A stretch of DNA of 64,000 nucleotides. Source: an uncultured Alphaproteobacteria bacterium (lineage in GTDB: Bacteria > Pseudomonadota > Alphaproteobacteria > Methylaequorales > Methylaequoraceae). Where the stretch lies: contig CACACI010000004.1 of the NCBI GenBank assembly GCA_902530985.1, positions 2,339 to 66,338 of the forward strand, in the 5' to 3' direction. A program made the position numbers and the translations under genes. A model generated the notes under the pieces. That model worked only from the letters and a program-made list of their open reading frames with translations. It was not told the origin of the DNA and did not search any database. This document shows positions 1-64,000 of this stretch, piece after piece (position 1 is the stretch's first letter; every line of letters begins with the position of its first letter).

Positions 1-1697
1 AGTATATTCAAACCTTTTTTTATGACTTGACTAATAGCGTATGCCAAAACTAATCTGGATTTTGATATATCAATGTTATTTTCTAAAATAATCTTTTTTG
101 ATGAATCAATCTTTCCTAAACCCCAATAAGCATGAAAATCCCTAGCCAAATCAAATAGATAATTTGTCACTCTATGTGGTTCATAATTATTTGCTGATGA
201 GATTATCATATTAAAATAATTACATAATTTTTTGATTAAAACCTTCTCCTCATCTAATTCAAGATAAAATAAATTAGAATTAGAAATATTAATTTTATTA
301 AAATCATCATCAAAAGTTTTATTATATATTTTTATAAGGGACATACATCTTACATATGCGTATTGAACATAAAAAACTGGATTATCTTTAGATTTAGACT
401 TTATAATTTCAAAATCAAAATCAATTCTTTTGTCTGCATTTCTTGAAATCATCATAAACCTTAGAACATCAGCTCCAACTATTTTAACGACATCTCTTAA
501 AGTCACATATTTTCCTTCTCTTTTCGACATCTTCACAATTTGGTCTCCCTCGAGAAGGTTGACTAATGATGTTAACTTTATTTCAAAATTAAATTTTTTT
601 TTCTTGTTAAGTTCTTCAAGAGCATTTTTTAGTCTTTTAACATACCCAGAATGGTCGATACCCCATATATTTAACAACGTATCATAATGTCTATCAATTT
701 TATTCTGGTGATAGATTATATCAGACATGAAATAGGTTAATTGACCATCAGGTTTAAGAAGAGCTCTATCACTATCATCACCCAATTTTTTTGATTTAAA
801 TAGTAATTGTTTTTTTTGTTGCCATTTTTCAACAGAAATTGACTTGGGTTTATCCTGATAACCAAAATAAATTAAATTCTTTTCTTCGAGTTTTTTTGTA
901 ATATTATTCACATTTTCTTTAACAGATATTTGTTTTTCAGAAACAAATGAATTGTGATCTACTCGAATTTTAAATAAATCAGACTTAATATCTTTCATAA
1001 TTAAATCAAGAACTTTTTCTTCAATTAAATTTTCATCTTTTGAATAATCTTTATGAATTTCTAAGATTTTTTTTGCAACTTCTTTAAGATAATCTCCGGG
1101 ATAAAAATCATCACTCATTTCAAATTTATTATCTGTTCTATTGTTTATATGAAAAATGATAGTTTTAATTAATTTCTTGATTTGTTCACCAGCATCATTT
1201 ATGTAGTATTCCTTTTCTACGTCATGACCCACTTCTTCTAAAATAGAAGAGATAGTATCGCCTAAAACCGCACCTCTTGCATGACCAATGTGCATAAGAC
1301 CAGTTGGATTCGCTGATACAAATTCAATGCAAATTTTTTTTTTTTTAATTTTATATTTATAAGTATCAATTTTTTTCATCAATTCTTTCAATTGACTCTG
1401 CCAAAATGAATCAGTAAAGAAAATATTTATGAATCCAGGCCCAACAATTTCTAATTTTTTAATTGATTCATTTTTTTTTAATTCTTCAGTAATTTTCTTT
1501 CCTAAAACATGTGGAGACATATCAATTATTTTTGAAAAGACCATAGCAATATTTGTTGATACATCGCCAAATTCTTTATTATCAGGGATTTCTATATTAA
1601 AAGAATCTGCTTTTAATTTTTCATTTAATTCTTTTACCAAGATCTCTGAGCTTATGAAATCTAATAACTTATATTTTAAAAAGTCATGGTAAAGCAT
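1..1697 (-). CDS. argS: arginine--tRNA ligase (3' end runs off window)
   Basis: Not in the ORF track because there is no stop in the window. Manual translation from ATG at 1697 gives MLYHDFLK...EFGDVSTNIAM, with in-frame IEFVSANPTGLMHIGHARGAVLG (HIGH motif) near 1260-1328. The start overlaps the dgt stop (TAATG). Confidence 0.96.
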   Translation of the reverse strand, partial: MLYHDFLKYKLLDFISSEILVKELNEKLKADSFNIEIPDNKEFGDVSTNIAMVFSKIIDMSPHVLGKKITEELKKNESIKKLEIVGPGFINIFFTDSFWQSQLKELMKKIDTYKYKIKKKKICIEFVSANPTGLMHIGHARGAVLGDTISSILEEVGHDVEKEYYINDAGEQIKKLIKTIIFHINNRTDNKFEMSDDFYPGDYLKEVAKKILEIHKDYSKDENLIEEKVLDLIMKDIKSDLFKIRVDHNSFVSEKQISVKENVNNITKKLEEKNLIYFGYQDKPKSISVEKWQQKKQLLFKSKKLGDDSDRALLKPDGQLTYFMSDIIYHQNKIDRHYDTLLNIWGIDHSGYVKRLKNALEELNKKKKFNFEIKLTSLVNLLEGDQIVKMSKREGKYVTLRDVVKIVGADVLRFMMISRNADKRIDFDFEIIKSKSKDNPVFYVQYAYVRCMSLIKIYNKTFDDDFNKINISNSNLFYLELDEEKVLIKKLCNYFNMIISSANNYEPHRVTNYLFDLARDFHAYWGLGKIDSSKKIILENNIDISKSRLVLAYAISQVIKKGLNI

Positions 1698-2836
1698 TAA
1701 AAACTATATAAATCAAAATATTTTTTGTGAATATTAATTGCATATTTATCTGTCATTCCAGAAATATAATCTGCTACATTTATAAATTTATCATACTCTT
1801 TATTATAATTTCTCCAATTTAATGGAAGTAAGTATGGCTCCTCAATAAATAAGTCAAATAAATCTGAAATAATTTTTTTTGCTTTAAAATTCATCGCTTT
1901 TACCCTAGGGTGATTATACATTTTATTTCTCAGAAATAATTTTAGTTCTTCTTCTTTTTTTTGCATTGCACTGCTAAAAACAACTAACGCATTTTCTGAT
2001 TTTAAAATTTCCTGATAATTTCTAATTCCTAATTTTTTTATATTCACTCTAGTATTTTTTATTAAATCATCCACCATTAAATTAATCAATTTTCTTATTA
2101 GCTCGTATTTAAATCTGCCAGAACTTTTTGATTTATTATACTTGATATTTATGATCGCTTCTCTAATTAATTCTAACTCTTCTAATTCTTCAACTTCAAA
2201 TAAATTTGCATATAGTCCGTCATCTATATCATTATTATTATATGCTATGTCATCGCACATTGCCGCAACTTGTGATTCAAAAGACCCTTGTAAATTTTTA
2301 TCACCATCAAAAAAGTTAATAAATTTATTTATATAACTTGGAATTTCTGCGTGAACTGGGCCATTATGTTTAAGAATTCCATCCAAGGTCTCATATGTAA
2401 GGTTCAGTCCATCAAAGTCCATATATTTTTTCTCTAAAACTGTAAGAATTTTCAAGGTTTGGAAGTTATGATTAAATCCACCTTTACCCTCCAATTTTTT
2501 ATTTAAAATATCCTCACCAGCATGACCAAATGGCGTGTGACCAAGATCGTGGCTCAATGAAATTGATTCTGCTAAATCATCATTAATACCAAACACCTTA
2601 GAAATAGATCTAGAAAGTTGTGAAACCTCTAAACTATGAGATAATCTAGTTCGATAGTAATCTTGCTCATGATATACAAATACTTGAGTTTTATATTTTA
2701 ATCTTCTAAAGGCTGAGCAATGTATAATTCTGTCTCTATCTCTCATGAAACATGTTCTATTTGGATCATCCTCTTCGCTGAAGACTCTTCCTTTACTTAA
2801 CTTATAATTAGTTGAAAAATTTGAATATTGCACCAT
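1697..2836 (-). CDS. dgt: deoxyguanosinetriphosphate triphosphohydrolase (HD domain)
   Basis: RDRDRIIHCSAFRRLKYKTQVF, RTRLSHSLEV, HDLGHTPFGHAGE, DYISGMTD motifs; erpA-dgt-argS synteny. Confidence 0.93.
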   Translation of the reverse strand: MVQYSNFSTNYKLSKGRVFSEEDDPNRTCFMRDRDRIIHCSAFRRLKYKTQVFVYHEQDYYRTRLSHSLEVSQLSRSISKVFGINDDLAESISLSHDLGHTPFGHAGEDILNKKLEGKGGFNHNFQTLKILTVLEKKYMDFDGLNLTYETLDGILKHNGPVHAEIPSYINKFINFFDGDKNLQGSFESQVAAMCDDIAYNNNDIDDGLYANLFEVEELEELELIREAIINIKYNKSKSSGRFKYELIRKLINLMVDDLIKNTRVNIKKLGIRNYQEILKSENALVVFSSAMQKKEEELKLFLRNKMYNHPRVKAMNFKAKKIISDLFDLFIEEPYLLPLNWRNYNKEYDKFINVADYISGMTDKYAINIHKKYFDLYSF

Positions 2837-2880
2837 AATCTATTAAACTATATTATTAACATAATTAAAGATATTTTATA

Positions 2881-3198
2881 ATGTTTGATCTTTCTAAAAA
2901 TGCCATAAAAAGAATAAGAGAAATTTCTCTAAAACAAAAACAAAAATACTTTAGAATTTCAGTTGATGGTGGAGGTTGCCAAGGATTTTCATATAAATTT
3001 ACTTTTGATGGCAAAATTAATAAAGATGATAAGTTATTTGAATTTAGTGATATACAAATTTTAATAGACCTTACCTCTTTAAATTTTCTTAAAGGATCTC
3101 AACTAGATTTTGTAGATGATATGATTGGCTCTTACTTTAAAGTAACAAACCCAAACGCTTCTTCTACATGCGGCTGTGGAACATCTTTCTCATTATAA
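2881..3198 (+). CDS. erpA: iron-sulfur cluster insertion protein ErpA (HesB/IscA family)
   Basis: GGGCQGFSY and C-terminal NPNASSTCGCGTSF. Confidence 0.9.
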   Translation: MFDLSKNAIKRIREISLKQKQKYFRISVDGGGCQGFSYKFTFDGKINKDDKLFEFSDIQILIDLTSLNFLKGSQLDFVDDMIGSYFKVTNPNASSTCGCGTSFSL

Positions 3199-3978
3199 AT
3201 GACTATAATAGCTTCCTGGAATATAAATTCTGTAAGAATAAGAATAGAACATTTAAAAAAATTCATTGAACAAGTTAAACCTGACATTTTACTTCTTCAA
3301 GAAATTAAGTGCACAAATGAAGAATTCCCAGATTTCTATTCAGCATTAGGTTATAAAGCTATAGTTAATGGTCAAAAGGGGAAATACGGTGTTGCAACTA
3401 TTTTAAAAAATAAACTACATTTTGAAGAAATAAATCTTTCTGAAGAAATCATACAAAAAGAATCAAGAACAAGCTTTATACATGTGAAACAATTAAATTT
3501 AAAAATTTTAAATGTTTACACACCAAATGGAAATCCAATTGAAAATGAAGAAAAATTTAAGTTCAAAATTTTATGGATGGAAAAATTAAAAGAAATAGCA
3601 AAAAAGCAAGTTCAAAATATGGAAAATATATTAATTGCTGGTGATTTTAATGTTTTGGAAAATGAAAAAGATGTTACAAACTTTAAATTCTGGGAGAATG
3701 ACGCATTAGGTAATATAAACATTAGGCAGAAATTTAGAGAAATCCTATCTTCTGGACTAACTAATATTGTTAGAGTATTTAATAGACCTGGAGAAAATTT
3801 CTCTTATTGGGACTATCAGAAATCTTGTTGGGAGAGAAATGATGGACTTTTGATAGATCATTTTCTAATATCGCCAAGCTACTTACATCATGTAAAGAAT
3901 ATTACATTTGAATCAAAGTATAGGGCTATGGAAAGGCCTTCAGATCATATACCTATATGGATAGCTTTAAATATCTGA
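3199..3978 (+). CDS. xth: exodeoxyribonuclease III
   Basis: SWNINS, LQEIK, GDFN, IDHFL, SDHIP motifs. Confidence 0.93.
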
Positions 3979-5688
3979 ATAAATTTTTTTCTCTTTTTTT
4001 GCTCCTGGATGAGTTACAGCCCCATATCTTGCTGAACCAACTGTTTGAGAAAACTTCCAAAGAGCACCGGATCCAAAATCATTTTCTTTAGTTTTTAATA
4101 TTTCTTTTCTTTGAGCTAAAATTGAATCTTTGACATTTAGTTTTAAAACTCCTTTATCAGCATCAATAAGGATTTCATCACCATCTTGAATTAAAGCAAT
4201 TGGGCCTAAAGCCATTGCTTCAGGACTAATATGACCTACACATAAACCTCTCGTGGCACCAGAAAATCTACCATCAGTGATTAGAGCCACTTTTTCACCC
4301 ATACCTTGACCATAAATTGCAGCTGTGGTTGCCAACATTTCTCTCATTCCAGGACCTCCTTTAGGGCCTTCATATCTAATAACAATAACATCCCCCGATT
4401 TATATTGTTTTTTACTAACCGCCTCAAAAGCCTCTTCTTCGCAATCAAAACATCTTGCTTTTCCTTTAAAAACTTTTGAATTTAGCCCAGCAACCTTAAC
4501 AATTGCCCCGTCAGGAGCAAGATTTCCCTTTAAACCAACAACTCCTCCTGTAGAAGAAATTGGATTATTGGTTGGATATATTACTTTTTGGGACTTGTAG
4601 TCTACTTTAACAGATTCAAGGTTTTCCTCTAAAGTTTTTCCAGTTACAGTTAAGCAACTTCCATCAAGAAATCCTCCATCAAGAAGCGTCTTCATAATAA
4701 TTGGCACTCCTCCAATGTCATGCAAATCTTTTGCAAGATATTTTCCACCTGGCTTCAGGTCAACTAAATATGGTGTTTCTCTAAAAATTTTTGCAACATC
4801 TAAAATATCAAAATCAATCCCTATTTCATTTGCCAAAGCTGGAAGGTGTAATGCTGCATTAGTTGACCCTCCTGAACAAGCAACTATTCTTGCAGCGTTT
4901 ATCAATGATTTTTTGTTAACTATCTCTCTAGGTTTAAGTTGTAAGTTTATTAAATCCATAACTTTTCGCCCTGATTCATATGCGTATTCATCTCTTGATT
5001 CAAAGGGAGCAGGAGTTGAGGAAGAACCTGGAAGAGCCAAACCAATTGCTTCAGCAACACATGCCATTGTATTTGCAGTAAATTGTCCACCACATGAACC
5101 AGCTGATGGACATGCAACTTTTTCTAAATCGCAAAGTTCTTTTTCTGAAATTTGTTTTGAATCAAATTTTCCTACAGCCTCAAAGACGTCCTGAACTGTC
5201 ACTTCTTTATTTTTATGCTTACCGGGAAGTATTGAACCACCATAAAGAAAAACTGAAGGAACATTTAATCTTAACATAGCCATCATAATCCCTGGTAATG
5301 ATTTGTCACACCCAGCAATTCCAACTAAACCATCATAACAATGACCTCTCATTGATACTTCGATAGAATCTGCAATAATTTCTCTGGAAACTAAAGATGA
5401 CTTCATACCTTCATGTCCCATAGCTATTCCGTCTGTTACAGTAATTGTTGTAAACTCTCTTGGAGTTCCATTATTTTCTTTAACACCTCTTTTTGTTGAT
5501 TGTGCTTGTCTTGAAAGAGAAATATTACAAGGAGCAGATTCATTCCAACATGTTGCAACACCAACAAATGGTTGGTATATTTCGTTTTCTGTCATACCCA
5601 TCGCATAGTAATATGATCTATGAGGTGAACTCTTTGGACCTAATGAAACATGTCTACTGGGAAGCAAATCTTTTTTAATCTTTTTCAT
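3967..5688 (-). CDS. ilvD: dihydroxy-acid dehydratase
   Basis: [50 protein letters not shown]. Confidence 0.97.
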
Positions 5689-5689
5689 C

Positions 5690-6460
5690 TTATATTTTTC
5701 TTAAAATTAATTTATTAAACATTCTACTAAATTCTGTCTTATTTTCAAAAAAAGAAAAGTGACCAGAATTTTTAATTTTGAACCGAATTGAGCCAAATAA
5801 AGATCCTGACTTATTAATTTGAGATTTATCACCACTAACGTAAATACTTTTTTTAAAAAATATTTTAAAAAAATGTAATAATTCATTTGTTTTACTTAAT
5901 TTAACACATTCTTTTGATAAATCATAAAAAGCAACTGAAGAAGTTTTTTTAAGCGAATTAGACCAAAGATTAATAAATCTTTTATTAGATTCAGAACATT
6001 TAGAAATAAGTTTATCAAATTTTGTTGAAGTAAAATCATTTTTTTTGTATGAAATTGTTTTTTTTGTAAGAGTTTCCGTATCATCCTCAGTAAGGTTGCC
6101 CTCATAATTAATAAATTTTTTTATTAGAATTTTTTTTTTTAAAAAATTTTTAACTAAAATTATCGGAATAATACCCCCTAATGAATGAGCAAAAAAAGTT
6201 ATTTCTTTTATTTTATTTTTTTTTATGAAAAGAAATATTTTTCTCGAATACTTATATAAGTTATCATTATTATAACTAAGATTATTATGTCCAGGTAGTT
6301 CGGCAATGAATAACTGTGATTTAAAATTAATTTGTTTAAATAGAAATTTAAAATCATTTCCACTACATCCCAGACCATAGAAAAAAAGTATTACTCTTGG
6401 ACTTGAAATATTTTTCTTATTAGAAAAAAATAAAATATTTTTAAATTTTATCTTGAACAT
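5690..6460 (-). CDS. alpha/beta-fold hydrolase
   Basis: YGLG oxyanion loop, ELPGH, AHSLGG nucleophile elbow, C-terminal GHF. Confidence 0.75.
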
Positions 6461-9062
6461 TATTTTTGACTAAGAGTTCTAAATTTCTCTCTGCTTCTTC
6501 AAGTTTTTTTTTATGATCTTCAACAATTCTAGGTGGAGCTTTATTAATAAAATTTTTATTATTTAATTTTTTCATAAAGAATTTTACCTCGTTCTTATAA
6601 TGCTCTATTTCTTTTGATAAAGATTTAGTATCAAATGAAGAATTATTTTCCTGCGATTCTAAAATAAATTTTAATCCAGAAACTACGATTACTTTATTGT
6701 TATTTTCATCACATTTTTCTTTATATTTAACCTCATTAAATCTAAATATTGAATTAATTAAAAAGATATTCTTGTCAATCCAATGAATCTTGTTTTTAGA
6801 GATTATAATTAGATTAAATTTTAATTTTTTAATATTACCAATTTCAAATCTAATTTTTTTTAAAAGTTCAATAAAATTATTAAATTCGATAATCGTCTCT
6901 TTTTCATGGGTTAATTTCGAATCAGTTTTTATTAGTTCATTAAAAAATGAATTCTTAATAAAACCTAATTCTTTCCCAATCTCTTCGGTAATAAATGGAA
7001 TTATTGGATTAATCAAATTTAATGATTCCGAAAAGATGTAATTAAAAATACCAGAGATCTCTTTTTTATTTTTTTCTTCTTTCAAATAATTTTTTGATAA
7101 CTCTATGTATAAGTCACAAAAATCGTTCCATAAGAAATGGTATAAATCTGATATAACTAAATTAAATTTAAATAATTCAATATTCTTTATAACTTTACTT
7201 TGTGTTTCTGAAAATCTATATAAAATCCATTTATTAAGAGAGAGTTTTGTTGATTTTGGTGAAAACTTTGAGTCAAAAGAAAAATTATTAAATTGACTAA
7301 ATCTTGCTACATTCCATATTTTTGTTATAAAATTTCTGCTATTTTCAACTAATTTGTTAGATAGTTTTATATCTCTACCTTGAGTCGACAAATTTGCCAG
7401 AGTAAATCTCAAAGCGTCCGAACCATATGAATCAATTAATTCAAGTGGGTCTATAACATTTCCTTTAGATTTTGACATTTTTTGACCTTTTTCATCTTTT
7501 ACCAAAGGATGAATATATATATTTTTGAATGGAATTTCTTTCATGAACTCTAAGCCCATCATAATCATTCTGGCGACCCAAAAAAATATAATATCAAAAC
7601 CTGTAACTAATACATTGCTTGGGTAGAATTTCTTAAGTAAATTATTTTTTTTAGGCCAACCTAGAGTTGAAAATGGCCATAAAGCTGATGAAAACCATGT
7701 ATCAAGAACATCAGAATCTTGATGAGTCACTTTTGCAGTTTTATTTTTACTTGTAAGTATCTTCTCAGCATCTTGTTTTGAACTTGCTGCAACTACAATA
7801 TCAGAGTTCGTATACCATATAGGAATTCTATGTCCCCACCAGATTTGTCTAGAAATACACCATGGTTCAATATTTTTTATCCAATGTTTGAAGGTATTCA
7901 TCCAAGAGTTTGGATGAAACTTTATTTTTTTTTCTTTCATTGCTCTTTCAACAGCAACGCATATTTTTTTAGTATCTAAAAACCATTGGTAAGTCATATA
8001 TGGTTCTATAACTTCACCACTTCTATCTCCTACAGGAATTACCATTTTATTATTTTCTACCTTTTCAACCCTACCTTGCTCTTGTAACTCCAAAATTACT
8101 TTTTTCCTGGCTTTGAATCTATTAACTCCTTGATAATTTTTGGGAACATTATTGTTTAGATTAGCTTTATTGTCTAAAATATTCAAAAATTCTAATTTAT
8201 GTTTTTTTCCAACATGAAAATCACTAAAATCGTGTGCAGGAGTTATTTTGACAGCTCCTGAACCTTTTTCTGGGTCTGCATATCTATCAGATATTATAGG
8301 AATTCTTCTATTTACGATTGGAATTAAGGCAAATTTACCAATAAATTTCTTTAGTTTTAAATTTTTTGGATGAATTGCTATTGCCGTGTCTCCAAATATA
8401 GTTTCCGGCCTTGTTGTTCCTACAATAATAGATTGTTTATTTTTTTCTATATCGTACCTAATAAAATACATTTTTCCAATAATCTCATTTTGATTAACTT
8501 CAAGGTCTGATAAAGCTGTTTCCAATTTAGGGTCCCAGTTAACCAGTCTCTTGTCTTTGTAAATCATGCCTTTGTTAAATAAGTTAATAAAAACTTCATT
8601 CACAGACTCACTTAACCCATCATCCATTGTAAATCTTGACATATCCCAATCAACTGCAGCACCTAATCTATTCATCTGATTCAAAATTTTATCTCCTGAC
8701 TCTTTCTTCCAATCCCATATCTTTTCAATAAACTTTTCCCTTCCCAAATCATTTTTATTTTTGCCTTTTTTATCTATGATCCTTTTTTCAACAATCATTT
8801 CTGTTGCAATGCCAGCATGATCTGTCCCTGGCTGCCACAAAACATTTTTTCCAAGTTTTTTATGAAATCTAATCAATATATCTTGAAGCGTAAATGTAAG
8901 TGCATGCCCCATATGCAGACTACCTGTAACATTTGGTGGAGGCATCATTATACAGAATGGATCATTTTGAGGTTCATCCTGAAATGAAAAGGTTTTGGAT
9001 TTAGACCAGTTATCTAAACATTTTGTTTCAATTTCTGAGAAGTTAAATCTTTTTCCGAGCAT
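6441..9062 (-). CDS. valS: valine--tRNA ligase
   Basis: PPPNVTGSLHMGH, WCISRQIWWGH, DVLDTWFSS, KMSKS. Confidence 0.98.
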   Translation of the reverse strand: MLGKRFNFSEIETKCLDNWSKSKTFSFQDEPQNDPFCIMMPPPNVTGSLHMGHALTFTLQDILIRFHKKLGKNVLWQPGTDHAGIATEMIVEKRIIDKKGKNKNDLGREKFIEKIWDWKKESGDKILNQMNRLGAAVDWDMSRFTMDDGLSESVNEVFINLFNKGMIYKDKRLVNWDPKLETALSDLEVNQNEIIGKMYFIRYDIEKNKQSIIVGTTRPETIFGDTAIAIHPKNLKLKKFIGKFALIPIVNRRIPIISDRYADPEKGSGAVKITPAHDFSDFHVGKKHKLEFLNILDNKANLNNNVPKNYQGVNRFKARKKVILELQEQGRVEKVENNKMVIPVGDRSGEVIEPYMTYQWFLDTKKICVAVERAMKEKKIKFHPNSWMNTFKHWIKNIEPWCISRQIWWGHRIPIWYTNSDIVVAASSKQDAEKILTSKNKTAKVTHQDSDVLDTWFSSALWPFSTLGWPKKNNLLKKFYPSNVLVTGFDIIFFWVARMIMMGLEFMKEIPFKNIYIHPLVKDEKGQKMSKSKGNVIDPLELIDSYGSDALRFTLANLSTQGRDIKLSNKLVENSRNFITKIWNVARFSQFNNFSFDSKFSPKSTKLSLNKWILYRFSETQSKVIKNIELFKFNLVISDLYHFLWNDFCDLYIELSKNYLKEEKNKKEISGIFNYIFSESLNLINPIIPFITEEIGKELGFIKNSFFNELIKTDSKLTHEKETIIEFNNFIELLKKIRFEIGNIKKLKFNLIIISKNKIHWIDKNIFLINSIFRFNEVKYKEKCDENNNKVIVVSGLKFILESQENNSSFDTKSLSKEIEHYKNEVKFFMKKLNNKNFINKAPPRIVEDHKKKLEEAERNLELLVKNNVQDKI

Positions 9063-9065
9063 TAT

Positions 9066-10430
9066 TTATTCAATTATATCTAACCACTTGTATTTTATAT
9101 CCTTAAAATTTTCAACTTCATCATAATAAATTACTGACAAGCCTAAATCTCTGGCATTTAATTCTCCCATAAAGAAAAGAGTTTCATAGTAGGAGTTAAA
9201 AAGATCTCTATAAGATTTTACAAGATCTAGTTCAGATTGAAGTAATTCTTGTTCACCATCTAAGAGGTCTAACATTGTTCTTTCTCCTAACTGCATTTCC
9301 TGCCTAAGTCCATCCAAATATATTTTATTAGATGCAATCTGCTTTTTATAAGCAGCAATCTTAGAATATGAATAATCATAGGAAGACTTTGAAGAAATTA
9401 AATTAAATAATATCTCATCCTGAGTTTGTTTTAAAAACTGTCTAAGAGCAAATAGTTGAGCTTTAGATTCTCTAATTTTTGATGATGCACTTCCAGATTG
9501 ATACAAGGGAATGTCAACAGTCGCAAAAGCTGATAAAACTTCTCTCTTACTATCATTTCTGAAATAACCTTCATTTATATATGCATCTGCTTCGAATTTT
9601 ACACTTGGTAATTTTTTTCTTTTTAATGTCTTTATTTTACTCTCGGAAGACTTGATTTGATATATAAGGTCATTAATTTTTGGGTTATTTTTTGTACTTA
9701 AAGATTTCATTTCTTCAATTTGTTTTTTAAATTCAAGAACAGTTAAATCTATTTTTGGTTCACGAGGTTCTATTCCAAAAATAAAAGAAAAATTTGCAGT
9801 TAAAGATTCCAAATTCTTTTCAGATTCTATCAAGTCTGAATCTGCCAGGGACAACCTAGCTTCTGCAATTGAAACATCAGTTAAGGTAACTTCACCAATT
9901 TCAAATTGTTCTTTAGTTAAATCTAGTCTACTTTGCAATACTTCTAAATTCTTTTTTTTAAGTTCATAATTAGATTTTTCTGTTGCATAATCTGCGTAAA
10001 CTTTTATTGCGTCCATAAATATTTCTTGCTCTGTATTTTTCAATACATAACGATGAGACACAATAGTGTTTTCTGCAACTTTAAGATTACTTAAACTACT
10101 CCCACCATCAAAAATATTCTGAGTTATACTAATACCTTTATTAGTTTCTGTCCTAATTCCATCTGAAGTTATGTTAAAACCATGAGAGTTCGTATGAACT
10201 TTTCCTTTTTCATAGTATCCTTTAATTTCTGGTCTAAACTCAGAAAGAGCCTGTGGCATTAATTCATCCTTAGATTTAAGTAAATTTCTTTCATATTTTA
10301 TTCTTGGATTAGTCTCATAAAGTGATTCTAATGATACTTTTAAATCCGAATTCATTATCGGTTGACAAAATAATAATTGAGGAAAAATTATTATGAAATT
10401 TAGAAAAAAAAAGTTACGAATCATTTTCAT
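9066..10430 (-). CDS. tolC: TolC-family outer membrane efflux protein
   Basis: Signal peptide, QNIFDGG, FEIGEVTLTDV, LGERTMLDLLD; follows pcm as in Alphaproteobacteria. Start re-called to ATG at 10430 (MKMIRNFF). Confidence 0.85.
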   Translation of the reverse strand: MKMIRNFFFLNFIIIFPQLLFCQPIMNSDLKVSLESLYETNPRIKYERNLLKSKDELMPQALSEFRPEIKGYYEKGKVHTNSHGFNITSDGIRTETNKGISITQNIFDGGSSLSNLKVAENTIVSHRYVLKNTEQEIFMDAIKVYADYATEKSNYELKKKNLEVLQSRLDLTKEQFEIGEVTLTDVSIAEARLSLADSDLIESEKNLESLTANFSFIFGIEPREPKIDLTVLEFKKQIEEMKSLSTKNNPKINDLIYQIKSSESKIKTLKRKKLPSVKFEADAYINEGYFRNDSKREVLSAFATVDIPLYQSGSASSKIRESKAQLFALRQFLKQTQDEILFNLISSKSSYDYSYSKIAAYKKQIASNKIYLDGLRQEMQLGERTMLDLLDGEQELLQSELDLVKSYRDLFNSYYETLFFMGELNARDLGLSVIYYDEVENFKDIKYKWLDIIE

Positions 10431-11088
10431 AACCATTTTTCTGGTTAATGAAATCTTCCAATTCAAATAAATTTGTATTAAATAGTTTTGTAAATGAGAT
10501 TATTGAATCAATTTTTTTACCTCTTACAAACTCACCAATATAATCATCGTCTTTTAAAACTGTATAGATTTCACCATTTTCTTTTAATTGTTTACTTAAA
10601 GCACTTGGAATAGATTGAACAGAACCCTCAATAAATATCTTATCATATGGAGAGTTTTTGTTATTTCCACTATTAAGATTTGATTTAAATAAAACAGAAC
10701 AATTTAAACATCCCATTTGTGAGAGAGTCTTATTTGCTTGATCTACAAATTTTTTATTATTTTCTATACCAAAAACATAACTAACCAGTTTCGAGACGAT
10801 TGCCACTGAATACCCAGTTAGGCAACCAATTACCAATACGGAGTCTTCTTTTGAAAAATTACAATATTCAAACATTTTTGCTAGCACAAAGGATCTCATT
10901 AGATATCTTTCAGGAGTTATCATTATATCTGAATCGCTATAAACCAAATCTTTTTCTGAATCAGGAACAAATAATTCTTTCTGCGTGTTATCAAATGAAT
11001 TAATAATTTCAGAATTTTTTACACCATTAGGTAATATTTGATTATTTATCATATTTGTCCTAGCAATTTCAAAAAAATTATTATTCAT
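10414..11088 (-). CDS. pcm: protein-L-isoaspartate O-methyltransferase family protein
   Basis: ARTNMINNQILP, LVIGCLTGYS SAM motif, PYDKIFIEG; pcm-tolC-valS synteny. Confidence 0.85.
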   Translation of the reverse strand: MNNNFFEIARTNMINNQILPNGVKNSEIINSFDNTQKELFVPDSEKDLVYSDSDIMITPERYLMRSFVLAKMFEYCNFSKEDSVLVIGCLTGYSVAIVSKLVSYVFGIENNKKFVDQANKTLSQMGCLNCSVLFKSNLNSGNNKNSPYDKIFIEGSVQSIPSALSKQLKENGEIYTVLKDDDYIGEFVRGKKIDSIISFTKLFNTNLFELEDFINQKNGYENDS

Positions 11089-11160
11089 AATTATGGTATT
11101 ATTAGTTATTGTTTAATATATAAGTATTAATATTTATTACAATATTTAAGAATTTTATGG

Positions 11161-11234
11161 GGTGCGGTGGCGGAGAGGCTACGCACCGGCCTGCAAAGCC
11201 GAGAACACCGGTTCGAATCCGGTCCGCACCTCCA
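11161..11234 (+). tRNA. tRNA-Cys(GCA)
   Basis: GGTGCGG/CCGCACC acceptor stem, anticodon arm CCGGC-CTGCAAA-GCCG, GTTCGAATCC T-loop, encoded CCA. Confidence 0.96.
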
Positions 11235-11286
11235 GTAAATTATTAATGTTTTACAATTTAGAAAATTTCACTATTATAAGCCTAAT

Positions 11287-11362
11287 TCCGGCGTAGCTCA
11301 GCTGGTAGAGCAAGCGACTGTTAATCGCTGGGTCACAGGTTCGAGTCCTGTCGCCGGAGCCA
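11287..11362 (+). tRNA. tRNA-Asn(GTT)
   Basis: TCCGGCG/CGCCGGA acceptor stem, AGCGA-CTGTTAA-TCGCT anticodon arm, GTTCGAGTCC, encoded CCA. Confidence 0.97.
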
Positions 11363-11366
11363 TTTT

Positions 11367-12368
11367 ATGAAAATATTTATTAGTGGAATAGCTGGATTTC
11401 TTGGAAGTCATTTAGCTGATGCATTCATTAAAGATGGGCATCAAGTTGTTGGGTGTGATAGTCTGATAGGAGGAGAACTGGATAATGTTCCAGTTGATGC
11501 CGAATTCTATCAGTATGATTGTTGTTTTCGAAACTCTATGCTAAAAATTACAAAAGGTTGCGATTTAGTTTATCACACAGCTGCTACAGCTTATGAAGGT
11601 CTGTCAGTATTTTCTCCTCACCTCATCACGCAGAATATTGTTACTGGATCTGTCTCATTGTTTAGCGCTGCAATCGAAAATAAGGTCAAACGGATAATAT
11701 ATTGTTCATCTATGGCAAGATATGGAACTAATCAAATTCCTTTTAAAGAAGAATATAATCCATCACCTCAAGATCCTTATGGCATAGCAAAAGTAGCGGC
11801 TGAAAACATTTTAAAAAATTTATGTGAAGTTCATGGAATTGAATATGTTATAGCTGTGCCACATAATATAATTGGACCTAGACAAAAATATGATGATCCT
11901 TATAGGAATGTAGCATCCATAATGATAAATTTAATGTTACAAAATAGACAACCATTTATATATGGTAATGGAGAACAAAAAAGATGTTTTTCTTATATTG
12001 ATGATGATTTGTTTTGTCTTAAAGAAATGGCTACAAACCCTAAAGTTAAAAGTCAAATAATCAACATTGGTCCAGATGAAGAATTTATTACAATTAATAA
12101 ATTAGCAGAAAAAATTGCAAATCAATTAAAATTTAATCTTAATCCAAAGTACGTTACTGGAAGGCCTCAAGAAGTTCTGGAAGCTACTTGTAGTGCAGAT
12201 AAGGCCCGTAAATTATTAAACTATAAAACTAAAACAAAATTAGACGAAGGTTTAGAAAAAATGATAACTTTCATCAAAACTAAAGGAGTTAAAAAATTTA
12301 GATATCATTTAGATCTTGAGATTTTAAATTCAAAGACACCAAAAACATGGAAAGAAAAACTCTTTTAA
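11367..12368 (+). CDS. NAD-dependent nucleotide-sugar epimerase/dehydratase
   Basis: GIAGFLGSH Rossmann motif, SSMARYG, YGIAK catalytic YxxxK. Confidence 0.9.
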   Translation: MKIFISGIAGFLGSHLADAFIKDGHQVVGCDSLIGGELDNVPVDAEFYQYDCCFRNSMLKITKGCDLVYHTAATAYEGLSVFSPHLITQNIVTGSVSLFSAAIENKVKRIIYCSSMARYGTNQIPFKEEYNPSPQDPYGIAKVAAENILKNLCEVHGIEYVIAVPHNIIGPRQKYDDPYRNVASIMINLMLQNRQPFIYGNGEQKRCFSYIDDDLFCLKEMATNPKVKSQIINIGPDEEFITINKLAEKIANQLKFNLNPKYVTGRPQEVLEATCSADKARKLLNYKTKTKLDEGLEKMITFIKTKGVKKFRYHLDLEILNSKTPKTWKEKLF

Positions 12369-12369
12369 A

Positions 12370-13296
12370 ATGCCAAAAATTAGTTTTATTTGTCCAATAT
12401 TTAACAAAAAGAAATACCTTAACAAAGTTCTTAGATCAATTAAAAGTCAGAAAGGAAATTTTGATAAAGAATATATTTTTGTAAATGATGGATCTTCAGA
12501 TGGATCATTAGAATATTTGAAACAAAGCACTTCATCATGGAAAAATACTATTGTTATTAATCAAACAAACCGAGGACCTGCAATTGCAACCCAAGTTGGC
12601 ATTAAACATTCATCAGGAGATTATATTAAGTTAGTTGGAGGAGATGATGTAATGGCACCATTCTGTTCTGAATTATTATTAAAAACAATTAAAAAAAGAA
12701 ATTCAGTAGCTGCATTCAGTTCATACAAATTAGTTAATACTTTTGAAAATATTAATTATGGAGAAAATATAATAAGTAACTATAGAATAATAAAGAACCC
12801 TTTAATGCAAACTATAAAATCAAGTTTTTCTGGAACCACACCAAACCTTTTCTGTAATAAGGCAGTTAAAAAGTCTGGCGGATGTAACAAAAATATTTTT
12901 ATAGAAGACTTTTCTCTTGCTCTTGGCTTATCAAGACTAGGAAATTTTTGTTTTATAGATAATGTAACATCTTATGGGCCAAAAAATGATAGTCAAAGAA
13001 TTATGATAGGAAAAAAGGTTCAATTACTTCATGATTATAATGCTGCACTATATTATTTCATAAAAAAAAACAGCAAAATTGAAAAATCAATTATTAAAGT
13101 TGCTTGCAATAAGTCATTGGGTAGGGCAGATAAATGGTTTAGAAGAGAACTAGGTGGAACAAAGTTTAATAAAATGAATTATTATAAAATATCTATATTT
13201 TTTGGAAGAAGAGATTACCTAAATTTAATTAGAGAATCTTGTCTATTTTTTTATAATTTTTGTAATAAACAATCTATAAGATATAAAATATCATAA
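12370..13296 (+). CDS. glycosyltransferase family 2
   Basis: ISFICPIFN, VNDGSSDGS, GDD and IED motifs. Confidence 0.88.
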   Translation: MPKISFICPIFNKKKYLNKVLRSIKSQKGNFDKEYIFVNDGSSDGSLEYLKQSTSSWKNTIVINQTNRGPAIATQVGIKHSSGDYIKLVGGDDVMAPFCSELLLKTIKKRNSVAAFSSYKLVNTFENINYGENIISNYRIIKNPLMQTIKSSFSGTTPNLFCNKAVKKSGGCNKNIFIEDFSLALGLSRLGNFCFIDNVTSYGPKNDSQRIMIGKKVQLLHDYNAALYYFIKKNSKIEKSIIKVACNKSLGRADKWFRRELGGTKFNKMNYYKISIFFGRRDYLNLIRESCLFFYNFCNKQSIRYKIS

Positions 13297-13297
13297 A

Positions 13298-14089
13298 TCA
13301 CTCTCCTTGATTGATAAGCAAACCTCTATCTCTTGCCACCTTTAACATTTTTAAAAAAAACAAAATACTTAAGAATAAATAAAAAGCATTTAGAAAAACT
13401 ATTATTAGGAAATTAGAAAATATAAACATTCTTTCAATTAAAATTAGTCGCATAGATTCAAAAATATGAACTGTAGGTAAAATTTGAGCGATTCCTTGAA
13501 CTGTTTCTGGAAGTGAATTTAATGGGTAATAAACACATGAGAAAGGTAATATAATAAAAATTACCGCCCATGCTAGTTCCTCGAATGCATGGCCATACCT
13601 GAGCACCAAACCTGAAACTAAAAAACCAATAGACCATCCGACTATTATTAAATTAAAAAAAAAAAAAGAAAGATAAAAACCCAGTTCAAAGAGATGAAAA
13701 TTAAAAAAATAATTTGCAAAAAAAATAGCAGGTGTTAATCCAATGCATGTCCTAATAAAACTTATTAAAACTAATCCAATTACTATCTCAAAATCTTTTA
13801 TTGGAGTTATAAAAAGATTAGGAAGATTTCTAGACCATAATTCTTCAAAAAAAGACATTGTTAATCCCAATTGTCCTCTAAATAAAACATCCCAAAGAAC
13901 AACAGCTGACAGAATTATATTTAATGAGCTCCAAATCCCATAACTTTCATTTGACATAAAAAAGTTTGTAAAAAAACCCCAAAACAATATTTGAACTGTT
14001 GGCCAATAAAAAATACTCATTAATCTTGGAAATGATCCAAATGAGATATTCTGATATCTTATTAAAAGTGCAAATATTCTATTAAACAT
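13298..14089 (-). CDS. ABC-2 type transporter permease
   Basis: About six hydrophobic segments, EELWSRNL, PFSCVYYPL; adjacent to an ABC ATPase. Confidence 0.85.
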   Translation of the reverse strand: MFNRIFALLIRYQNISFGSFPRLMSIFYWPTVQILFWGFFTNFFMSNESYGIWSSLNIILSAVVLWDVLFRGQLGLTMSFFEELWSRNLPNLFITPIKDFEIVIGLVLISFIRTCIGLTPAIFFANYFFNFHLFELGFYLSFFFFNLIIVGWSIGFLVSGLVLRYGHAFEELAWAVIFIILPFSCVYYPLNSLPETVQGIAQILPTVHIFESMRLILIERMFIFSNFLIIVFLNAFYLFLSILFFLKMLKVARDRGLLINQGE

Positions 14090-14091
14090 AT

Positions 14092-14802
14092 TTATTTAAA
14101 CAAATCCTTAAGTGATGAATAATTATTTTTTTTAATAAGATTTTTTAAATCTCCATTATAAAATATATTTCCATTATCGAGAACCACCAAATAAGAGCAC
14201 ATTTTTTCAATTTCAACTAAATCATGTGAAGTAATAATTATTGTAGATTTATTTATTCTTTGATAGTCAATTATATACTGTCTTACAAACTCAGATGTTG
14301 AAACATCAAGAGAAGCCGTGGGCTCATCAAGAAGCAATAATTTAGGTTTGTTAAGTAATGCTTTACATAGATTTACCCTTGTTTTTTGACCTGAAGAAAG
14401 CGTACCATATTTTTTGCTCAACAAACCTTTAACATCAAGGTCCAAAGTCAATCGAGAGATTTGGGTATTATAGTCATGAACATTATATAATCGTGCATAA
14501 AAAATTAGGTTCTGTATAACAGTCATTTTTTTAGGAAGTTCTACGTATGGACTTTGAAAATTAATTTTGCTGAGTATTTCGTATTTTTTTTTACGTAATG
14601 ATTCTTCAAAAATATAAATTTCTCCATTTGTTGGAGTAACTAATCCCATTAACATTGCAAGAAAAGTTGTTTTTCCAGCACCATTTTTACCTAAAATACC
14701 AAATATTCCATTTTCTGGTAAAGTAATTGATATATCATTCAAAATATTTATATCGTCATATTTTTTAGATAAATTTACTGTCTTTACTGACGATCTTATC
14801 AC
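14092..14802 (-). CDS. ABC transporter ATP-binding protein
   Basis: Walker A GKNGAGKT, signature LSSGQ, Walker B LLLLDEPT, SH switch. Confidence 0.93.
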   Translation of the reverse strand: MIRSSVKTVNLSKKYDDINILNDISITLPENGIFGILGKNGAGKTTFLAMLMGLVTPTNGEIYIFEESLRKKKYEILSKINFQSPYVELPKKMTVIQNLIFYARLYNVHDYNTQISRLTLDLDVKGLLSKKYGTLSSGQKTRVNLCKALLNKPKLLLLDEPTASLDVSTSEFVRQYIIDYQRINKSTIIITSHDLVEIEKMCSYLVVLDNGNIFYNGDLKNLIKKNNYSSLKDLFK

Positions 14803-15663
14803 TTAATTTAATTGATACGCTGTAAGGTTATTGTTTTTCATCATAGGGATAAGAATAAGATTTTTATGCATTAAGATCTCAAGATCTGCTGCACCCTTAT
14901 TTATTTTCTTAGTACCAATAACCATACCTTTTTTGTTAATAGTCAGAAGTTTTCCATGCATCCAGTCAGTAACTAAATAACCATTATTTCTATTGAACAC
15001 AATACCATCTAAATTCCCTATTGGACGTGTGCTAAAAAATTTTTTAATTTCTCTGGTATGAAGATTTAATTTAATTAATGTTCCTTTTACTTCAGTTTTA
15101 AAACCTTCACTTATTTCTCCCCAACAAGCAACAATTAAATATTTACCTTCAATTAAAAGACCATTAGGTGAATATAAAAGTTTACTTTGTTTCCAAATAT
15201 TTAATCTATTATTCTTTAAAGCATAAATTCTATTTTTAAACATATCAGAGGCGTATATAGTTCCATTTTTATCTGCTACTAAATCATTCAAAAAACCTGC
15301 ATCATTTATAGAAAAAGACTCTTTTTCCTTACTGTTTATTGAAATTTTCCATATTTTATTTATATCTGAAACAAATAAAAAGTTTTTATGAATTGCCATT
15401 CCCTTTGGCGCATCTAAACCTGTAATCCATTTTTTTTCTAAAATTTGTCCATTTACGCTTATTTTTGTTATGTAACCATTCTTATCTTGTTTAAGTGGAT
15501 CTCCGTTGATATTTGAAATATAAATTGCATCACTACCTTTATCATAAATAACTGATTCTGGCTCGTTAAGTCCGTCAATTATCCATTTAATTTCTAATGA
15601 GATAGCATTTGAAAAATAGAAAATGAATATAAAAAAGAAAATTTTTAAAAAGATGTTTATCAT
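14803..15663 (-). CDS. secreted SMP-30/gluconolactonase-like beta-propeller
   Basis: Signal peptide, PESV, APKGM, FLND, PNGL, LDG blade motifs. Confidence 0.75.
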   Translation of the reverse strand: MINIFLKIFFFIFIFYFSNAISLEIKWIIDGLNEPESVIYDKGSDAIYISNINGDPLKQDKNGYITKISVNGQILEKKWITGLDAPKGMAIHKNFLFVSDINKIWKISINSKEKESFSINDAGFLNDLVADKNGTIYASDMFKNRIYALKNNRLNIWKQSKLLYSPNGLLIEGKYLIVACWGEISEGFKTEVKGTLIKLNLHTREIKKFFSTRPIGNLDGIVFNRNNGYLVTDWMHGKLLTINKKGMVIGTKKINKGAADLEILMHKNLILIPMMKNNNLTAYQLN

Positions 15664-15762
15664 TTTTTTTTAGAAATTCTAAACTAAACTATTGTTAACT
15701 TTTTGTATATGATTTAGGAAAAAAAGTTTACAATCAGCTAAAAAAAATAGTTTTTAAAAAAT

Positions 15763-16764
15763 ATGATAAATAACTCTCTTAAAAATAATTTTGCAGAATG
15801 TATCGGAAACACTCCTATTATTAAACTTAAAATAGCTTCAGAAATATCTGGGTGCGAAATATACGGAAAATGTGAATTTCTTAATCCAGGTGGATCAGTT
15901 AAAGACAGACCAGCATTACAGATAATTCAAGATGCTATAGATGAAAAAAAAATTGAAAAAGGAGGAGTAATTGTTGAAGGAACTGCTGGTAATACTGGAA
16001 TTGGTTTGTGTTTAGTTGGAAATTCATTAGGTATGAAATCAATAATTGTAATGCCAAGAACTCAAAGTGATGAGAAAAAAAAAATGTTAAAATTATGTGG
16101 TGCTGATTTAAGATTAGTTGATGCCCTACCATATAAAAATCAAGGGAATTATATAAGACATTCCGAAAGTTTATCAAAATCTATAAAAAATGATAAAGGT
16201 GTTTTGTGGGCCAACCAATTTGACAACCTATCAAATAAAAAATCCCATTATTTGACAACAGGACCAGAAATCTACAATCAATTATGTGGAAATATTGATG
16301 GTTTTATTTGTTCAATCGGAACGGGAGGAACAATTTCTGGGGTATCAGATTTTTTGAAAGAAAAAGATAAAAATATAAAAATTGGTTTATCAGACCCAAT
16401 GGGGTCAGCTATGTATAATTTTTATAAAAAAGGCAAGTTAGAATCATCTGGATCTTCTATTACAGAAGGAATTGGTCAAGGAAGGATTACCAAAAATCTA
16501 GAAAACGTTATTATTGATGAATCTTTTCAGGTCTCGGATGAAGAAGCATTGAACATTGTATTTAAAATGATTGAAAACGAAGGGCTAATTCTGGGTGGGT
16601 CATCTGGAATAAATATTATGGGTGCAATTAAAATGGGTCAAAAGATTGGACCAAACAAAAAAATTGTAACAATTTTGTGTGATTACGGTACAAAATATGA
16701 AAGTAAAATTTTTAACAAAGATTTTTTAAAAGAAAAGCAACTTCCAATTCCAAAATGGCTTTAA
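15763..16764 (+). CDS. cysK: cysteine synthase
   Basis: KCEFLNPGGSVKDR (PLP Lys), EGTAGNTG, GTGGT. Confidence 0.93.
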   Translation: MINNSLKNNFAECIGNTPIIKLKIASEISGCEIYGKCEFLNPGGSVKDRPALQIIQDAIDEKKIEKGGVIVEGTAGNTGIGLCLVGNSLGMKSIIVMPRTQSDEKKKMLKLCGADLRLVDALPYKNQGNYIRHSESLSKSIKNDKGVLWANQFDNLSNKKSHYLTTGPEIYNQLCGNIDGFICSIGTGGTISGVSDFLKEKDKNIKIGLSDPMGSAMYNFYKKGKLESSGSSITEGIGQGRITKNLENVIIDESFQVSDEEALNIVFKMIENEGLILGGSSGINIMGAIKMGQKIGPNKKIVTILCDYGTKYESKIFNKDFLKEKQLPIPKWL

Positions 16765-17609
16765 ATTCAATAAAAGACTATATAATTAAGGCGAATGACC
16801 TTAAAAGAAGAATAAATTCAAGTGATTTAAAATTGATTGATTGCAGATGGTACCTAGGAGAACCAGGAAAAGGCAATAAAGAATATTTAAAATCACATCT
16901 TCAAGGAGCTATTTTTCTTGATTTAGATGAACTTTCTTGCCAATCAAATGATTTACCGCATATGTTTCCTCAAGATAAACAATTTGCTAAATTTACTAGA
17001 AACTTTGGTATAGAAATTAATAATGAAATAATAATATATGATCAGAATGGGTTTTTTAGTTCATCTAGAGTTTGGTTTATGTTTAAATATTTTGGCTTTA
17101 AAAAAATTAAAATTTTAGATGGAGGAATTAATAAATGGAAAAAAATGAACTTACCCCTTACGAAGATTATTAAAGGAAGAAAAAAATCAAATTATTTAAA
17201 CAATAAAATTAAAGCGGGTATTTTAATAAAAAAAAAAGATTTAGAAAAATCTATAAGCTCTAAATCAAACAATTTAAAGATCATTGACGCCAGACCTAAA
17301 AAAAGATTTCTTGGCATTGATCCTGAACCAAGGCATGGACTAATTAAAGGGAATATCAAATATAGTATTAATATACCATATTATAGTATAGTTGAAAAAA
17401 ATGGCACATTAAAAACCATACAGAAACTAAAAGAATTAATCTTAAAAGACAATGAAATTGATAAACAAAACGAAATTGTATGTTATTGTGGTTCAGGAAT
17501 AACTGCTTGCAATATTATCTTAGTTCTTGAAATATTAGGTTTTACAAAAATTAAATTATACGATGGATCATGGGCAGAATGGGGAAAAAACAAGTCGAAT
17601 CAAAATTAA
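16755..17609 (+). CDS. sseA: 3-mercaptopyruvate sulfurtransferase (tandem rhodanese)
   Basis: CGSGITAC active loop, LYDGSWAEW. Confidence 0.92.
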   Translation: MALNSIKDYIIKANDLKRRINSSDLKLIDCRWYLGEPGKGNKEYLKSHLQGAIFLDLDELSCQSNDLPHMFPQDKQFAKFTRNFGIEINNEIIIYDQNGFFSSSRVWFMFKYFGFKKIKILDGGINKWKKMNLPLTKIIKGRKKSNYLNNKIKAGILIKKKDLEKSISSKSNNLKIIDARPKKRFLGIDPEPRHGLIKGNIKYSINIPYYSIVEKNGTLKTIQKLKELILKDNEIDKQNEIVCYCGSGITACNIILVLEILGFTKIKLYDGSWAEWGKNKSNQN

Positions 17610-18742
17610 TAAAATTAGGAAGTAATCCAGAAAAACATCATGGATCATTAAGTGATCCAATTTATAAAACTTCAACTATAATTTTTGATAACTATAAAAA
17701 CTTTTTAAAGGCTAAGAAAGATCGATTTAATCTCCCCTATTACGGAAGGTTTGGCAATTACACAACTAAAAGATTTGAAAACATAATTAGTCAAGTTTAT
17801 CAAAGTGAGGCTTCTGTGGTAACAAGCTCTGGGTTATCATCTATCACAATATGTTTGCTATCATTTTTATCAAAAGGTGATGAAGTATTAGTTACAGAAA
17901 ATTGTTACGAACCAGTTTTTAATTTTTGCTCAAAAGAACTCAAAAAGTTTGGTATTAAAACTCATTTTTTTAAAAATAATAATATTATCCAACTCGAAAA
18001 ACTTCTTAATAAAAAAACTAAGGTTATTTATTTAGAATCACCTGGTTCATTAAATTTTGAAGTTGAAGATATTGAAAAAGTTATAAAAATTGCAAAAAAA
18101 AGAAAAATTATTACAATTATAGATAATACTTGGGCAACTTTTCTTGGATTTAACCCTTTAAAATGGGGTATAGATGTTGCTATAGAATCATGTACTAAAT
18201 ATTTTTCCGGTCATTCTGATAATTTCTGTGGAATAATCGCATGCTCTAAAACAAACTATCAAAAAATTAAACAAACCGCAGTGAGAATGGGAGATTTTGT
18301 TTCTGCTGAAAGCTGTTCTTATGCTATGAGAGGCCTAAAAACTCTTTTTCTGAGATTAAAAAAACATGAATCAAATGCTATGGTCATCTTTAAATATCTC
18401 CAAAAAAAGGATTCTGTAAAAAAAATTTTTTTCTTACCTGATAAAAATAATCCTAATCATGAGCGTTGGAAAAAGTATTTTAACAACAGCAATGGACTAA
18501 TAACATTTGCTATAAAAAGAAATGGAAATATTGAAAATTTTTTAGATAGTCTTAACTTGTTTAAAATTGGATTTAGCTGGGGTGGATACGAAAGCTTAAT
18601 TCTCCCCTTAAATAGAATAGTGCCCACAAATAAAAATTATATGAAACGATGGTATTGGTTTAGAATTCATATTGGTTTAGAATCAACTAATGATATGATA
18701 TTTGACTTAGAGCAAGGATTTAATAATTATGAAAAAAAGTAA
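17579..18742 (+). CDS. metC: cystathionine beta-lyase
   Basis: YYGRFG, ESPGS, DNTWA, TKYFSGHSD (PLP Lys), GFSWGGYESL; start 17570 or 17579. Confidence 0.88.
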   Translation: MGKKQVESKLIKLGSNPEKHHGSLSDPIYKTSTIIFDNYKNFLKAKKDRFNLPYYGRFGNYTTKRFENIISQVYQSEASVVTSSGLSSITICLLSFLSKGDEVLVTENCYEPVFNFCSKELKKFGIKTHFFKNNNIIQLEKLLNKKTKVIYLESPGSLNFEVEDIEKVIKIAKKRKIITIIDNTWATFLGFNPLKWGIDVAIESCTKYFSGHSDNFCGIIACSKTNYQKIKQTAVRMGDFVSAESCSYAMRGLKTLFLRLKKHESNAMVIFKYLQKKDSVKKIFFLPDKNNPNHERWKKYFNNSNGLITFAIKRNGNIENFLDSLNLFKIGFSWGGYESLILPLNRIVPTNKNYMKRWYWFRIHIGLESTNDMIFDLEQGFNNYEKK

Positions 18743-19025
18743 ATTTTTAATATTCAAACCTCCAAAATCAGCCATGCAATCTGGATTAAATAAGACTAAA
18801 AAATGGTGTCTTTGTAACAATGAAATAAATGAAACATTTATGAGCAGTAAGTTTTGCTGGATTGGAAGTGCAAATCCAGAAAAACAGATTAAATTATATT
18901 TTGATAATTTGCAGTCTGCAGAAGACTTTGCAAAAAAAAATAAATATGATTACGAAGTACAAAAATCTAATGATAGAAGTGTTATAAAGAAATCATATTC
19001 AGAAAACTTTGTTAAGAAGAATTAA
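18729..19025 (+). CDS. complex I accessory subunit NDUFS4-like (ETC_C1_NDUFA4 family)
   Basis: KPPKSAMQSG...W, QIKLYF, KSYSENF pattern typical of alphaproteobacterial NDUFS4 homologues. Confidence 0.8.
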   Translation: MKKSKFLIFKPPKSAMQSGLNKTKKWCLCNNEINETFMSSKFCWIGSANPEKQIKLYFDNLQSAEDFAKKNKYDYEVQKSNDRSVIKKSYSENFVKKN

Positions 19026-19028
19026 AAA

Positions 19029-19526
19029 ATGAGTAACGAAAAGTTTTGTCCTAATTGGTTATTTAAAATTATTATTTCGCAAACCGTATATGATTATATA
19101 GTTAGAGATATTGCATTGTTTATAAGTGCAAAAAAGTTTATTTCGTTTTTTTCAGAATATTATGATGAACTAGACTCTGATGAAATACAGACAACTGCAG
19201 CTGCATTCATTCAATTTCTTGGAGAAGTAAAAGCTAAAGACCCCTTCATGCTACTGAATCATTTCAAATACAGTATAATTACAGATGTAAAACCAAATAC
19301 AAAAGGAATTTTTAAAAAAGATGCTTATGATAGTGAATCTAAAAAGAAATATTCTCCTCATGAAGCGGTTAAAGATTTTAAAGTTTTTTCTTACTCATGT
19401 AGATCTGGTTTGACAAGAAAAGCTCCTTTAGGATGGGAATTACAGAATGAAAATGAATTAGGCCTAATAAGTGATGCAATAAATAAAGAGTTCTCAATCG
19501 ATGATATGATTGATAGTGTTAGCTAA
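19029..19526 (+). CDS. hypothetical protein
   Basis: 165-aa ORF packed 3 bp from both neighbours on the same strand; no motif recognised. Confidence 0.7.
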   Translation: MSNEKFCPNWLFKIIISQTVYDYIVRDIALFISAKKFISFFSEYYDELDSDEIQTTAAAFIQFLGEVKAKDPFMLLNHFKYSIITDVKPNTKGIFKKDAYDSESKKKYSPHEAVKDFKVFSYSCRSGLTRKAPLGWELQNENELGLISDAINKEFSIDDMIDSVS

Positions 19527-19529
19527 ATT

Positions 19530-20333
19530 ATGAAATATTTATCTTTTATAGTAATTTTTTTAATAACTTTTTTCATTAATAATGAAGCATATGGTGATGA
19601 ACAGAATTTGATAACAAAGGCTGTTGAAAACCCCAATAGAGGTAAGGAAGATATATATAGAGATAAATACAGAAACCCTTTAGAAACATTAAATTTTTTT
19701 GGTTTAGATAGGAAAATGAAAGTTCTTGAAGTTATACCTGGAAGAGGATGGTATACAAAAATTATTAGCAATTATATGAAAAGCACTAACAACTTTTATG
19801 TCGCAACATATGAGAATCCTCCTTTTGCAACAGAGATTATTACAAAAATCCAAAAAGAATTTTTTAATTTTTTTAGAAATAATATAGAAAATTTTGGAGA
19901 AATTAAATCAACTAAAATCAATAAAGATTTCAAATTAATTGGTTATAATGATTATTTTGACATGATTTTAACGTTTAGAAACACACACAATTTCTTAGAT
20001 CAAAATAAATCAAAAGAGATTTTTAAATCATTTCATAAATCGCTAAAAAAAGGTGGGGTTTTAGGTGTTGTTCAACATAGAGCTAATGAAATATCTGAAT
20101 TTAATTATAAAAAAGGGTATGTTAAAGAATCTTTTTTAATAAACCATATAGAACAACAAGGTTTCTCTTTACTTAAAAAGTCAGAAATTAATGCAAATCC
20201 CAGAGATATTAAGAATTATGAAAAAGGTGTTTGGACGCTTCCACCTAGATATACTGAAGGAGCAAAAAATAGATCTTTATATACTTCAATTGGTGAAAGC
20301 GACCGTATGACCCTAAAGTTTATCAAAAAGTAA
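19530..20333 (+). CDS. secreted class I SAM-dependent methyltransferase-like protein (COG4798-like)
   Basis: Signal peptide, RDKYRNPLETL, VLEVIPGRGWYT, TFRNTH, GVWTLPP, IGESDRM. Confidence 0.82.
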   Translation: MKYLSFIVIFLITFFINNEAYGDEQNLITKAVENPNRGKEDIYRDKYRNPLETLNFFGLDRKMKVLEVIPGRGWYTKIISNYMKSTNNFYVATYENPPFATEIITKIQKEFFNFFRNNIENFGEIKSTKINKDFKLIGYNDYFDMILTFRNTHNFLDQNKSKEIFKSFHKSLKKGGVLGVVQHRANEISEFNYKKGYVKESFLINHIEQQGFSLLKKSEINANPRDIKNYEKGVWTLPPRYTEGAKNRSLYTSIGESDRMTLKFIKK

Positions 20334-21125
20334 ATGATTCATTTTATTGTTGCCACTCAACCTGAGGCTCAACCAATAATTGATATTTTCAAACTTAGAA
20401 AAATTCAAAATAGCAATATCCTTCCAATTTATAATTCAAAAAATATAAGCTTAACTATAACAGGTATTGGGAAGGTAAATTCTGCAATAGGAGTTACCCA
20501 AACTCATTATGAAATTACTCAACAAAAAAATGATATATGGATCAATATAGGGCTTGCTGGTCATGAGAAATTTGATATTGGTAAAATATTTGTAGTTAAT
20601 AAAATTTCAGATTATTCAAGTGGTAAAGTTTTTTTTCCATTCATTAGTGATTTAGAAATCAAATCATTAGAATGTATTTCTTTCGATAAAGAAAATAAAA
20701 AATACAATAATTCTATGTCTGATATGGAAAGCATTGGGTTCTACCAAGCTGCAAATAAATATTCCACTAAAGAATTAATTAACATATTAAAAATAGTTTC
20801 CGACAATAAGAAAGAATCAATAGATTTTTTTGATAAGAAGAAAATCTATAATATGATAATACAACATAGAGATCTAATAATAGAAAATTGTAAACATTTA
20901 AATGAAATAAAAAATAATATACTAAAAAATAATGATGGACTTATTAAAGAAACTTACGAAAAACTAATTGATAAAGAAAAATTTTCTTTTACGGAAACTC
21001 AACAAATCAAGGCATTGCTAAAGTTGTATTTTTCAAAAAATAAGTTTATGAAAAAGAATATTTTAAATAAAAACAAAGATGGAGCTTATAATATTACAAA
21101 ATTAAAAGAATTTTTAAAATTATGA
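20334..21125 (+). CDS. nucleoside phosphorylase / MTA-SAH nucleosidase-fold protein
   Basis: TGIGKVNSA, INIGLAG, DMES, KIVSD motifs of the PNP/UDP_1 fold. Confidence 0.72.
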   Translation: MIHFIVATQPEAQPIIDIFKLRKIQNSNILPIYNSKNISLTITGIGKVNSAIGVTQTHYEITQQKNDIWINIGLAGHEKFDIGKIFVVNKISDYSSGKVFFPFISDLEIKSLECISFDKENKKYNNSMSDMESIGFYQAANKYSTKELINILKIVSDNKKESIDFFDKKKIYNMIIQHRDLIIENCKHLNEIKNNILKNNDGLIKETYEKLIDKEKFSFTETQQIKALLKLYFSKNKFMKKNILNKNKDGAYNITKLKEFLKL

Positions 21126-22102
21126 AAATAAAAAATATTTACATCGAAAAGCAAATCGAAAAACATAAAAATACAAAAAGAATTGTTAAAAATATAAAAT
21201 TTGAAAATATTATATTATGCGATCATTACTCACAAATATTTAATACATCAAATCAAAGTTTTAGAATTCAAAAAAAGTTTCCATCTTTAATACTTGCAAA
21301 AAAAGAAAACAATTTTATTTTCAAAACACCTAATGGCTTTAATATAGGTTTCAAAAATAATTATTATTTTTCTCATATGTTGAATTGTCCTTATGATTGC
21401 AAATATTGTTATCTTCAAGGAATGTTCAACTCTGCCAACTATCTTGTATTTGTTAATTATGAAGATTTTTATTCATCAATAAAAGATAAAATTAATGAAA
21501 CCAATGAAACGACTTGTTTCTTTTCAGGTTATGATTGTGATAGTTTGGCACTTGAAAATATTACCAATTTTCTTAATGATTTTTTAAAATATTTTAAAGA
21601 TTTAAAAAAAGGGGTATTAGAAATAAGATCAAAAAGTGTTAATATAAATGTTTTAAAAAATGTACAACCACTAAATAACGTTATTCCAGCCTTTAGCCTT
21701 AACCCTCAATTTGTTATTGAAAAATTTGAAGACAAAACTCCAGATTTATCAAAAAGATTAAATGCAATTAAATCACTACAAAAACTTGGATGGAATATTG
21801 GTTTGAGATTTGATCCGCTTATTTGGTTTAACAAACAAGATCAATATAAATTATTTTTTTCAAATATATTTGATTATCTTGATACCAATAAGATACATTC
21901 AGTAACTTTAGGTGCTTTTAGAATGCCATCAAGTTTTTTAAAAAAAATAGCAAATGATAGACCTTATAATTATTTGATTCAAATGGGTAATTCAAAAAGG
22001 TTGCTAGGTATTGAAACGAGTGATTTCGATGAAAATAAAAGAATGTTCTGCAAACAGCAAATAATGAAGTTCATACCAAAAGAAAAGGTCTTTATAAATT
22101 AG
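21122..22102 (+). CDS. spore photoproduct lyase (SplB)-family radical SAM protein
   Basis: NCPYDCKYCYLQ (CxxxCxxC with the SPL-type YCYL tail), EIRSKS, FSLNP, RFDP. Confidence 0.82.
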   Translation: MKIKNIYIEKQIEKHKNTKRIVKNIKFENIILCDHYSQIFNTSNQSFRIQKKFPSLILAKKENNFIFKTPNGFNIGFKNNYYFSHMLNCPYDCKYCYLQGMFNSANYLVFVNYEDFYSSIKDKINETNETTCFFSGYDCDSLALENITNFLNDFLKYFKDLKKGVLEIRSKSVNINVLKNVQPLNNVIPAFSLNPQFVIEKFEDKTPDLSKRLNAIKSLQKLGWNIGLRFDPLIWFNKQDQYKLFFSNIFDYLDTNKIHSVTLGAFRMPSSFLKKIANDRPYNYLIQMGNSKRLLGIETSDFDENKRMFCKQQIMKFIPKEKVFIN

Positions 22103-22473
22103 AATTTTTTATCTTTATATTCAAACTTTCTACAGTTCAAAAAAAGAGAGCTCACTTGACTATCATCGTATCTAGTGAAATTTAAAACCAGTTCTCCAGA
22201 GTATCTTCCAATAATTGCGGAAATCTCTCCATCAGAGTCACTATACATTCTTATATTTTTTGCAGTCCATGAAATATTTGATTTAGTAATCAAAATTTCA
22301 TCTGCAATAAAAGATAAACCACCTAAATCAATTCTTTTTGAATCAGAATCTAACAAAAGAAATACATCTTTAACGTCAACTTCTTTAAAATTAGAGGAGT
22401 TATTTGTACATAGCAGATTTAATTCTAGAGAAAATAGTAACTTTGGAATTAAAAGAATTAGAAAAAAGTACAT
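22099..22473 (-). CDS. hypothetical secreted protein
   Basis: Short signal peptide; one Cys near each end (possible disulfide). Confidence 0.6.
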   Translation of the reverse strand: MYFFLILLIPKLLFSLELNLLCTNNSSNFKEVDVKDVFLLLDSDSKRIDLGGLSFIADEILITKSNISWTAKNIRMYSDSDGEISAIIGRYSGELVLNFTRYDDSQVSSLFLNCRKFEYKDKKF

Positions 22474-22643
22474 AAAAAGATAATTTCAAAAAAAATTAAA
22501 TTGTCAATTTTAATTTTTTATACAATAAAGTTTTTTATATTTTAAAGTAAATATTATTTGTGTTTAGCTATGTAGAGACATTTTGTTAATATAACTTTAT
22601 AGTTTTAATAAATCGATTACTTTTAATTATTTTAACGAAATCA

Positions 22644-23384
22644 ATGTGGAAACGAAAATTATATATAAAAGATAATCTTACACCTTTCTCAATTAGTAGA
22701 TCTAAAATTGATTTATTTTTTGATTGTTATCGATGCTTTTATCTTGACCAAAGATTTGGAATTAAAAGACCACATGGCACACCTCTAGTTATCAATAATT
22801 TTGTTGTTAATCATTTTAAAAGTATTTTAAATGAATACAGAACCAACCAAACTGTTTTTCCAGATTCAAAAAGAATTAATAAAAAACTAATTCCAAGTAA
22901 TAATGAATTATTAGAAAACTGGAGCCACCCTTTTAAAGGTATCTCATCCATCGATAGAAAAACAAATTTTAAAATAAAAGCAAATCTAGATGATGTATGG
23001 CAATGTGAAGAAACCAAAGAATATTATCCAATAATTATAAAAAGTACATCAAGAAAAAAAGATATAAGTTTTGATAGTATATGGCCAGGATATTGGAAAC
23101 AATTATCATTATATTCTTATTTACTCTCAAAAAATTCAATTAAGACAGGTTCTATTGGAATTTTGGTTTATCTAAATGCTTCTGAGAATTTACCAAATGA
23201 CATAAATAAAATTGATTTTGACTTGTTAATATTTGATCGAAAATTAGATCTATCATGGATTGAACCGACACTGGATGTAATCCATAAAACTTTAAATTCA
23301 GATACTGTGCCAATGGGAAGAAATAGTTGTAAATTTTGTAGGTATCAAATAGATATACAAAGAGTACTTGATGGAAAATTCTAA
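22644..23384 (+). CDS. PD-(D/E)XK / Cas4-like nuclease-fold protein, catalytic motif apparently degenerate
   Basis: SRSKIDLF..CYRCFY, LDDVW, QLSLY (QxxxY), C-terminal CKFC; PIIIK sits where DYK is expected. Confidence 0.75.
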   Translation: MWKRKLYIKDNLTPFSISRSKIDLFFDCYRCFYLDQRFGIKRPHGTPLVINNFVVNHFKSILNEYRTNQTVFPDSKRINKKLIPSNNELLENWSHPFKGISSIDRKTNFKIKANLDDVWQCEETKEYYPIIIKSTSRKKDISFDSIWPGYWKQLSLYSYLLSKNSIKTGSIGILVYLNASENLPNDINKIDFDLLIFDRKLDLSWIEPTLDVIHKTLNSDTVPMGRNSCKFCRYQIDIQRVLDGKF

Positions 23385-24690
23385 AATAATCAAAAAATTA
23401 GAATCAACTAATTCCAGAATATCAAAAGAAGAAATTATTTTAAATGAAATGAAAAATAATAATCAAGTGTTCTTCAAAGGAATGGAATTAGCTTACAATA
23501 AATTATTAACTTTTGGTGTTAAAAAAATCCCTGAAGCAAGCAATGATGGTTCAGGCCTTTTATGGGAAGAATTTAACTCTCTAGCAACAAACTTGATTTC
23601 AAGAAAAATTACTGGTCATGCGGCAAGAGATGAAATTTTGGAAAAAATGAATAAAGCAAATAAAGATGAATGGAATTTTTTTTATAAAAGGATCTTACAA
23701 AAAGATATGAGATGTGGGTTATCAGAAAAAACTATAAATAATGTTTCAAAGAAAAATAATTTTTCACAATATCAAATCCCTGTGTTCGCCTGTCAACTGG
23801 CTCAGGACTCAGAATCACACCAAAAAAAATTAACTGGAAAGAAATTTTTAGAAGTTAAGCTAGATGGAGTAAGAGTTATTTCCATACTTTATCCAAATAC
23901 ACAAGTTGATTTTTTTAGTAGAAATGGAAAAGAATTAAACAACTTTATGGATATTCAAAAAGAATTATCAGACTGTATAGCTAAAAACCCTATAAAATCA
24001 GCATTAGTTTTAGATGGAGAAGTTGTTAGTAAAAACTTCCAAGAATTAATGAAACAAATACACAGAAAAAACGCACCCCAAAACCTTGATGCAACATTAT
24101 TTTTATTTGATATTATCCCTTTTGAAAGTTTTAAGTCTGGAATTGAAAGAAAGGTATATACAGAACGTACAAATCTTCTTAAAGATTGGTATAATAAGCA
24201 TTCAAACAATTTTCAAAAAATTAAACTAATTGAAAAACAGTTAGTAGACTTAAATACAATCGATGGAAAAGAAAAATTTAAAACTTTTAATAATCAATCT
24301 ATTATTGATGGTTATGAAGGTATTATGATTAAAGAACCAGAATCTTTTTATGAATGTAAAAGATCTTCAACTTGGTTAAAATTAAAACCTATAATAGAAA
24401 TCTCACTCAAAGTTTCAAATTATGAAGAAGGTTCTGGAAAAAATTCTGGAAAGTTAGGTGCATTAATTGCTGAAGGTTATGATAATGGAAAATTCTTTAA
24501 ACTAAATATTGGTTCGGGCTTTTCTGATGCACAAAGAAATACTTTTTGGCAAGCAAGAAAAGATTTAATTGGACAGATTATTGAAATAAGAGCAGATTCT
24601 ATAAGTAAAAGTCAAGATGGTAAGCATTGGAGTCTCAGGTTTCCAAGGTTTAAGTGTTTTAGAGGAGTTGAAAAGAATGAAAAGTTATAA
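23371..24690 (+). CDS. ATP-dependent DNA ligase
   Basis: EVKLDGVR (KxDG), SRNGK, LDGE, LFD, EGIMIK, WLKLK, GSGFSD, SLRFPRF. Confidence 0.93.
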   Translation: MENSKIIKKLESTNSRISKEEIILNEMKNNNQVFFKGMELAYNKLLTFGVKKIPEASNDGSGLLWEEFNSLATNLISRKITGHAARDEILEKMNKANKDEWNFFYKRILQKDMRCGLSEKTINNVSKKNNFSQYQIPVFACQLAQDSESHQKKLTGKKFLEVKLDGVRVISILYPNTQVDFFSRNGKELNNFMDIQKELSDCIAKNPIKSALVLDGEVVSKNFQELMKQIHRKNAPQNLDATLFLFDIIPFESFKSGIERKVYTERTNLLKDWYNKHSNNFQKIKLIEKQLVDLNTIDGKEKFKTFNNQSIIDGYEGIMIKEPESFYECKRSSTWLKLKPIIEISLKVSNYEEGSGKNSGKLGALIAEGYDNGKFFKLNIGSGFSDAQRNTFWQARKDLIGQIIEIRADSISKSQDGKHWSLRFPRFKCFRGVEKNEKL

Positions 24691-24706
24691 CTATTTTGTT
24701 TATATA

Positions 24707-25171
24707 ATGAAAAATTCAATTAATTATATTCTAATATTTTTATTATTCTTAATTTTTTCATGTGAGAAAAAAGATAATAAGATCATTGGCCAAATTGTTG
24801 GAGCAGCTGTTGGAGGATATTTGGGTTCAAAAGTTGGTACAGGAGTGTCAAAAGATATAGCTACAATCTTAGGTGGAGCTGCAGGATATATTTTAGGAGG
24901 AAAAATTGTTCAAATTTTAAGTGAAGATGAAAAAAATGAATTTAATAGTGTAATTGAAGAATCACTTGATAATAATCCAGATAATACCCCAGAGCCTTGG
25001 AATAGCTCAACACATGAAGAAACATCTGGCGAGGTGATTCCACTTAACAGTTATTTAATTAAGAACAATACATGTAGAGATTTCAAGAAGATAATAAAAA
25101 AGAATAATGAAATATTTGAAGAAAAATCTACAGCTTGTAGAAATGAAGATGGAAACTGGATTCTTATTTAA
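24707..25171 (+). CDS. 17-kDa surface antigen-like glycine-zipper lipoprotein
   Basis: Lipobox IFSC, GxxxG zipper (GQIVGAAVGGYLGS), CRDF...TACR...GNW C-terminus; start 24677 or 24707. Confidence 0.82.
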   Translation: MKNSINYILIFLLFLIFSCEKKDNKIIGQIVGAAVGGYLGSKVGTGVSKDIATILGGAAGYILGGKIVQILSEDEKNEFNSVIEESLDNNPDNTPEPWNSSTHEETSGEVIPLNSYLIKNNTCRDFKKIIKKNNEIFEEKSTACRNEDGNWILI

Positions 25172-27650
25172 CTTTCCATAAATGTATTAAGATTGGAAGA
25201 AATATTAAACTTGAAATCAATGTATTTAATAAACTCAAGAATAATAGGATTCCCATTGATGAAGTTCCCTGATGTGATGACAAATATAAAGTGCCGAATG
25301 AAAACATTGTTGTCAAACCACTAAATAATATTGCTGAAGGTGTATTAGATTTATAAACTTTTACTATATCTTTTAATTCTTCATACCTTTTTAAAAAATA
25401 GATTGGATAACTTATACCAAGAGTAAATAGCAGTGGCAAAGCAATCATATTTGCAAAATTTAGATCTATATTTAGTAAAATCATCCAGAAAATGGTCAGT
25501 ATAAAAGCACTAATTAACGAAAATAAACAAATTAAAACAGTTTTTAAATTTTTAAAGATGAGAAGCAAAAAAAGTGTCAAAAATGTCATTGAAATTATAA
25601 AAGCTTTCATAAATGAATTTATCACTACCTTACCAGCTTTAAATTGTATTATTGGCATTCCTGTAGCATTGGGAAAAAAGTTTTCAACTGCTAAGACAAA
25701 TTTCTTTAAATTTTCTGGCTTAGATAAATCTTTTTCAGGAAAGATTTCAACACGATGCATTCCAGTCTCTGAAATATACCTTGACTGGAAATTCTGGGGA
25801 ACAGATTCCCTAATATTATTAGGAATCAAACCAAGCATTTCAATGAATATAATTATTTCATCAAAATCATTAAATAAAAAATGCTGAATTTCAGAGGATG
25901 AATACCCTTCTTTATCAAGTGCTAAAATCTCATTTTTAAGTTTTTCAGCTTTTTTTGAAACTAGTTCAATATCATTCTCGATAAATTTATAAAGCAATCT
26001 TTTAAATCTTGTAATTTCATCTTTTCTTTTATCAATTCTAATAAAAGGTTTCTTTGATAAAAGGAATTTAAGATATTCCAGATCTTCTGATTTATATTCT
26101 TGAAAAATTTTTGAGAAAGTAAAGAAAGACTTTACATTTTCATCAACGAATATTTGGTGTGATTCGTCAAAATTTTTAATTTCTTTTTTATCAAGGATTA
26201 TCGAAACTACATAATCAGATGTTGGGTTTTTTTCAACTAGCTCTTTAGCTAATTTTACGGATTGAAGCTTTTGATCTTTTAAATTTAAAGCATCTGAATC
26301 AAATCCAACTTTTTTTAAATTAAATAAAACAAATAATAGAATAATTGCAAAAGTTCCAATTAGTATATTTTGATTCCTAAACAACAAATTTATAAATCCA
26401 CTACTATCAAACTCTAAAAAATTATATTTCATATTATCTGGAAAAATTAATAACAAACTTGGAAGAAGTGTTATATTTATTATGAATCCAACTATTAATC
26501 CAATAGCAGAAATCATACCTAACTCTGAAAGACCAATATAATCTGTTGGGATAAATGATAAAAATCCAATTATTGAGGGGATAGAAGCAAATAACAGCGT
26601 TTTATAAATTGAATAAACTTTTACAACACAATCATTTTTTTTTTTAAAATTTATTTTTTCAGAAATTCTTGAGCATACTTGAATAGCATAATCAACTGAC
26701 AATCCAATAAAGAGTACTGCAAATGCAACAGATATAAGATTTAATGAACCAATTGTATAAGTAGTAATTCCTATAGTTATAATTAAACCTAAGAAAATTA
26801 CAAACAATATAGAACTTATAACTACTAAGTTCCTGATTGCAATCCATAGCAGAATTCCAACTAAAATAAAACTTAGTAAACCAGAAAATATTGATCCAGA
26901 AGAAACTGATTTTATTTCCTCATAATCTATTATTAACCCTCCAGTAAAATCAATTTTAATATCGTGGTTTTCATTTGATTTTAAATCAGATAAGAAATTA
27001 TAGATTTTTTTAAAACCATTATTCTTTAAATAATTTTCTTTTACCCCAAAAAGAATAAAAAAGTCATTATCTTTGCTGAGTAAACCTTTCCAATCTACAT
27101 TCTTTTTTAAAGTTAAAGATCTTGTAAAACTCTCAAAAATATTTTCAAACTCAGCCAAAGTCTCATGAGAATTATTCTTAAATGAAAGTTCAATTAAGTT
27201 ATTAAATCCCTCAAGTTTGTTTTCATGGTTATTTATTTGAGACAAAAAAGGTTGATAACTATATAGTTTCTGAATGAGATTTTCCTTTTCGGAATCATTT
27301 AAAAATAGAAAAAAATTTTTTTTAAATATCTCATCAAAGTTAGGTGAATAAACAAATGAAATTGCCTTATTTAGATTTAATTCATTAATAATCCTTTTAC
27401 CTATTTGAACTGATTTTTCCTGATTAGAGGTTTTGACTCTAATTAATATGTTGTTATCAAGTATATTAAATGAATCTTTTAATTTTTTTTGATTGATTTT
27501 AAAGTCTAATTGATTGTTTATTAAATCATTAGTTGAAGTATTAATTTGTAAATTATTTAAAGCAAAATTTGCTGAAATAATCCCAAAAAAGAAATATATT
27601 GAAACTATAATTCTGGGATACTTAAATAAAAATTCTAGAAATTTTATCAT
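25164..27650 (-). CDS. hpnN: hopanoid transporter HpnN-like MMPL/RND protein
   Basis: ISVAFAVLFIGLSVDY, NFANMIALPLL, SSHQGTSSMG motifs characteristic of HpnN; two TM bundles. Confidence 0.8.
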   Translation of the reverse strand: MIKFLEFLFKYPRIIVSIYFFFGIISANFALNNLQINTSTNDLINNQLDFKINQKKLKDSFNILDNNILIRVKTSNQEKSVQIGKRIINELNLNKAISFVYSPNFDEIFKKNFFLFLNDSEKENLIQKLYSYQPFLSQINNHENKLEGFNNLIELSFKNNSHETLAEFENIFESFTRSLTLKKNVDWKGLLSKDNDFFILFGVKENYLKNNGFKKIYNFLSDLKSNENHDIKIDFTGGLIIDYEEIKSVSSGSIFSGLLSFILVGILLWIAIRNLVVISSILFVIFLGLIITIGITTYTIGSLNLISVAFAVLFIGLSVDYAIQVCSRISEKINFKKKNDCVVKVYSIYKTLLFASIPSIIGFLSFIPTDYIGLSELGMISAIGLIVGFIINITLLPSLLLIFPDNMKYNFLEFDSSGFINLLFRNQNILIGTFAIILLFVLFNLKKVGFDSDALNLKDQKLQSVKLAKELVEKNPTSDYVVSIILDKKEIKNFDESHQIFVDENVKSFFTFSKIFQEYKSEDLEYLKFLLSKKPFIRIDKRKDEITRFKRLLYKFIENDIELVSKKAEKLKNEILALDKEGYSSSEIQHFLFNDFDEIIIFIEMLGLIPNNIRESVPQNFQSRYISETGMHRVEIFPEKDLSKPENLKKFVLAVENFFPNATGMPIIQFKAGKVVINSFMKAFIISMTFLTLFLLLIFKNLKTVLICLFSLISAFILTIFWMILLNIDLNFANMIALPLLFTLGISYPIYFLKRYEELKDIVKVYKSNTPSAILFSGLTTMFSFGTLYLSSHQGTSSMGILLFLSLLNTLISSLIFLPILIHLWKVK

Positions 27651-27713
27651 ATTTAATTCAATATGGATTATTAATTTTATAAATCAAAATTACTACAGTT
27701 TTTTTTACATATT

Positions 27714-27899
27714 ATGTATAATAAAATAATTGAAAAAGTTTCTAACAATAAATTGAATAGAACCAAGTACAAAGTTAAGAGATTGAAAACAATTTCAGGG
27801 CTTATACATGCAGTCATTGTTGATATTGATGACGAAAATTCAGAAATCTTAGTTGCATTATCAGTATTAGAGGATAAAAATAAGTTTAAGATATTATAA
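27714..27899 (+). CDS. small hypothetical protein
   Basis: 61-aa ORF fills the gap between the divergent hpnN and the mxaD-like gene; protein-like composition. Confidence 0.5.
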   Translation: MYNKIIEKVSNNKLNRTKYKVKRLKTISGLIHAVIVDIDDENSEILVALSVLEDKNKFKIL

Positions 27900-27915
27900 A
27901 TTATTAGGAAAAAAT

Positions 27916-28443
27916 ATGCCATATTACAAAATTGTTATCATTTTTATTGTCATTTTCTTAATTAATGACTCAAGTTTTTCTCATGGACCATCTAGACAGA
28001 AAGTTTCGGAATCCATTGAAATCAATGCTTCTGCTGAAGAGGTTTGGAAAATTGTAAGCGATTTTAAAAATTTTAAATGGAACCCCACGATTACAGAAAC
28101 TTCAGCTGAAAGTAATAAAGCTGGCTCTGAAAGAGTTATTAAATTTAAGACAGGAGAAACAATAAAACAAAAATTAGAAAAAATTAATCAAAAAAAAATG
28201 ATGATTAATTGGAGAATTCTTGAGACAGATAACAAAATTTTACCGGTGAATAGTTATGCAGCTAAAGTTTTTGTAAAATCTCAAGATAATAAAACAATTG
28301 TTCAATATAAATCAGGGTTCTATAGAGGTTTTATGGGAAACGACCCACCACCTGAATTGAACGATGAAAATTCAAAAAAATTGGTAAAAACTTTTATCAC
28401 TGAAAATCTCAAAGGATTAAAGCAAATTATTGAAAAAAAATAA
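27916..28443 (+). CDS. MxaD-like periplasmic SRPBCC protein
   Basis: Signal peptide followed by HGPSRQKV, SRPBCC-type VWKIVSDF, and FYRGFMGNDPPPELND as in MxaD homologues. Confidence 0.75.
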   Translation: MPYYKIVIIFIVIFLINDSSFSHGPSRQKVSESIEINASAEEVWKIVSDFKNFKWNPTITETSAESNKAGSERVIKFKTGETIKQKLEKINQKKMMINWRILETDNKILPVNSYAAKVFVKSQDNKTIVQYKSGFYRGFMGNDPPPELNDENSKKLVKTFITENLKGLKQIIEKK

Positions 28444-29405
28444 TGTCTTTTTATTTTTTTTTCATAATAATTTTTACTTTTTTTTTCCCTAACTGCCAAG
28501 AATTAGCATTTATCACAAATCAAGAGAGTAATATGGTTGATGTAATTGATTTAAATAATAAAAAAAAGATTAAAGAAATCAAAGTTGGAAATAAGCCCGC
28601 TGCCATTTTTGTTGACGAAAATTCAAACCGAGTATTTGTATCAAATCCCGAAAGTAATGATATTTCAATTATAGACCTTATCAATGATTCAAATATTTTA
28701 ATTGATGCTGGTTCAAGTCCTATGGGTATTAGCTTGGATAAGGCAAGAAATTTTTTGTTCGTATCAAACTGGTATGATAATACCGTAACAGTTATTGATC
28801 TTAATTTAGAAAAGAAAATAAAAATAATTGCTGTGGGAAAGTCCCCAGCAGGAATCTACCTAGATGAACCTTATAATAGACTTTTTGTATCTAATAGAGA
28901 GGACAATAATATTTCAGTAATAGATACAAAAAAATTTATTGTAATGAAAGAAATTAAGGTTCAGAAGGCACCATTTGGAATTTATTCGGAAAACTATTTA
29001 GACTATATCGTTGTCACAAACGTTCAATCTAATTCTATATCAATAATAGATAAAAAACAATTGAATTTAGTATCAAATATCAAAGTTGGACAATGGCCTT
29101 ATTCTGCTATTCATAATAAAAATAAAAATCTTCTATATATTACTAATCAAAGAGGAAACAGTTTATCTATAATAGACATGAATAAACAAAAGAATATATC
29201 CACCCTTAGTGAAATATGTGAGTATCCTGAAGGCATTGATATTAGTTACTCACAAAATTTAATTGTTGTCGCTTGTTGGTTTCAAGATAATATTATTCTT
29301 ATTGATATTAATAACTATGAGATAATAAAAATAATTGAGACTTCTGGAGGTCCAAGAGCATTCGGAAGATTTATTCTAAGTAGAAACAATGAATATCATA
29401 GATAA
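28443..29405 (+). CDS. YVTN beta-propeller protein (MxaE-like)
   Basis: Repeated (F/Y)V(S/T)N...VG.xP blades, C-terminal GPRAFGRFI; follows the mxaD-like gene. Confidence 0.78.
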   Translation: MSFYFFFIIIFTFFFPNCQELAFITNQESNMVDVIDLNNKKKIKEIKVGNKPAAIFVDENSNRVFVSNPESNDISIIDLINDSNILIDAGSSPMGISLDKARNFLFVSNWYDNTVTVIDLNLEKKIKIIAVGKSPAGIYLDEPYNRLFVSNREDNNISVIDTKKFIVMKEIKVQKAPFGIYSENYLDYIVVTNVQSNSISIIDKKQLNLVSNIKVGQWPYSAIHNKNKNLLYITNQRGNSLSIIDMNKQKNISTLSEICEYPEGIDISYSQNLIVVACWFQDNIILIDINNYEIIKIIETSGGPRAFGRFILSRNNEYHR

Positions 29406-31350
29406 AAAAAGAATTCAAGATATGGCAAATGCTATTAGAGCATTATCTATTGATTCAATTGAAAAAGCGAACTCAGGACATCCGGGCATGCCACTTGGAA
29501 TGGCAGATGTAGCTACAATTCTTTTTTCTAACTATTTAAAATTTGACTCTCAAAACCCAGATTGGATTAATAGAGATAGATTTGTTTTGTCGGCAGGTCA
29601 TGGTTCAATGCTACTTTATGCTATTTCTTATTTAGTTGGTTATAGAGATTGCACCTTGAATCAACTTAAAAGTTTTAGGCAATTAGGAAGTAAGACAGCT
29701 GGACATCCAGAATATGGTTTATTAAAAAGTATTGAGACTACTACTGGACCGCTCGGACAGGGGTTGGCAAATAGCGTAGGAATGGCACTTGCAGAAAAAG
29801 TTTTAAATCTTAAATATGGAAGTTTGATTGATCATAGAACATGGGTTGTTGTTGGAGATGGATGTTTAATGGAAGGTATATCCCAAGAAGCAATCTCTTT
29901 CGCAGGTCATCAAAAATTAAATAAATTAATTGTTTTATTTGATGATAATAAAATATCTATTGATGGCTCTGTAGATCTAACATGCTCTGATAATCAAGAA
30001 AAAAGATTTCAAGCAAGTAATTGGAATACATTAAGTATCGATGGACACGATTTTGATCAAATAAATAGTGCAATGAAAACTGCAATTAATTCTGATAGAC
30101 CAACTTTTATTTCATGTAAAACAATTATAGGTTATGGGTCACCTAATAAATCTGGAACAGAAACATGCCATGGCTCACCTTTAGGAAATAAAGAAGCAAA
30201 ACTAACAAAAAATAATCTTAATTGGTTCTATAAGAATTTCAGTGTGCCTGAAAAAATTTTAAAAGATTGGAGACAAGTAGCCAAAAAAGGAAAAAAAGCT
30301 AAAGATAGTTGGCAAAAACGAATTGATAAATCACCTAACAAAAAATTATTATTAAAACAAATGAAGTTGATAAAACTGGATAGGACTGAAGATACTTACA
30401 ATTTTTTAAATAGTTTAACAAAAAATTCTAAAATAGAGGCAACAAGAAAATCATCCCATAAAACACTGGAGTTTTTATACAAAAGAATTGATAAACTCTT
30501 GGGTGGCTCAGCAGATCTTACAGGTTCAAACCTTACAAAAATCTCTTCGTCAAGATTAAATGGAAAAAAACTTAACTATGTTCATTACGGAGTTCGAGAA
30601 CATTTAATGGCCGCAGCTATGAATGGGGTTGCCGTACATGGTGGTTTTATACCTTATGGTGGAACGTTCTTAGTTTTTTCAGATTATTGTAAAAATTCAA
30701 TAAGATTATCAGCAATGATGAAACAACAAGTTATATATGTATTTACTCATGACTCAATTGGTCTAGGCGAAGACGGCCCAACACACCAACCAATCGAACA
30801 TCTGGCAGGTTTAAGAGCAATACCAAACTTGAATGTTTTTAGACCATGTGATTCCATTGAAACATTTGAGTGTTGGGAAATTGCTATTAATACTCCAAAG
30901 GTTCCTTCAGTTCTTGCACTTTCAAGGCAAAACTTACCTCTTCTCAGAAGTAGTTTCAAAAAAAATCAGTCTGAAAAAGGGGGATATTTTTTAAAAAAAC
31001 AAAGGAATTATAAGTTAACGATTATTGCTAGTGGATCGGAAGTTTCTATCGCAGTTGATGTTCAAAAGATGTTGAATAATCAAGGTATAAATGTAAATTT
31101 AGTTTCAATGCCGTGCATAGAATTGTTTGAAATGCAGAACAAAAACTACAAAAATAATATATTAGGCTTAAAACCAAAAGTTGTAATCGAGGCTTCATCC
31201 ACCTACAGTTGGTATAAATTTCTAGGCCCCAATGATCTTGTTTTTGGAATAAATAATTTCGGTGAATCAGGTAAAGCTGAAGAGTTATATAATCACTTTG
31301 GAATAACTAAAGAGAAAATATATAAAAAGATATTAAAGGAAATATTGTAA
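29389..31350 (+). CDS. tkt: transketolase
   Basis: SGHPGMPLG, RDRFVLSAGH, GDGCLMEG, GVREH, THDSIGLGEDGPTHQP. Confidence 0.98.
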   Translation: MNIIDKKRIQDMANAIRALSIDSIEKANSGHPGMPLGMADVATILFSNYLKFDSQNPDWINRDRFVLSAGHGSMLLYAISYLVGYRDCTLNQLKSFRQLGSKTAGHPEYGLLKSIETTTGPLGQGLANSVGMALAEKVLNLKYGSLIDHRTWVVVGDGCLMEGISQEAISFAGHQKLNKLIVLFDDNKISIDGSVDLTCSDNQEKRFQASNWNTLSIDGHDFDQINSAMKTAINSDRPTFISCKTIIGYGSPNKSGTETCHGSPLGNKEAKLTKNNLNWFYKNFSVPEKILKDWRQVAKKGKKAKDSWQKRIDKSPNKKLLLKQMKLIKLDRTEDTYNFLNSLTKNSKIEATRKSSHKTLEFLYKRIDKLLGGSADLTGSNLTKISSSRLNGKKLNYVHYGVREHLMAAAMNGVAVHGGFIPYGGTFLVFSDYCKNSIRLSAMMKQQVIYVFTHDSIGLGEDGPTHQPIEHLAGLRAIPNLNVFRPCDSIETFECWEIAINTPKVPSVLALSRQNLPLLRSSFKKNQSEKGGYFLKKQRNYKLTIIASGSEVSIAVDVQKMLNNQGINVNLVSMPCIELFEMQNKNYKNNILGLKPKVVIEASSTYSWYKFLGPNDLVFGINNFGESGKAEELYNHFGITKEKIYKKILKEIL

Positions 31351-32544
31351 ATGATAACCATAAAAAAAAAGTTTTCTGACTCTTATAACTTTGTTTATAA
31401 CAAAATTGTTCTTCTTCGCGTAGATTTAAATATTCCTTTTGAAAATAATCAAGTTTTAGACTCAACTAGAATAAAAAAAATTCTTCCAACTATCAATAAT
31501 TTACTTAAACATAAAGCCAAGATTATTATTATTTCGCATCTTGGAAGACCAAAAGGTAAATGGTTAGATGATTTCTCATTAAAAGTTGTAATAAGCGAGT
31601 TAGAAAACTTAACAAATAAAAGTGTATTATTTTTTAAAAATAATATTAAAAATATAAAAAAAGATGAAATTAATGAAAAATTTCAAGACCATGATATAAT
31701 TGTTTTTGAAAATATCAGATTTTACCCTGAAGAAGAAAAGAACGACCAAAAGTTCACCAAAAAAATTGCTTCATTAGGAGATATCTATATCAATGAATGT
31801 TTTTCATGTAGCCATAGGAACCACTCATCAATCTCTGGAATACCAGAATTTTTGCCTTCTTTCCCAGGAGAACTTTTAGAAAATGAAATTCAGAATCTAA
31901 AAAACCTTTTTCTTTTATCAAATCATCAAGATAGTGTCGCAGTATTAGGTGGAGCCAAAATTTCAACCAAAATAAAACTTATAGAATTCTATGCGAGTAA
32001 ATTTTCTAAAGTTTTAATTGGCGGTGCAATGGCTAATACTATTTTGGTCTCTCAAGGTTTTGAGATTGGAGCATCATTAATTGAGAAAAAAATGATTAAA
32101 TTCTCAAACGAAGTTTTCAAAATGTTTAAAGATAAAATTTTATTGCCAACTGATGTTATAGTTTCAGATAAAAAATTATTAAAAAAAGCTGAAGTAAAAC
32201 TAACAACAGAAATTAATAAAACTGATGTTATTTTAGACATCGGTCCAAAAACTAGAATGTTATTCTTTAATGAAGTTGTTAAAGCAAAAACTATTTTATG
32301 GAATGGTCCACTTGGTTTTTTTGAAAAAAAACCGTTTGATGAGGGGACTCATTATGTATTAAAGTCAATTAAAGCTAACAAAAATAAAAATTTCTTTTCT
32401 GTCGCAGGTGGAGGTGATACTATATCTATATTAAATCAATCAAATTGTTTTAATGATTTTTCTTTTGTTTCAACCGGTGGCGGAGCCTTTTTAGAGTTCA
32501 TTCAAGGTGAAAATATGCCAGGTTTGTCTAGTTTAAATGAATAG
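31351..32544 (+). CDS. pgk: phosphoglycerate kinase
   Basis: RVDLNIP, SHLGRP, GGAK, WNGPLG, GGGDT, STGGGA. Confidence 0.96.
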   Translation: MITIKKKFSDSYNFVYNKIVLLRVDLNIPFENNQVLDSTRIKKILPTINNLLKHKAKIIIISHLGRPKGKWLDDFSLKVVISELENLTNKSVLFFKNNIKNIKKDEINEKFQDHDIIVFENIRFYPEEEKNDQKFTKKIASLGDIYINECFSCSHRNHSSISGIPEFLPSFPGELLENEIQNLKNLFLLSNHQDSVAVLGGAKISTKIKLIEFYASKFSKVLIGGAMANTILVSQGFEIGASLIEKKMIKFSNEVFKMFKDKILLPTDVIVSDKKLLKKAEVKLTTEINKTDVILDIGPKTRMLFFNEVVKAKTILWNGPLGFFEKKPFDEGTHYVLKSIKANKNKNFFSVAGGGDTISILNQSNCFNDFSFVSTGGGAFLEFIQGENMPGLSSLNE

Positions 32545-32556
32545 TATGAAGAGATT

Positions 32557-33591
32557 ATGAGTCATAATAAGTTAAATGAAATAGCAAAAAATTTGTCAAA
32601 ACCTCCTAAAGGTATTCTAGCAGCAGATGAGAGTACCAATACTATTTCTAAGAGATTTAATGATATTAAAGTCGAATCAACCGATGAGAATAGAAGAAAA
32701 TATAGAGAGTTACTCTTTAAAACAAAAGATTTAAATAAATTTATCAGTGGTATTATTCTCTTTGATGAAACAATTCGTCAATCAACCTCAGAAAAGGTTC
32801 CATTTGGAAGATTTCTTAATGATCTGGGAATAATGCCAGGAATAAAAGTGGATACTGGTGCAGTTCCGATTGCACCTGAATCTATTGAAAAAGTAACAGA
32901 AGGATTAGACGGATTAGGTAAAAGGTTAATTGAATATAAGGAACTTGGAGCCTTATTTACAAAATGGAGAGCAATAATTGATATCAATGAAGAAAGTAGA
33001 ATACCCTCTGATTATTTAATAGATTTAAACTGTTCAAACTTGGCAAGATATGCAAAAATTGTCCAGGATCATGGCATGGTTCCTATTGTTGAACCAGAAG
33101 TTTTAATGGACGGTGCTCATTCTATAGAAAAATGTTATGAGGTAACCTCAAAAACTCAAAAATTACTTTTTAAAAAATTAGATCATAACGATGTAAATCT
33201 AAAAGGAATACTTTTAAAACCTAATATGATTATTTCAGGAAGAAAATCACCATCACAAGCTTCTATTTCTGAAGTGGCATCACAGACTGTTAAATGTTTA
33301 AAAGAAAATGTGCCAAAAGATGTTCCTGGAATTGTTTTTCTATCTGGTGGACAATCTAATGAGTTAGCAACTCAGCATCTAAATGAGATGAATAAATCTA
33401 ATGAAGAAAAACCATGGAATTTAAGTTTTTCTTATGGCAGAGCACTTCAACAACCAACACTAAATGCATGGCAAGGAAATGATAATAAAATCTCAAATTC
33501 GCAAAATGCGTTATTTAAAAGAAGCAAATTGAATTCAAGTGCCACTCTTGGAAAATATTCAGAGGATCTAGAAAACTCAAATTATGAATAA
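32557..33591 (+). CDS. class I fructose-bisphosphate aldolase
   Basis: KGILAADES, KWRA, VPIVEPEV, LKPNM (Schiff-base Lys), FLSGGQS, FSYGRALQ. Confidence 0.96.
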   Translation: MSHNKLNEIAKNLSKPPKGILAADESTNTISKRFNDIKVESTDENRRKYRELLFKTKDLNKFISGIILFDETIRQSTSEKVPFGRFLNDLGIMPGIKVDTGAVPIAPESIEKVTEGLDGLGKRLIEYKELGALFTKWRAIIDINEESRIPSDYLIDLNCSNLARYAKIVQDHGMVPIVEPEVLMDGAHSIEKCYEVTSKTQKLLFKKLDHNDVNLKGILLKPNMIISGRKSPSQASISEVASQTVKCLKENVPKDVPGIVFLSGGQSNELATQHLNEMNKSNEEKPWNLSFSYGRALQQPTLNAWQGNDNKISNSQNALFKRSKLNSSATLGKYSEDLENSNYE

Positions 33592-34234
33592 AAAGGTGAA
33601 AATCGCACCATCAATTCTTTCTGCAGATTTTTCAAAACTTGGTGATGAGATTTCTGATCTCGATAAAACAGATTGTGATTATATTCATATAGATATAATG
33701 GATGGACATTTTGTTCCAAATATAACAATAGGGCCAAACGTTATTAAATCAATAAGAGGATATACTGACAAAACATTTGATGTTCATTTAATGATTGACC
33801 CAGTAAAAAAATTTATACCTGAATTTGCAAATGCAGGTGCAGATATAATAACTATACATCATGAGATTAAGGAAAATGTATTTGACTCAATTTCTGTAAT
33901 AAAAGAATTCAATAAAAAAGTTGGTATTTCAATTAAACCATCTACTCCCGCAAAAGTAGTTGAAAAATACTTAGATTATACTGATTTAATACTAGTGATG
34001 ACTGTAGAGCCAGGTTTTGGTGGACAAGATTTTTTACATAAACAATTAGATAAAATAAAAGATATTAAAGGCATGATAGGAAATAAAAAGATCGACCTAG
34101 AAGTTGATGGTGGAATTAACTTAAATACTTCAAAAAAGGCTATAAATGCAGGAGCAAATGTATTGGTTTCGGGTTCAACAATTTTTCAGTGTAGTGAGTA
34201 TAAAAAAATAATAAAAGATCTCAGGAATGTATGA
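33584..34234 (+). CDS. rpe: ribulose-phosphate 3-epimerase
   Basis: IAPSILSADF, HIDIMDGHFVPN, DVHLM, MTVEPGFGGQ, EVDGG. Confidence 0.97.
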   Translation: MNKKVKIAPSILSADFSKLGDEISDLDKTDCDYIHIDIMDGHFVPNITIGPNVIKSIRGYTDKTFDVHLMIDPVKKFIPEFANAGADIITIHHEIKENVFDSISVIKEFNKKVGISIKPSTPAKVVEKYLDYTDLILVMTVEPGFGGQDFLHKQLDKIKDIKGMIGNKKIDLEVDGGINLNTSKKAINAGANVLVSGSTIFQCSEYKKIIKDLRNV

Positions 34235-35232
34235 ATTCAACAATAATAAAATTATCTATTTTTTGTCTTCTTTTTTTTAATAAATTGAATTCACAAAACC
34301 TTGTTACTGTTGGAGCTCACAAACCTATTATAAAAGAAATTTCAGATACTTTAGAACTCCCAGGCTCAGTTGTTGCAAATGAGAGCGTTAAGATAACAAG
34401 TGTAGTTTCTGAAAAAATAAAAAGAATTCTTTTCAAGGAAGGCAGATTTGTAAAAAAAAATCAATTACTCGTAGAATTAATAGATAATGAAGAACAAGCT
34501 TTATTGATGCAGGTGCAAGCAGAACTTGAAGAAGCACAAGTCAATTACGAAAGAGCACTTATACTATCTAAAAAAGGAAATATTTCTCAATCCATTCTTG
34601 ATAATAGACTTATGACAAAAAAGAAATTGTCAGGAAAGGTTAAAGAAATTAAAGCACAAATAGAAGATCTTAAAATTAAAGCTCCTTTCAATGGTTTAAC
34701 TGGTATAAGAAATTTTAGCGAGGGATCATTTATAAAACCCGGTGATGTTATTACAGAACTTTACGATACAGAATTTTTGAAAATCCAAGCATATGTTCCA
34801 GAAAGCTATTCTGATCAAGTTAAAGTTAATAGTAATTTTATTTTAGATTTAAGTTCAAAAAAAATTGAAGAGATAAATGGTAAAATATCAGTTGTAAATC
34901 CAATAGTAGATGAAAATACAAGAACTTTTAAAATCTTAGGTAGAATTAATAATTCTAAAAACAATATTATGCCTGGAATGATGGTTAATTTAAAGATCCC
35001 TCTGGCAAAAAGAAATGCATTCATTGTAAGAGAAAATGCAATTCTAAGTCAAGACAACCTATCTTTTGTTTATGTAATCATTGATCAAAATATTGTATCA
35101 AAAAAAAAAATAGAAGTTGGTTTTCGTAATGATGGGATGGTAGAAGTTTTAAATGGTTTAAACTCTGATGATTTAGTAGTTTTTGAGGGTATTAATAAAA
35201 TTAAAGAAGGTTCTAAAGTTAAGATAAGATGA
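34231..35232 (+). CDS. RND efflux periplasmic adaptor (MFP)
   Basis: Lipoyl half-motifs FKEGRFVKKNQLL and IKAPFNG flanking a coiled coil; upstream of an RND permease. Confidence 0.9.
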   Translation: MNSTIIKLSIFCLLFFNKLNSQNLVTVGAHKPIIKEISDTLELPGSVVANESVKITSVVSEKIKRILFKEGRFVKKNQLLVELIDNEEQALLMQVQAELEEAQVNYERALILSKKGNISQSILDNRLMTKKKLSGKVKEIKAQIEDLKIKAPFNGLTGIRNFSEGSFIKPGDVITELYDTEFLKIQAYVPESYSDQVKVNSNFILDLSSKKIEEINGKISVVNPIVDENTRTFKILGRINNSKNNIMPGMMVNLKIPLAKRNAFIVRENAILSQDNLSFVYVIIDQNIVSKKKIEVGFRNDGMVEVLNGLNSDDLVVFEGINKIKEGSKVKIR

Positions 35233-38200
35233 ATTTTTCAGAGTTTTTTATAAAAAAACCAGTTTTTTGTTCAGTACTTGTAGTATTTTTAATCATACTC
35301 GGGCTTCTTTCTTTAAAAAAACTACCACTTAGGCAGTTCCCAGATATTGAAAGATCTGAAATTACTATAGATACTCTTTATCCAGGTGCTGCTTCAGAAA
35401 TTATTGAAACCAAAATCACAGAAATTCTTGAAGGACAAATAAGTGGAATTGATGGAATAGAGTCCATCTCTTCTGTAAGCAGAGATGGAAGGTCAAAAGT
35501 TACAATAGAATTTAAGGCTGACAAAGATATTAATGAAGCCGCTAATGATGTTAGAGATGCCGTTTCTAGAATTCTAGAAAATCTACCTAAGGATTCTAAT
35601 CCACCTGAAATATCAAAGATTGATTCTGACGCCAATGCGATTATGTGGTTAAATTTAACTTCAAATGACATAAATCAATTAGAACTTACAGATTATGCAG
35701 AAAGATACTTAGTTGATAGATTATCAGTTATACCTGGTGTAGCAAAAGTTCGACTCTCAGGTGGTAAAAAGAAATCATTGAGGATATGGCTCGACCCTAA
35801 ACTCCTATCCCAATATTCAATATCAGTCTCAGAGATTGAACAAAAACTTTTAAACGAAAATATAGAAACACCCGCGGGAAGAATTGAGTCAAAATATAGA
35901 GACTTTACAGTTAAGCTTGAAAGTGGATACAAAACTGTTAATGATTTTGAGAATTTAGTAATTAAAAGAGTTGATAGTTTTTCATTTGTTAGATTAGGTG
36001 ATGTTGCTAAGATTGAAATTGGTCCAGAAGAGACTAGACAAATCTTCAGAGGCAATGCAGAAGAAATGATTGGACTTGGAATTTTAAAACAAAAGTCAGC
36101 AAATTTAATTGATGTAACAAATAAGGTAAAAGAAGAATATGCTAGAATCAAAGACGAACTTCCGCAAAGTATTAATATTTATCAAAGCTATGATACTTCA
36201 CTTTTTGTGTCTGAAGCGCTTCAGGAAGTAATATTCACCCTTTGTTTTGCAGTGCTTTTAGTTACTATTATAATATTAATTTTTTTAAGAAATATTAAAA
36301 GTTCAATAATTCCAGTTTTAACGGTACCTATCTCAATTTTATCAACTTTTATTTTCCTAAATTTGTTTGGATTCTCTTTAAATCTTATTACTCTTTTAGC
36401 TTTAGTGCTATGCACAGGGTTAGTTATTGATGACTCAATAGTAATGTTAGAAAATATTCATAAAAGAATTGAGTCAGGTGAATCAAAGTTATCTGCTGCT
36501 ATAAATGGTTCTAAAGAAGTGCTATTCGCAATTTTATCAACTTCAGTTGTTTTAATTAGTATTTTTATGCCAATAATTTTCTTAGAAGGAGACACAGCTA
36601 AACTTTTTCAAGAATTAGCAGTAACTGTTATAGGCGCGGTTGTATTTTCTACAATAATATCTTTAACATTAACTCCTATGCTGTGCTCCAAAGTATTAGA
36701 TTCACCAACAAATAATAACAAAACAAAAAGATTTGAGGAATTATATATAAAATTACTTTCATTTTTTCTTAATAAAAAACTAATTTATCCAATACTTATT
36801 ATTCCAATTATTTTATTTTCGATTTTTTTATACAAGAATATTGCAAAAGAATTTGCACCACAAGAAGACCGAGGTGTTTTTATTATGGTGATGGAGTCAC
36901 CAGAGGGTAGCACATTTGAAAATACGGTAAATCAAATGTTAAAGCTAGAAACAAAATTAATTGAATTCAATAAAAATAATGAGGCAAAACGAATTCTTTT
37001 AAGAGTTCCAAGAAGCTTCTCAGGTACTCAAAATTTTAGTGATGGACTTGGTATAATAATTTTAAATCATTGGGATGATAGAAGAACAATTTGGGAAATA
37101 ATCGATGAATTTAGGAGTATATCGACTGAAATTACTGATTCAAAAGTAATAATTTTTCCTCCACGTGGTCTGGGACAAAGAAGGTCAGGTCAACAACTTC
37201 AATTTGTGATTTCAGGAGACTCCTATCAAAATATTAACCAAAATATGAAAATCATTCTAGATGAGATCAAACAGAATAAGAACTTTCTTTTTAGTAGAAT
37301 TGATTACAAAAAAAATAGACCTCAAATTAAAATAAAAATAAATAAAAACACCGCCTCAGATCTTAAAGTTTCAAACTTTCAAATTGGCAGAACTCTTGAG
37401 ATACTTCTTGCTGGGAGGAAAATTAACACCTTCATAGAAGATGGAGAGGAATATTATGTAATTGTTCAAGCAAAGAAAGAATATAGACAGAATATAAAAG
37501 ACATTGGAGCATTTGAAGTAAAATCATTGGATGGAAACTATATTAGATTAGATAGTTTTTTAGAGTTCCAAGAAGTTGCAGAAGCAAAAGAGCTGAACAG
37601 GTATAACAAAATGAGATCTATCACGCTTAGTGCTGGCTTACAAAAAGGATATTCCTTAGGCGAAGCAATAAATTATTTAGAGAACTTATCTAAAGAAAAA
37701 CTAAAAGGAAATTTTAAAATCGATTTCAAAGGACAAAGTAAAGAATATAAAAAATCAATGAATCAATTTTATTTTTTATTTATAGTTTCCTTTATTTTTG
37801 TTTATCTTATTCTTTGTGCTCAATTTGAAAGCTACAAATTTCCTCTTATAATAATGTTATCTGTACCTTTAACTATTGTAGCTCCCCTTAGTGGAATATA
37901 TTTATTTAATAACTCATTAAATATATTTAGTCAGATAGGTCTAATTATATTAATTGGTATTGCAGCAAAAAATGGCATTCTAATAGTTGAGTTCGCTCGG
38001 CAAATGAAATTAAAAGGAGAGAATTCATACAATGCCATTATTAAAGCATGTAAAAAAAGATTTAGACCTGTTATTATGACAGGTTTTTCTACTGTGATTG
38101 GAATTATACCATTAGTTTTAGGTTCCGGAGCTGGTTTTGAATCAAGATTAACAATTGGGATTGTTTTGATCACTGGAATTATTTTTTCTATTTTTTTAAC

Positions 38201-38246
38201 ATTATTTATAACCCCATTTTTCTTCAGAATTATTGATAAAAAATAA
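35229..38246 (+). CDS. AcrB-family RND efflux permease
   Basis: 1005 aa, GLVIDDSIVMLEN, KNGILIVEF, RFRPVIMT proton-relay motifs. Confidence 0.94.
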   Translation: MNFSEFFIKKPVFCSVLVVFLIILGLLSLKKLPLRQFPDIERSEITIDTLYPGAASEIIETKITEILEGQISGIDGIESISSVSRDGRSKVTIEFKADKDINEAANDVRDAVSRILENLPKDSNPPEISKIDSDANAIMWLNLTSNDINQLELTDYAERYLVDRLSVIPGVAKVRLSGGKKKSLRIWLDPKLLSQYSISVSEIEQKLLNENIETPAGRIESKYRDFTVKLESGYKTVNDFENLVIKRVDSFSFVRLGDVAKIEIGPEETRQIFRGNAEEMIGLGILKQKSANLIDVTNKVKEEYARIKDELPQSINIYQSYDTSLFVSEALQEVIFTLCFAVLLVTIIILIFLRNIKSSIIPVLTVPISILSTFIFLNLFGFSLNLITLLALVLCTGLVIDDSIVMLENIHKRIESGESKLSAAINGSKEVLFAILSTSVVLISIFMPIIFLEGDTAKLFQELAVTVIGAVVFSTIISLTLTPMLCSKVLDSPTNNNKTKRFEELYIKLLSFFLNKKLIYPILIIPIILFSIFLYKNIAKEFAPQEDRGVFIMVMESPEGSTFENTVNQMLKLETKLIEFNKNNEAKRILLRVPRSFSGTQNFSDGLGIIILNHWDDRRTIWEIIDEFRSISTEITDSKVIIFPPRGLGQRRSGQQLQFVISGDSYQNINQNMKIILDEIKQNKNFLFSRIDYKKNRPQIKIKINKNTASDLKVSNFQIGRTLEILLAGRKINTFIEDGEEYYVIVQAKKEYRQNIKDIGAFEVKSLDGNYIRLDSFLEFQEVAEAKELNRYNKMRSITLSAGLQKGYSLGEAINYLENLSKEKLKGNFKIDFKGQSKEYKKSMNQFYFLFIVSFIFVYLILCAQFESYKFPLIIMLSVPLTIVAPLSGIYLFNNSLNIFSQIGLIILIGIAAKNGILIVEFARQMKLKGENSYNAIIKACKKRFRPVIMTGFSTVIGIIPLVLGSGAGFESRLTIGIVLITGIIFSIFLTLFITPFFFRIIDKK

Positions 38247-38251
38247 AAAAA

Positions 38252-39910
38252 TTATCCAGCTTTTTCTATGTTCTGAAAATTTTTTTCACCAAAATAAGTC
38301 TCATCAATTTCAAATTCTTTTAAACTTAATGAATAATAATTTTCAAACCATTCTTTAATCTTTTTATGAATATTCTTGTCATATGACAATTTAAGACATT
38401 TTGTTGATGTTTTTAAATTTTTATGAACTTTTCCGTTTTTAACAATTTCAATACCATTTTTAAATACATATTCTGCATTTCTGAACATTTTGTCGATTGG
38501 TTTTTTTGGGTTGTAGATAGAAATATCAGCTACAGATCCAAATTTTAGAGAACCCCTGTCTGTTAAGCCAAGAATTTTTGCTGGGGCTGCCCTTGTCATT
38601 ATAGCTAACTCATAAAAACTATAAGTTCTTTTAATAAATTTTAAATCACTCATATCTTTTGCATAATTATTAATTTTGTCTAGCTCAGAATTTCTAAAAT
38701 CAAGGTCCATTAATAATCTTATTAATTCTGGATAAGAAGTAAAAGGGGCACCATTTGGATGGTCTGTGGTTAGAAAAACTCTCCAAGGGTCCTTTATCAA
38801 TAAAAAAAGTTCTAACCCTATTGCCCATTGAAGTGCATTTACAAAATTCTTTTCTTTATATTCATAAGGTATTATGCCCCCTCCCCCATCTTCAATTTCT
38901 GAGATCACCCATTTTTTTGGATTCGCATGAAGTTTTGATTGATTCTGCTTCCAGATATCTGAAGAAATTGTCATCGTTGGTTTAAACATTACTTGACCTA
39001 TATCCACTGAAATATTTTTATTTTTATTTATTTTTTCAGCTAACTCTTGAGACCCTGAAGAAAATCCTTTTTTACCCTTACTATCATATCCGTAAAACTG
39101 AATATGAGCTAAGTGCATTCTTCTTCCTTGGGCAGCATCTATAGTACTCAACACAGAACTTATGTTTCCAGCCATCCCCAAATTATTACAATGAACATGT
39201 ACTGGGTGAGGAATCTTTAGGTTCTCGTTAGCAATATTGAGGGATTCTAAAATCTGCCTTGAACTAACACCATATTCTGGAACAATGTCATCTAAATTAA
39301 ATGATTCAGATTCTCCAGTACGTTTAAAAAACTCTGAGCCACCTGCATTAATAACTTTCAAACCAAGACACTTAGATGAATTAATGTTCCATGCAACATA
39401 GTCATCAATAAAAGACTGTCCTTTTTTTTTGTTTAAAGCATCAAGCAAAAGAGTATCATTACCAACAATTCCTAAGCAACCTTTATCGATCATTGGAATT
39501 TTCTCCAACTCTAATTGAGTTAAGAAAGCATTAATAGGAAGTACCGCAGGTTCAATAACTGTAGTGAAACCCATCTCAGCATATCTATACCCAGTACCTT
39601 CTGAAGTCCATCTTGAATTAAAACCTGGAAGAAGTTTCTTTCTATTTAGATTATATTCTAAAAAATTAGAATGGATTTCAGGCGATAGCAATCGAGCATT
39701 GTTTACATTTCCTCCAGCTATATGAGAATGAATATCTATAGCTCCAGCCATAACTATCATCCCTTTTGCATCATAAGTATTCTGATAATCCTTGATTTTT
39801 GACTTTTCAGGTTTAACAATTAATCCGTCATCTACATACAAATCTTGTTTTTTTCCATTAATATTTTGTGAAGGGTCGTAAACAGTACCATTTAAGATTT
39901 TAAATTTCAT
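38252..39910 (-). CDS. fhcA: formylmethanofuran dehydrogenase subunit A / formyltransferase-hydrolase complex subunit A
   Basis: IDIHSHIAG, GYRYAEMGFTT, HVHCNNLG, HLAHIQF, QWAIGLEL, TTDHPNGAPF: FwdA/FhcA amidohydrolase signature. Confidence 0.9.
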   Translation of the reverse strand: MKFKILNGTVYDPSQNINGKKQDLYVDDGLIVKPEKSKIKDYQNTYDAKGMIVMAGAIDIHSHIAGGNVNNARLLSPEIHSNFLEYNLNRKKLLPGFNSRWTSEGTGYRYAEMGFTTVIEPAVLPINAFLTQLELEKIPMIDKGCLGIVGNDTLLLDALNKKKGQSFIDDYVAWNINSSKCLGLKVINAGGSEFFKRTGESESFNLDDIVPEYGVSSRQILESLNIANENLKIPHPVHVHCNNLGMAGNISSVLSTIDAAQGRRMHLAHIQFYGYDSKGKKGFSSGSQELAEKINKNKNISVDIGQVMFKPTMTISSDIWKQNQSKLHANPKKWVISEIEDGGGGIIPYEYKEKNFVNALQWAIGLELFLLIKDPWRVFLTTDHPNGAPFTSYPELIRLLMDLDFRNSELDKINNYAKDMSDLKFIKRTYSFYELAIMTRAAPAKILGLTDRGSLKFGSVADISIYNPKKPIDKMFRNAEYVFKNGIEIVKNGKVHKNLKTSTKCLKLSYDKNIHKKIKEWFENYYSLSLKEFEIDETYFGEKNFQNIEKAG

Positions 39911-40019
39911 TTTGCAAATTGGATTTTTAAGTAGTATTAAATATATTACTTTAAATTTTTTTTTTTAGTACAAGATTATTAATTATCAGATTAATTTAAA
40001 ATAGAAAGAAAAAGATATT

Positions 40020-40628
40020 ATGGATTCAAGTTCACCAAAAAAAATAAAGCTGGCACATCAGAATAAAGTAAGCAGAAAAGAAGCAGAAAAAGCAGTGGAG
40101 ACACTAATTCGCTGGGCAGGTGATGACCCTGAAAGAGAAGGTTTACGTGAAACTCCAAAAAGAGTTATCAATGCCTATGAAGAGTTTTTCTTAGGCTATA
40201 ACGAATCGCCAGAGAAAATCCTTTCCAAAACCTTTGAGGATGTCCAAGGTTATAAAGACATGGTAATGTTAAAAGATATACCCTTTAATTCTCATTGTGA
40301 ACATCATATGGTACCCATAATAGGAGTTGCTCACATTGCTTACATTCCGGTAAAAAGAGTAGTTGGTATTTCCAAGTTAGCAAGAACAGTTGAAATCTTT
40401 GCCAAGAGACTCCAAACACAAGAAACAATGACTCAACAGATCTCAACTGCAATTAATAATGCAATGAAACCAAGAGGAGTTGCTATTTACATCAAAGCTA
40501 TTCACCAATGTATGACAACTAGAGGAGTTGAAAAACCAAATGTCTCAACAATCACAAATTCTTTTTTAGGTGAGTTTAAAACAGACTTAAACTTACAAAA
40601 AAGATTTTTGAATTATATTATGGACTAA
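40020..40628 (+). CDS. folE: GTP cyclohydrolase I
   Basis: ETPKRV, SHCEHH, GISKLAR, RLQTQE, HQCMTTRG. Confidence 0.96.
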   Translation: MDSSSPKKIKLAHQNKVSRKEAEKAVETLIRWAGDDPEREGLRETPKRVINAYEEFFLGYNESPEKILSKTFEDVQGYKDMVMLKDIPFNSHCEHHMVPIIGVAHIAYIPVKRVVGISKLARTVEIFAKRLQTQETMTQQISTAINNAMKPRGVAIYIKAIHQCMTTRGVEKPNVSTITNSFLGEFKTDLNLQKRFLNYIMD

Positions 40629-41101
40629 TGATTAAGAGTTTCAGTAAAAGAGAATCTATTTTTGAAGTTGAAGAGGGCACAACACTTCAGCCAAAGTTCG
40701 ACGACAACAACTTGATCCCTGTAATTACTGTGGATTCAAATAACAATCATATACTTATGCACGGTTACATGAATCCTGAGGCATTTAAATTATCAATGAA
40801 TACAGGAGAAGCCCACTATTGGTCAAGAAGTAGGAAATGTATTTGGAAAAAAGGTGAAACAAGTGGTTTAAAACAAAAGATAAAAGAAATTAAAATAGAT
40901 GATGACCAAGATTGTGTTATTTTTAAAGTAGAGCTAGGGGGACTTAAGGCTAGTTGTCATGTTGGGTACAAATCCTGTTTTTACAGAAAATTGGCTTTAG
41001 CTGACAATAAATATTCAATTAAACTTGAGTTTACTGAAAAAGAAAAGGTTTTTGACCCTAAAGAAGTTTATGGAGATGCCCCAAACCCTACCAAACTTTA
41101 A
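40628..41101 (+). CDS. hisI: phosphoribosyl-AMP cyclohydrolase
   Basis: YWSRSR, WKKGETSG, DDDQD, SCHVGYKSCFY. Confidence 0.93.
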   Translation: MIKSFSKRESIFEVEEGTTLQPKFDDNNLIPVITVDSNNNHILMHGYMNPEAFKLSMNTGEAHYWSRSRKCIWKKGETSGLKQKIKEIKIDDDQDCVIFKVELGGLKASCHVGYKSCFYRKLALADNKYSIKLEFTEKEKVFDPKEVYGDAPNPTKL

Positions 41102-41174
41102 TAGAACATATCTTATAAAAATTAACATTTTTTTTATATCGTAAAAAAACCTTCAGAACACTACATTATGATTA

Positions 41175-41197
41175 AGAATGTTGTAATTAAACATTCT
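41175..41197. promoter_or_regulatory. candidate operator: perfect inverted repeat AGAATGTT-N7-AACATTCT upstream of the aldehyde dehydrogenase
   Basis: 8-bp arms read directly from the sequence, about 60 bp upstream of the ATG. Confidence 0.45.
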
Positions 41198-41256
41198 AAT
41201 TGTTAGGATAATAGCAAAAGCTTTATTTTATAATTTAATAATTGGAGGGAATTAAA

Positions 41257-42774
41257 ATGGATGCTTCTATTCTAGACTATACTGTTAACGACAACGTTGG
41301 CAAGTTTCTTAAACAAACTCAAAAACTCTATATCAATGGTAAATGGGTAAATTCAAAATCTGGTAAAACCTTTGATGTTGAAGATCCTGCAACAGGCAAA
41401 AAAATATCTACTTGCTCGGCAGGTAGTGAGGAAGATATTAATTTGGCAGTATCAGCAGCCAGAAAATGTTTTGATTCTGGTAAATGGCATAAAGTACCAC
41501 CAAATGAAAAAGGGAAAATAATATGGAAAATTGCAGAATTAATTGATGATCACACGGAAGAACTAGCGCAACTAGAGTCTTTAGATAATGGAAAACCTGT
41601 TGCTATAGCTGCAGGTGCTGATGTTGCACTATCCTCAGATATTTTTAGGTATATGGCTGGTTGGGCTACAAAAATAGAAGGTGAAACAATCCCAATTTCT
41701 GTTCCATACACTCCTGGAGCACAATATCATAGTTATACTTTAAGGGAACCAGTTGGTGTAGTTGGTCAGATTATTCCTTGGAATTTTCCTCTTTTAATGG
41801 CTGCATGGAAATTATCTGTAGCACTAGCCGCAGGTTGTACTATCGTCTTAAAGCCTGCAGAACAAACTCCATTATCTGCACTAAGATTAACTGAAATCAT
41901 AAACGATGCAAATATTTTACCTGAGGGAGTTTTAAATGTTGTAACAGGATTTGGTGAGGAAGCAGGTGCTCCCCTTGCAGCGCACCCTCATGTTGATAAA
42001 GTTGCATTTACTGGATCAACTGAAGTTGGTAAATTAATCACCAAAGCATCCGCAGGAAATCTAAAAAAAGTTTCATTAGAACTTGGGGGCAAATCACCAA
42101 CAATTATTTTTCCAGACGCTGATATTGATGCTGCAATTGCTGGTGCTGCAAGTGCTATTTTCTTTAATCATGGTCAATGCTGTTGTGCTGGATCAAGATT
42201 AATGGCTCATGAAAAAGTTTTTGATCAGGTAACTGAAGGGATTTCAAAAATAGCTTCAAATATTAAGGTTGGACCTGGTATGGACTCATCATCTGAAATG
42301 GGACCTTTAGTCTCAGATGAACAGTTTAAAAAAGTATCCGGTTACATTGAATCTGGTAAGTCTGAAGGTGGCAAAATTGTAGCTGGAGGTAAATATGATA
42401 ATTCATCTGGTGGGCATTTTGTTCATCCAACTGTTTTTGCAAAAACTAATAAGGATATGTCAATAGTTAAAGAAGAAATATTTGGACCTGTACTCTGTGC
42501 ACAACCATTTTCTGATCAAGATCTAGATAAAATTGCTGAGGCAGCAAATAATACCACTTTTGGTTTAGCTGCTAGTGTATGGAGCCAAAATATAAGTACG
42601 GCACATAAACTTGCAGCAAAGATTAGAGCTGGAACAGTTTGGGTCAATTGTCATAATATTTTTGATGCATCACTACCATTTGGAGGATATAAAGAATCTG
42701 GATGGGGAAGAGAAATGGGTCATGAAGTTCTAAAAAGCTATACAGAGCTCAAAGCTGTCACTGTTAATCTTTAA
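41257..42774 (+). CDS. NAD-dependent aldehyde dehydrogenase (DhaS/phenylacetaldehyde-dehydrogenase-like)
   Basis: IIPWNFP, KPAEQTP, FTGSTEVG, LELGGKSP, GQCCCAGSR, EEIFGP; strong SD GGAGGG before ATG 41257. Confidence 0.95.
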   Translation: MDASILDYTVNDNVGKFLKQTQKLYINGKWVNSKSGKTFDVEDPATGKKISTCSAGSEEDINLAVSAARKCFDSGKWHKVPPNEKGKIIWKIAELIDDHTEELAQLESLDNGKPVAIAAGADVALSSDIFRYMAGWATKIEGETIPISVPYTPGAQYHSYTLREPVGVVGQIIPWNFPLLMAAWKLSVALAAGCTIVLKPAEQTPLSALRLTEIINDANILPEGVLNVVTGFGEEAGAPLAAHPHVDKVAFTGSTEVGKLITKASAGNLKKVSLELGGKSPTIIFPDADIDAAIAGAASAIFFNHGQCCCAGSRLMAHEKVFDQVTEGISKIASNIKVGPGMDSSSEMGPLVSDEQFKKVSGYIESGKSEGGKIVAGGKYDNSSGGHFVHPTVFAKTNKDMSIVKEEIFGPVLCAQPFSDQDLDKIAEAANNTTFGLAASVWSQNISTAHKLAAKIRAGTVWVNCHNIFDASLPFGGYKESGWGREMGHEVLKSYTELKAVTVNL

Positions 42775-42783
42775 AACTAATAA

Positions 42784-42814
42784 TAAAGCCAGGTTAATTT
42801 TATGCCTGGCTTTA
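42784..42814 (+). terminator. stem-loop after the aldehyde dehydrogenase (terminator or mRNA-stabilising hairpin)
   Basis: TAAAGCCAGG-N11-CCTGGCTTTA perfect 10-bp stem just after the stop codon. Confidence 0.7.
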
Positions 42815-42818
42815 ATTT

Positions 42819-43100
42819 ATGAAAAAACTTCCTTCCAAAGAAAAATTATATAATAAATTCATCTTCTTAAATAAGTTGATTGCATTTTCTTTCTCTTTAT
42901 TAATTTTATTTATATACTTTGCATTCATTTTACTAATTGGTTTTAGGCCTAGAGTTTTAGGTATTTACTTATATGACAGCTATATTACAGTTGGAATAGT
43001 CCTTGGACTTTCTATAATTATTTTTTCAATTTTTCTTACGTTCGCATACACACTTATAGCAAATAATTATCTTGATAAACTTAAAGATAAATTAAAATGA
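42819..43100 (+). CDS. DUF485 (YjcH-like) small membrane protein
   Basis: Two TM helices, [19 protein letters not shown]; directly upstream of actP. Confidence 0.82.
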
Positions 43101-44707
43101 CGGTTTTTTATTATTTTATCTTTTTATTTTTTTTTCCTTCATTGTGTTTAGCAACTAGTGGTGGGAGCAATTATTTTGCTGCCATCATATTTATTTTATT
43201 TGTTTTTGTAACCCTACTGATAACATACTATGCTTCAAAAAAAACCAATATAAAAGAAAATTATTATGCTGCAGGAGGGAAGATTTCAGGTTTTCAAAAT
43301 GGCCTTGCAATTGCAGGTGATTACATGTCAGCTGCGTCATTCCTAGGAATTTCAGGTTTAGTCTTTTTTTCTGGTTTTGATGGTTTGATTTATTCTATTG
43401 GCTTTCTTGTTGGTTGGCCAATAATTCTATTCTTAATTTCTGAAAGACTTAAAAATCTAGGAAAGTTTACATTTGCTGATGTAACTTCAATCCGCTTAGA
43501 ACAATCAAAAATAAGAATACTTTCTGCTATTGGAACTCTAGTTACTGTCATTCTTTATTTAATTGCTCAAATGGTTGGTGCAGGCTCTCTTATACAAATA
43601 CTTTTTGGATTGCCATACGAAGTTGCTGTATGGATTGTTGGTATCTTAATGATTATTTATGTTGGGTTTGGTGGAATGATTGCTACTACATGGGTCCAAA
43701 TAATAAAAGCATTTCTTTTGATATTTGGAGCTTCGATTCTGGCTTTTCTCGTTTTTAAAGAATTTTCATTCAGTTTAAGTAATCTTTTAAATCAAGCAAC
43801 TTTGATTCATGATAGTGGACAGGAAATCTTATTTCCTGGAAGACTTATAGATGATCCTATATCTGCAATTTCCTTAGGAATAGCATTAATTTTAGGAACA
43901 GCAGGTCTACCACATATTTTAATGAGATTCTTCACAGTACCAGATGCAAAAAGTGCCAGAATTTCTGCTTTATACGCAACAACTTTTATTGGATATTTTT
44001 ATATTTTAACTTTTGTAATTGGTTTTGGAGCAATAGTTTTTTTAACAAAAGATTCATCTTACCTTGATAGTACTGGAAACCTTTTAGGTTCTAATAATAT
44101 GGCAGCAATTCACCTCTCGCATTCAATTGGAGGAGAGTTTTTTCTTGGTTTTATTTCGGCAGTAGCATTTGCTACAATTTTGGCTGTTGTATCTGGTTTA
44201 ACTTTAGCTGGCGCTTCAGCTGTAGGAAGAGATTTATTTGTTTATGTTATAAAAAAAGGAAATGTTGATGATAAAAAGGAATTATTAGTATCAAAATCTT
44301 CAAGTGTTTTAATAGGTATCTTAGCTATCTTTCTTGGAATTTTTTTTGAAGGACAAAACGTTGCATTTATGGTTGGGTTAGCATTTGCTGTTGCAGCTAG
44401 CACTAATTTCCCAATTCTCTTCTTAACCATTACATGGAAACATTTAACCACTAATGGAGCATTTTATGGAGGTATGATTGGCCTAATTACTACCATAGCT
44501 TTAGTAATATTAGGACCAACCATTTGGATTGAGGTATTTAATTTTAAAAAAGCAATTTTTCCATACAAATATCCTGCAATCTTTACTGTAAGTATATCGT
44601 TTATCTCAATAGTTTTAATTTCTCTATTAGATAAAAGAGCAAATAAATTGGAAAATATTGAAAAATTTAATAAACTTACTAGAGAAGCTTATTTAGGGAA
44701 TAAATAG
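43097..44707 (+). CDS. actP: cation/acetate symporter (sodium:solute symporter family)
   Basis: [44 protein letters not shown]. Confidence 0.92.
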
Positions 44708-44708
44708 A

Positions 44709-44978
44709 TTGTTATTTTTAAATGTTGATGAACCAAGTCCGAATGAAATAAGGGAATGGATGAAAAAGAATGACCTTTCAATTCAAAGTGCATCAGATTC
44801 ACTAGGCATAAGTAAAAGGCAATTTGCTAGAATATTATCTGGTGAATCAAAAGCAAAAAGACTGCATACTCTTGCAATGCAGATGATTTGGCTAATTAAT
44901 GAAAATAAACGGAAAATAATGGATAACAAACTAGATAATAGCTTTAAAAAAAAAAGTATAAAAATTCCTATCAAATAA
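44709..44978 (+). CDS. small XRE/Cro-like helix-turn-helix protein
   Basis: IREWMKKNDLSIQSASDSLGISKRQFARILSG fits the XRE HTH pattern; TTG start uncertain. Confidence 0.6.
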   Translation: MLFLNVDEPSPNEIREWMKKNDLSIQSASDSLGISKRQFARILSGESKAKRLHTLAMQMIWLINENKRKIMDNKLDNSFKKKSIKIPIK

Positions 44979-44981
44979 TCC

Positions 44982-45902
44982 TTATTCCTTATAAATAAGA
45001 AAATTCATTCTCTTATTTTCAAATCTCACTTTTCTTATAATATCAAGTATTAATCCAGAAAAGAAACTTAAAAAGCTAAGTATCATTAGACAACCAGCTA
45101 GAATAGCTGATGGCATTTTTTCAACAAGACCAGTCAAATAAAAATCACGTATTACGGGTATACCACTGATTAGTGAAAAAAGCAGAAAGATAATACTTAA
45201 TATAGTAAAAAAAAGAAGAGGTTTTTCATCTTTTATTAATATTAGAATAAGTCTTAATATTTTAATTCCATCTTTAAAAGTACTTAATTTGCTTGATGAA
45301 CCATCTATTCTTGAACTATAATTACAATCATATTCTGCAACAGATAATCTTTGTTCTAGTGCGTGGATTGTAAGTTCAGCTTCAACCTCAAATTCTTGAG
45401 ATATTAAAGGAAAAGTTTTAATAAATCTTTTAGAAAAAATTCTAAATCCAGAAAAAATATCAGTAATATCTCTTCCAAAGAAAAAGTTTACGAAGTTTGA
45501 AAAAAACCTATTACCTAATACATGACCCTTTCTATAAGCTAAAGAATCTGAATGAACCCTTTTACCAACTATCATATCATATTTATATTTTCTCATTAAA
45601 TCTAACATTTTGTTAATTTTTGAAACATCATATGTATCGTCGCCATCAATCATTATAAAAAAGTCACCATCAATTTGATCAGAAAACATAACTCTTACAA
45701 CATTACCCTTTCCTTTTTTACTTATATGACGAACTTCCGCCCCATTCTTGAGTGCAATTTTTACAGAATTATCAACAGATCCATTATCGTAAACTATGAT
45801 TTTACATTTAGGGATTTGTTTTGTTATTTTATTAATGACATTTCCTATCCCAGCCTCTTCATTAAGACAGGGGATTTGGACAACTATTTTTTGTGTTTTC
45901 AT
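44982..45902 (-). CDS. glycosyltransferase family 2 (DPM1/GtrB-like, C-terminal TM helices)
   Basis: IPCLNE, YDNGS, DGDDTY, DIFSGFR, FEVEAEL. Confidence 0.9.
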   Translation of the reverse strand: MKTQKIVVQIPCLNEEAGIGNVINKITKQIPKCKIIVYDNGSVDNSVKIALKNGAEVRHISKKGKGNVVRVMFSDQIDGDFFIMIDGDDTYDVSKINKMLDLMRKYKYDMIVGKRVHSDSLAYRKGHVLGNRFFSNFVNFFFGRDITDIFSGFRIFSKRFIKTFPLISQEFEVEAELTIHALEQRLSVAEYDCNYSSRIDGSSSKLSTFKDGIKILRLILILIKDEKPLLFFTILSIIFLLFSLISGIPVIRDFYLTGLVEKMPSAILAGCLMILSFLSFFSGLILDIIRKVRFENKRMNFLIYKE

Positions 45903-46657
45903 TGAGAGACAAATACCAATCGATAAGAAGAATTATCAAATTCCAGGAATTTGAATCCAAATTCGTTAAAATCTTCTAGTTTATCTATACTCTGAATTTT
46001 ATTTACTATGATAAACCTTGCCATCGCTCCTCTTAGTTTCTTTATGACCATTCCAATACCTGATAAATTATTACCTATTTTCTTTTTAAAATCAAAGTTT
46101 ACTATTTGACTTTCTAATTCTGAGTTTTTAATTACTGAAGCATACTCATTAGATGCCAAGTTGAATAAATATTTAGATTTAGTCTTTTTAATGTCATTAT
46201 TAAGTTTAGTTGTTACTTTTTTACCCCAATAATTATAAAGATCTTCTCCCAGTATATTATTCATTTTTGTACCCATTTCTAATCTATAGGGCTCAATCAG
46301 ATCTGATGGCTTTAATATTCCATACAAACCAGACAAAATTCTGAGATTTTTCTCAGCGTACACTAGAGATCGATTGTTCATTGATCTTATTAACAAGCCA
46401 TTAAATGTATCACCAGAAAAAATAAATCCTGCCTGTTTCATCATGTTATTTTTTTTATTTATATCTTTATATCTCTCAAAATTAAGTTTTGCTAATGAAT
46501 CACTTATATTCATAAGAGACTTAATTTCTTTTTTATCAAGAGTTTTGATTTTTTTTATTAAGCATTTAACCTCAGAGGAGAAATAAGGAATTGTCTCTTC
46601 CAGCGGAATATCTTCAGTTTTTAAATTGAGGTTTTTAGATGGAGAAATAATAATCAT
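45899..46657 (-). CDS. yaaA: peroxide stress protein YaaA (UPF0246)
   Basis: ISPSK, RILSGLYG, YRLEMGT, NLASNEY, KKLRG. Confidence 0.9.
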   Translation of the reverse strand: MIIISPSKNLNLKTEDIPLEETIPYFSSEVKCLIKKIKTLDKKEIKSLMNISDSLAKLNFERYKDINKKNNMMKQAGFIFSGDTFNGLLIRSMNNRSLVYAEKNLRILSGLYGILKPSDLIEPYRLEMGTKMNNILGEDLYNYWGKKVTTKLNNDIKKTKSKYLFNLASNEYASVIKNSELESQIVNFDFKKKIGNNLSGIGMVIKKLRGAMARFIIVNKIQSIDKLEDFNEFGFKFLEFDNSSYRLVFVSQ

Positions 46658-46697
46658 ATATCTATGATATAATAAAATAAAAAAAAAATTAAATATA

Positions 46698-47168
46698 TTA
46701 TTTAATCATAGCCCATTGACCACTTTTTTCTCTACAGGCTGTTCCAAATGAATTTGATGTCTCACTTCCTTTTAAATAAATATTTTCTATCAACCTGCAT
46801 TCCGGCGACCCAAAATAACCCCTAATTTTGATAACACCTTTGTTTCCGCTTTTTGGATTATTCCAGTAGCCTGAATCAACCGATATATTATTATCATTAA
46901 TTTCAAGAACTCTTAAAGTTTCTTGTTTGAAAAAATAATAATCATCTTGATTTATAAAATCAATTAAATAGGAACCAATTACTGCTCCCAAAGTAGATCC
47001 AATAGTTGTAGATAATAAGTCTCCATCTCCAAGTTGATAACCAAAATAACCTCCAACTGCAGTAGAAGAAGTTTTCATTACTGAAGATTTATCAATATTC
47101 ATTGATGAACATGATGTTAAAAAAGAAAAAAATAACACCAAAGCAATAATTCTAAAATTATTCTTCAT
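46698..47168 (-). CDS. 17-kDa antigen-like lipoprotein
   Basis: Lipobox LTSC, degenerate glycine zipper, WNNPKSGNKG, CR...GTACREKSGQW. Confidence 0.78.
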   Translation of the reverse strand: MKNNFRIIALVLFFSFLTSCSSMNIDKSSVMKTSSTAVGGYFGYQLGDGDLLSTTIGSTLGAVIGSYLIDFINQDDYYFFKQETLRVLEINDNNISVDSGYWNNPKSGNKGVIKIRGYFGSPECRLIENIYLKGSETSNSFGTACREKSGQWAMIK

Positions 47169-47631
47169 AATACCTATTTAATATGTAATTTCTGTTATTT
47201 GTGTTTATTATTGAATTTGAAAAATTTTTATTATTTCTCAGTTCTATAGCTTTAGATGAATATTTTTTATTTATTAATTTTTTTTTTAAATTGTTGTAAT
47301 AATTTATTTCTTCAACTTTTTGATTAACATTTATAATATTCGCAGAATGCTTATCTAAAATGTAACTTTTCTTATAAGCAAGAGGAGAAAGTTTTTCATT
47401 TATACTTGGTGTAAATCCAAGTGGTTCTAAAAAACCAGTATCATGTAGTTTTCGAATCACATAACCTATAGATCCAGCTAGTGTTGCATACTGTAATGTG
47501 TAACTTAGACTCCTAGTTTTAGGGTTTTCTATACCTGCAGCTCCTTCACTACCAAATACTTCACTAAAAGTATTACTCATTGATGATGAAGACCAAAAAA
47601 GAAGTACAATAAATGTTATTTTTCTTAGCAT
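47158..47631 (-). CDS. hypothetical exported protein
   Basis: Signal-peptide-like N-terminus; overlaps the downstream lipoprotein gene. Confidence 0.6.
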   Translation of the reverse strand: MLRKITFIVLLFWSSSSMSNTFSEVFGSEGAAGIENPKTRSLSYTLQYATLAGSIGYVIRKLHDTGFLEPLGFTPSINEKLSPLAYKKSYILDKHSANIINVNQKVEEINYYNNLKKKLINKKYSSKAIELRNNKNFSNSIINTNNRNYILNRYYEE

Positions 47632-47671
47632 TTCATATTTAAACGACTTAAAAAATATTTGTTTAGATTTG

Positions 47672-47962
47672 TCAGAAACTTTCTAATTCCTCGATAAGCA
47701 ATAACTGCTCTTGTAAAGGCAAACTTCTAAAATATCCTGCAGGGACACTTTTCCTTTGATTATCGTAAAACTTTTCAACCAACTCTCTTTTAAATTCATA
47801 AGTGTTAGAGCGTTCAATAGAAGTATCAAAATACTGGTCTGCCACAAAACCTGCACCTATTCCAAGAAGTGAAAGTTCAAAAAGATTTAAAGCCTCAGAT
47901 TTTTTTGCTGTAAAAGCCGTTAACACGAGCAGAATTGATATAAATATCTTTAAATTAAACAT
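47672..47962 (-). CDS. hypothetical exported protein
   Basis: Signal peptide (…SEA) then a GIGAG hydrophobic helix; start re-called to ATG 47962. Confidence 0.6.
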   Translation of the reverse strand: MFNLKIFISILLVLTAFTAKKSEALNLFELSLLGIGAGFVADQYFDTSIERSNTYEFKRELVEKFYDNQRKSVPAGYFRSLPLQEQLLLIEELESF

Positions 47963-47991
47963 AAGTCCACACAATACCTTACATTAAGGTA

Positions 47992-48019
47992 ATTATGAAG
48001 AAATTACATTTTTTTTCAA
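47992..48019 (-). promoter_or_regulatory. candidate sigma70 promoter TTGAAA-N16-CATAAT
   Basis: Read on the minus strand upstream of the 47962-46698 gene trio; weak evidence in AT-rich DNA. Confidence 0.35.
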
Positions 48020-48027
48020 CTAACTTT

Positions 48028-49062
48028 TTAAAAACTATATTGCCATCCAAGAGTAAGTTTATAATTTTCCTTCATTTGGATACCTCTATATTGTTTATAA
48101 ACAGGAAATATACCTTCTATTCCAAGCCTATGATTTTTTAAAAACTCATTATAATTTATAAAATTAACTCCAAAACCAAAGTTTAATTTTTGATGCCCTC
48201 TATTTCTTGCGTCCATAGCTGGGCTCATTCTAGGGTTCATCTCATTATCTGAACCTTCCATTTTATTTTGATAATTGTAATTAATTTTGATAGATGTACT
48301 TATATTGTCACGCCACCTGAAGGAAGACCATATAGTTGCATCAAAATTATCTCCATATTCATAATTTTTTGAATTTTTTCCTGATGCAGATGTCTTAAAA
48401 TAAAATTGCTCACCAAACTTAAGTCTTCCATAAGAATTAACATTATTAACAAAAAAGAAAGGATCAACAGTTCCTGTTCCATTTTGCATAGCGTAACCTA
48501 ATCTAGCATTTGTAGATGCAGGAGTGTTATCTCTTTCATCGATACTTCCAGTTGGCAAACTCAACCCAACGCCTATATGAGTTTTTGTATAATCATTTTG
48601 AAATATTCTAAATAATCCTGATATTCTTGTATCTCCAATACCAGAGGAATTTACATCAAACCTTGCGCCCCCAGACATTCGCATTCTTTGTTGTGTCATC
48701 TCTTTCTCTAGATAACTAGTCATTATCATTATTGTAATATTATCCTTAAGAGCATACATAGCTCCAAACATATGCATATCCATTTTCATTGATATGGGTG
48801 AATTCATGTATCCACCTAATCCATTAGATGCACCATTAGGTGCTGAAGTCACTTCATCAATACCTAATGACTTTGTTCCGTTCATGACATTATTCATTAA
48901 CATATGCCCAAAACGATATGAAAACATTACTTCTCCTTTTTTATGCATATGATCGCCCATTAAAGATATTGGACCATGACTGTCAGCTAAATGCAGCTCA
49001 GAAGATTTAGAATGATTCGAGTTAAAAAAAATTATTAATATGATGATTAAGTTAAACATCAT
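48028..49062 (-). CDS. His/Met-rich outer-membrane beta-barrel 'transporter' (putative metal uptake)
   Basis: Signal peptide, HLADSHGPISLMGDHMHKKG, MKMDMHMFGAM, GIGD, GLSLPTGSID, amphipathic strands, C-terminal GWQYSF. Confidence 0.75.
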   Translation of the reverse strand: MMFNLIIILIIFFNSNHSKSSELHLADSHGPISLMGDHMHKKGEVMFSYRFGHMLMNNVMNGTKSLGIDEVTSAPNGASNGLGGYMNSPISMKMDMHMFGAMYALKDNITIMIMTSYLEKEMTQQRMRMSGGARFDVNSSGIGDTRISGLFRIFQNDYTKTHIGVGLSLPTGSIDERDNTPASTNARLGYAMQNGTGTVDPFFFVNNVNSYGRLKFGEQFYFKTSASGKNSKNYEYGDNFDATIWSSFRWRDNISTSIKINYNYQNKMEGSDNEMNPRMSPAMDARNRGHQKLNFGFGVNFINYNEFLKNHRLGIEGIFPVYKQYRGIQMKENYKLTLGWQYSF

Positions 49063-49110
49063 TTATCCTTTCAAAAGTTATTATTAAAATTTAGGAAAGA
49101 AATAAAGATG
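49057..49110 (-). promoter_or_regulatory. anti-Shine-Dalgarno hairpin linking the leader ORF 3' end to the downstream SD/start
   Basis: mRNA 5' arm CAUCUUUAUUUCUUUC (49110-49095) can pair with GAAAGGAUAAAUGAUG (49072-49057): 15 pairs, one G-U, two single bulges. Confidence 0.6.
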
Positions 49111-49426
49111 GTGGAGAATTTGAATTTTGTTCAATTAATTTATTTTTTGTTATTATATAACTTTTATTATTTCTTAAGATTCTATAGTCTTTATATATCG
49201 AAAAGATAAATTCATTTCCATTTATCATTCTGTCTGCTAAGCAACTATAAAAACATTTAAACTCAGATTTTTCAGAATCATCATCTGATGAACTACAAAT
49301 ATTGCTGCTGTCAATCTTAGTTGTATTTAATTCCATAAAATAACTCGGACTTATAAAAAAAAGATAGGCTAAAACTAAACACAAAGATTTAAAAAATAGA
49401 TTTTTTATGCAAATATGTAAAAACAT
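49091..49426 (-). CDS. DUF2946/CutF/CruR-like leader protein
   Basis: N-terminal hydrophobic segment, IC, CFYSC (CxxxC), C-terminal NSNSPP five residues before the stop. Confidence 0.65.
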   Translation of the reverse strand: MFLHICIKNLFFKSLCLVLAYLFFISPSYFMELNTTKIDSSNICSSSDDDSEKSEFKCFYSCLADRMINGNEFIFSIYKDYRILRNNKSYIITKNKLIEQNSNSPPSLFLS

Positions 49427-49483
49427 GAAACTAAAGTAAAGTCACAATAAAGTTTAATAAATAATTCAAGTATATCAAATCAT

Positions 49484-50206
49484 TTAAATTTTAAAGTGAA
49501 TTTTTTTATTACTGTTATATTCAAAAAAATATGTCCATCCATATATTGAAACTAAATTATATTTATTTTTTTTAAAGAATTTATAAATCTGATTTTTAAC
49601 AGGTGGACAGTCTAAATCATGTATTTCAATTGAAACAAGTAAAGGGCAAAATCTTTTAATATTAAAACCTCTTAATACATTCATCTCATAACCCTCTACA
49701 TCAATATTAAGATAATCGATTCTATTAACATTATTTTCGATAAGAACTTGATCTAGTGTTTTTTGTTGTATTTCATGTATTTCAGGCTTTTTATTAACAC
49801 TTTTAGATGTATAATTCTTAAAATTTTTGTCAACAGTATTCATTGTACAATTTTCGTAAAATATGAATGATTTTACTACTTCTTCTTTTGAACCTATAGA
49901 AAAATTTAAGTTTAAATCATTTGGTCTAAAAAAGTTATAAAGTTTAATACATCGTTCTGATATATCAAAATTAATCCCTTTCCAACCTTTTTTATGAAGA
50001 TTATAAGTTAAAGAATTAATCTTTGGCTGATTGCAACCAACATCAATATAAAAACCTTTTTTTTGATCAATAAAATAATTATTTACAAATAAATCTTCAC
50101 CAAAACTATTTGCATAAGATTTTAATGGTTTAAAGAAGATATTATGCAAAATGTTAAATATAAATGTACTTTTAATCTTCTTTCTTATTCTTTTAAAAGT
50201 ATTCAT
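49484..50206 (-). CDS. FkbM-family methyltransferase
   Basis: GEDL, GFYIDVGC, GWKGIN, LNIDVEGYE. Confidence 0.88.
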   Translation of the reverse strand: MNTFKRIRKKIKSTFIFNILHNIFFKPLKSYANSFGEDLFVNNYFIDQKKGFYIDVGCNQPKINSLTYNLHKKGWKGINFDISERCIKLYNFFRPNDLNLNFSIGSKEEVVKSFIFYENCTMNTVDKNFKNYTSKSVNKKPEIHEIQQKTLDQVLIENNVNRIDYLNIDVEGYEMNVLRGFNIKRFCPLLVSIEIHDLDCPPVKNQIYKFFKKNKYNLVSIYGWTYFFEYNSNKKIHFKI

Positions 50207-50237
50207 CTTATTAACAAATTAATCATTCTTGTTCTTT

Positions 50238-50314
50238 TGGTAGCGGAGGAGGGACTTGAACCCCCGACACGCGGATTATGATTCCGCTGCTCTAACCACC
50301 TGAGCTACTCCGCC
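50238..50314 (-). tRNA. tRNA-Met(CAT), elongator type
   Basis: Reverse complement GGCGGAGTAGCTCAGGTGGTTAGAGCAGCGGAATCATAATCCGCG...GTTCAAGTCC...CTCCGCTACCA; anticodon CAT. Confidence 0.93.
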
Positions 50315-50514
50315 TTTTTTAAAAAAGAATAAATACACTTTTTTGCTGCAAGTATATGATGCTTCCTCTTTAAATATGGTATGGATGTTACTAAAAAAAC
50401 TTTCATATTCAAGAATTAGATTAATTTATTTAGATCAGTTTTTTTGAAAAAAAAATATTAACAGTTAAGTTGTAGTTATTTTTTTTAATATTTGTTAACA
50501 ACTATCATCTATAA

Positions 50515-51459
50515 TTATAAAAGTAATTTATTTTTAGAATATGATTTTATAAAAGCCTTCTTTAGTCCATTCAATTCATTTACTTTTGGAGCAGATTTAC
50601 ATGTATGATTTGATCCCATAAAGAAAAGACTAATTAAAAAAAATAATCTTGAGATTTTTGGGAAATAAAAGAATTTTTTTCCAAGACAAAAAAAGTCATT
50701 AAAATAACCATGAATTATTTTTCTTTCATTTTCATTGAAATAATTCTTATATTTTTCATAGCTATTTTTTACAAAACCAATTCTATTAAGCACGTAACAA
50801 ATATTCAATAATTTTATATACCTCTGCTTATCATCCTCAAAAATCTTATCCTCTGGATTTTTTAAATATAAAAGATCCCCTCCCCAGACTTGACATAAAA
50901 GGGTTTCATAATGACATAATCCGGCTAAAACAAAATTATTTTCTAACATCACTCTGTTTATTAAACTAAAGCCATTGCCTTCAATATCATTTTTCTCATT
51001 CCCTTGAAAACTAAATTCAACTTTTAAACATATCAAACTGTTTTTTAAAGTTTTTTTCATTCCTTTAAGAATGTCATTTTCACTTCCTTCAACATCTATT
51101 TTAATAATATCAGGAGCTTCGATTATTTTTTTATTAACGAGGTTGTCTATCGTTTCTGTTTTTACAAATGTTTTATTAACTTTAGATTCTTTAAAAAGTT
51201 TTCTGTATTTAAGAGAACTACATGTCGTATAATTAAAAAACTTTTTCTTGGAAACACTGTTAGAAATAGCATAGTCAAAAATTTTAATAGATTTGTTTTT
51301 ACTGTATTTTTTCTTTAATTTTTTATATTCATTTTGATTGGGTTCAAACAAATACACATTTGATTTATGAAAGTCCGTTATTGGTTCAAAAAGATATTCT
51401 AATCCACCAGCAGCTCCAATATCAACAATATTAATATTTTTACTCATTTTAATGCACAA
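50515..51459 (-). CDS. FkbM-family methyltransferase
   Basis: IVDIGAAGG, FEPN, IKIDVEGSE; real start probably ATG 51447. Confidence 0.85.
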   Translation of the reverse strand: MCIKMSKNINIVDIGAAGGLEYLFEPITDFHKSNVYLFEPNQNEYKKLKKKYSKNKSIKIFDYAISNSVSKKKFFNYTTCSSLKYRKLFKESKVNKTFVKTETIDNLVNKKIIEAPDIIKIDVEGSENDILKGMKKTLKNSLICLKVEFSFQGNEKNDIEGNGFSLINRVMLENNFVLAGLCHYETLLCQVWGGDLLYLKNPEDKIFEDDKQRYIKLLNICYVLNRIGFVKNSYEKYKNYFNENERKIIHGYFNDFFCLGKKFFYFPKISRLFFLISLFFMGSNHTCKSAPKVNELNGLKKAFIKSYSKNKLLL

Positions 51460-51716
51460 TTTTTATGTTTAAAAAGCAATTATTTGGAATTTAAATTAAA
51501 ACTAATGTTAATTAAAATATACATAGTTACAAGCGTATAGTTAAATTTTTAATTTATGAAAAATTGATTAATAATAAAATAAATAATTTCTAATATTTAT
51601 TTTCTTAATCATTAATTTGAAGAAACTTAATTTAAGAAAACATAAGATTGAATTATTTTTAATAGTATTTAAAGAATTTTTAATATATAAAAAAGTGAAA
51701 ATAATTAATCATTGAA

Positions 51717-53060
51717 ATGGAAAATAGTCAAAAGTTTTCTAAATATTGTTTGAGATCTACTCTCATTTTAGCAATTTTACTTATAGTGTATATGATTGTT
51801 AGAAGAGATTTTAGTCAGGCAACTACGGCTGAATTTATTCAATTTATATTATATTACATAGTCCCAGTGATCTCATTTTCTGCGATTTGTGTGGTAATTT
51901 CTTTTGTTAAAAAACCGGTTCAACTAACTTCTTTAATTTATATATCCTCCATTTTGTTTGCAGTTTTTTCTGCAGAATTTTATTTACAATACATTACTAT
52001 TGACATTGTTTCAAAGATCAAAGAATCAGCAAAAGAAAGAAAAATTAATCCAGATTTAAGGACCATTAAGCAAGTGGTTGAGCAACATTCCACAAAAAAT
52101 AACGAAGCTTACCCTTTTTATAAATTAGCAAATGAGTATAAAGGTATACTTCCATTAGGTTTAATTCCTAATAAACTCACTGTTTATTGTAATGAAATTG
52201 GTGAGTATTTAATTTTTAAATCTGATCGTCATGGGTTTAATAATCCAGATTCAATTTGGAATAAAAAGAAAGTTGATTTTGTTGCTTTAGGAGATTCTTT
52301 CACCCATGGAGCATGCATTCCCAATAATAAGGGCTATGTAAATCTAATTCGCGAGAATGGAAGACAAATTATTAACTTAGGAATTGGAGGCAATAATCCT
52401 TTCTCTAATTTAGCTACAATTGTTGAGTATGTCTTAATAAAAAAACCAAAAATTATCTTATGGTTCCATTTTTCAGGAAATGATCTAGCTGGGATGATGA
52501 CTGATACGAATCATAAAACTTTTATCAGATATATAAAACAAAAAGAATTCTCTCAAAATCTATTTAATAGGTCCGATGAAATTGAGATTAAAATGCTTTC
52601 ATCCTATAAAGAAAATAAAAATAAAATCTTTGAAGCAGATGAAAAAACTGTTTTTCAAAAGTTTAATATAATACATTTAATTAAACTACATTATTTAAGG
52701 ACAGCATTTGGGCAAAGTAGAAACTTAGATGGAGATTTTGATTTTAATGTTTTTGAAGACATTATGAGGAAGGCGAGAGATTTGGCAGATAAAATTGGAA
52801 GTGAAATTTATTTTATTAATATCCCCACTCTTCAACAAGCCTACATATATGAATCTGACCCTAATAGAAGAAAAACATATGAAATAATAAAAAAACTAGA
52901 TATTAAATGGCTTGATTTAAGTAACAAAATCATTAATCATAATGATCCAAGTTCGTTATATGCTTATCGTAATAAAGGAGGTCATTTTAGTGAAAAAGGT
53001 AATGAATTTACAGCAATGCAGGTATTGAAAATGATCGAGTTTTATGAAAAACAGGAATAA
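51717..53060 (+). CDS. membrane-anchored SGNH/GDSL-fold protein
   Basis: Three N-terminal TM segments, GDSFTHG, NLGIGG, GND, GHFS. Confidence 0.75.
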   Translation: MENSQKFSKYCLRSTLILAILLIVYMIVRRDFSQATTAEFIQFILYYIVPVISFSAICVVISFVKKPVQLTSLIYISSILFAVFSAEFYLQYITIDIVSKIKESAKERKINPDLRTIKQVVEQHSTKNNEAYPFYKLANEYKGILPLGLIPNKLTVYCNEIGEYLIFKSDRHGFNNPDSIWNKKKVDFVALGDSFTHGACIPNNKGYVNLIRENGRQIINLGIGGNNPFSNLATIVEYVLIKKPKIILWFHFSGNDLAGMMTDTNHKTFIRYIKQKEFSQNLFNRSDEIEIKMLSSYKENKNKIFEADEKTVFQKFNIIHLIKLHYLRTAFGQSRNLDGDFDFNVFEDIMRKARDLADKIGSEIYFINIPTLQQAYIYESDPNRRKTYEIIKKLDIKWLDLSNKIINHNDPSSLYAYRNKGGHFSEKGNEFTAMQVLKMIEFYEKQE

Positions 53061-53065
53061 ATATT

Positions 53066-54214
53066 TTATCTCAATTCACTCGCTGTTATCCACCCTCCTC
53101 CAATCATTTTTTTATAATTATTATAAAATACGCAAGCTTGACCAGGAGCAATACCAAGTTCAGGTTCTAAAAGTTTAACAACACCATTTTTCTTATTATT
53201 TTTATTTAATTCAACTTTTGCAGATATAAGCTTTTTACCTGAACGGATTTTAATAAAAGCATCAAATTTTTTTTTTGGTTGCTTTGTTGTAAAAAAATTT
53301 AAATCTTTTAAATAAATAAAGTATCTCATCAACTGCTCTTTAGGACCAACTTTTATTTTATTGTTTTTCTTATCTATATCAATAACATACAATGGAACCT
53401 GGTCTTCTTTCCCTTTAATTCCTCCTACTCCAATTCCTCTTCTTTGCCCTATGGTATAATCAATAATTCCTTTATGTTCACCAATTACTTGACCATCTAA
53501 GTCTTCAATATCGCCCCTTGTAGAAACTCTTGGATTATTTTTTTTTATAAAATCTCTATAATTACCATCAGGTATAAAACAAATATCCTGGCTATCTGGT
53601 TTTTTAGAAACAGACAAATCAAAATTTTCTGCAAGTTCTCTGATAAAGTTTTTAGTGTAATTACCTAATGGAAACCTTAGAACCCTTAATTGTGTTTGTG
53701 TTGTGGCAAATAAAAAGTAACTTTGGTCTTTTAAGTTGTCATCTGCTTGATAAAGATTTATATCATTACCATCTTCCATTCTTTTTACATAGTGACCAGT
53801 AGCTAAAACTTCACTTTTAATTGATTTTGTAAAACTTATTAGATCTTTAAATTTAACAGTTTGATTACAAAGAATACAAGGAATAGGTGTCTGCCCTTCA
53901 ACATAACTATTTACAAATTTATCAATTACTGATTTTTTAAATTTATCTTTATAATCTATAGTGTAATGCTTTATTCCTAATTTTTTTGCAACATTTCTAG
54001 CGTCTGCAATGTCAATACCAGAACAACAGGTCTTTGGGTTTTTTGAACTTGCACCCTCATAAAGTTTCATTGTTACACCAATCACCTCATAACCAATATA
54101 CTTAAGTAAGGCTGCTGTGACTGATGAATCAACACCACCAGACATAGCAACAACTATTCTGCTTCCAATGTTGGGGAGATTATTAACTTGAATAAACCGT
54201 TCTTTATCTATCAT
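53066..54214 (-). CDS. mnmA: tRNA-specific 2-thiouridylase
   Basis: AMSGGVDSS, TPIPCILCN, ATGHY, KDQSYFL, DSQDICF, PGQACV. Confidence 0.97.
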   Translation of the reverse strand: MIDKERFIQVNNLPNIGSRIVVAMSGGVDSSVTAALLKYIGYEVIGVTMKLYEGASSKNPKTCCSGIDIADARNVAKKLGIKHYTIDYKDKFKKSVIDKFVNSYVEGQTPIPCILCNQTVKFKDLISFTKSIKSEVLATGHYVKRMEDGNDINLYQADDNLKDQSYFLFATTQTQLRVLRFPLGNYTKNFIRELAENFDLSVSKKPDSQDICFIPDGNYRDFIKKNNPRVSTRGDIEDLDGQVIGEHKGIIDYTIGQRRGIGVGGIKGKEDQVPLYVIDIDKKNNKIKVGPKEQLMRYFIYLKDLNFFTTKQPKKKFDAFIKIRSGKKLISAKVELNKNNKKNGVVKLLEPELGIAPGQACVFYNNYKKMIGGGWITASELR

Positions 54215-54216
54215 TA

Positions 54217-54417
54217 TTAATCTCTTTCATCGATCCATGCCATTTGAATAGCCTCCAATATTTTTTCATTTGAATTTTCTGGGACATCTTCAAATTCATC
54301 AAGTTCAAGAATCCAAGAATGGAGATCTGTAAATCTAAGATTAACATTGTCTTTTTCTGGGAATTTTTCTTCAAGGAGAATGGCAATTTCTCTTGAATCT
54401 GACCAATTTAATTTCAT
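54217..54417 (-). CDS. iscX: Fe-S assembly protein IscX
   Basis: W.D..EIA..L, LRFTDL, SNEKILEAIQMAW; position in the isc operon. Confidence 0.93.
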   Translation of the reverse strand: MKLNWSDSREIAILLEEKFPEKDNVNLRFTDLHSWILELDEFEDVPENSNEKILEAIQMAWIDERD

Positions 54418-54749
54418 TATTCAACACTCATATTTCTTGTACCACCTGGAATTTTAACTTTCATACCTTCTAGTTCCTCATTAATTATTATTTGACATCC
54501 TAATCTAGATGTATGTGTAAGGCCAAAAGCTAAATCTAGCATATCCTCTTCTTCTTCAGTTGGTTCGGGTAAATTATTGAAAAAATCTTTTTCAACTATA
54601 ATATGGCAGGTAGAACACGCAAGCGAACCTTCACAAGCACCTTCTAGATCAATATCATTACTATGTGCAACTTCTAGTAAAGATAATCCATTTTCCGCTT
54701 CTACCATTTTTTCCTTACCATCAGGCTCTATAAATATTATCTTTGTCAT
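54417..54749 (-). CDS. fdx: 2Fe-2S ferredoxin (adrenodoxin type)
   Basis: [25 protein letters not shown]. Confidence 0.96.
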
Positions 54750-54753
54750 AATT

Positions 54754-56544
54754 CTAACTTAATTCATTAATTCCTTTTCCAAGAACTTGTGAAAAATCTT
54801 TCTCAATCTTTTTTTGAGCAAAAGATTCAGTTGATTTATTTAATTTTTCAATGCATTCGTTAATCATATCGCAATTATTCGTTTTTATAGTATTTTTAAG
54901 CATAATAATATTTTTTTCAATATTTTCTTGATCGTTTTTATTACATAATAATTTAATTTCTGTTTTAATTGATTCTATTTCATTTAAAAAGCTTTTTGCC
55001 TTAATTTTAGATTCAATTAACATTCTTTGTTCTATATCGTCTTTTGCATTTATTATACTACTTTCGACTATACTCCTCATTTCAGCTAGATCTAAATTTT
55101 CATTTGTTTTTATGGAAATTTCACTCTCATTTCCTGTTTCTTCATCTTGAGCAGTAACAAACAAAATACCATCAGCGTCCAATGAGAACATAACTTTTAT
55201 TCTTGGTATTCCAGCAGGTTTAGGAGAAATTTTATTTAGTGTAAATTCTCCCAGATTTCTATTGTTTGTCGAAGTTTCTCTTTCTCCCTGTAGAATTTTA
55301 ATTTTTAGCGCAGTCTGTCCGTTTTCATATGTTGTGAAAGTTTGTTCTTTTATAACTGGAATTGGACTATTTCTTGATATTATTTTTTCCATTAAACCAC
55401 CCATGGTCTCAATACCAAGTGATAAAGGTGTTACATCTAATAGAATATTTTTGGAGCCATTTAAGAGTTCATATCCATGAAGAGCAGCTCCTTTTGAAAC
55501 AACAAGATCTGGATTAACATCATTGAAAATCTGAGTTCCAAATATTTCTTTTAATTTTTTAGAAATCAATTCAATTCTTGAAGATCCTCCAACTAATATA
55601 AAACCATCAATTTCATCTATAGTTGTATCAACCTCATTTAAAAGTTTAGAAGCAATTTGGATGGTTTTTTCAACAAGTGGTTCAATACAAGAATGAAACT
55701 CCTCTATATTTATTGTAATTTTTTTTGAACTATTATTTATATTTAATTCTTCTGATATATGATTGGTATTTGCAAATTTTTCTTTAATTAATTTAAAATG
55801 TTTTATAATTCTCAAACTTTCTTTTTCTGAAAGGTTATCTAAATCAATTTTAAGTTTCTCCTCTAAAGCCCACTTTGTAAATAGAACATCAAAATCATCT
55901 CCTCCTAAATTAGGATCACCACTAGTACCTATAACTTTAAATATCCCATCAGATAATTTTAATAAAGAGACATCAAAAGTCCCTCCTCCAAGGTCATAAA
56001 CAAAAAAAATTCCCCTTTTTTTTTTCTCTAAACCATAAGCAAAAGCGGCAGCAGTTGGTTCATTGATCAATCTTCTGACTCTAAAGCCTGCCATAAATGC
56101 AGCTTTCATGATACCTGATCTTGCTTTTTCATCAAAATAGGCAGGAACTGTAATAACACAATCAAAAATTTTTTGTTTTAAGAAATCCTCACATATTTTT
56201 TTTATATAAATAAAAAAATCTTTTGATACATCAACCGGTGAAATTTTATTATTTCTTTCATTTAAATAAATTTTCTTATCATAATTTTCAGTAAATTTTC
56301 TTTTTACTGAAAATATAGAATCAAAATATTTTTTTCCTTTTAAAATGTCATTTCCAAAAAACTTTTCTTTATCATCATATAAAACAATAGTTGGTATCAA
56401 TTCTTTACCCGATTTATCTAATATATAAATAAAATCATCGTTTAGTTTCACAGAACAAACAGAATTTGTGGTTCCAAAGTCTATACCTATACATAATTTA
56501 GAATCATTTTCTAGATTAGGTTCTTTAATATTAATTAAGTTCAT
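54754..56544 (-). CDS. hscA: Fe-S chaperone HscA (Hsp70)
   Basis: [40 protein letters not shown]; follows hscB. Confidence 0.93.
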
Positions 56545-57125
56545 TAAAGCATCTTTAAGTTATTTTTTATCTTTTCTAAATATGATAATTTAATATTTAA
56601 TTTATAGGCATTTTTATAGTCTTCAATATCAAATGACTCTGATATACCCTTTGAAGTATTTGAAATTTTATAATCTAATTCTTTTAAAATCTCTTTTTTA
56701 GATTGTAAACTATCAGTTTCTAAACATCTATTTTGAATATTCATTATTTCCTCAAGTACTTCTGGATCATTATATGATTTACTTTCTGATTCTTTAGTAA
56801 AACCGCGTAGTGTTAATATCAAATTAGCTCTTGAGTTTTTATTCTCCAGTTTTTGATATGCATCATTGATCATTGAAGATAATAAAGTTGAATATTTAAT
56901 TTCTTTGTCTGACAAATTAGAAAATTTATCAGGATGAACCATTTTTTGAAGTTTTAAATATCTGTTCTCTAAAAACTCTAAATTTAAATTATATATTTCT
57001 TCAATTCCAAGTAACTCAAACTCATTTAATGTCTTTGGTAATTGAATTTTATTACATTTACTGCAAAAAAGATTTTTTGGGTCAACTTTATTTTTACAGT
57101 TCCAGCATATATGACTAGTGACCAT
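56544..57125 (-). CDS. hscB: Fe-S co-chaperone HscB
   Basis: N-terminal CWNC...CSKC zinc knuckle, J-domain HPD. Confidence 0.92.
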   Translation of the reverse strand: MVTSHICWNCKNKVDPKNLFCSKCNKIQLPKTLNEFELLGIEEIYNLNLEFLENRYLKLQKMVHPDKFSNLSDKEIKYSTLLSSMINDAYQKLENKNSRANLILTLRGFTKESESKSYNDPEVLEEIMNIQNRCLETDSLQSKKEILKELDYKISNTSKGISESFDIEDYKNAYKLNIKLSYLEKIKNNLKML

Positions 57126-57134
57126 ACCTAAGTT

Positions 57135-57458
57135 TTATACATGAAAGGACTCACCACATCCACATCTTCCTTTTTCATTAGGATTAATAAATTTAAAACC
57201 TGACTCTAGATCACCTTCTTCATAATCCATTGTAGTACCAAGTAAGAATAATGTGGCTTTAGGGTCTATATAAATCACAATATCTTGGACCTTTAATACT
57301 TCATCATTTGCATCTGGCATATCAACAAATTCCATATTATAAGTCAACCCTGAACATCCCTTGGTTTCTATCCCAAGCTTTATACCCAGAGGTTTTTTTT
57401 CTCTCTTTGATAAAAGCCTTTTAATATGATTAACAGCATTACTAGTTACTGTTATCAT
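57135..57458 (-). CDS. iscA: Fe-S assembly protein IscA
   Basis: GCSG, NPNEKGRCGCGESF. Confidence 0.94.
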   Translation of the reverse strand: MITVTSNAVNHIKRLLSKREKKPLGIKLGIETKGCSGLTYNMEFVDMPDANDEVLKVQDIVIYIDPKATLFLLGTTMDYEEGDLESGFKFINPNEKGRCGCGESFHV

Positions 57459-57838
57459 TTTTTATTTTTCTTCTTATAATCGTCTATAGCTGCTTTAATT
57501 GCGTCTTCTGCCAAGATAGAACAGTGGATCTTAACAGGGGGAAGAGCAAGATGGTTTGCTATCTCAGTATTTTTAATTGAATGAGCTTCATCAAGGTTTT
57601 TACCCTTAACCCATTCTGTGATTAATGAACTTGAAGCAATTGCCGAGCCACAACCAAATGTTTTGAACTTTGCATCCTCAATTACACCTTTTTCATTAAC
57701 TCTAATCTGAAGTTTCATAACGTCTCCACAAGCTGGTGCTCCAACGAGACCCGTACCAACTTTTTCAGACTGTTTATCCATGGAGCCTACATTCTTCGGA
57801 TTTTCATAGTGATCTAATAATTCTTTACTGTATGCCAT
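57455..57838 (-). CDS. iscU: Fe-S scaffold IscU
   Basis: GAPACGDVM, FGCGSA, LPPVKIHC. Confidence 0.97.
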   Translation of the reverse strand: MAYSKELLDHYENPKNVGSMDKQSEKVGTGLVGAPACGDVMKLQIRVNEKGVIEDAKFKTFGCGSAIASSSLITEWVKGKNLDEAHSIKNTEIANHLALPPVKIHCSILAEDAIKAAIDDYKKKNKK

Positions 57839-57856
57839 GATATCTCCTTTCTTAGA

Positions 57857-59074
57857 TCAGTGATGAGACCATTTAATTTTACTTATATCGACTCCTTCTT
57901 GAGCCATTTCCCAGAGTGGACTCAATTCTCTGAGACGTTTAACTTCATTTACAATCATTTCTGTAGCATATTGTACTTCATTTTCAGTTGTAAATCTACC
58001 AAAACCTATTCTTAAGCTTGTATGAGCTAATTCTTCTTCCACACCAAGAGCTTTTAAAACATAAGACGGTTCTAGTGAAGCAGAAGTGCATGCAGAACCA
58101 GAGGATACAGCAAGATTTTTAATGCCCATCATTAAAGATTCACCTTCCACATAGGCAAAGCTTAAGTTTAAGTTCCCAGGAACCCTGTTGTCTTCGGACC
58201 CGTTAAGGTAAACATCTGGACATGATTTTCGAATGCCTTGAAGCATCATCTTTTTTAATTTAGATAGCGTCTTATGCTCATTTTCCATTTCATCAGAGTA
58301 TATACGGCAAGCTTCTCCTAAACCAACACAAAGAGCCGGAGACAATGTTCCAGACCTCATGCCTCTTTCTTGACCCCCACCACTTATCATTGAAGAAATT
58401 CTTACCCTTGGTTTGCGTCTAATGTATAAGGCACCGATACCTTTTGGTGCATAAATTTTATGACCTGAAATACTCATTAAGTCAATATTCATTTTATCTA
58501 CATCCAGTGGAATCTTTCCGATGGCTTGAGCACAATCCGTATGAAAAAAAACATCATTTTTTCTGCAAATTTCTCCAATCTTTTCCAGAGGTTGAATAAC
58601 TCCGATTTCATTATGAACTCCCATAATAGATACAAGTAACGTTTTGTCAGTTATTACTTTTTCAAGTTCATCTAAATTAATAAGACCATCACTTTGAACT
58701 GGTAAATAAGTAACATCAAAACCTTTCCCTGAGAGATTTCTGCAAGATTCTAAAACACATTTATGTTCGGTTACACAAGTAATTATATGATTTTTTTTAT
58801 CTCCATAAAACTCTGCAACACCTTTAATGGCTAAATTGTTTGACTCAGTTGCTCCAGATGTAAAAATTATTTCCTTAGGATTTGCTCCAATAATTTTTGC
58901 TACATGCTCACGTGCCACCTCAACGCCTTGTTCAGCCTCCCAACCATATGAATGATTCCTTGAATGAGGGTTTCCATAAATTTCAGCAAAATAGGGCATC
59001 ATTTTATCTAAAACTCTTGGATCTACAGGGGTAGTTGCTTGATAATCAAAATATATATTTTTCATTTTTTCCAT
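57857..59074 (-). CDS. iscS: cysteine desulfurase IscS
   Basis: [31 protein letters not shown]. Confidence 0.97.
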
Positions 59075-59084
59075 AATCTAATAT

Positions 59085-59552
59085 CTAGTGTTTAAAATTG
59101 ACTTTTTCCATCTTTTCATGATTTTTTTTTAAAAAATTATCTGATTTTACATCTTCAATTGAAATTGACCTAAGAAAGCTTGATATATGATTACTGAACT
59201 CATACCACAAATTATGGGTTAGGCACTTCGATTTTTTATTTCGAGCAGAAATACAACCAAAATCGAAACCATTACAATTATTTATTTTCAATTTTTCATC
59301 AACAGCCTTTATAACATCATATATCTTGACTAAATTTGGATTTTTAGCAAAAGTATAACCACCCATTGGTCCTCTTCTACTTTCAACGATTCCATTTCTT
59401 TTGAGTGAATAAAATATTTGTTCTAAAAATGTAATTGAAATATTTTGCCTTTTTGCAATATCAGAAAGTTTTATGGGATTGCTATTTCTAGAATACAGAG
59501 CCATATCAACAAGAGACGTCACAGCCACTCTACCTTTAGATGATAATCTCAT
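59085..59552 (-). CDS. iscR: Rrf2-family regulator IscR
   Basis: SRRGPMGGY, three Cys plus CLTHNLW; heads the isc genes. Confidence 0.9.
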   Translation of the reverse strand: MRLSSKGRVAVTSLVDMALYSRNSNPIKLSDIAKRQNISITFLEQIFYSLKRNGIVESRRGPMGGYTFAKNPNLVKIYDVIKAVDEKLKINNCNGFDFGCISARNKKSKCLTHNLWYEFSNHISSFLRSISIEDVKSDNFLKKNHEKMEKVNFKH

Positions 59553-60310
59553 TTTTGCCTACCTTGCTTAGTTTTATTATCCTTTAATTTAATTTCTTTT
59601 GATGAAACTCTAAATCCATTGTTTTGTTGTTTTTTTAAATCTTCAATTTTTTGATTTAAAGAATGAATTTCTTTGAAGAGGGCATGAATGCTCTTTTTGT
59701 TTGGATCATCTATCTTTCCTTCTGATATCCCATAAGCATTAAATGATTCACTCAGATTTTTGGATTCAATCTTTCTAGCCGGAATACCAACATAAGTAAT
59801 ATTTTCAGGAATATTTTTTAGCACAACAGCGTTAGCACCGATTCTGGAGTTTTTTCCAATTACTACAGGACCAAGAATCTGAGCACCAGAGCCTACAATT
59901 ACATTATCATGGATTGTTGGATGTCTTTTAACATTTCTTTGAGAATGTGAATTAAGTGAAGGAGACAATCCTCCAAGTGTAGCTTGTTGATATATTGTAA
60001 CATTTTTACCAATCTTTGTGGTTTCCCCAATAACTAAACCAGCACCATGATCAATGAAAAAGCCAGAATCTATCTCAGCAGCTGGATGAATTTCAATTGA
60101 TGTTAATATTCTCGAAAGATTACTTATAAATTTAGCTAGAAATTTTAATCTTAATTTCCATAGAAGATGACAAATTCTGTGTATCAAGGTTGCATGAAAA
60201 CCAGAGTAAGTAAAAAAAATCTCAAGTAAATTCCTAGCCGCGGGATCTCTATTCCTAGCAGCTCTTAAATCCTCTAGAATTAAGACAAATAAATTTTTTG
60301 ACATAATCAT
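59549..60310 (-). CDS. cysE: serine O-acetyltransferase
   Basis: RDPAA, IEIHPAA, FIDHG, KRHPT hexapeptide repeats. Confidence 0.95.
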   Translation of the reverse strand: MIMSKNLFVLILEDLRAARNRDPAARNLLEIFFTYSGFHATLIHRICHLLWKLRLKFLAKFISNLSRILTSIEIHPAAEIDSGFFIDHGAGLVIGETTKIGKNVTIYQQATLGGLSPSLNSHSQRNVKRHPTIHDNVIVGSGAQILGPVVIGKNSRIGANAVVLKNIPENITYVGIPARKIESKNLSESFNAYGISEGKIDDPNKKSIHALFKEIHSLNQKIEDLKKQQNNGFRVSSKEIKLKDNKTKQGRQK

Positions 60311-60384
60311 ACTTTTGTACTATACAATTTTTGTATTATACAATTATGAATATAAATATATCTTACTAAATTAGTCAAGTATAA

Positions 60385-61011
60385 ATGCCAGAAATTTTAC
60401 TTAATGGGCCGATCGGAAGGCTCGAAGCTCGCTACACTCATAATAATAAAGCTAATTCACCATCAGTTCTTATATTGCATGCTCATCCGGGTCATGGTGG
60501 TAATATGAACAATCCATTGTCATTGAGACTTCATAAATTTTTCTCTGATATAGGTTTTTCTAGTTTAAGATTTAATTTTAGGGGTGTTGGAAAGTCAGAT
60601 GGAGAGCACGATGGAAGTGAAGGAGAACTAGCCGATTCAGCAATTGCTCTAGATTGGCTCCAACACCAGAATCAGGAATCAACTCAATACTGGATTTGTG
60701 GTATTTCATTTGGTGCATGGGTTGGAATGCAACTTTTAATGAGGAGACCAGAAATTCCAAAATTTATACTCATTAGTCCTCCTGTTGGAAAATATGATTT
60801 TAATTTTCTTGCTCCCTGCCCAGCCTCAGGTCTAGTAATTTCTGCAGAAAAGGACAATCTTGTGGAAACCGAAGCAATAGACGATGCTGTCGACAGACTT
60901 AATAAACAAAAGTCCATAGAAGTAAAACATGAATTAGTAAAAACTGCCGATCATTTTTTCTTAAATAATGAAAATAAAGTAATTGAAAAAGTAAAAAAAT
61001 ATGTTGGATGA
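60385..61011 (+). CDS. conserved alpha/beta hydrolase (COG2945-like) divergent from cysE-isc
   Basis: HAHPGHGGNM, FNFRGVGKS, GISFG, FLAPCP, ADHFF. Confidence 0.88.
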   Translation: MPEILLNGPIGRLEARYTHNNKANSPSVLILHAHPGHGGNMNNPLSLRLHKFFSDIGFSSLRFNFRGVGKSDGEHDGSEGELADSAIALDWLQHQNQESTQYWICGISFGAWVGMQLLMRRPEIPKFILISPPVGKYDFNFLAPCPASGLVISAEKDNLVETEAIDDAVDRLNKQKSIEVKHELVKTADHFFLNNENKVIEKVKKYVG

Positions 61012-61014
61012 TGT

Positions 61015-62139
61015 TTACTTAATAGATTGAATCAACCCAGATACTGATCTCTCTGAACAACCAGTTGTTTGTGGAAAAGAAGATGGCAAGTTTTTTAGAG
61101 TTCTAACAGAAATATAAGCAAATGCCATAGATTCAATAAAAAATGGATCTAATCCATAAATTTCAGTTTTAAAAATTGTAGATGTGCCTAATAATTTTTT
61201 GAGATCATTCATAAGAGTTTTATTTTCCACCCCTCCTCCTGAAAAAATCCACTTGTCGATTTTATAATTTAACTTTTTATTAATATTAAAAATTAGATAA
61301 GCAGAAAAATAAGTAAGACTTCTAAGAATATCCAAATGACTGTAATTATTTTTTCTAATAAAATCTTTTGTCCTAAAAAATGCATTGTCATAAGAAATAG
61401 GAATTGAGTCGTTGATGAATTTTTTTTTTTTCCACTTCTCTATCAAATTTGGAATTATTATACCTTTGGATGAAAGTTCTCCATTTTTATCGTAATTTAC
61501 ATTGAAATTCAAACTACAAAACTCATCTAAAAGTTTGTTGCCTGGACCGATATCTGAGGCTAGAGTTATTTTTCTTCCTTTAAAGAAAGAAAAATTAGAA
61601 ATACCTCCAAGATTAACTACCATCACATTTTTTTTATTCTCTGAGAACTTACATTGATGAAATATTGGAACAAGGGGTGCTCCTTGTCCATTTTTTTTAA
61701 TATCATTATCTCTGAAGTTAGAAATTATTGTTATCTTTAATTTTTTAGATAATAACAAAGGATCTCCCAGTTGGATTGACAATCCTGCTTTAGGGTTATG
61801 AAGTAATGTATTGCCATGCACTCCAATCACATCTAAGGAAGAAATATTAATCGAATATTTTTTTAAAAAAAGATTAACTTTTTTTATTATTAATTCTGTA
61901 AACTTTCGATTAAAATCCATAAAATCATTGGATTCAAGAATAGATTTATAATTTAAAGTATTGAACTTTTTAATTAAGCTTTTAATACTTTGTTTTAATT
62001 TAGAGTTAAATTTGTAATAGCAATTAAATAAGGTTTTTATGTCATTCTTACCATTAGTTTTTATTAAAGAAAAATCCAAACCATCAATCGATGTTCCACT
62101 CATAATACCAAGGGAACAATATTCTTTTTTTTTTACCAT
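61015..62139 (-). CDS. anmK: anhydro-N-acetylmuramic acid kinase
   Basis: GIMSGTSIDG, GQGAPLVP, NLGGISN, DIGPGN, ESMAFAY; divergent from tyrS. Confidence 0.92.
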   Translation of the reverse strand: MVKKKEYCSLGIMSGTSIDGLDFSLIKTNGKNDIKTLFNCYYKFNSKLKQSIKSLIKKFNTLNYKSILESNDFMDFNRKFTELIIKKVNLFLKKYSINISSLDVIGVHGNTLLHNPKAGLSIQLGDPLLLSKKLKITIISNFRDNDIKKNGQGAPLVPIFHQCKFSENKKNVMVVNLGGISNFSFFKGRKITLASDIGPGNKLLDEFCSLNFNVNYDKNGELSSKGIIIPNLIEKWKKKKFINDSIPISYDNAFFRTKDFIRKNNYSHLDILRSLTYFSAYLIFNINKKLNYKIDKWIFSGGGVENKTLMNDLKKLLGTSTIFKTEIYGLDPFFIESMAFAYISVRTLKNLPSSFPQTTGCSERSVSGLIQSIK

Positions 62140-62166
62140 TATTATTATAATCTCATATAAGGAACT

Positions 62167-63447
62167 ATGTTAAAAGATTTTTATGATTCAGTTATTGCGA
62201 GGGGGTTTTTGCACCAATCTACCGATGAAGAATCTATAAGAGAACTTTTATCAAAAAAGACAACTGGCTACATTGGTTTTGATTGCACCTCCAATAGTTT
62301 ACATGTTGGCTCATTATTACCTCTAATGTTAATGCGACTCTTCCAAAAATGTGGGCACAAACCAATTATTTTAGTAGGAGGCGGAACTACATTAATTGGC
62401 GACCCATCAGGTAAAGATGAAACAAGAAGAATCTTATCAAAAAAAGATATAGGTGAGAACAAAGAAAACTTAAAACAAATATTTAAAAAATTTTTATCAT
62501 TTGAAAGTTCAAAAGATAATTGTGCTGAATTGGTAGATAATTACGAGTGGTTAAATAAGTTAGAATTAATTTCATTTCTGAGAGAAATTGGCAGTAAGTT
62601 TTCAATCAATAAAATGCTTGGTTTGGAATCAATTAAGCAAAGACTGAACAGAGAACAACACTTAAGTTTCTTAGAATTTAATTATTCTATTTTCCAAGCA
62701 TATGATTTTATGGTTTTGAATGAAAAACATAAATGCATGATTCAATTTGGTGGATCTGATCAATGGGGTAATATAGTTTCAGGAATTGATTTGATTAAAA
62801 AAGAAAAAAATTGTCAAGTCTATGGTTTAACTTCACCTTTAATAACAACTTCATCTGGAAAAAAAATGGGAAAAACAAATGATGGTGCAGTTTGGTTAAA
62901 TGAGCAAATGTTTTCCGTTAGTGATTTTTGGCAATATTGGAGAAATACCGCTGATGAGGACGTATTGAGATTTCTAAAACTATTTACAGAAATTGATGTT
63001 GATGAGATTGAAGAATTTAAAAACTACAAAGGTTCAGAACTAAATGAATTAAAAATTTTATTGGCTAATGAAGTTACATCATTATGCCATGGAAAAGAAA
63101 AATCTAATGAAGCTGAAAAAGTTGCAAAGAGTATTCTCAATTCACCAAATATAGGAGCAAATATAATAGACACATGTAATCAAAAAATATCTATTAAACT
63201 TAGTAAATTGATTAAAGGAATTAATATAAAGGAATTATTAGTTGAACTCCAATTGTCACAATCAAATGGTCAGGCAAAAAGATTAATAGAACAAGGAGCT
63301 GTTAAAATAAATCAAGATGTAATCGAAGAAAAAGATCTATTAATTTCAAAAGAAGATTTCATCAAACATCCTGAAAAAAATAATTACTTTTATCTGATTG
63401 TTTATGTAGGGAAAAAAAAATATGGGTTAGTAGAATTAGTCCCCTAA
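62167..63447 (+). CDS. tyrS: tyrosine--tRNA ligase
   Basis: GFDCT..SLHVG, QFGGSDQWGN, KMGKT, C-terminal S4 domain. Confidence 0.97.
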   Translation: MLKDFYDSVIARGFLHQSTDEESIRELLSKKTTGYIGFDCTSNSLHVGSLLPLMLMRLFQKCGHKPIILVGGGTTLIGDPSGKDETRRILSKKDIGENKENLKQIFKKFLSFESSKDNCAELVDNYEWLNKLELISFLREIGSKFSINKMLGLESIKQRLNREQHLSFLEFNYSIFQAYDFMVLNEKHKCMIQFGGSDQWGNIVSGIDLIKKEKNCQVYGLTSPLITTSSGKKMGKTNDGAVWLNEQMFSVSDFWQYWRNTADEDVLRFLKLFTEIDVDEIEEFKNYKGSELNELKILLANEVTSLCHGKEKSNEAEKVAKSILNSPNIGANIIDTCNQKISIKLSKLIKGINIKELLVELQLSQSNGQAKRLIEQGAVKINQDVIEEKDLLISKEDFIKHPEKNNYFYLIVYVGKKKYGLVELVP

Positions 63448-64000
63448 AAAGTTTTTTATTATATTTGGAACAAAAACAGATATTGGATTGTAAAAAACTT
63501 CATACTCTCCATCAATTTTCTCTACTTTAAAATTTGCTCCAATAAGACCGTCCTCAGGTGATCCTGCTGTGATAATATCTCCTAGGATTGGGAATTTAGT
63601 TATAAGAGTGTTAATTGTATATGCAGGAATAATTGATCCATTCATAAGAAAATAATCATCGTTTAAACCAATTACAGTATCAAATTGTATCCCTAATTCA
63701 CTACCTTTGAGAAGGCTATCAACAATTTTCAATCTATTTTCTGAAAGTTTATAGTCAGCGTTGAAATCATTAAAAATAATTCCTCCATCTTTTAGTTTTT
63801 GTGCAAAACCCTCTAAAGAAAATATACTAAAAAAGTTTGCAAAAAATGGCGCATCAAAAAAAACAATATTTTTTCCTACAATAACACCTTCATAATTATT
63901 GGTATTCTTTGATTTTTTACCTTCTACTTTAATACTTCCCTGATTAACATTTAAATTCAAATCAAGAGCTTTAAATAAACCAGGTATATAATTTGATTCT
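63436..64000 (-). CDS. AsmA-like / YhdP-type protein, C-terminal part (5' end outside window)
   Basis: Frame open to the window edge; GSIIPAYTIN...PILGDII...GLIGANF...NPISVFVP C-terminal signature. Confidence 0.75.
   Translation of the reverse strand, partial: ESNYIPGLFKALDLNLNVNQGSIKVEGKKSKNTNNYEGVIVGKNIVFFDAPFFANFFSIFSLEGFAQKLKDGGIIFNDFNADYKLSENRLKIVDSLLKGSELGIQFDTVIGLNDDYFLMNGSIIPAYTINTLITKFPILGDIITAGSPEDGLIGANFKVEKIDGEYEVFYNPISVFVPNIIKNFLGD

Follow-up and report, generated by a model that had tools for sequence, protein, structure and literature searches.

What does a protein of 111 amino acids do when its gene stands directly in front of the gene for an outer-membrane barrel? The question is raised by two genes on the reverse strand of a 64,000-nucleotide stretch of DNA (the window) from an uncultured alphaproteobacterium; the DNA here is 28% GC. 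Copper-sensing arrest leaders are a recent discovery, with two experimental models, CruR and CutF. The first-pass annotation of the window, made from its letters alone, took the small gene for a leader of this kind with NSPP in place of the RAPP motif. Here we follow up that proposal. We conclude that the 111-residue ORF is probably a CutF/CruR-type leader that regulates in cis, and neither an enzyme nor a chaperone working on its own. Judged from its sequence, it most likely represents an unrecognised variant of these copper-sensing, ribosome-stalling leaders.

The anatomy of the leader gene (49091-49426, reverse strand) is as first described. Reading the ORF gives a three-Cys protein, predicted to be exported or anchored, that ends in NSPP and a five-residue tail. 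Residues 1-30 (49337-49426) form a positively charged and hydrophobic segment, predicted to be a Sec signal or membrane anchor; its most hydrophobic 15-residue window begins at residue 11, follows two lysines and has a Kyte-Doolittle mean of 2.2. Next come the three cysteines (49241-49297), one in the dipeptide context N43-I-C44-S and two in a CxxxC motif (C58-F-Y-S-C62); the triad is a putative metal-binding sensor. The C-terminal motif I98-E-Q-N-S-N-S-P-P106 (49109-49135) is a putative arrest peptide. Its Pro-Pro codons are CCA CCA (49114-49109), and the protein ends EQNSNSPP-SLFLS, the variable tail SLFLS and its TAA stop occupying 49091-49108. The stop codon (49093-49091) and the ATG of the barrel gene (49062) are 28 nt apart, and a second barrel ATG lies at 49059.

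The public gene call of the leader is an 81-residue form that starts at M31 and thus lacks the hydrophobic N-terminus kept by all homologues. In 54 of 59 members of the leader family, a 15-mer with a Kyte-Doolittle mean of at least 1.8 is preceded by Lys or Arg. Upstream of the leader, in the 57-nt gap that separates it from an FkbM-type methyltransferase gene, a consensus scan finds a promoter-like -35/-10 pair (TTGATA, 16 nt, TAAACT; 49451-49478, reverse strand; 9/12 matches). The leader region has fewer promoter-like sites than its shuffles do, so this pair is a candidate only.

The second gene (48028-49062, reverse strand) encodes a protein of 344 residues, where about 340 had been expected. 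Its homologues, its AF2 model and its structural match identify it as a Met-rich outer-membrane barrel of the COG4313/Phenol_MetA_deg type and a candidate copper channel. The AF2 model is confident (pLDDT 93.4) and has 12 long strands. The earlier description of the barrel as rich in His and Met was right for Met (25 residues, 7.3%) and overstated for His, which is moderate (10 residues, 2.9%); the 45 long ORFs of the window, taken as reference, have 2.1% Met and 1.6% His. Conservation across 59 barrels from three phyla draws attention to a His/Met-rich segment, residues 22-62 (48877-48999, reverse strand; ...ADSHGPISLMGDHMHKK...), that lies before and runs into the first strand. D27, H29, P31, I32, M35, H38, H40, M46, M54 and M56 are invariant or at least 90% conserved in this set, and residues 19-44 are non-strand in the model.

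Searches with the barrel returned 1349 homologues, some of them with a precomputed match to PF13557. The window barrel itself has no Pfam match at E<=1 and no NCBIfam match; three homologues (L029, L030, L105) score 23-25 bits on PF13557, against a cut-off of 22 bits. The closest solved structure to the barrel model is 4RL8 (E = 4e-17, TM 0.60/0.75), the COG4313 channel Pput2725 of Pseudomonas putida F1 (PMC4493636), and some members of the barrel family score on PF13557. Sequence identity between the two proteins is 13%, and the subfamily of the window barrel stands apart in its many invariant Met and His residues and in a genomic context of copper type. COG4313 channels have been implicated in taking up hydrophobic molecules, and the paper itself (PMC4493636) makes no mention of copper. 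Our literature search found nothing that joins PF13557 with copper; by title and abstract, it found nothing relevant linking MetA-pathway proteins, copper and the outer membrane, and no COG4313 work on copper among the matches listed.

Is the small ORF a constant companion of the barrel? An intact leader ORF of 94-119 residues lies 5' of the barrel in all 28 same-family loci. Of 30 named MAG/SAG records (L061-L090), 29 have it as well, and the remaining one carries it in frameshifted form. It is always the first gene of the pair, 24-135 nt upstream of the barrel in relatives. The gene 5' of the leader differs from locus to locus (FkbM-like, binding-protein-like and other ORFs). The leader family is single-copy in its own genome. 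A word-index homologue search with the leader retrieved its own 81-residue gene call alone, and the relatives came from synteny and from a profile search, which defined a family of 71 cluster representatives.

What these leaders keep is strikingly little: three cysteines and an I-x-x-(K/R)-x-N-S-P-P end, the remainder being free to vary. Mean column identity is 25-30%, with conservation confined to the cysteines and the last nine or so residues before the tail. Relative to the window copies, other leaders are 17-32% identical and other barrels 49-77%. In leader set A1, C44, C58, P105 and P106 are invariant, and C62, S104 and I98 are at least 90% conserved; in set A5, C44 is again invariant, with C58 and C62 both at least 90% conserved. 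The C-terminal consensus of the family is I-E-P-K-S-N-S-P-P. An xSPP-type end is kept by 63 of 70 cluster representatives (NSPP 51, QSPP 4, HSPP 3, TSPP 2, and NAPP, NYPP and RSPP once each), the other seven being truncated. CxxxC is present in 27 of 28 loci and replaced by CxxC in one (L016). Between this motif and xSPP lie 40-43 residues in 27 of 28 loci, a linker of variable sequence and fixed length; among the cluster representatives, 55 of 70 have a Cys-to-Pro spacing of 40-44. Beyond the two prolines, the residues again vary both in sequence and in length (1-7 across loci). Each of the two Pro positions is written with all four Pro codons, and S104 with four different Ser codons; this synonymous variation indicates that selection acts on the peptide. 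A test fixed in advance had asked whether homologous loci carry a Cys motif and an xPP end; both are kept. As far as sequences can tell, the pattern fits a nascent-chain sensor.

The same conservation could be read in another way. The small protein might be a working partner of the barrel, either a membrane-anchored or periplasmic Cys metal chaperone or a plug or gate, with NSPP as a structural or interaction motif. The strict conservation of the pair and of the three cysteines would suit such a partner, and CutF too was first taken for a chaperone (PMC9426467). The AF2 model of the leader, of moderate confidence (pLDDT 73), has a helix at residues 2-35 and, past the signal segment, two helices with CxxxC on one of them, so a small folded protein is possible. 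But its pTM is 0.39, and the near absence of conservation beyond three cysteines and the last nine residues would be unusual for a folded binding partner, as would a linker free in sequence but fixed in length. The variability of the residues after PP also speaks against a partner, as does the fact that elsewhere the same barrel family stands behind leaders of the proven DUF2946 type. A complex prediction for the barrel and the mature leader, run without controls, scored 0.00 and counts neither for nor against binding. On balance we regard a partner protein as unlikely, though it is the alternative that best withstands the evidence.

If the small ORF is an arrest leader, how does it relate to the known ones? 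CruR (Bp2923) of Bordetella pertussis is the prototype of DUF2946 (PF11162), a family with an invariant CXXC motif and a Cys-to-Pro motif spacing that is fixed at 45 residues and has been shown to matter (Roy et al. 2022, PMC9426467). CruR and the NSPP leaders share a plan. In each case the gene is small, comes first, encodes a signal-like N-terminus and stands before a gene for outer-membrane uptake, a probable one in the case of the barrel. An upstream Cys, semi-conserved and set in (I/V)-C-(T/S), is followed by a two-Cys motif, a fixed spacer leading to an x-x-P-P motif, and a tail of a few residues. They differ in detail. CruR has RAPP and CxxC, whereas the leaders described here have NSPP, an atypical motif without the Arg and Ala, and CxxxC. 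The spacer measures 40-43 residues here; CruR has 45, and 20 alphaproteobacterial DUF2946 proteins that we measured have 44-52, mostly 46. The principle of a Cys-to-Pro distance constant within 1-2 residues thus holds for the NSPP leaders, at another value. The intergenic gap is 162 nt in front of the CruR cargo, a TonB-dependent transporter, and 28 nt in front of the 12-stranded COG4313-type barrel. CruR acts through Rho, and a Rho gene is present in the genome studied here.

Homology between the two groups is another matter. The first-pass annotation had suggested an HMM comparison with DUF2946, and it came out negative: none of 24 leader members matches PF11162 at E<=10. A six-frame search of the leader's own genome with PF11162 also gave no match. 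When leader set A1 was compared with 20 canonical DUF2946 proteins by hhalign, the probability was 0.4%, and only NICSS was aligned, with VICTG. CruR and the NSPP leaders therefore differ also in having no similarity detectable by HMM or profile-profile comparison. None of the 71 profile matches of the leader family ends in RAPP, and in this one-step search none reaches a PPP protein. The leader has no Pfam match (at E<=1) and no NCBIfam match. Given the negative HMM and hhalign results, its status as a variant rests on architecture and synteny, without detectable homology. These two lines of evidence, together with the DUF2946/RAPP leaders found before distant barrel homologues, support the original reading of a CutF/CruR-like variant.

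CutF of Rhodobacter capsulatus, encoded in the cutFOG operon (PMC9973294, 10.1101/2025.02.05.636593), offers a second comparison. As described in these sources, it resembles the leader in its Sec-type N-terminus, its CxxxC, a Pro motif in the last 15 residues, a short gap between the genes and a predicted stem over the next gene's Shine-Dalgarno (SD) sequence. It differs in its C-terminus, where basic residues accompany a PPP run, and in controlling a periplasmic multicopper oxidase, a Cu-induced detoxification gene; the stem at the present locus is weak and lacks conservation across the NSPP family. The cargo here is a probable uptake channel, so regulation of the opposite sign to that of CutF is expected. 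Ozturk et al. [quoted passage not shown] Their own set came from iterative jackhmmer searches seeded with CutF (list D, 29 SSN clusters). The leader has 111 residues, PP at residues 105-106 (with 5 residues to follow), a signal-like segment as judged by hydrophobicity and the AF2 helix, and a downstream gap of 28 nt (24-135 nt in relatives). The terms PF13557, phenol, porin, Pelagibacter and SAR11 are all absent from the main text of that study. RAPP-type arrest peptides and SecM, as described in the preprint 10.1101/2025.02.05.636593 and as generally known, likewise rely on an exported nascent chain; its arrest motif is C-terminal and contains Pro, and expression of the following gene is governed at the ribosome-binding site of that gene. 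They differ in sensing export capacity, not metal, and in having motifs with Arg-Ala-(Pro/Gly)-Pro.

The barrel family provides a link between these leader types. In GC-rich alphaproteobacteria, DUF2946 ORFs ending in RAPP precede distant barrel homologues. The ORF upstream of the barrel at L030, and likewise at L049, scores 29.7 bits on PF11162, above the cut-off, and the L030 ORF served as our positive control for that model; the DUF2946/RAPP pattern recurs at L094, L116, L125 and L131. In Bacteroidota, barrel homologues at nine loci follow Cys-motif leaders ending in SPPTPPPKC or similar (the 'PPTPPPK' type). At 33 cyanobacterial barrel loci there is no leader, which shows that the barrel does not require one. 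Neighbours of leader-barrel pairs in other taxa are mostly unrelated (CBS, GST, MFS, sigma factor and two-component system genes), and the pair thus behaves as a self-contained two-gene unit. In the barrel tree the AT-rich clade has good support (SH-aLRT 99); the NSPP group includes 31 P-numbered rows placed there by similarity alone and not by their upstream DNA. The tree is unrooted and its deep nodes are weak, so descent of NSPP from RAPP leaders is not decidable from it.

What would such a leader sense? In this window the pair has no copper gene as a neighbour, and a link to copper is inferred from the context of the barrel in other genomes. One barrel with a DUF2946/RAPP leader forms a fusion with the copper chaperone PCuAC, and SCO1 comes after it; another barrel adjoins COX1, and in a further genome the barrel stands behind TonB-dependent transporter (TBDT) and PepSY_TM genes. 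The genome studied here encodes PCuAC, SCO1 and COX1. According to a 2025 Caulobacter paper (PMC12617631), it is poorly understood how copper for cytochrome oxidase passes the outer membrane. As a possible counterpart of the barrel we considered PcuB of B. japonicum, and set it aside since PcuB is a TonB-dependent receptor (PMC12617631).

An arrest-type leader of the same architecture could also respond to a different signal: periplasmic thiol-redox or disulfide capacity, Sec export load, or Zn, Ni or Cd. Release of CutF has been tied to disulfide formation (preprint 10.1101/2025.02.05.636593), His-only clusters adjoin HupE/UreJ genes (PMC9973294), and the lack of a copper gene beside the pair in the window would agree with such a signal. 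Against it stand the fusions and linkages of the barrel elsewhere to PCuAC, SCO1, COX1 and DUF2946. The conserved ligands of the barrel also speak against it, being mostly Met with some His, and mostly-Met ligands suit Cu(I) coordination. We therefore think a non-copper signal quite improbable, and copper the better choice. That the ORF arose by chance in AT-rich DNA, or that the conserved element is RNA and not peptide, is effectively refuted: the shorter 81-residue public gene call and the missing Pfam and NCBIfam matches would accord with it, but the frame is open in 28/28 and 29/30 loci, amino acids are kept while codons vary synonymously, and no Rfam family matches the region (a scan of 46000-52000 returned a tRNA only and no known cis-regulatory RNA).

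How might a paused leader affect the barrel? The SD sequence GAAAGGA (49072-49066) and the two barrel ATGs form the 3' arm (49057-49072, reverse strand) of a predicted hairpin. In the MFE fold this arm pairs with 49110-49095, the last PP codon and the tail, so that the tail holds most of the 5' arm. At -9.5 kcal/mol, the hairpin is unexceptional (z = -0.51; 54 of 200 shuffles are as stable). A duplex test for the pair in the window gave p = 0.088 with the PP codons fixed and 0.38 when they were left out. In a set of 22 non-redundant loci, the region after PP is complementary to the SD more often than expected (PP codons fixed), with p<0.05 in 7 and p<0.2 in 11; several loci (L005, L015, L016, L077 and L078) have no complementarity at all. 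Blocking a ribosome footprint in a 240-nt context barely frees the SD, whose paired fraction goes from 0.63 to 0.58, and the native 5' part masks the SD no better than shuffles do (0.38 vs 0.41 unpaired; Wilcoxon p = 0.50). For the family as a whole, the blocked-footprint and local-fold comparisons thus give no convincing sign that the SD is unmasked, and masking of the barrel ribosome-binding site by the leader tail is only weakly predicted. A terminator scan found no intrinsic terminator between leader and barrel.

Taken together, these observations on synteny, leader architecture, sequence conservation, the fold of the barrel and copper genes in the genomes suggest the following scheme. The hydrophobic N-terminus would direct the nascent chain to the Sec translocon. 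The triad C44/C58-x3-C62 would act as sensor of a thiophilic metal, copper being the likeliest, before the chain is released from the ribosome; as it is fixed 40-43 residues before the motif, it would just have left the exit tunnel. The putative arrest motif, I-x-x-(K/R)-x-N-S-P-P, would slow or arrest peptide-bond formation, and the length of the pause would set the amount of barrel made. Coupling would most likely occur through unmasking of the barrel SD and ATG, which can pair with the last codons of the leader; Rho-dependent polarity is an alternative route. The barrel itself may be a Met-lined, TonB-independent entry route for copper that feeds the PCuAC/SCO1/cytochrome-oxidase pathway of its own genome. 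For an uptake channel we would expect the sign seen with CruR: on when copper is scarce, off when copper is bound.

The locus has the anatomy of CruR and CutF in a sequence family that both the DUF2946 model and profile-profile comparison miss, one found in uncultured, AT-rich marine Alphaproteobacteria and built around an Arg-less motif. It follows that censuses based on HMMs may undercount the arrest-leader mechanism. The cargo may be the more useful lead: the presence of one barrel family behind three kinds of leader, and in one fusion to PCuAC, gives a concrete candidate for a small copper channel in the outer membrane, or copper porin. Both ideas are open to direct testing by reporter fusions, toeprinting and transport assays. 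A broader generalization, which we offer tentatively and hold to be possible rather than probable, is that Met-lined COG4313-type barrels are a widespread TonB-independent family for copper uptake across the outer membrane. Three separate lineages would then govern them by mutually unrecognisable nascent-chain metal sensors: GC-rich Alphaproteobacteria would use RAPP, AT-rich marine Alphaproteobacteria the Arg-less I-x-x-K-x-N-S-P-P, and Bacteroidota SPPTPPPKC. If this is true, NSPP would represent a new class of ribosome-arrest motif, and abundant, streamlined marine bacteria would tune the entry of copper through translation arrest and not through a transcription factor.

Each element that the first-pass annotation had read as a CutF/CruR-like stalling leader (an export-like N-terminus, an IC dipeptide, CFYSC, an NSPP end and a 28-nt gap before an outer-membrane barrel gene) was found at the locus. 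The leader is a 111-aa ORF on the minus strand (49426-49091). Its Lys-containing N-terminus is strongly hydrophobic, with a Kyte-Doolittle maximum of 2.2 at residue 11; the Cys elements N-I-C44-S and C58-FYS-C62 follow, and the protein ends in ...L-I-E-Q-N-S-N-S-P105-P106-SLFLS*. The Pro-Pro codons lie at 49114-49109 (-) and the stop codon at 49093-49091 (-), 28 nt before the barrel ATG. An AF2 model of moderate confidence (pLDDT 73, pTM 0.39) has a long N-terminal helix and two more helices. Neither Pfam nor NCBIfam matches the leader, and a word-index search returned only its own public call, P0001. That call is 81 aa long and begins at the internal M31 (49336) instead of M1 (49426), dropping the hydrophobic N-terminus kept by all homologues; its start is probably mis-set. 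Further upstream, a tRNA gene (Rfam RF00005, 63 bits; 50241-50314, minus strand) sits between two FkbM-type methyltransferase-like ORFs.

Is this ORF a gene? Its synteny with the barrel shows that it is. Of 61 related genomes searched, 30 have the barrel, as do 27 of 36 same-family genomes, the window's own excluded. All 28 same-family loci have an ORF of 94-119 aa on the same strand, 24-135 nt upstream of the barrel, and the leader is intact in 29 of 30 further named MAG/SAG records. The exception, a long-read-polished MAG (L089:2680-2990, plus strand), carries the leader in two frames, its Cys half apart from the ...KIEPKSNSPPKYLI half, owing to a frameshift or to faulty assembly. Because the gene before the leader varies among loci (FkbM-like, binding-protein-like and others), leader and barrel form a unit of two genes that moves together. 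When a profile built from 24 leaders was run against 1.84 billion representatives, it picked up 71 proteins, 47-122 aa long. With the window's own left out, 63 of 70 end in xSPP and a short tail (NSPP 51, QSPP 4, HSPP 3, TSPP 2, NAPP 1, NYPP 1, RSPP 1); the other seven look truncated or frameshifted. The leader is real.

Conservation is concentrated in a few residues. Only M1, C44, C58, P105 and P106 are invariant in the 24-leader alignment; C62, I98 and S104 are conserved in at least 90%, the consensus end is I-E-P-K-S-N-S-P-P, and an alignment of 59 sequences agrees. Leaders share 17-32% identity with the window copy, and the adjacent barrels 49-77%. Between CxxxC and xSPP the sequence is free and the length fixed: 27 of 28 loci have 40-43 residues there, and 55 of 70 profile-search representatives have 40-44; the tail beyond PP has 1-7 residues and no fixed sequence. 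A folded partner protein should show distributed core conservation, and this layout argues against one. Since homologues use all four Pro codons at both P105 and P106 and four Ser codons at S104, selection acts on the peptide and not on the RNA. Homologous loci thus keep both the Cys motif and the xPP end, whose absence the first-pass annotation had named as evidence against its CutF/CruR-type reading, and that reading survives.

The relation to DUF2946, the CruR family, is one of architecture. A free-sequence, fixed-length Cys-to-Pro spacer is the signature described for DUF2946 by Roy et al. (PMC9426467), in which 45 residues separate CXXC from RAPP and control by copper was impaired by a +5 insertion. 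Both families match element for element: a hydrophobic N-terminus; a first Cys in (V/I)-I-C-T in DUF2946 and N-I-C-S in the leaders; C-P-x-C against C-x3-C; a spacer of 44-52 residues, mostly 46, against 40-43; R-A-P-P against N-S-P-P; and a tail of a few residues. The proposed DUF2946 comparison detected no sequence relation. The PF11162 profile matches none of 24 family members, even at E<=10; within the class 33 of 151 genomes have a match to it, but a six-frame search of the window's genome gave none. Aligned by hhalign with 20 canonical DUF2946 proteins from Alphaproteobacteria, the family scored 0.4% probability, with only NICSS and VICTG paired. The link runs chiefly through the cargo, since canonical DUF2946/RAPP ORFs precede distant homologues of the same barrel (31-40% identity) in GC-rich Alphaproteobacteria (L030/L049, at 29.7 bits against a cut-off of 23.7, L094, L116, L125 and L131). 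The window leader also fits the operational 'CutF-like' filters of Ozturk et al. (PMC9973294) for length, Pro motif and downstream gene, and its N-terminal segment is signal-like.

Leaders of a third type precede the same barrel family in Bacteroidota. At nine loci an ORF of 123-138 aa with LCINK...C-x-GKC and a proline-rich end lies before the barrel homologue, ending in SPPTPPPKC or SPPTPPPQC at five (L096, L122, L132, L136, L137), TPPPK in L119 and L129, and HPP in L139 and L140. Seven of these ORFs, 124-138 aa long, were seen to have an N-terminal hydrophobic segment (all plus strand: L096:2535-2927, L119:2512-2928, L122:2539-2937, L129:2465-2842, L132:2553-2927, L136:2499-2873, L137:2552-2926); the one ORF scanned against Pfam, that of L096, had no match. 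Among the 50 barrel loci examined, the 33 cyanobacterial ones have no such leader ORF. The reading frames of cyanobacterial barrel homologues stay open over 402-468 aa, which adds some 60-120 N-terminal residues (L093:2755-3963, L098:2683-3972, L105:2602-4008, L114:2698-3975, all plus strand), with no Cys/PP leader upstream.

The barrel itself has 344 aa (minus strand; ATG at 49062, second ATG at 49059) and a strong Shine-Dalgarno (SD) sequence, GAAAGGA (49072-49066, minus strand). Its description as His/Met-rich holds for Met (25 residues, 7.3%, against 2.1% in 45 long ORFs of the window) and only moderately for His (10, 2.9% against 1.6%); it has no Cys. Pfam and NCBIfam do not match it, and some homologues match PF13557 (Phenol_MetA_deg). 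The AF2 model from a 59-sequence alignment (pLDDT 93.4) has 12 long strands; the best solved-structure match is the COG4313 channel Pput2725 (4RL8, E = 4e-17), and FapF is next. H29, H38, H40 and H97, and M35, M46, M54, M56, M92, M94, M96, M98, M102, M114, M122 and M192, an unusual set, are nearly or fully invariant in Alphaproteobacteria, Cyanobacteria, Bacteroidota and other groups. The barrel is followed on the same strand by three small ORFs that look exported (100, 157 and 156 aa; 46698-47974), with a promoter-like site in between (48019-47992, 10/12 matches); the last overlaps its predecessor by 11 nt and has weak 17-kDa-antigen/glycine-zipper lipoprotein matches.

How might the leader control the barrel? 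With a ribosome paused at Pro105/Pro106, a 5' arm would be covered and the SD freed, the geometry of CutF and SecM. In the MFE fold of 49135-49030, 49110-49095 (the SLFLS tail together with the end of the second Pro codon) pairs with 49072-49057 (the SD and both ATGs). Folding calculations back this only weakly: the fold has -9.5 kcal/mol and z = -0.51, SD pairing in a 240-nt context hardly changes when the footprint is blocked (0.63 before, 0.58 after), and a local model gives the native 5' part no advantage over shuffles in masking the SD (unpaired 0.38 against 0.41, p = 0.50). A duplex test with the PP codons fixed was more favourable than the folding models: among 22 non-redundant loci, p<0.05 in seven and p<0.2 in 11 (binomial p = 0.0016), with strong examples from the window's genus (a 10-nt perfect complement in L003, -17.3 kcal/mol in L010), p = 0.088 in the window and nothing in five loci. 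In L021, L023 and L024 the CCUCCU Pro-Pro codons are the exact complement of the barrel's AGGAGG SD about 40 nt downstream, which may be a by-product of PP coding or part of the switch. SD unmasking is weakly preferred, only modestly ahead of coupling by Rho-dependent polarity; the genome encodes Rho and EF-P, as well as PCuAC, SCO1, COX1 and three TonB-dependent receptors.

In other genomes, copper genes adjoin the barrel. In L030, a GC-rich alphaproteobacterium, a PCuAC domain (120.8 bits) forms the N-terminal half and the barrel the C-terminal half of a 520-aa fusion (1483-3045), with canonical DUF2946/RAPP before (3256-3723) and SCO1/SenC after it (798-1385), all on the minus strand; in L029 the barrel adjoins COX1. 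In a Phaeomarinobacter MAG (L097:15-4011, plus strand), TonB-dependent-receptor and PepSY_TM genes precede the barrel on one strand, a combination usual in CruR operons; the contig stops short of where a leader would lie. We found no paper linking the barrel family (PF13557/COG4313/MetA-pathway) to copper in a literature search outside the CutF/CruR supplementary neighbour lists, and the available sections of the COG4313 structure paper (PMC4493636) make no mention of it. We infer that the barrel is a small outer-membrane copper-entry channel serving cuproenzyme assembly. Because the cargo is read as an uptake channel, regulation would be CruR-like, with copper shutting barrel expression off. 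The leader-barrel unit is not a categorically new mechanism; the leader is most likely a variant of the known CutF/CruR kind that sequence comparison does not recognise, and its cargo class, the 12-stranded Met-rich barrel, is new for such leaders.
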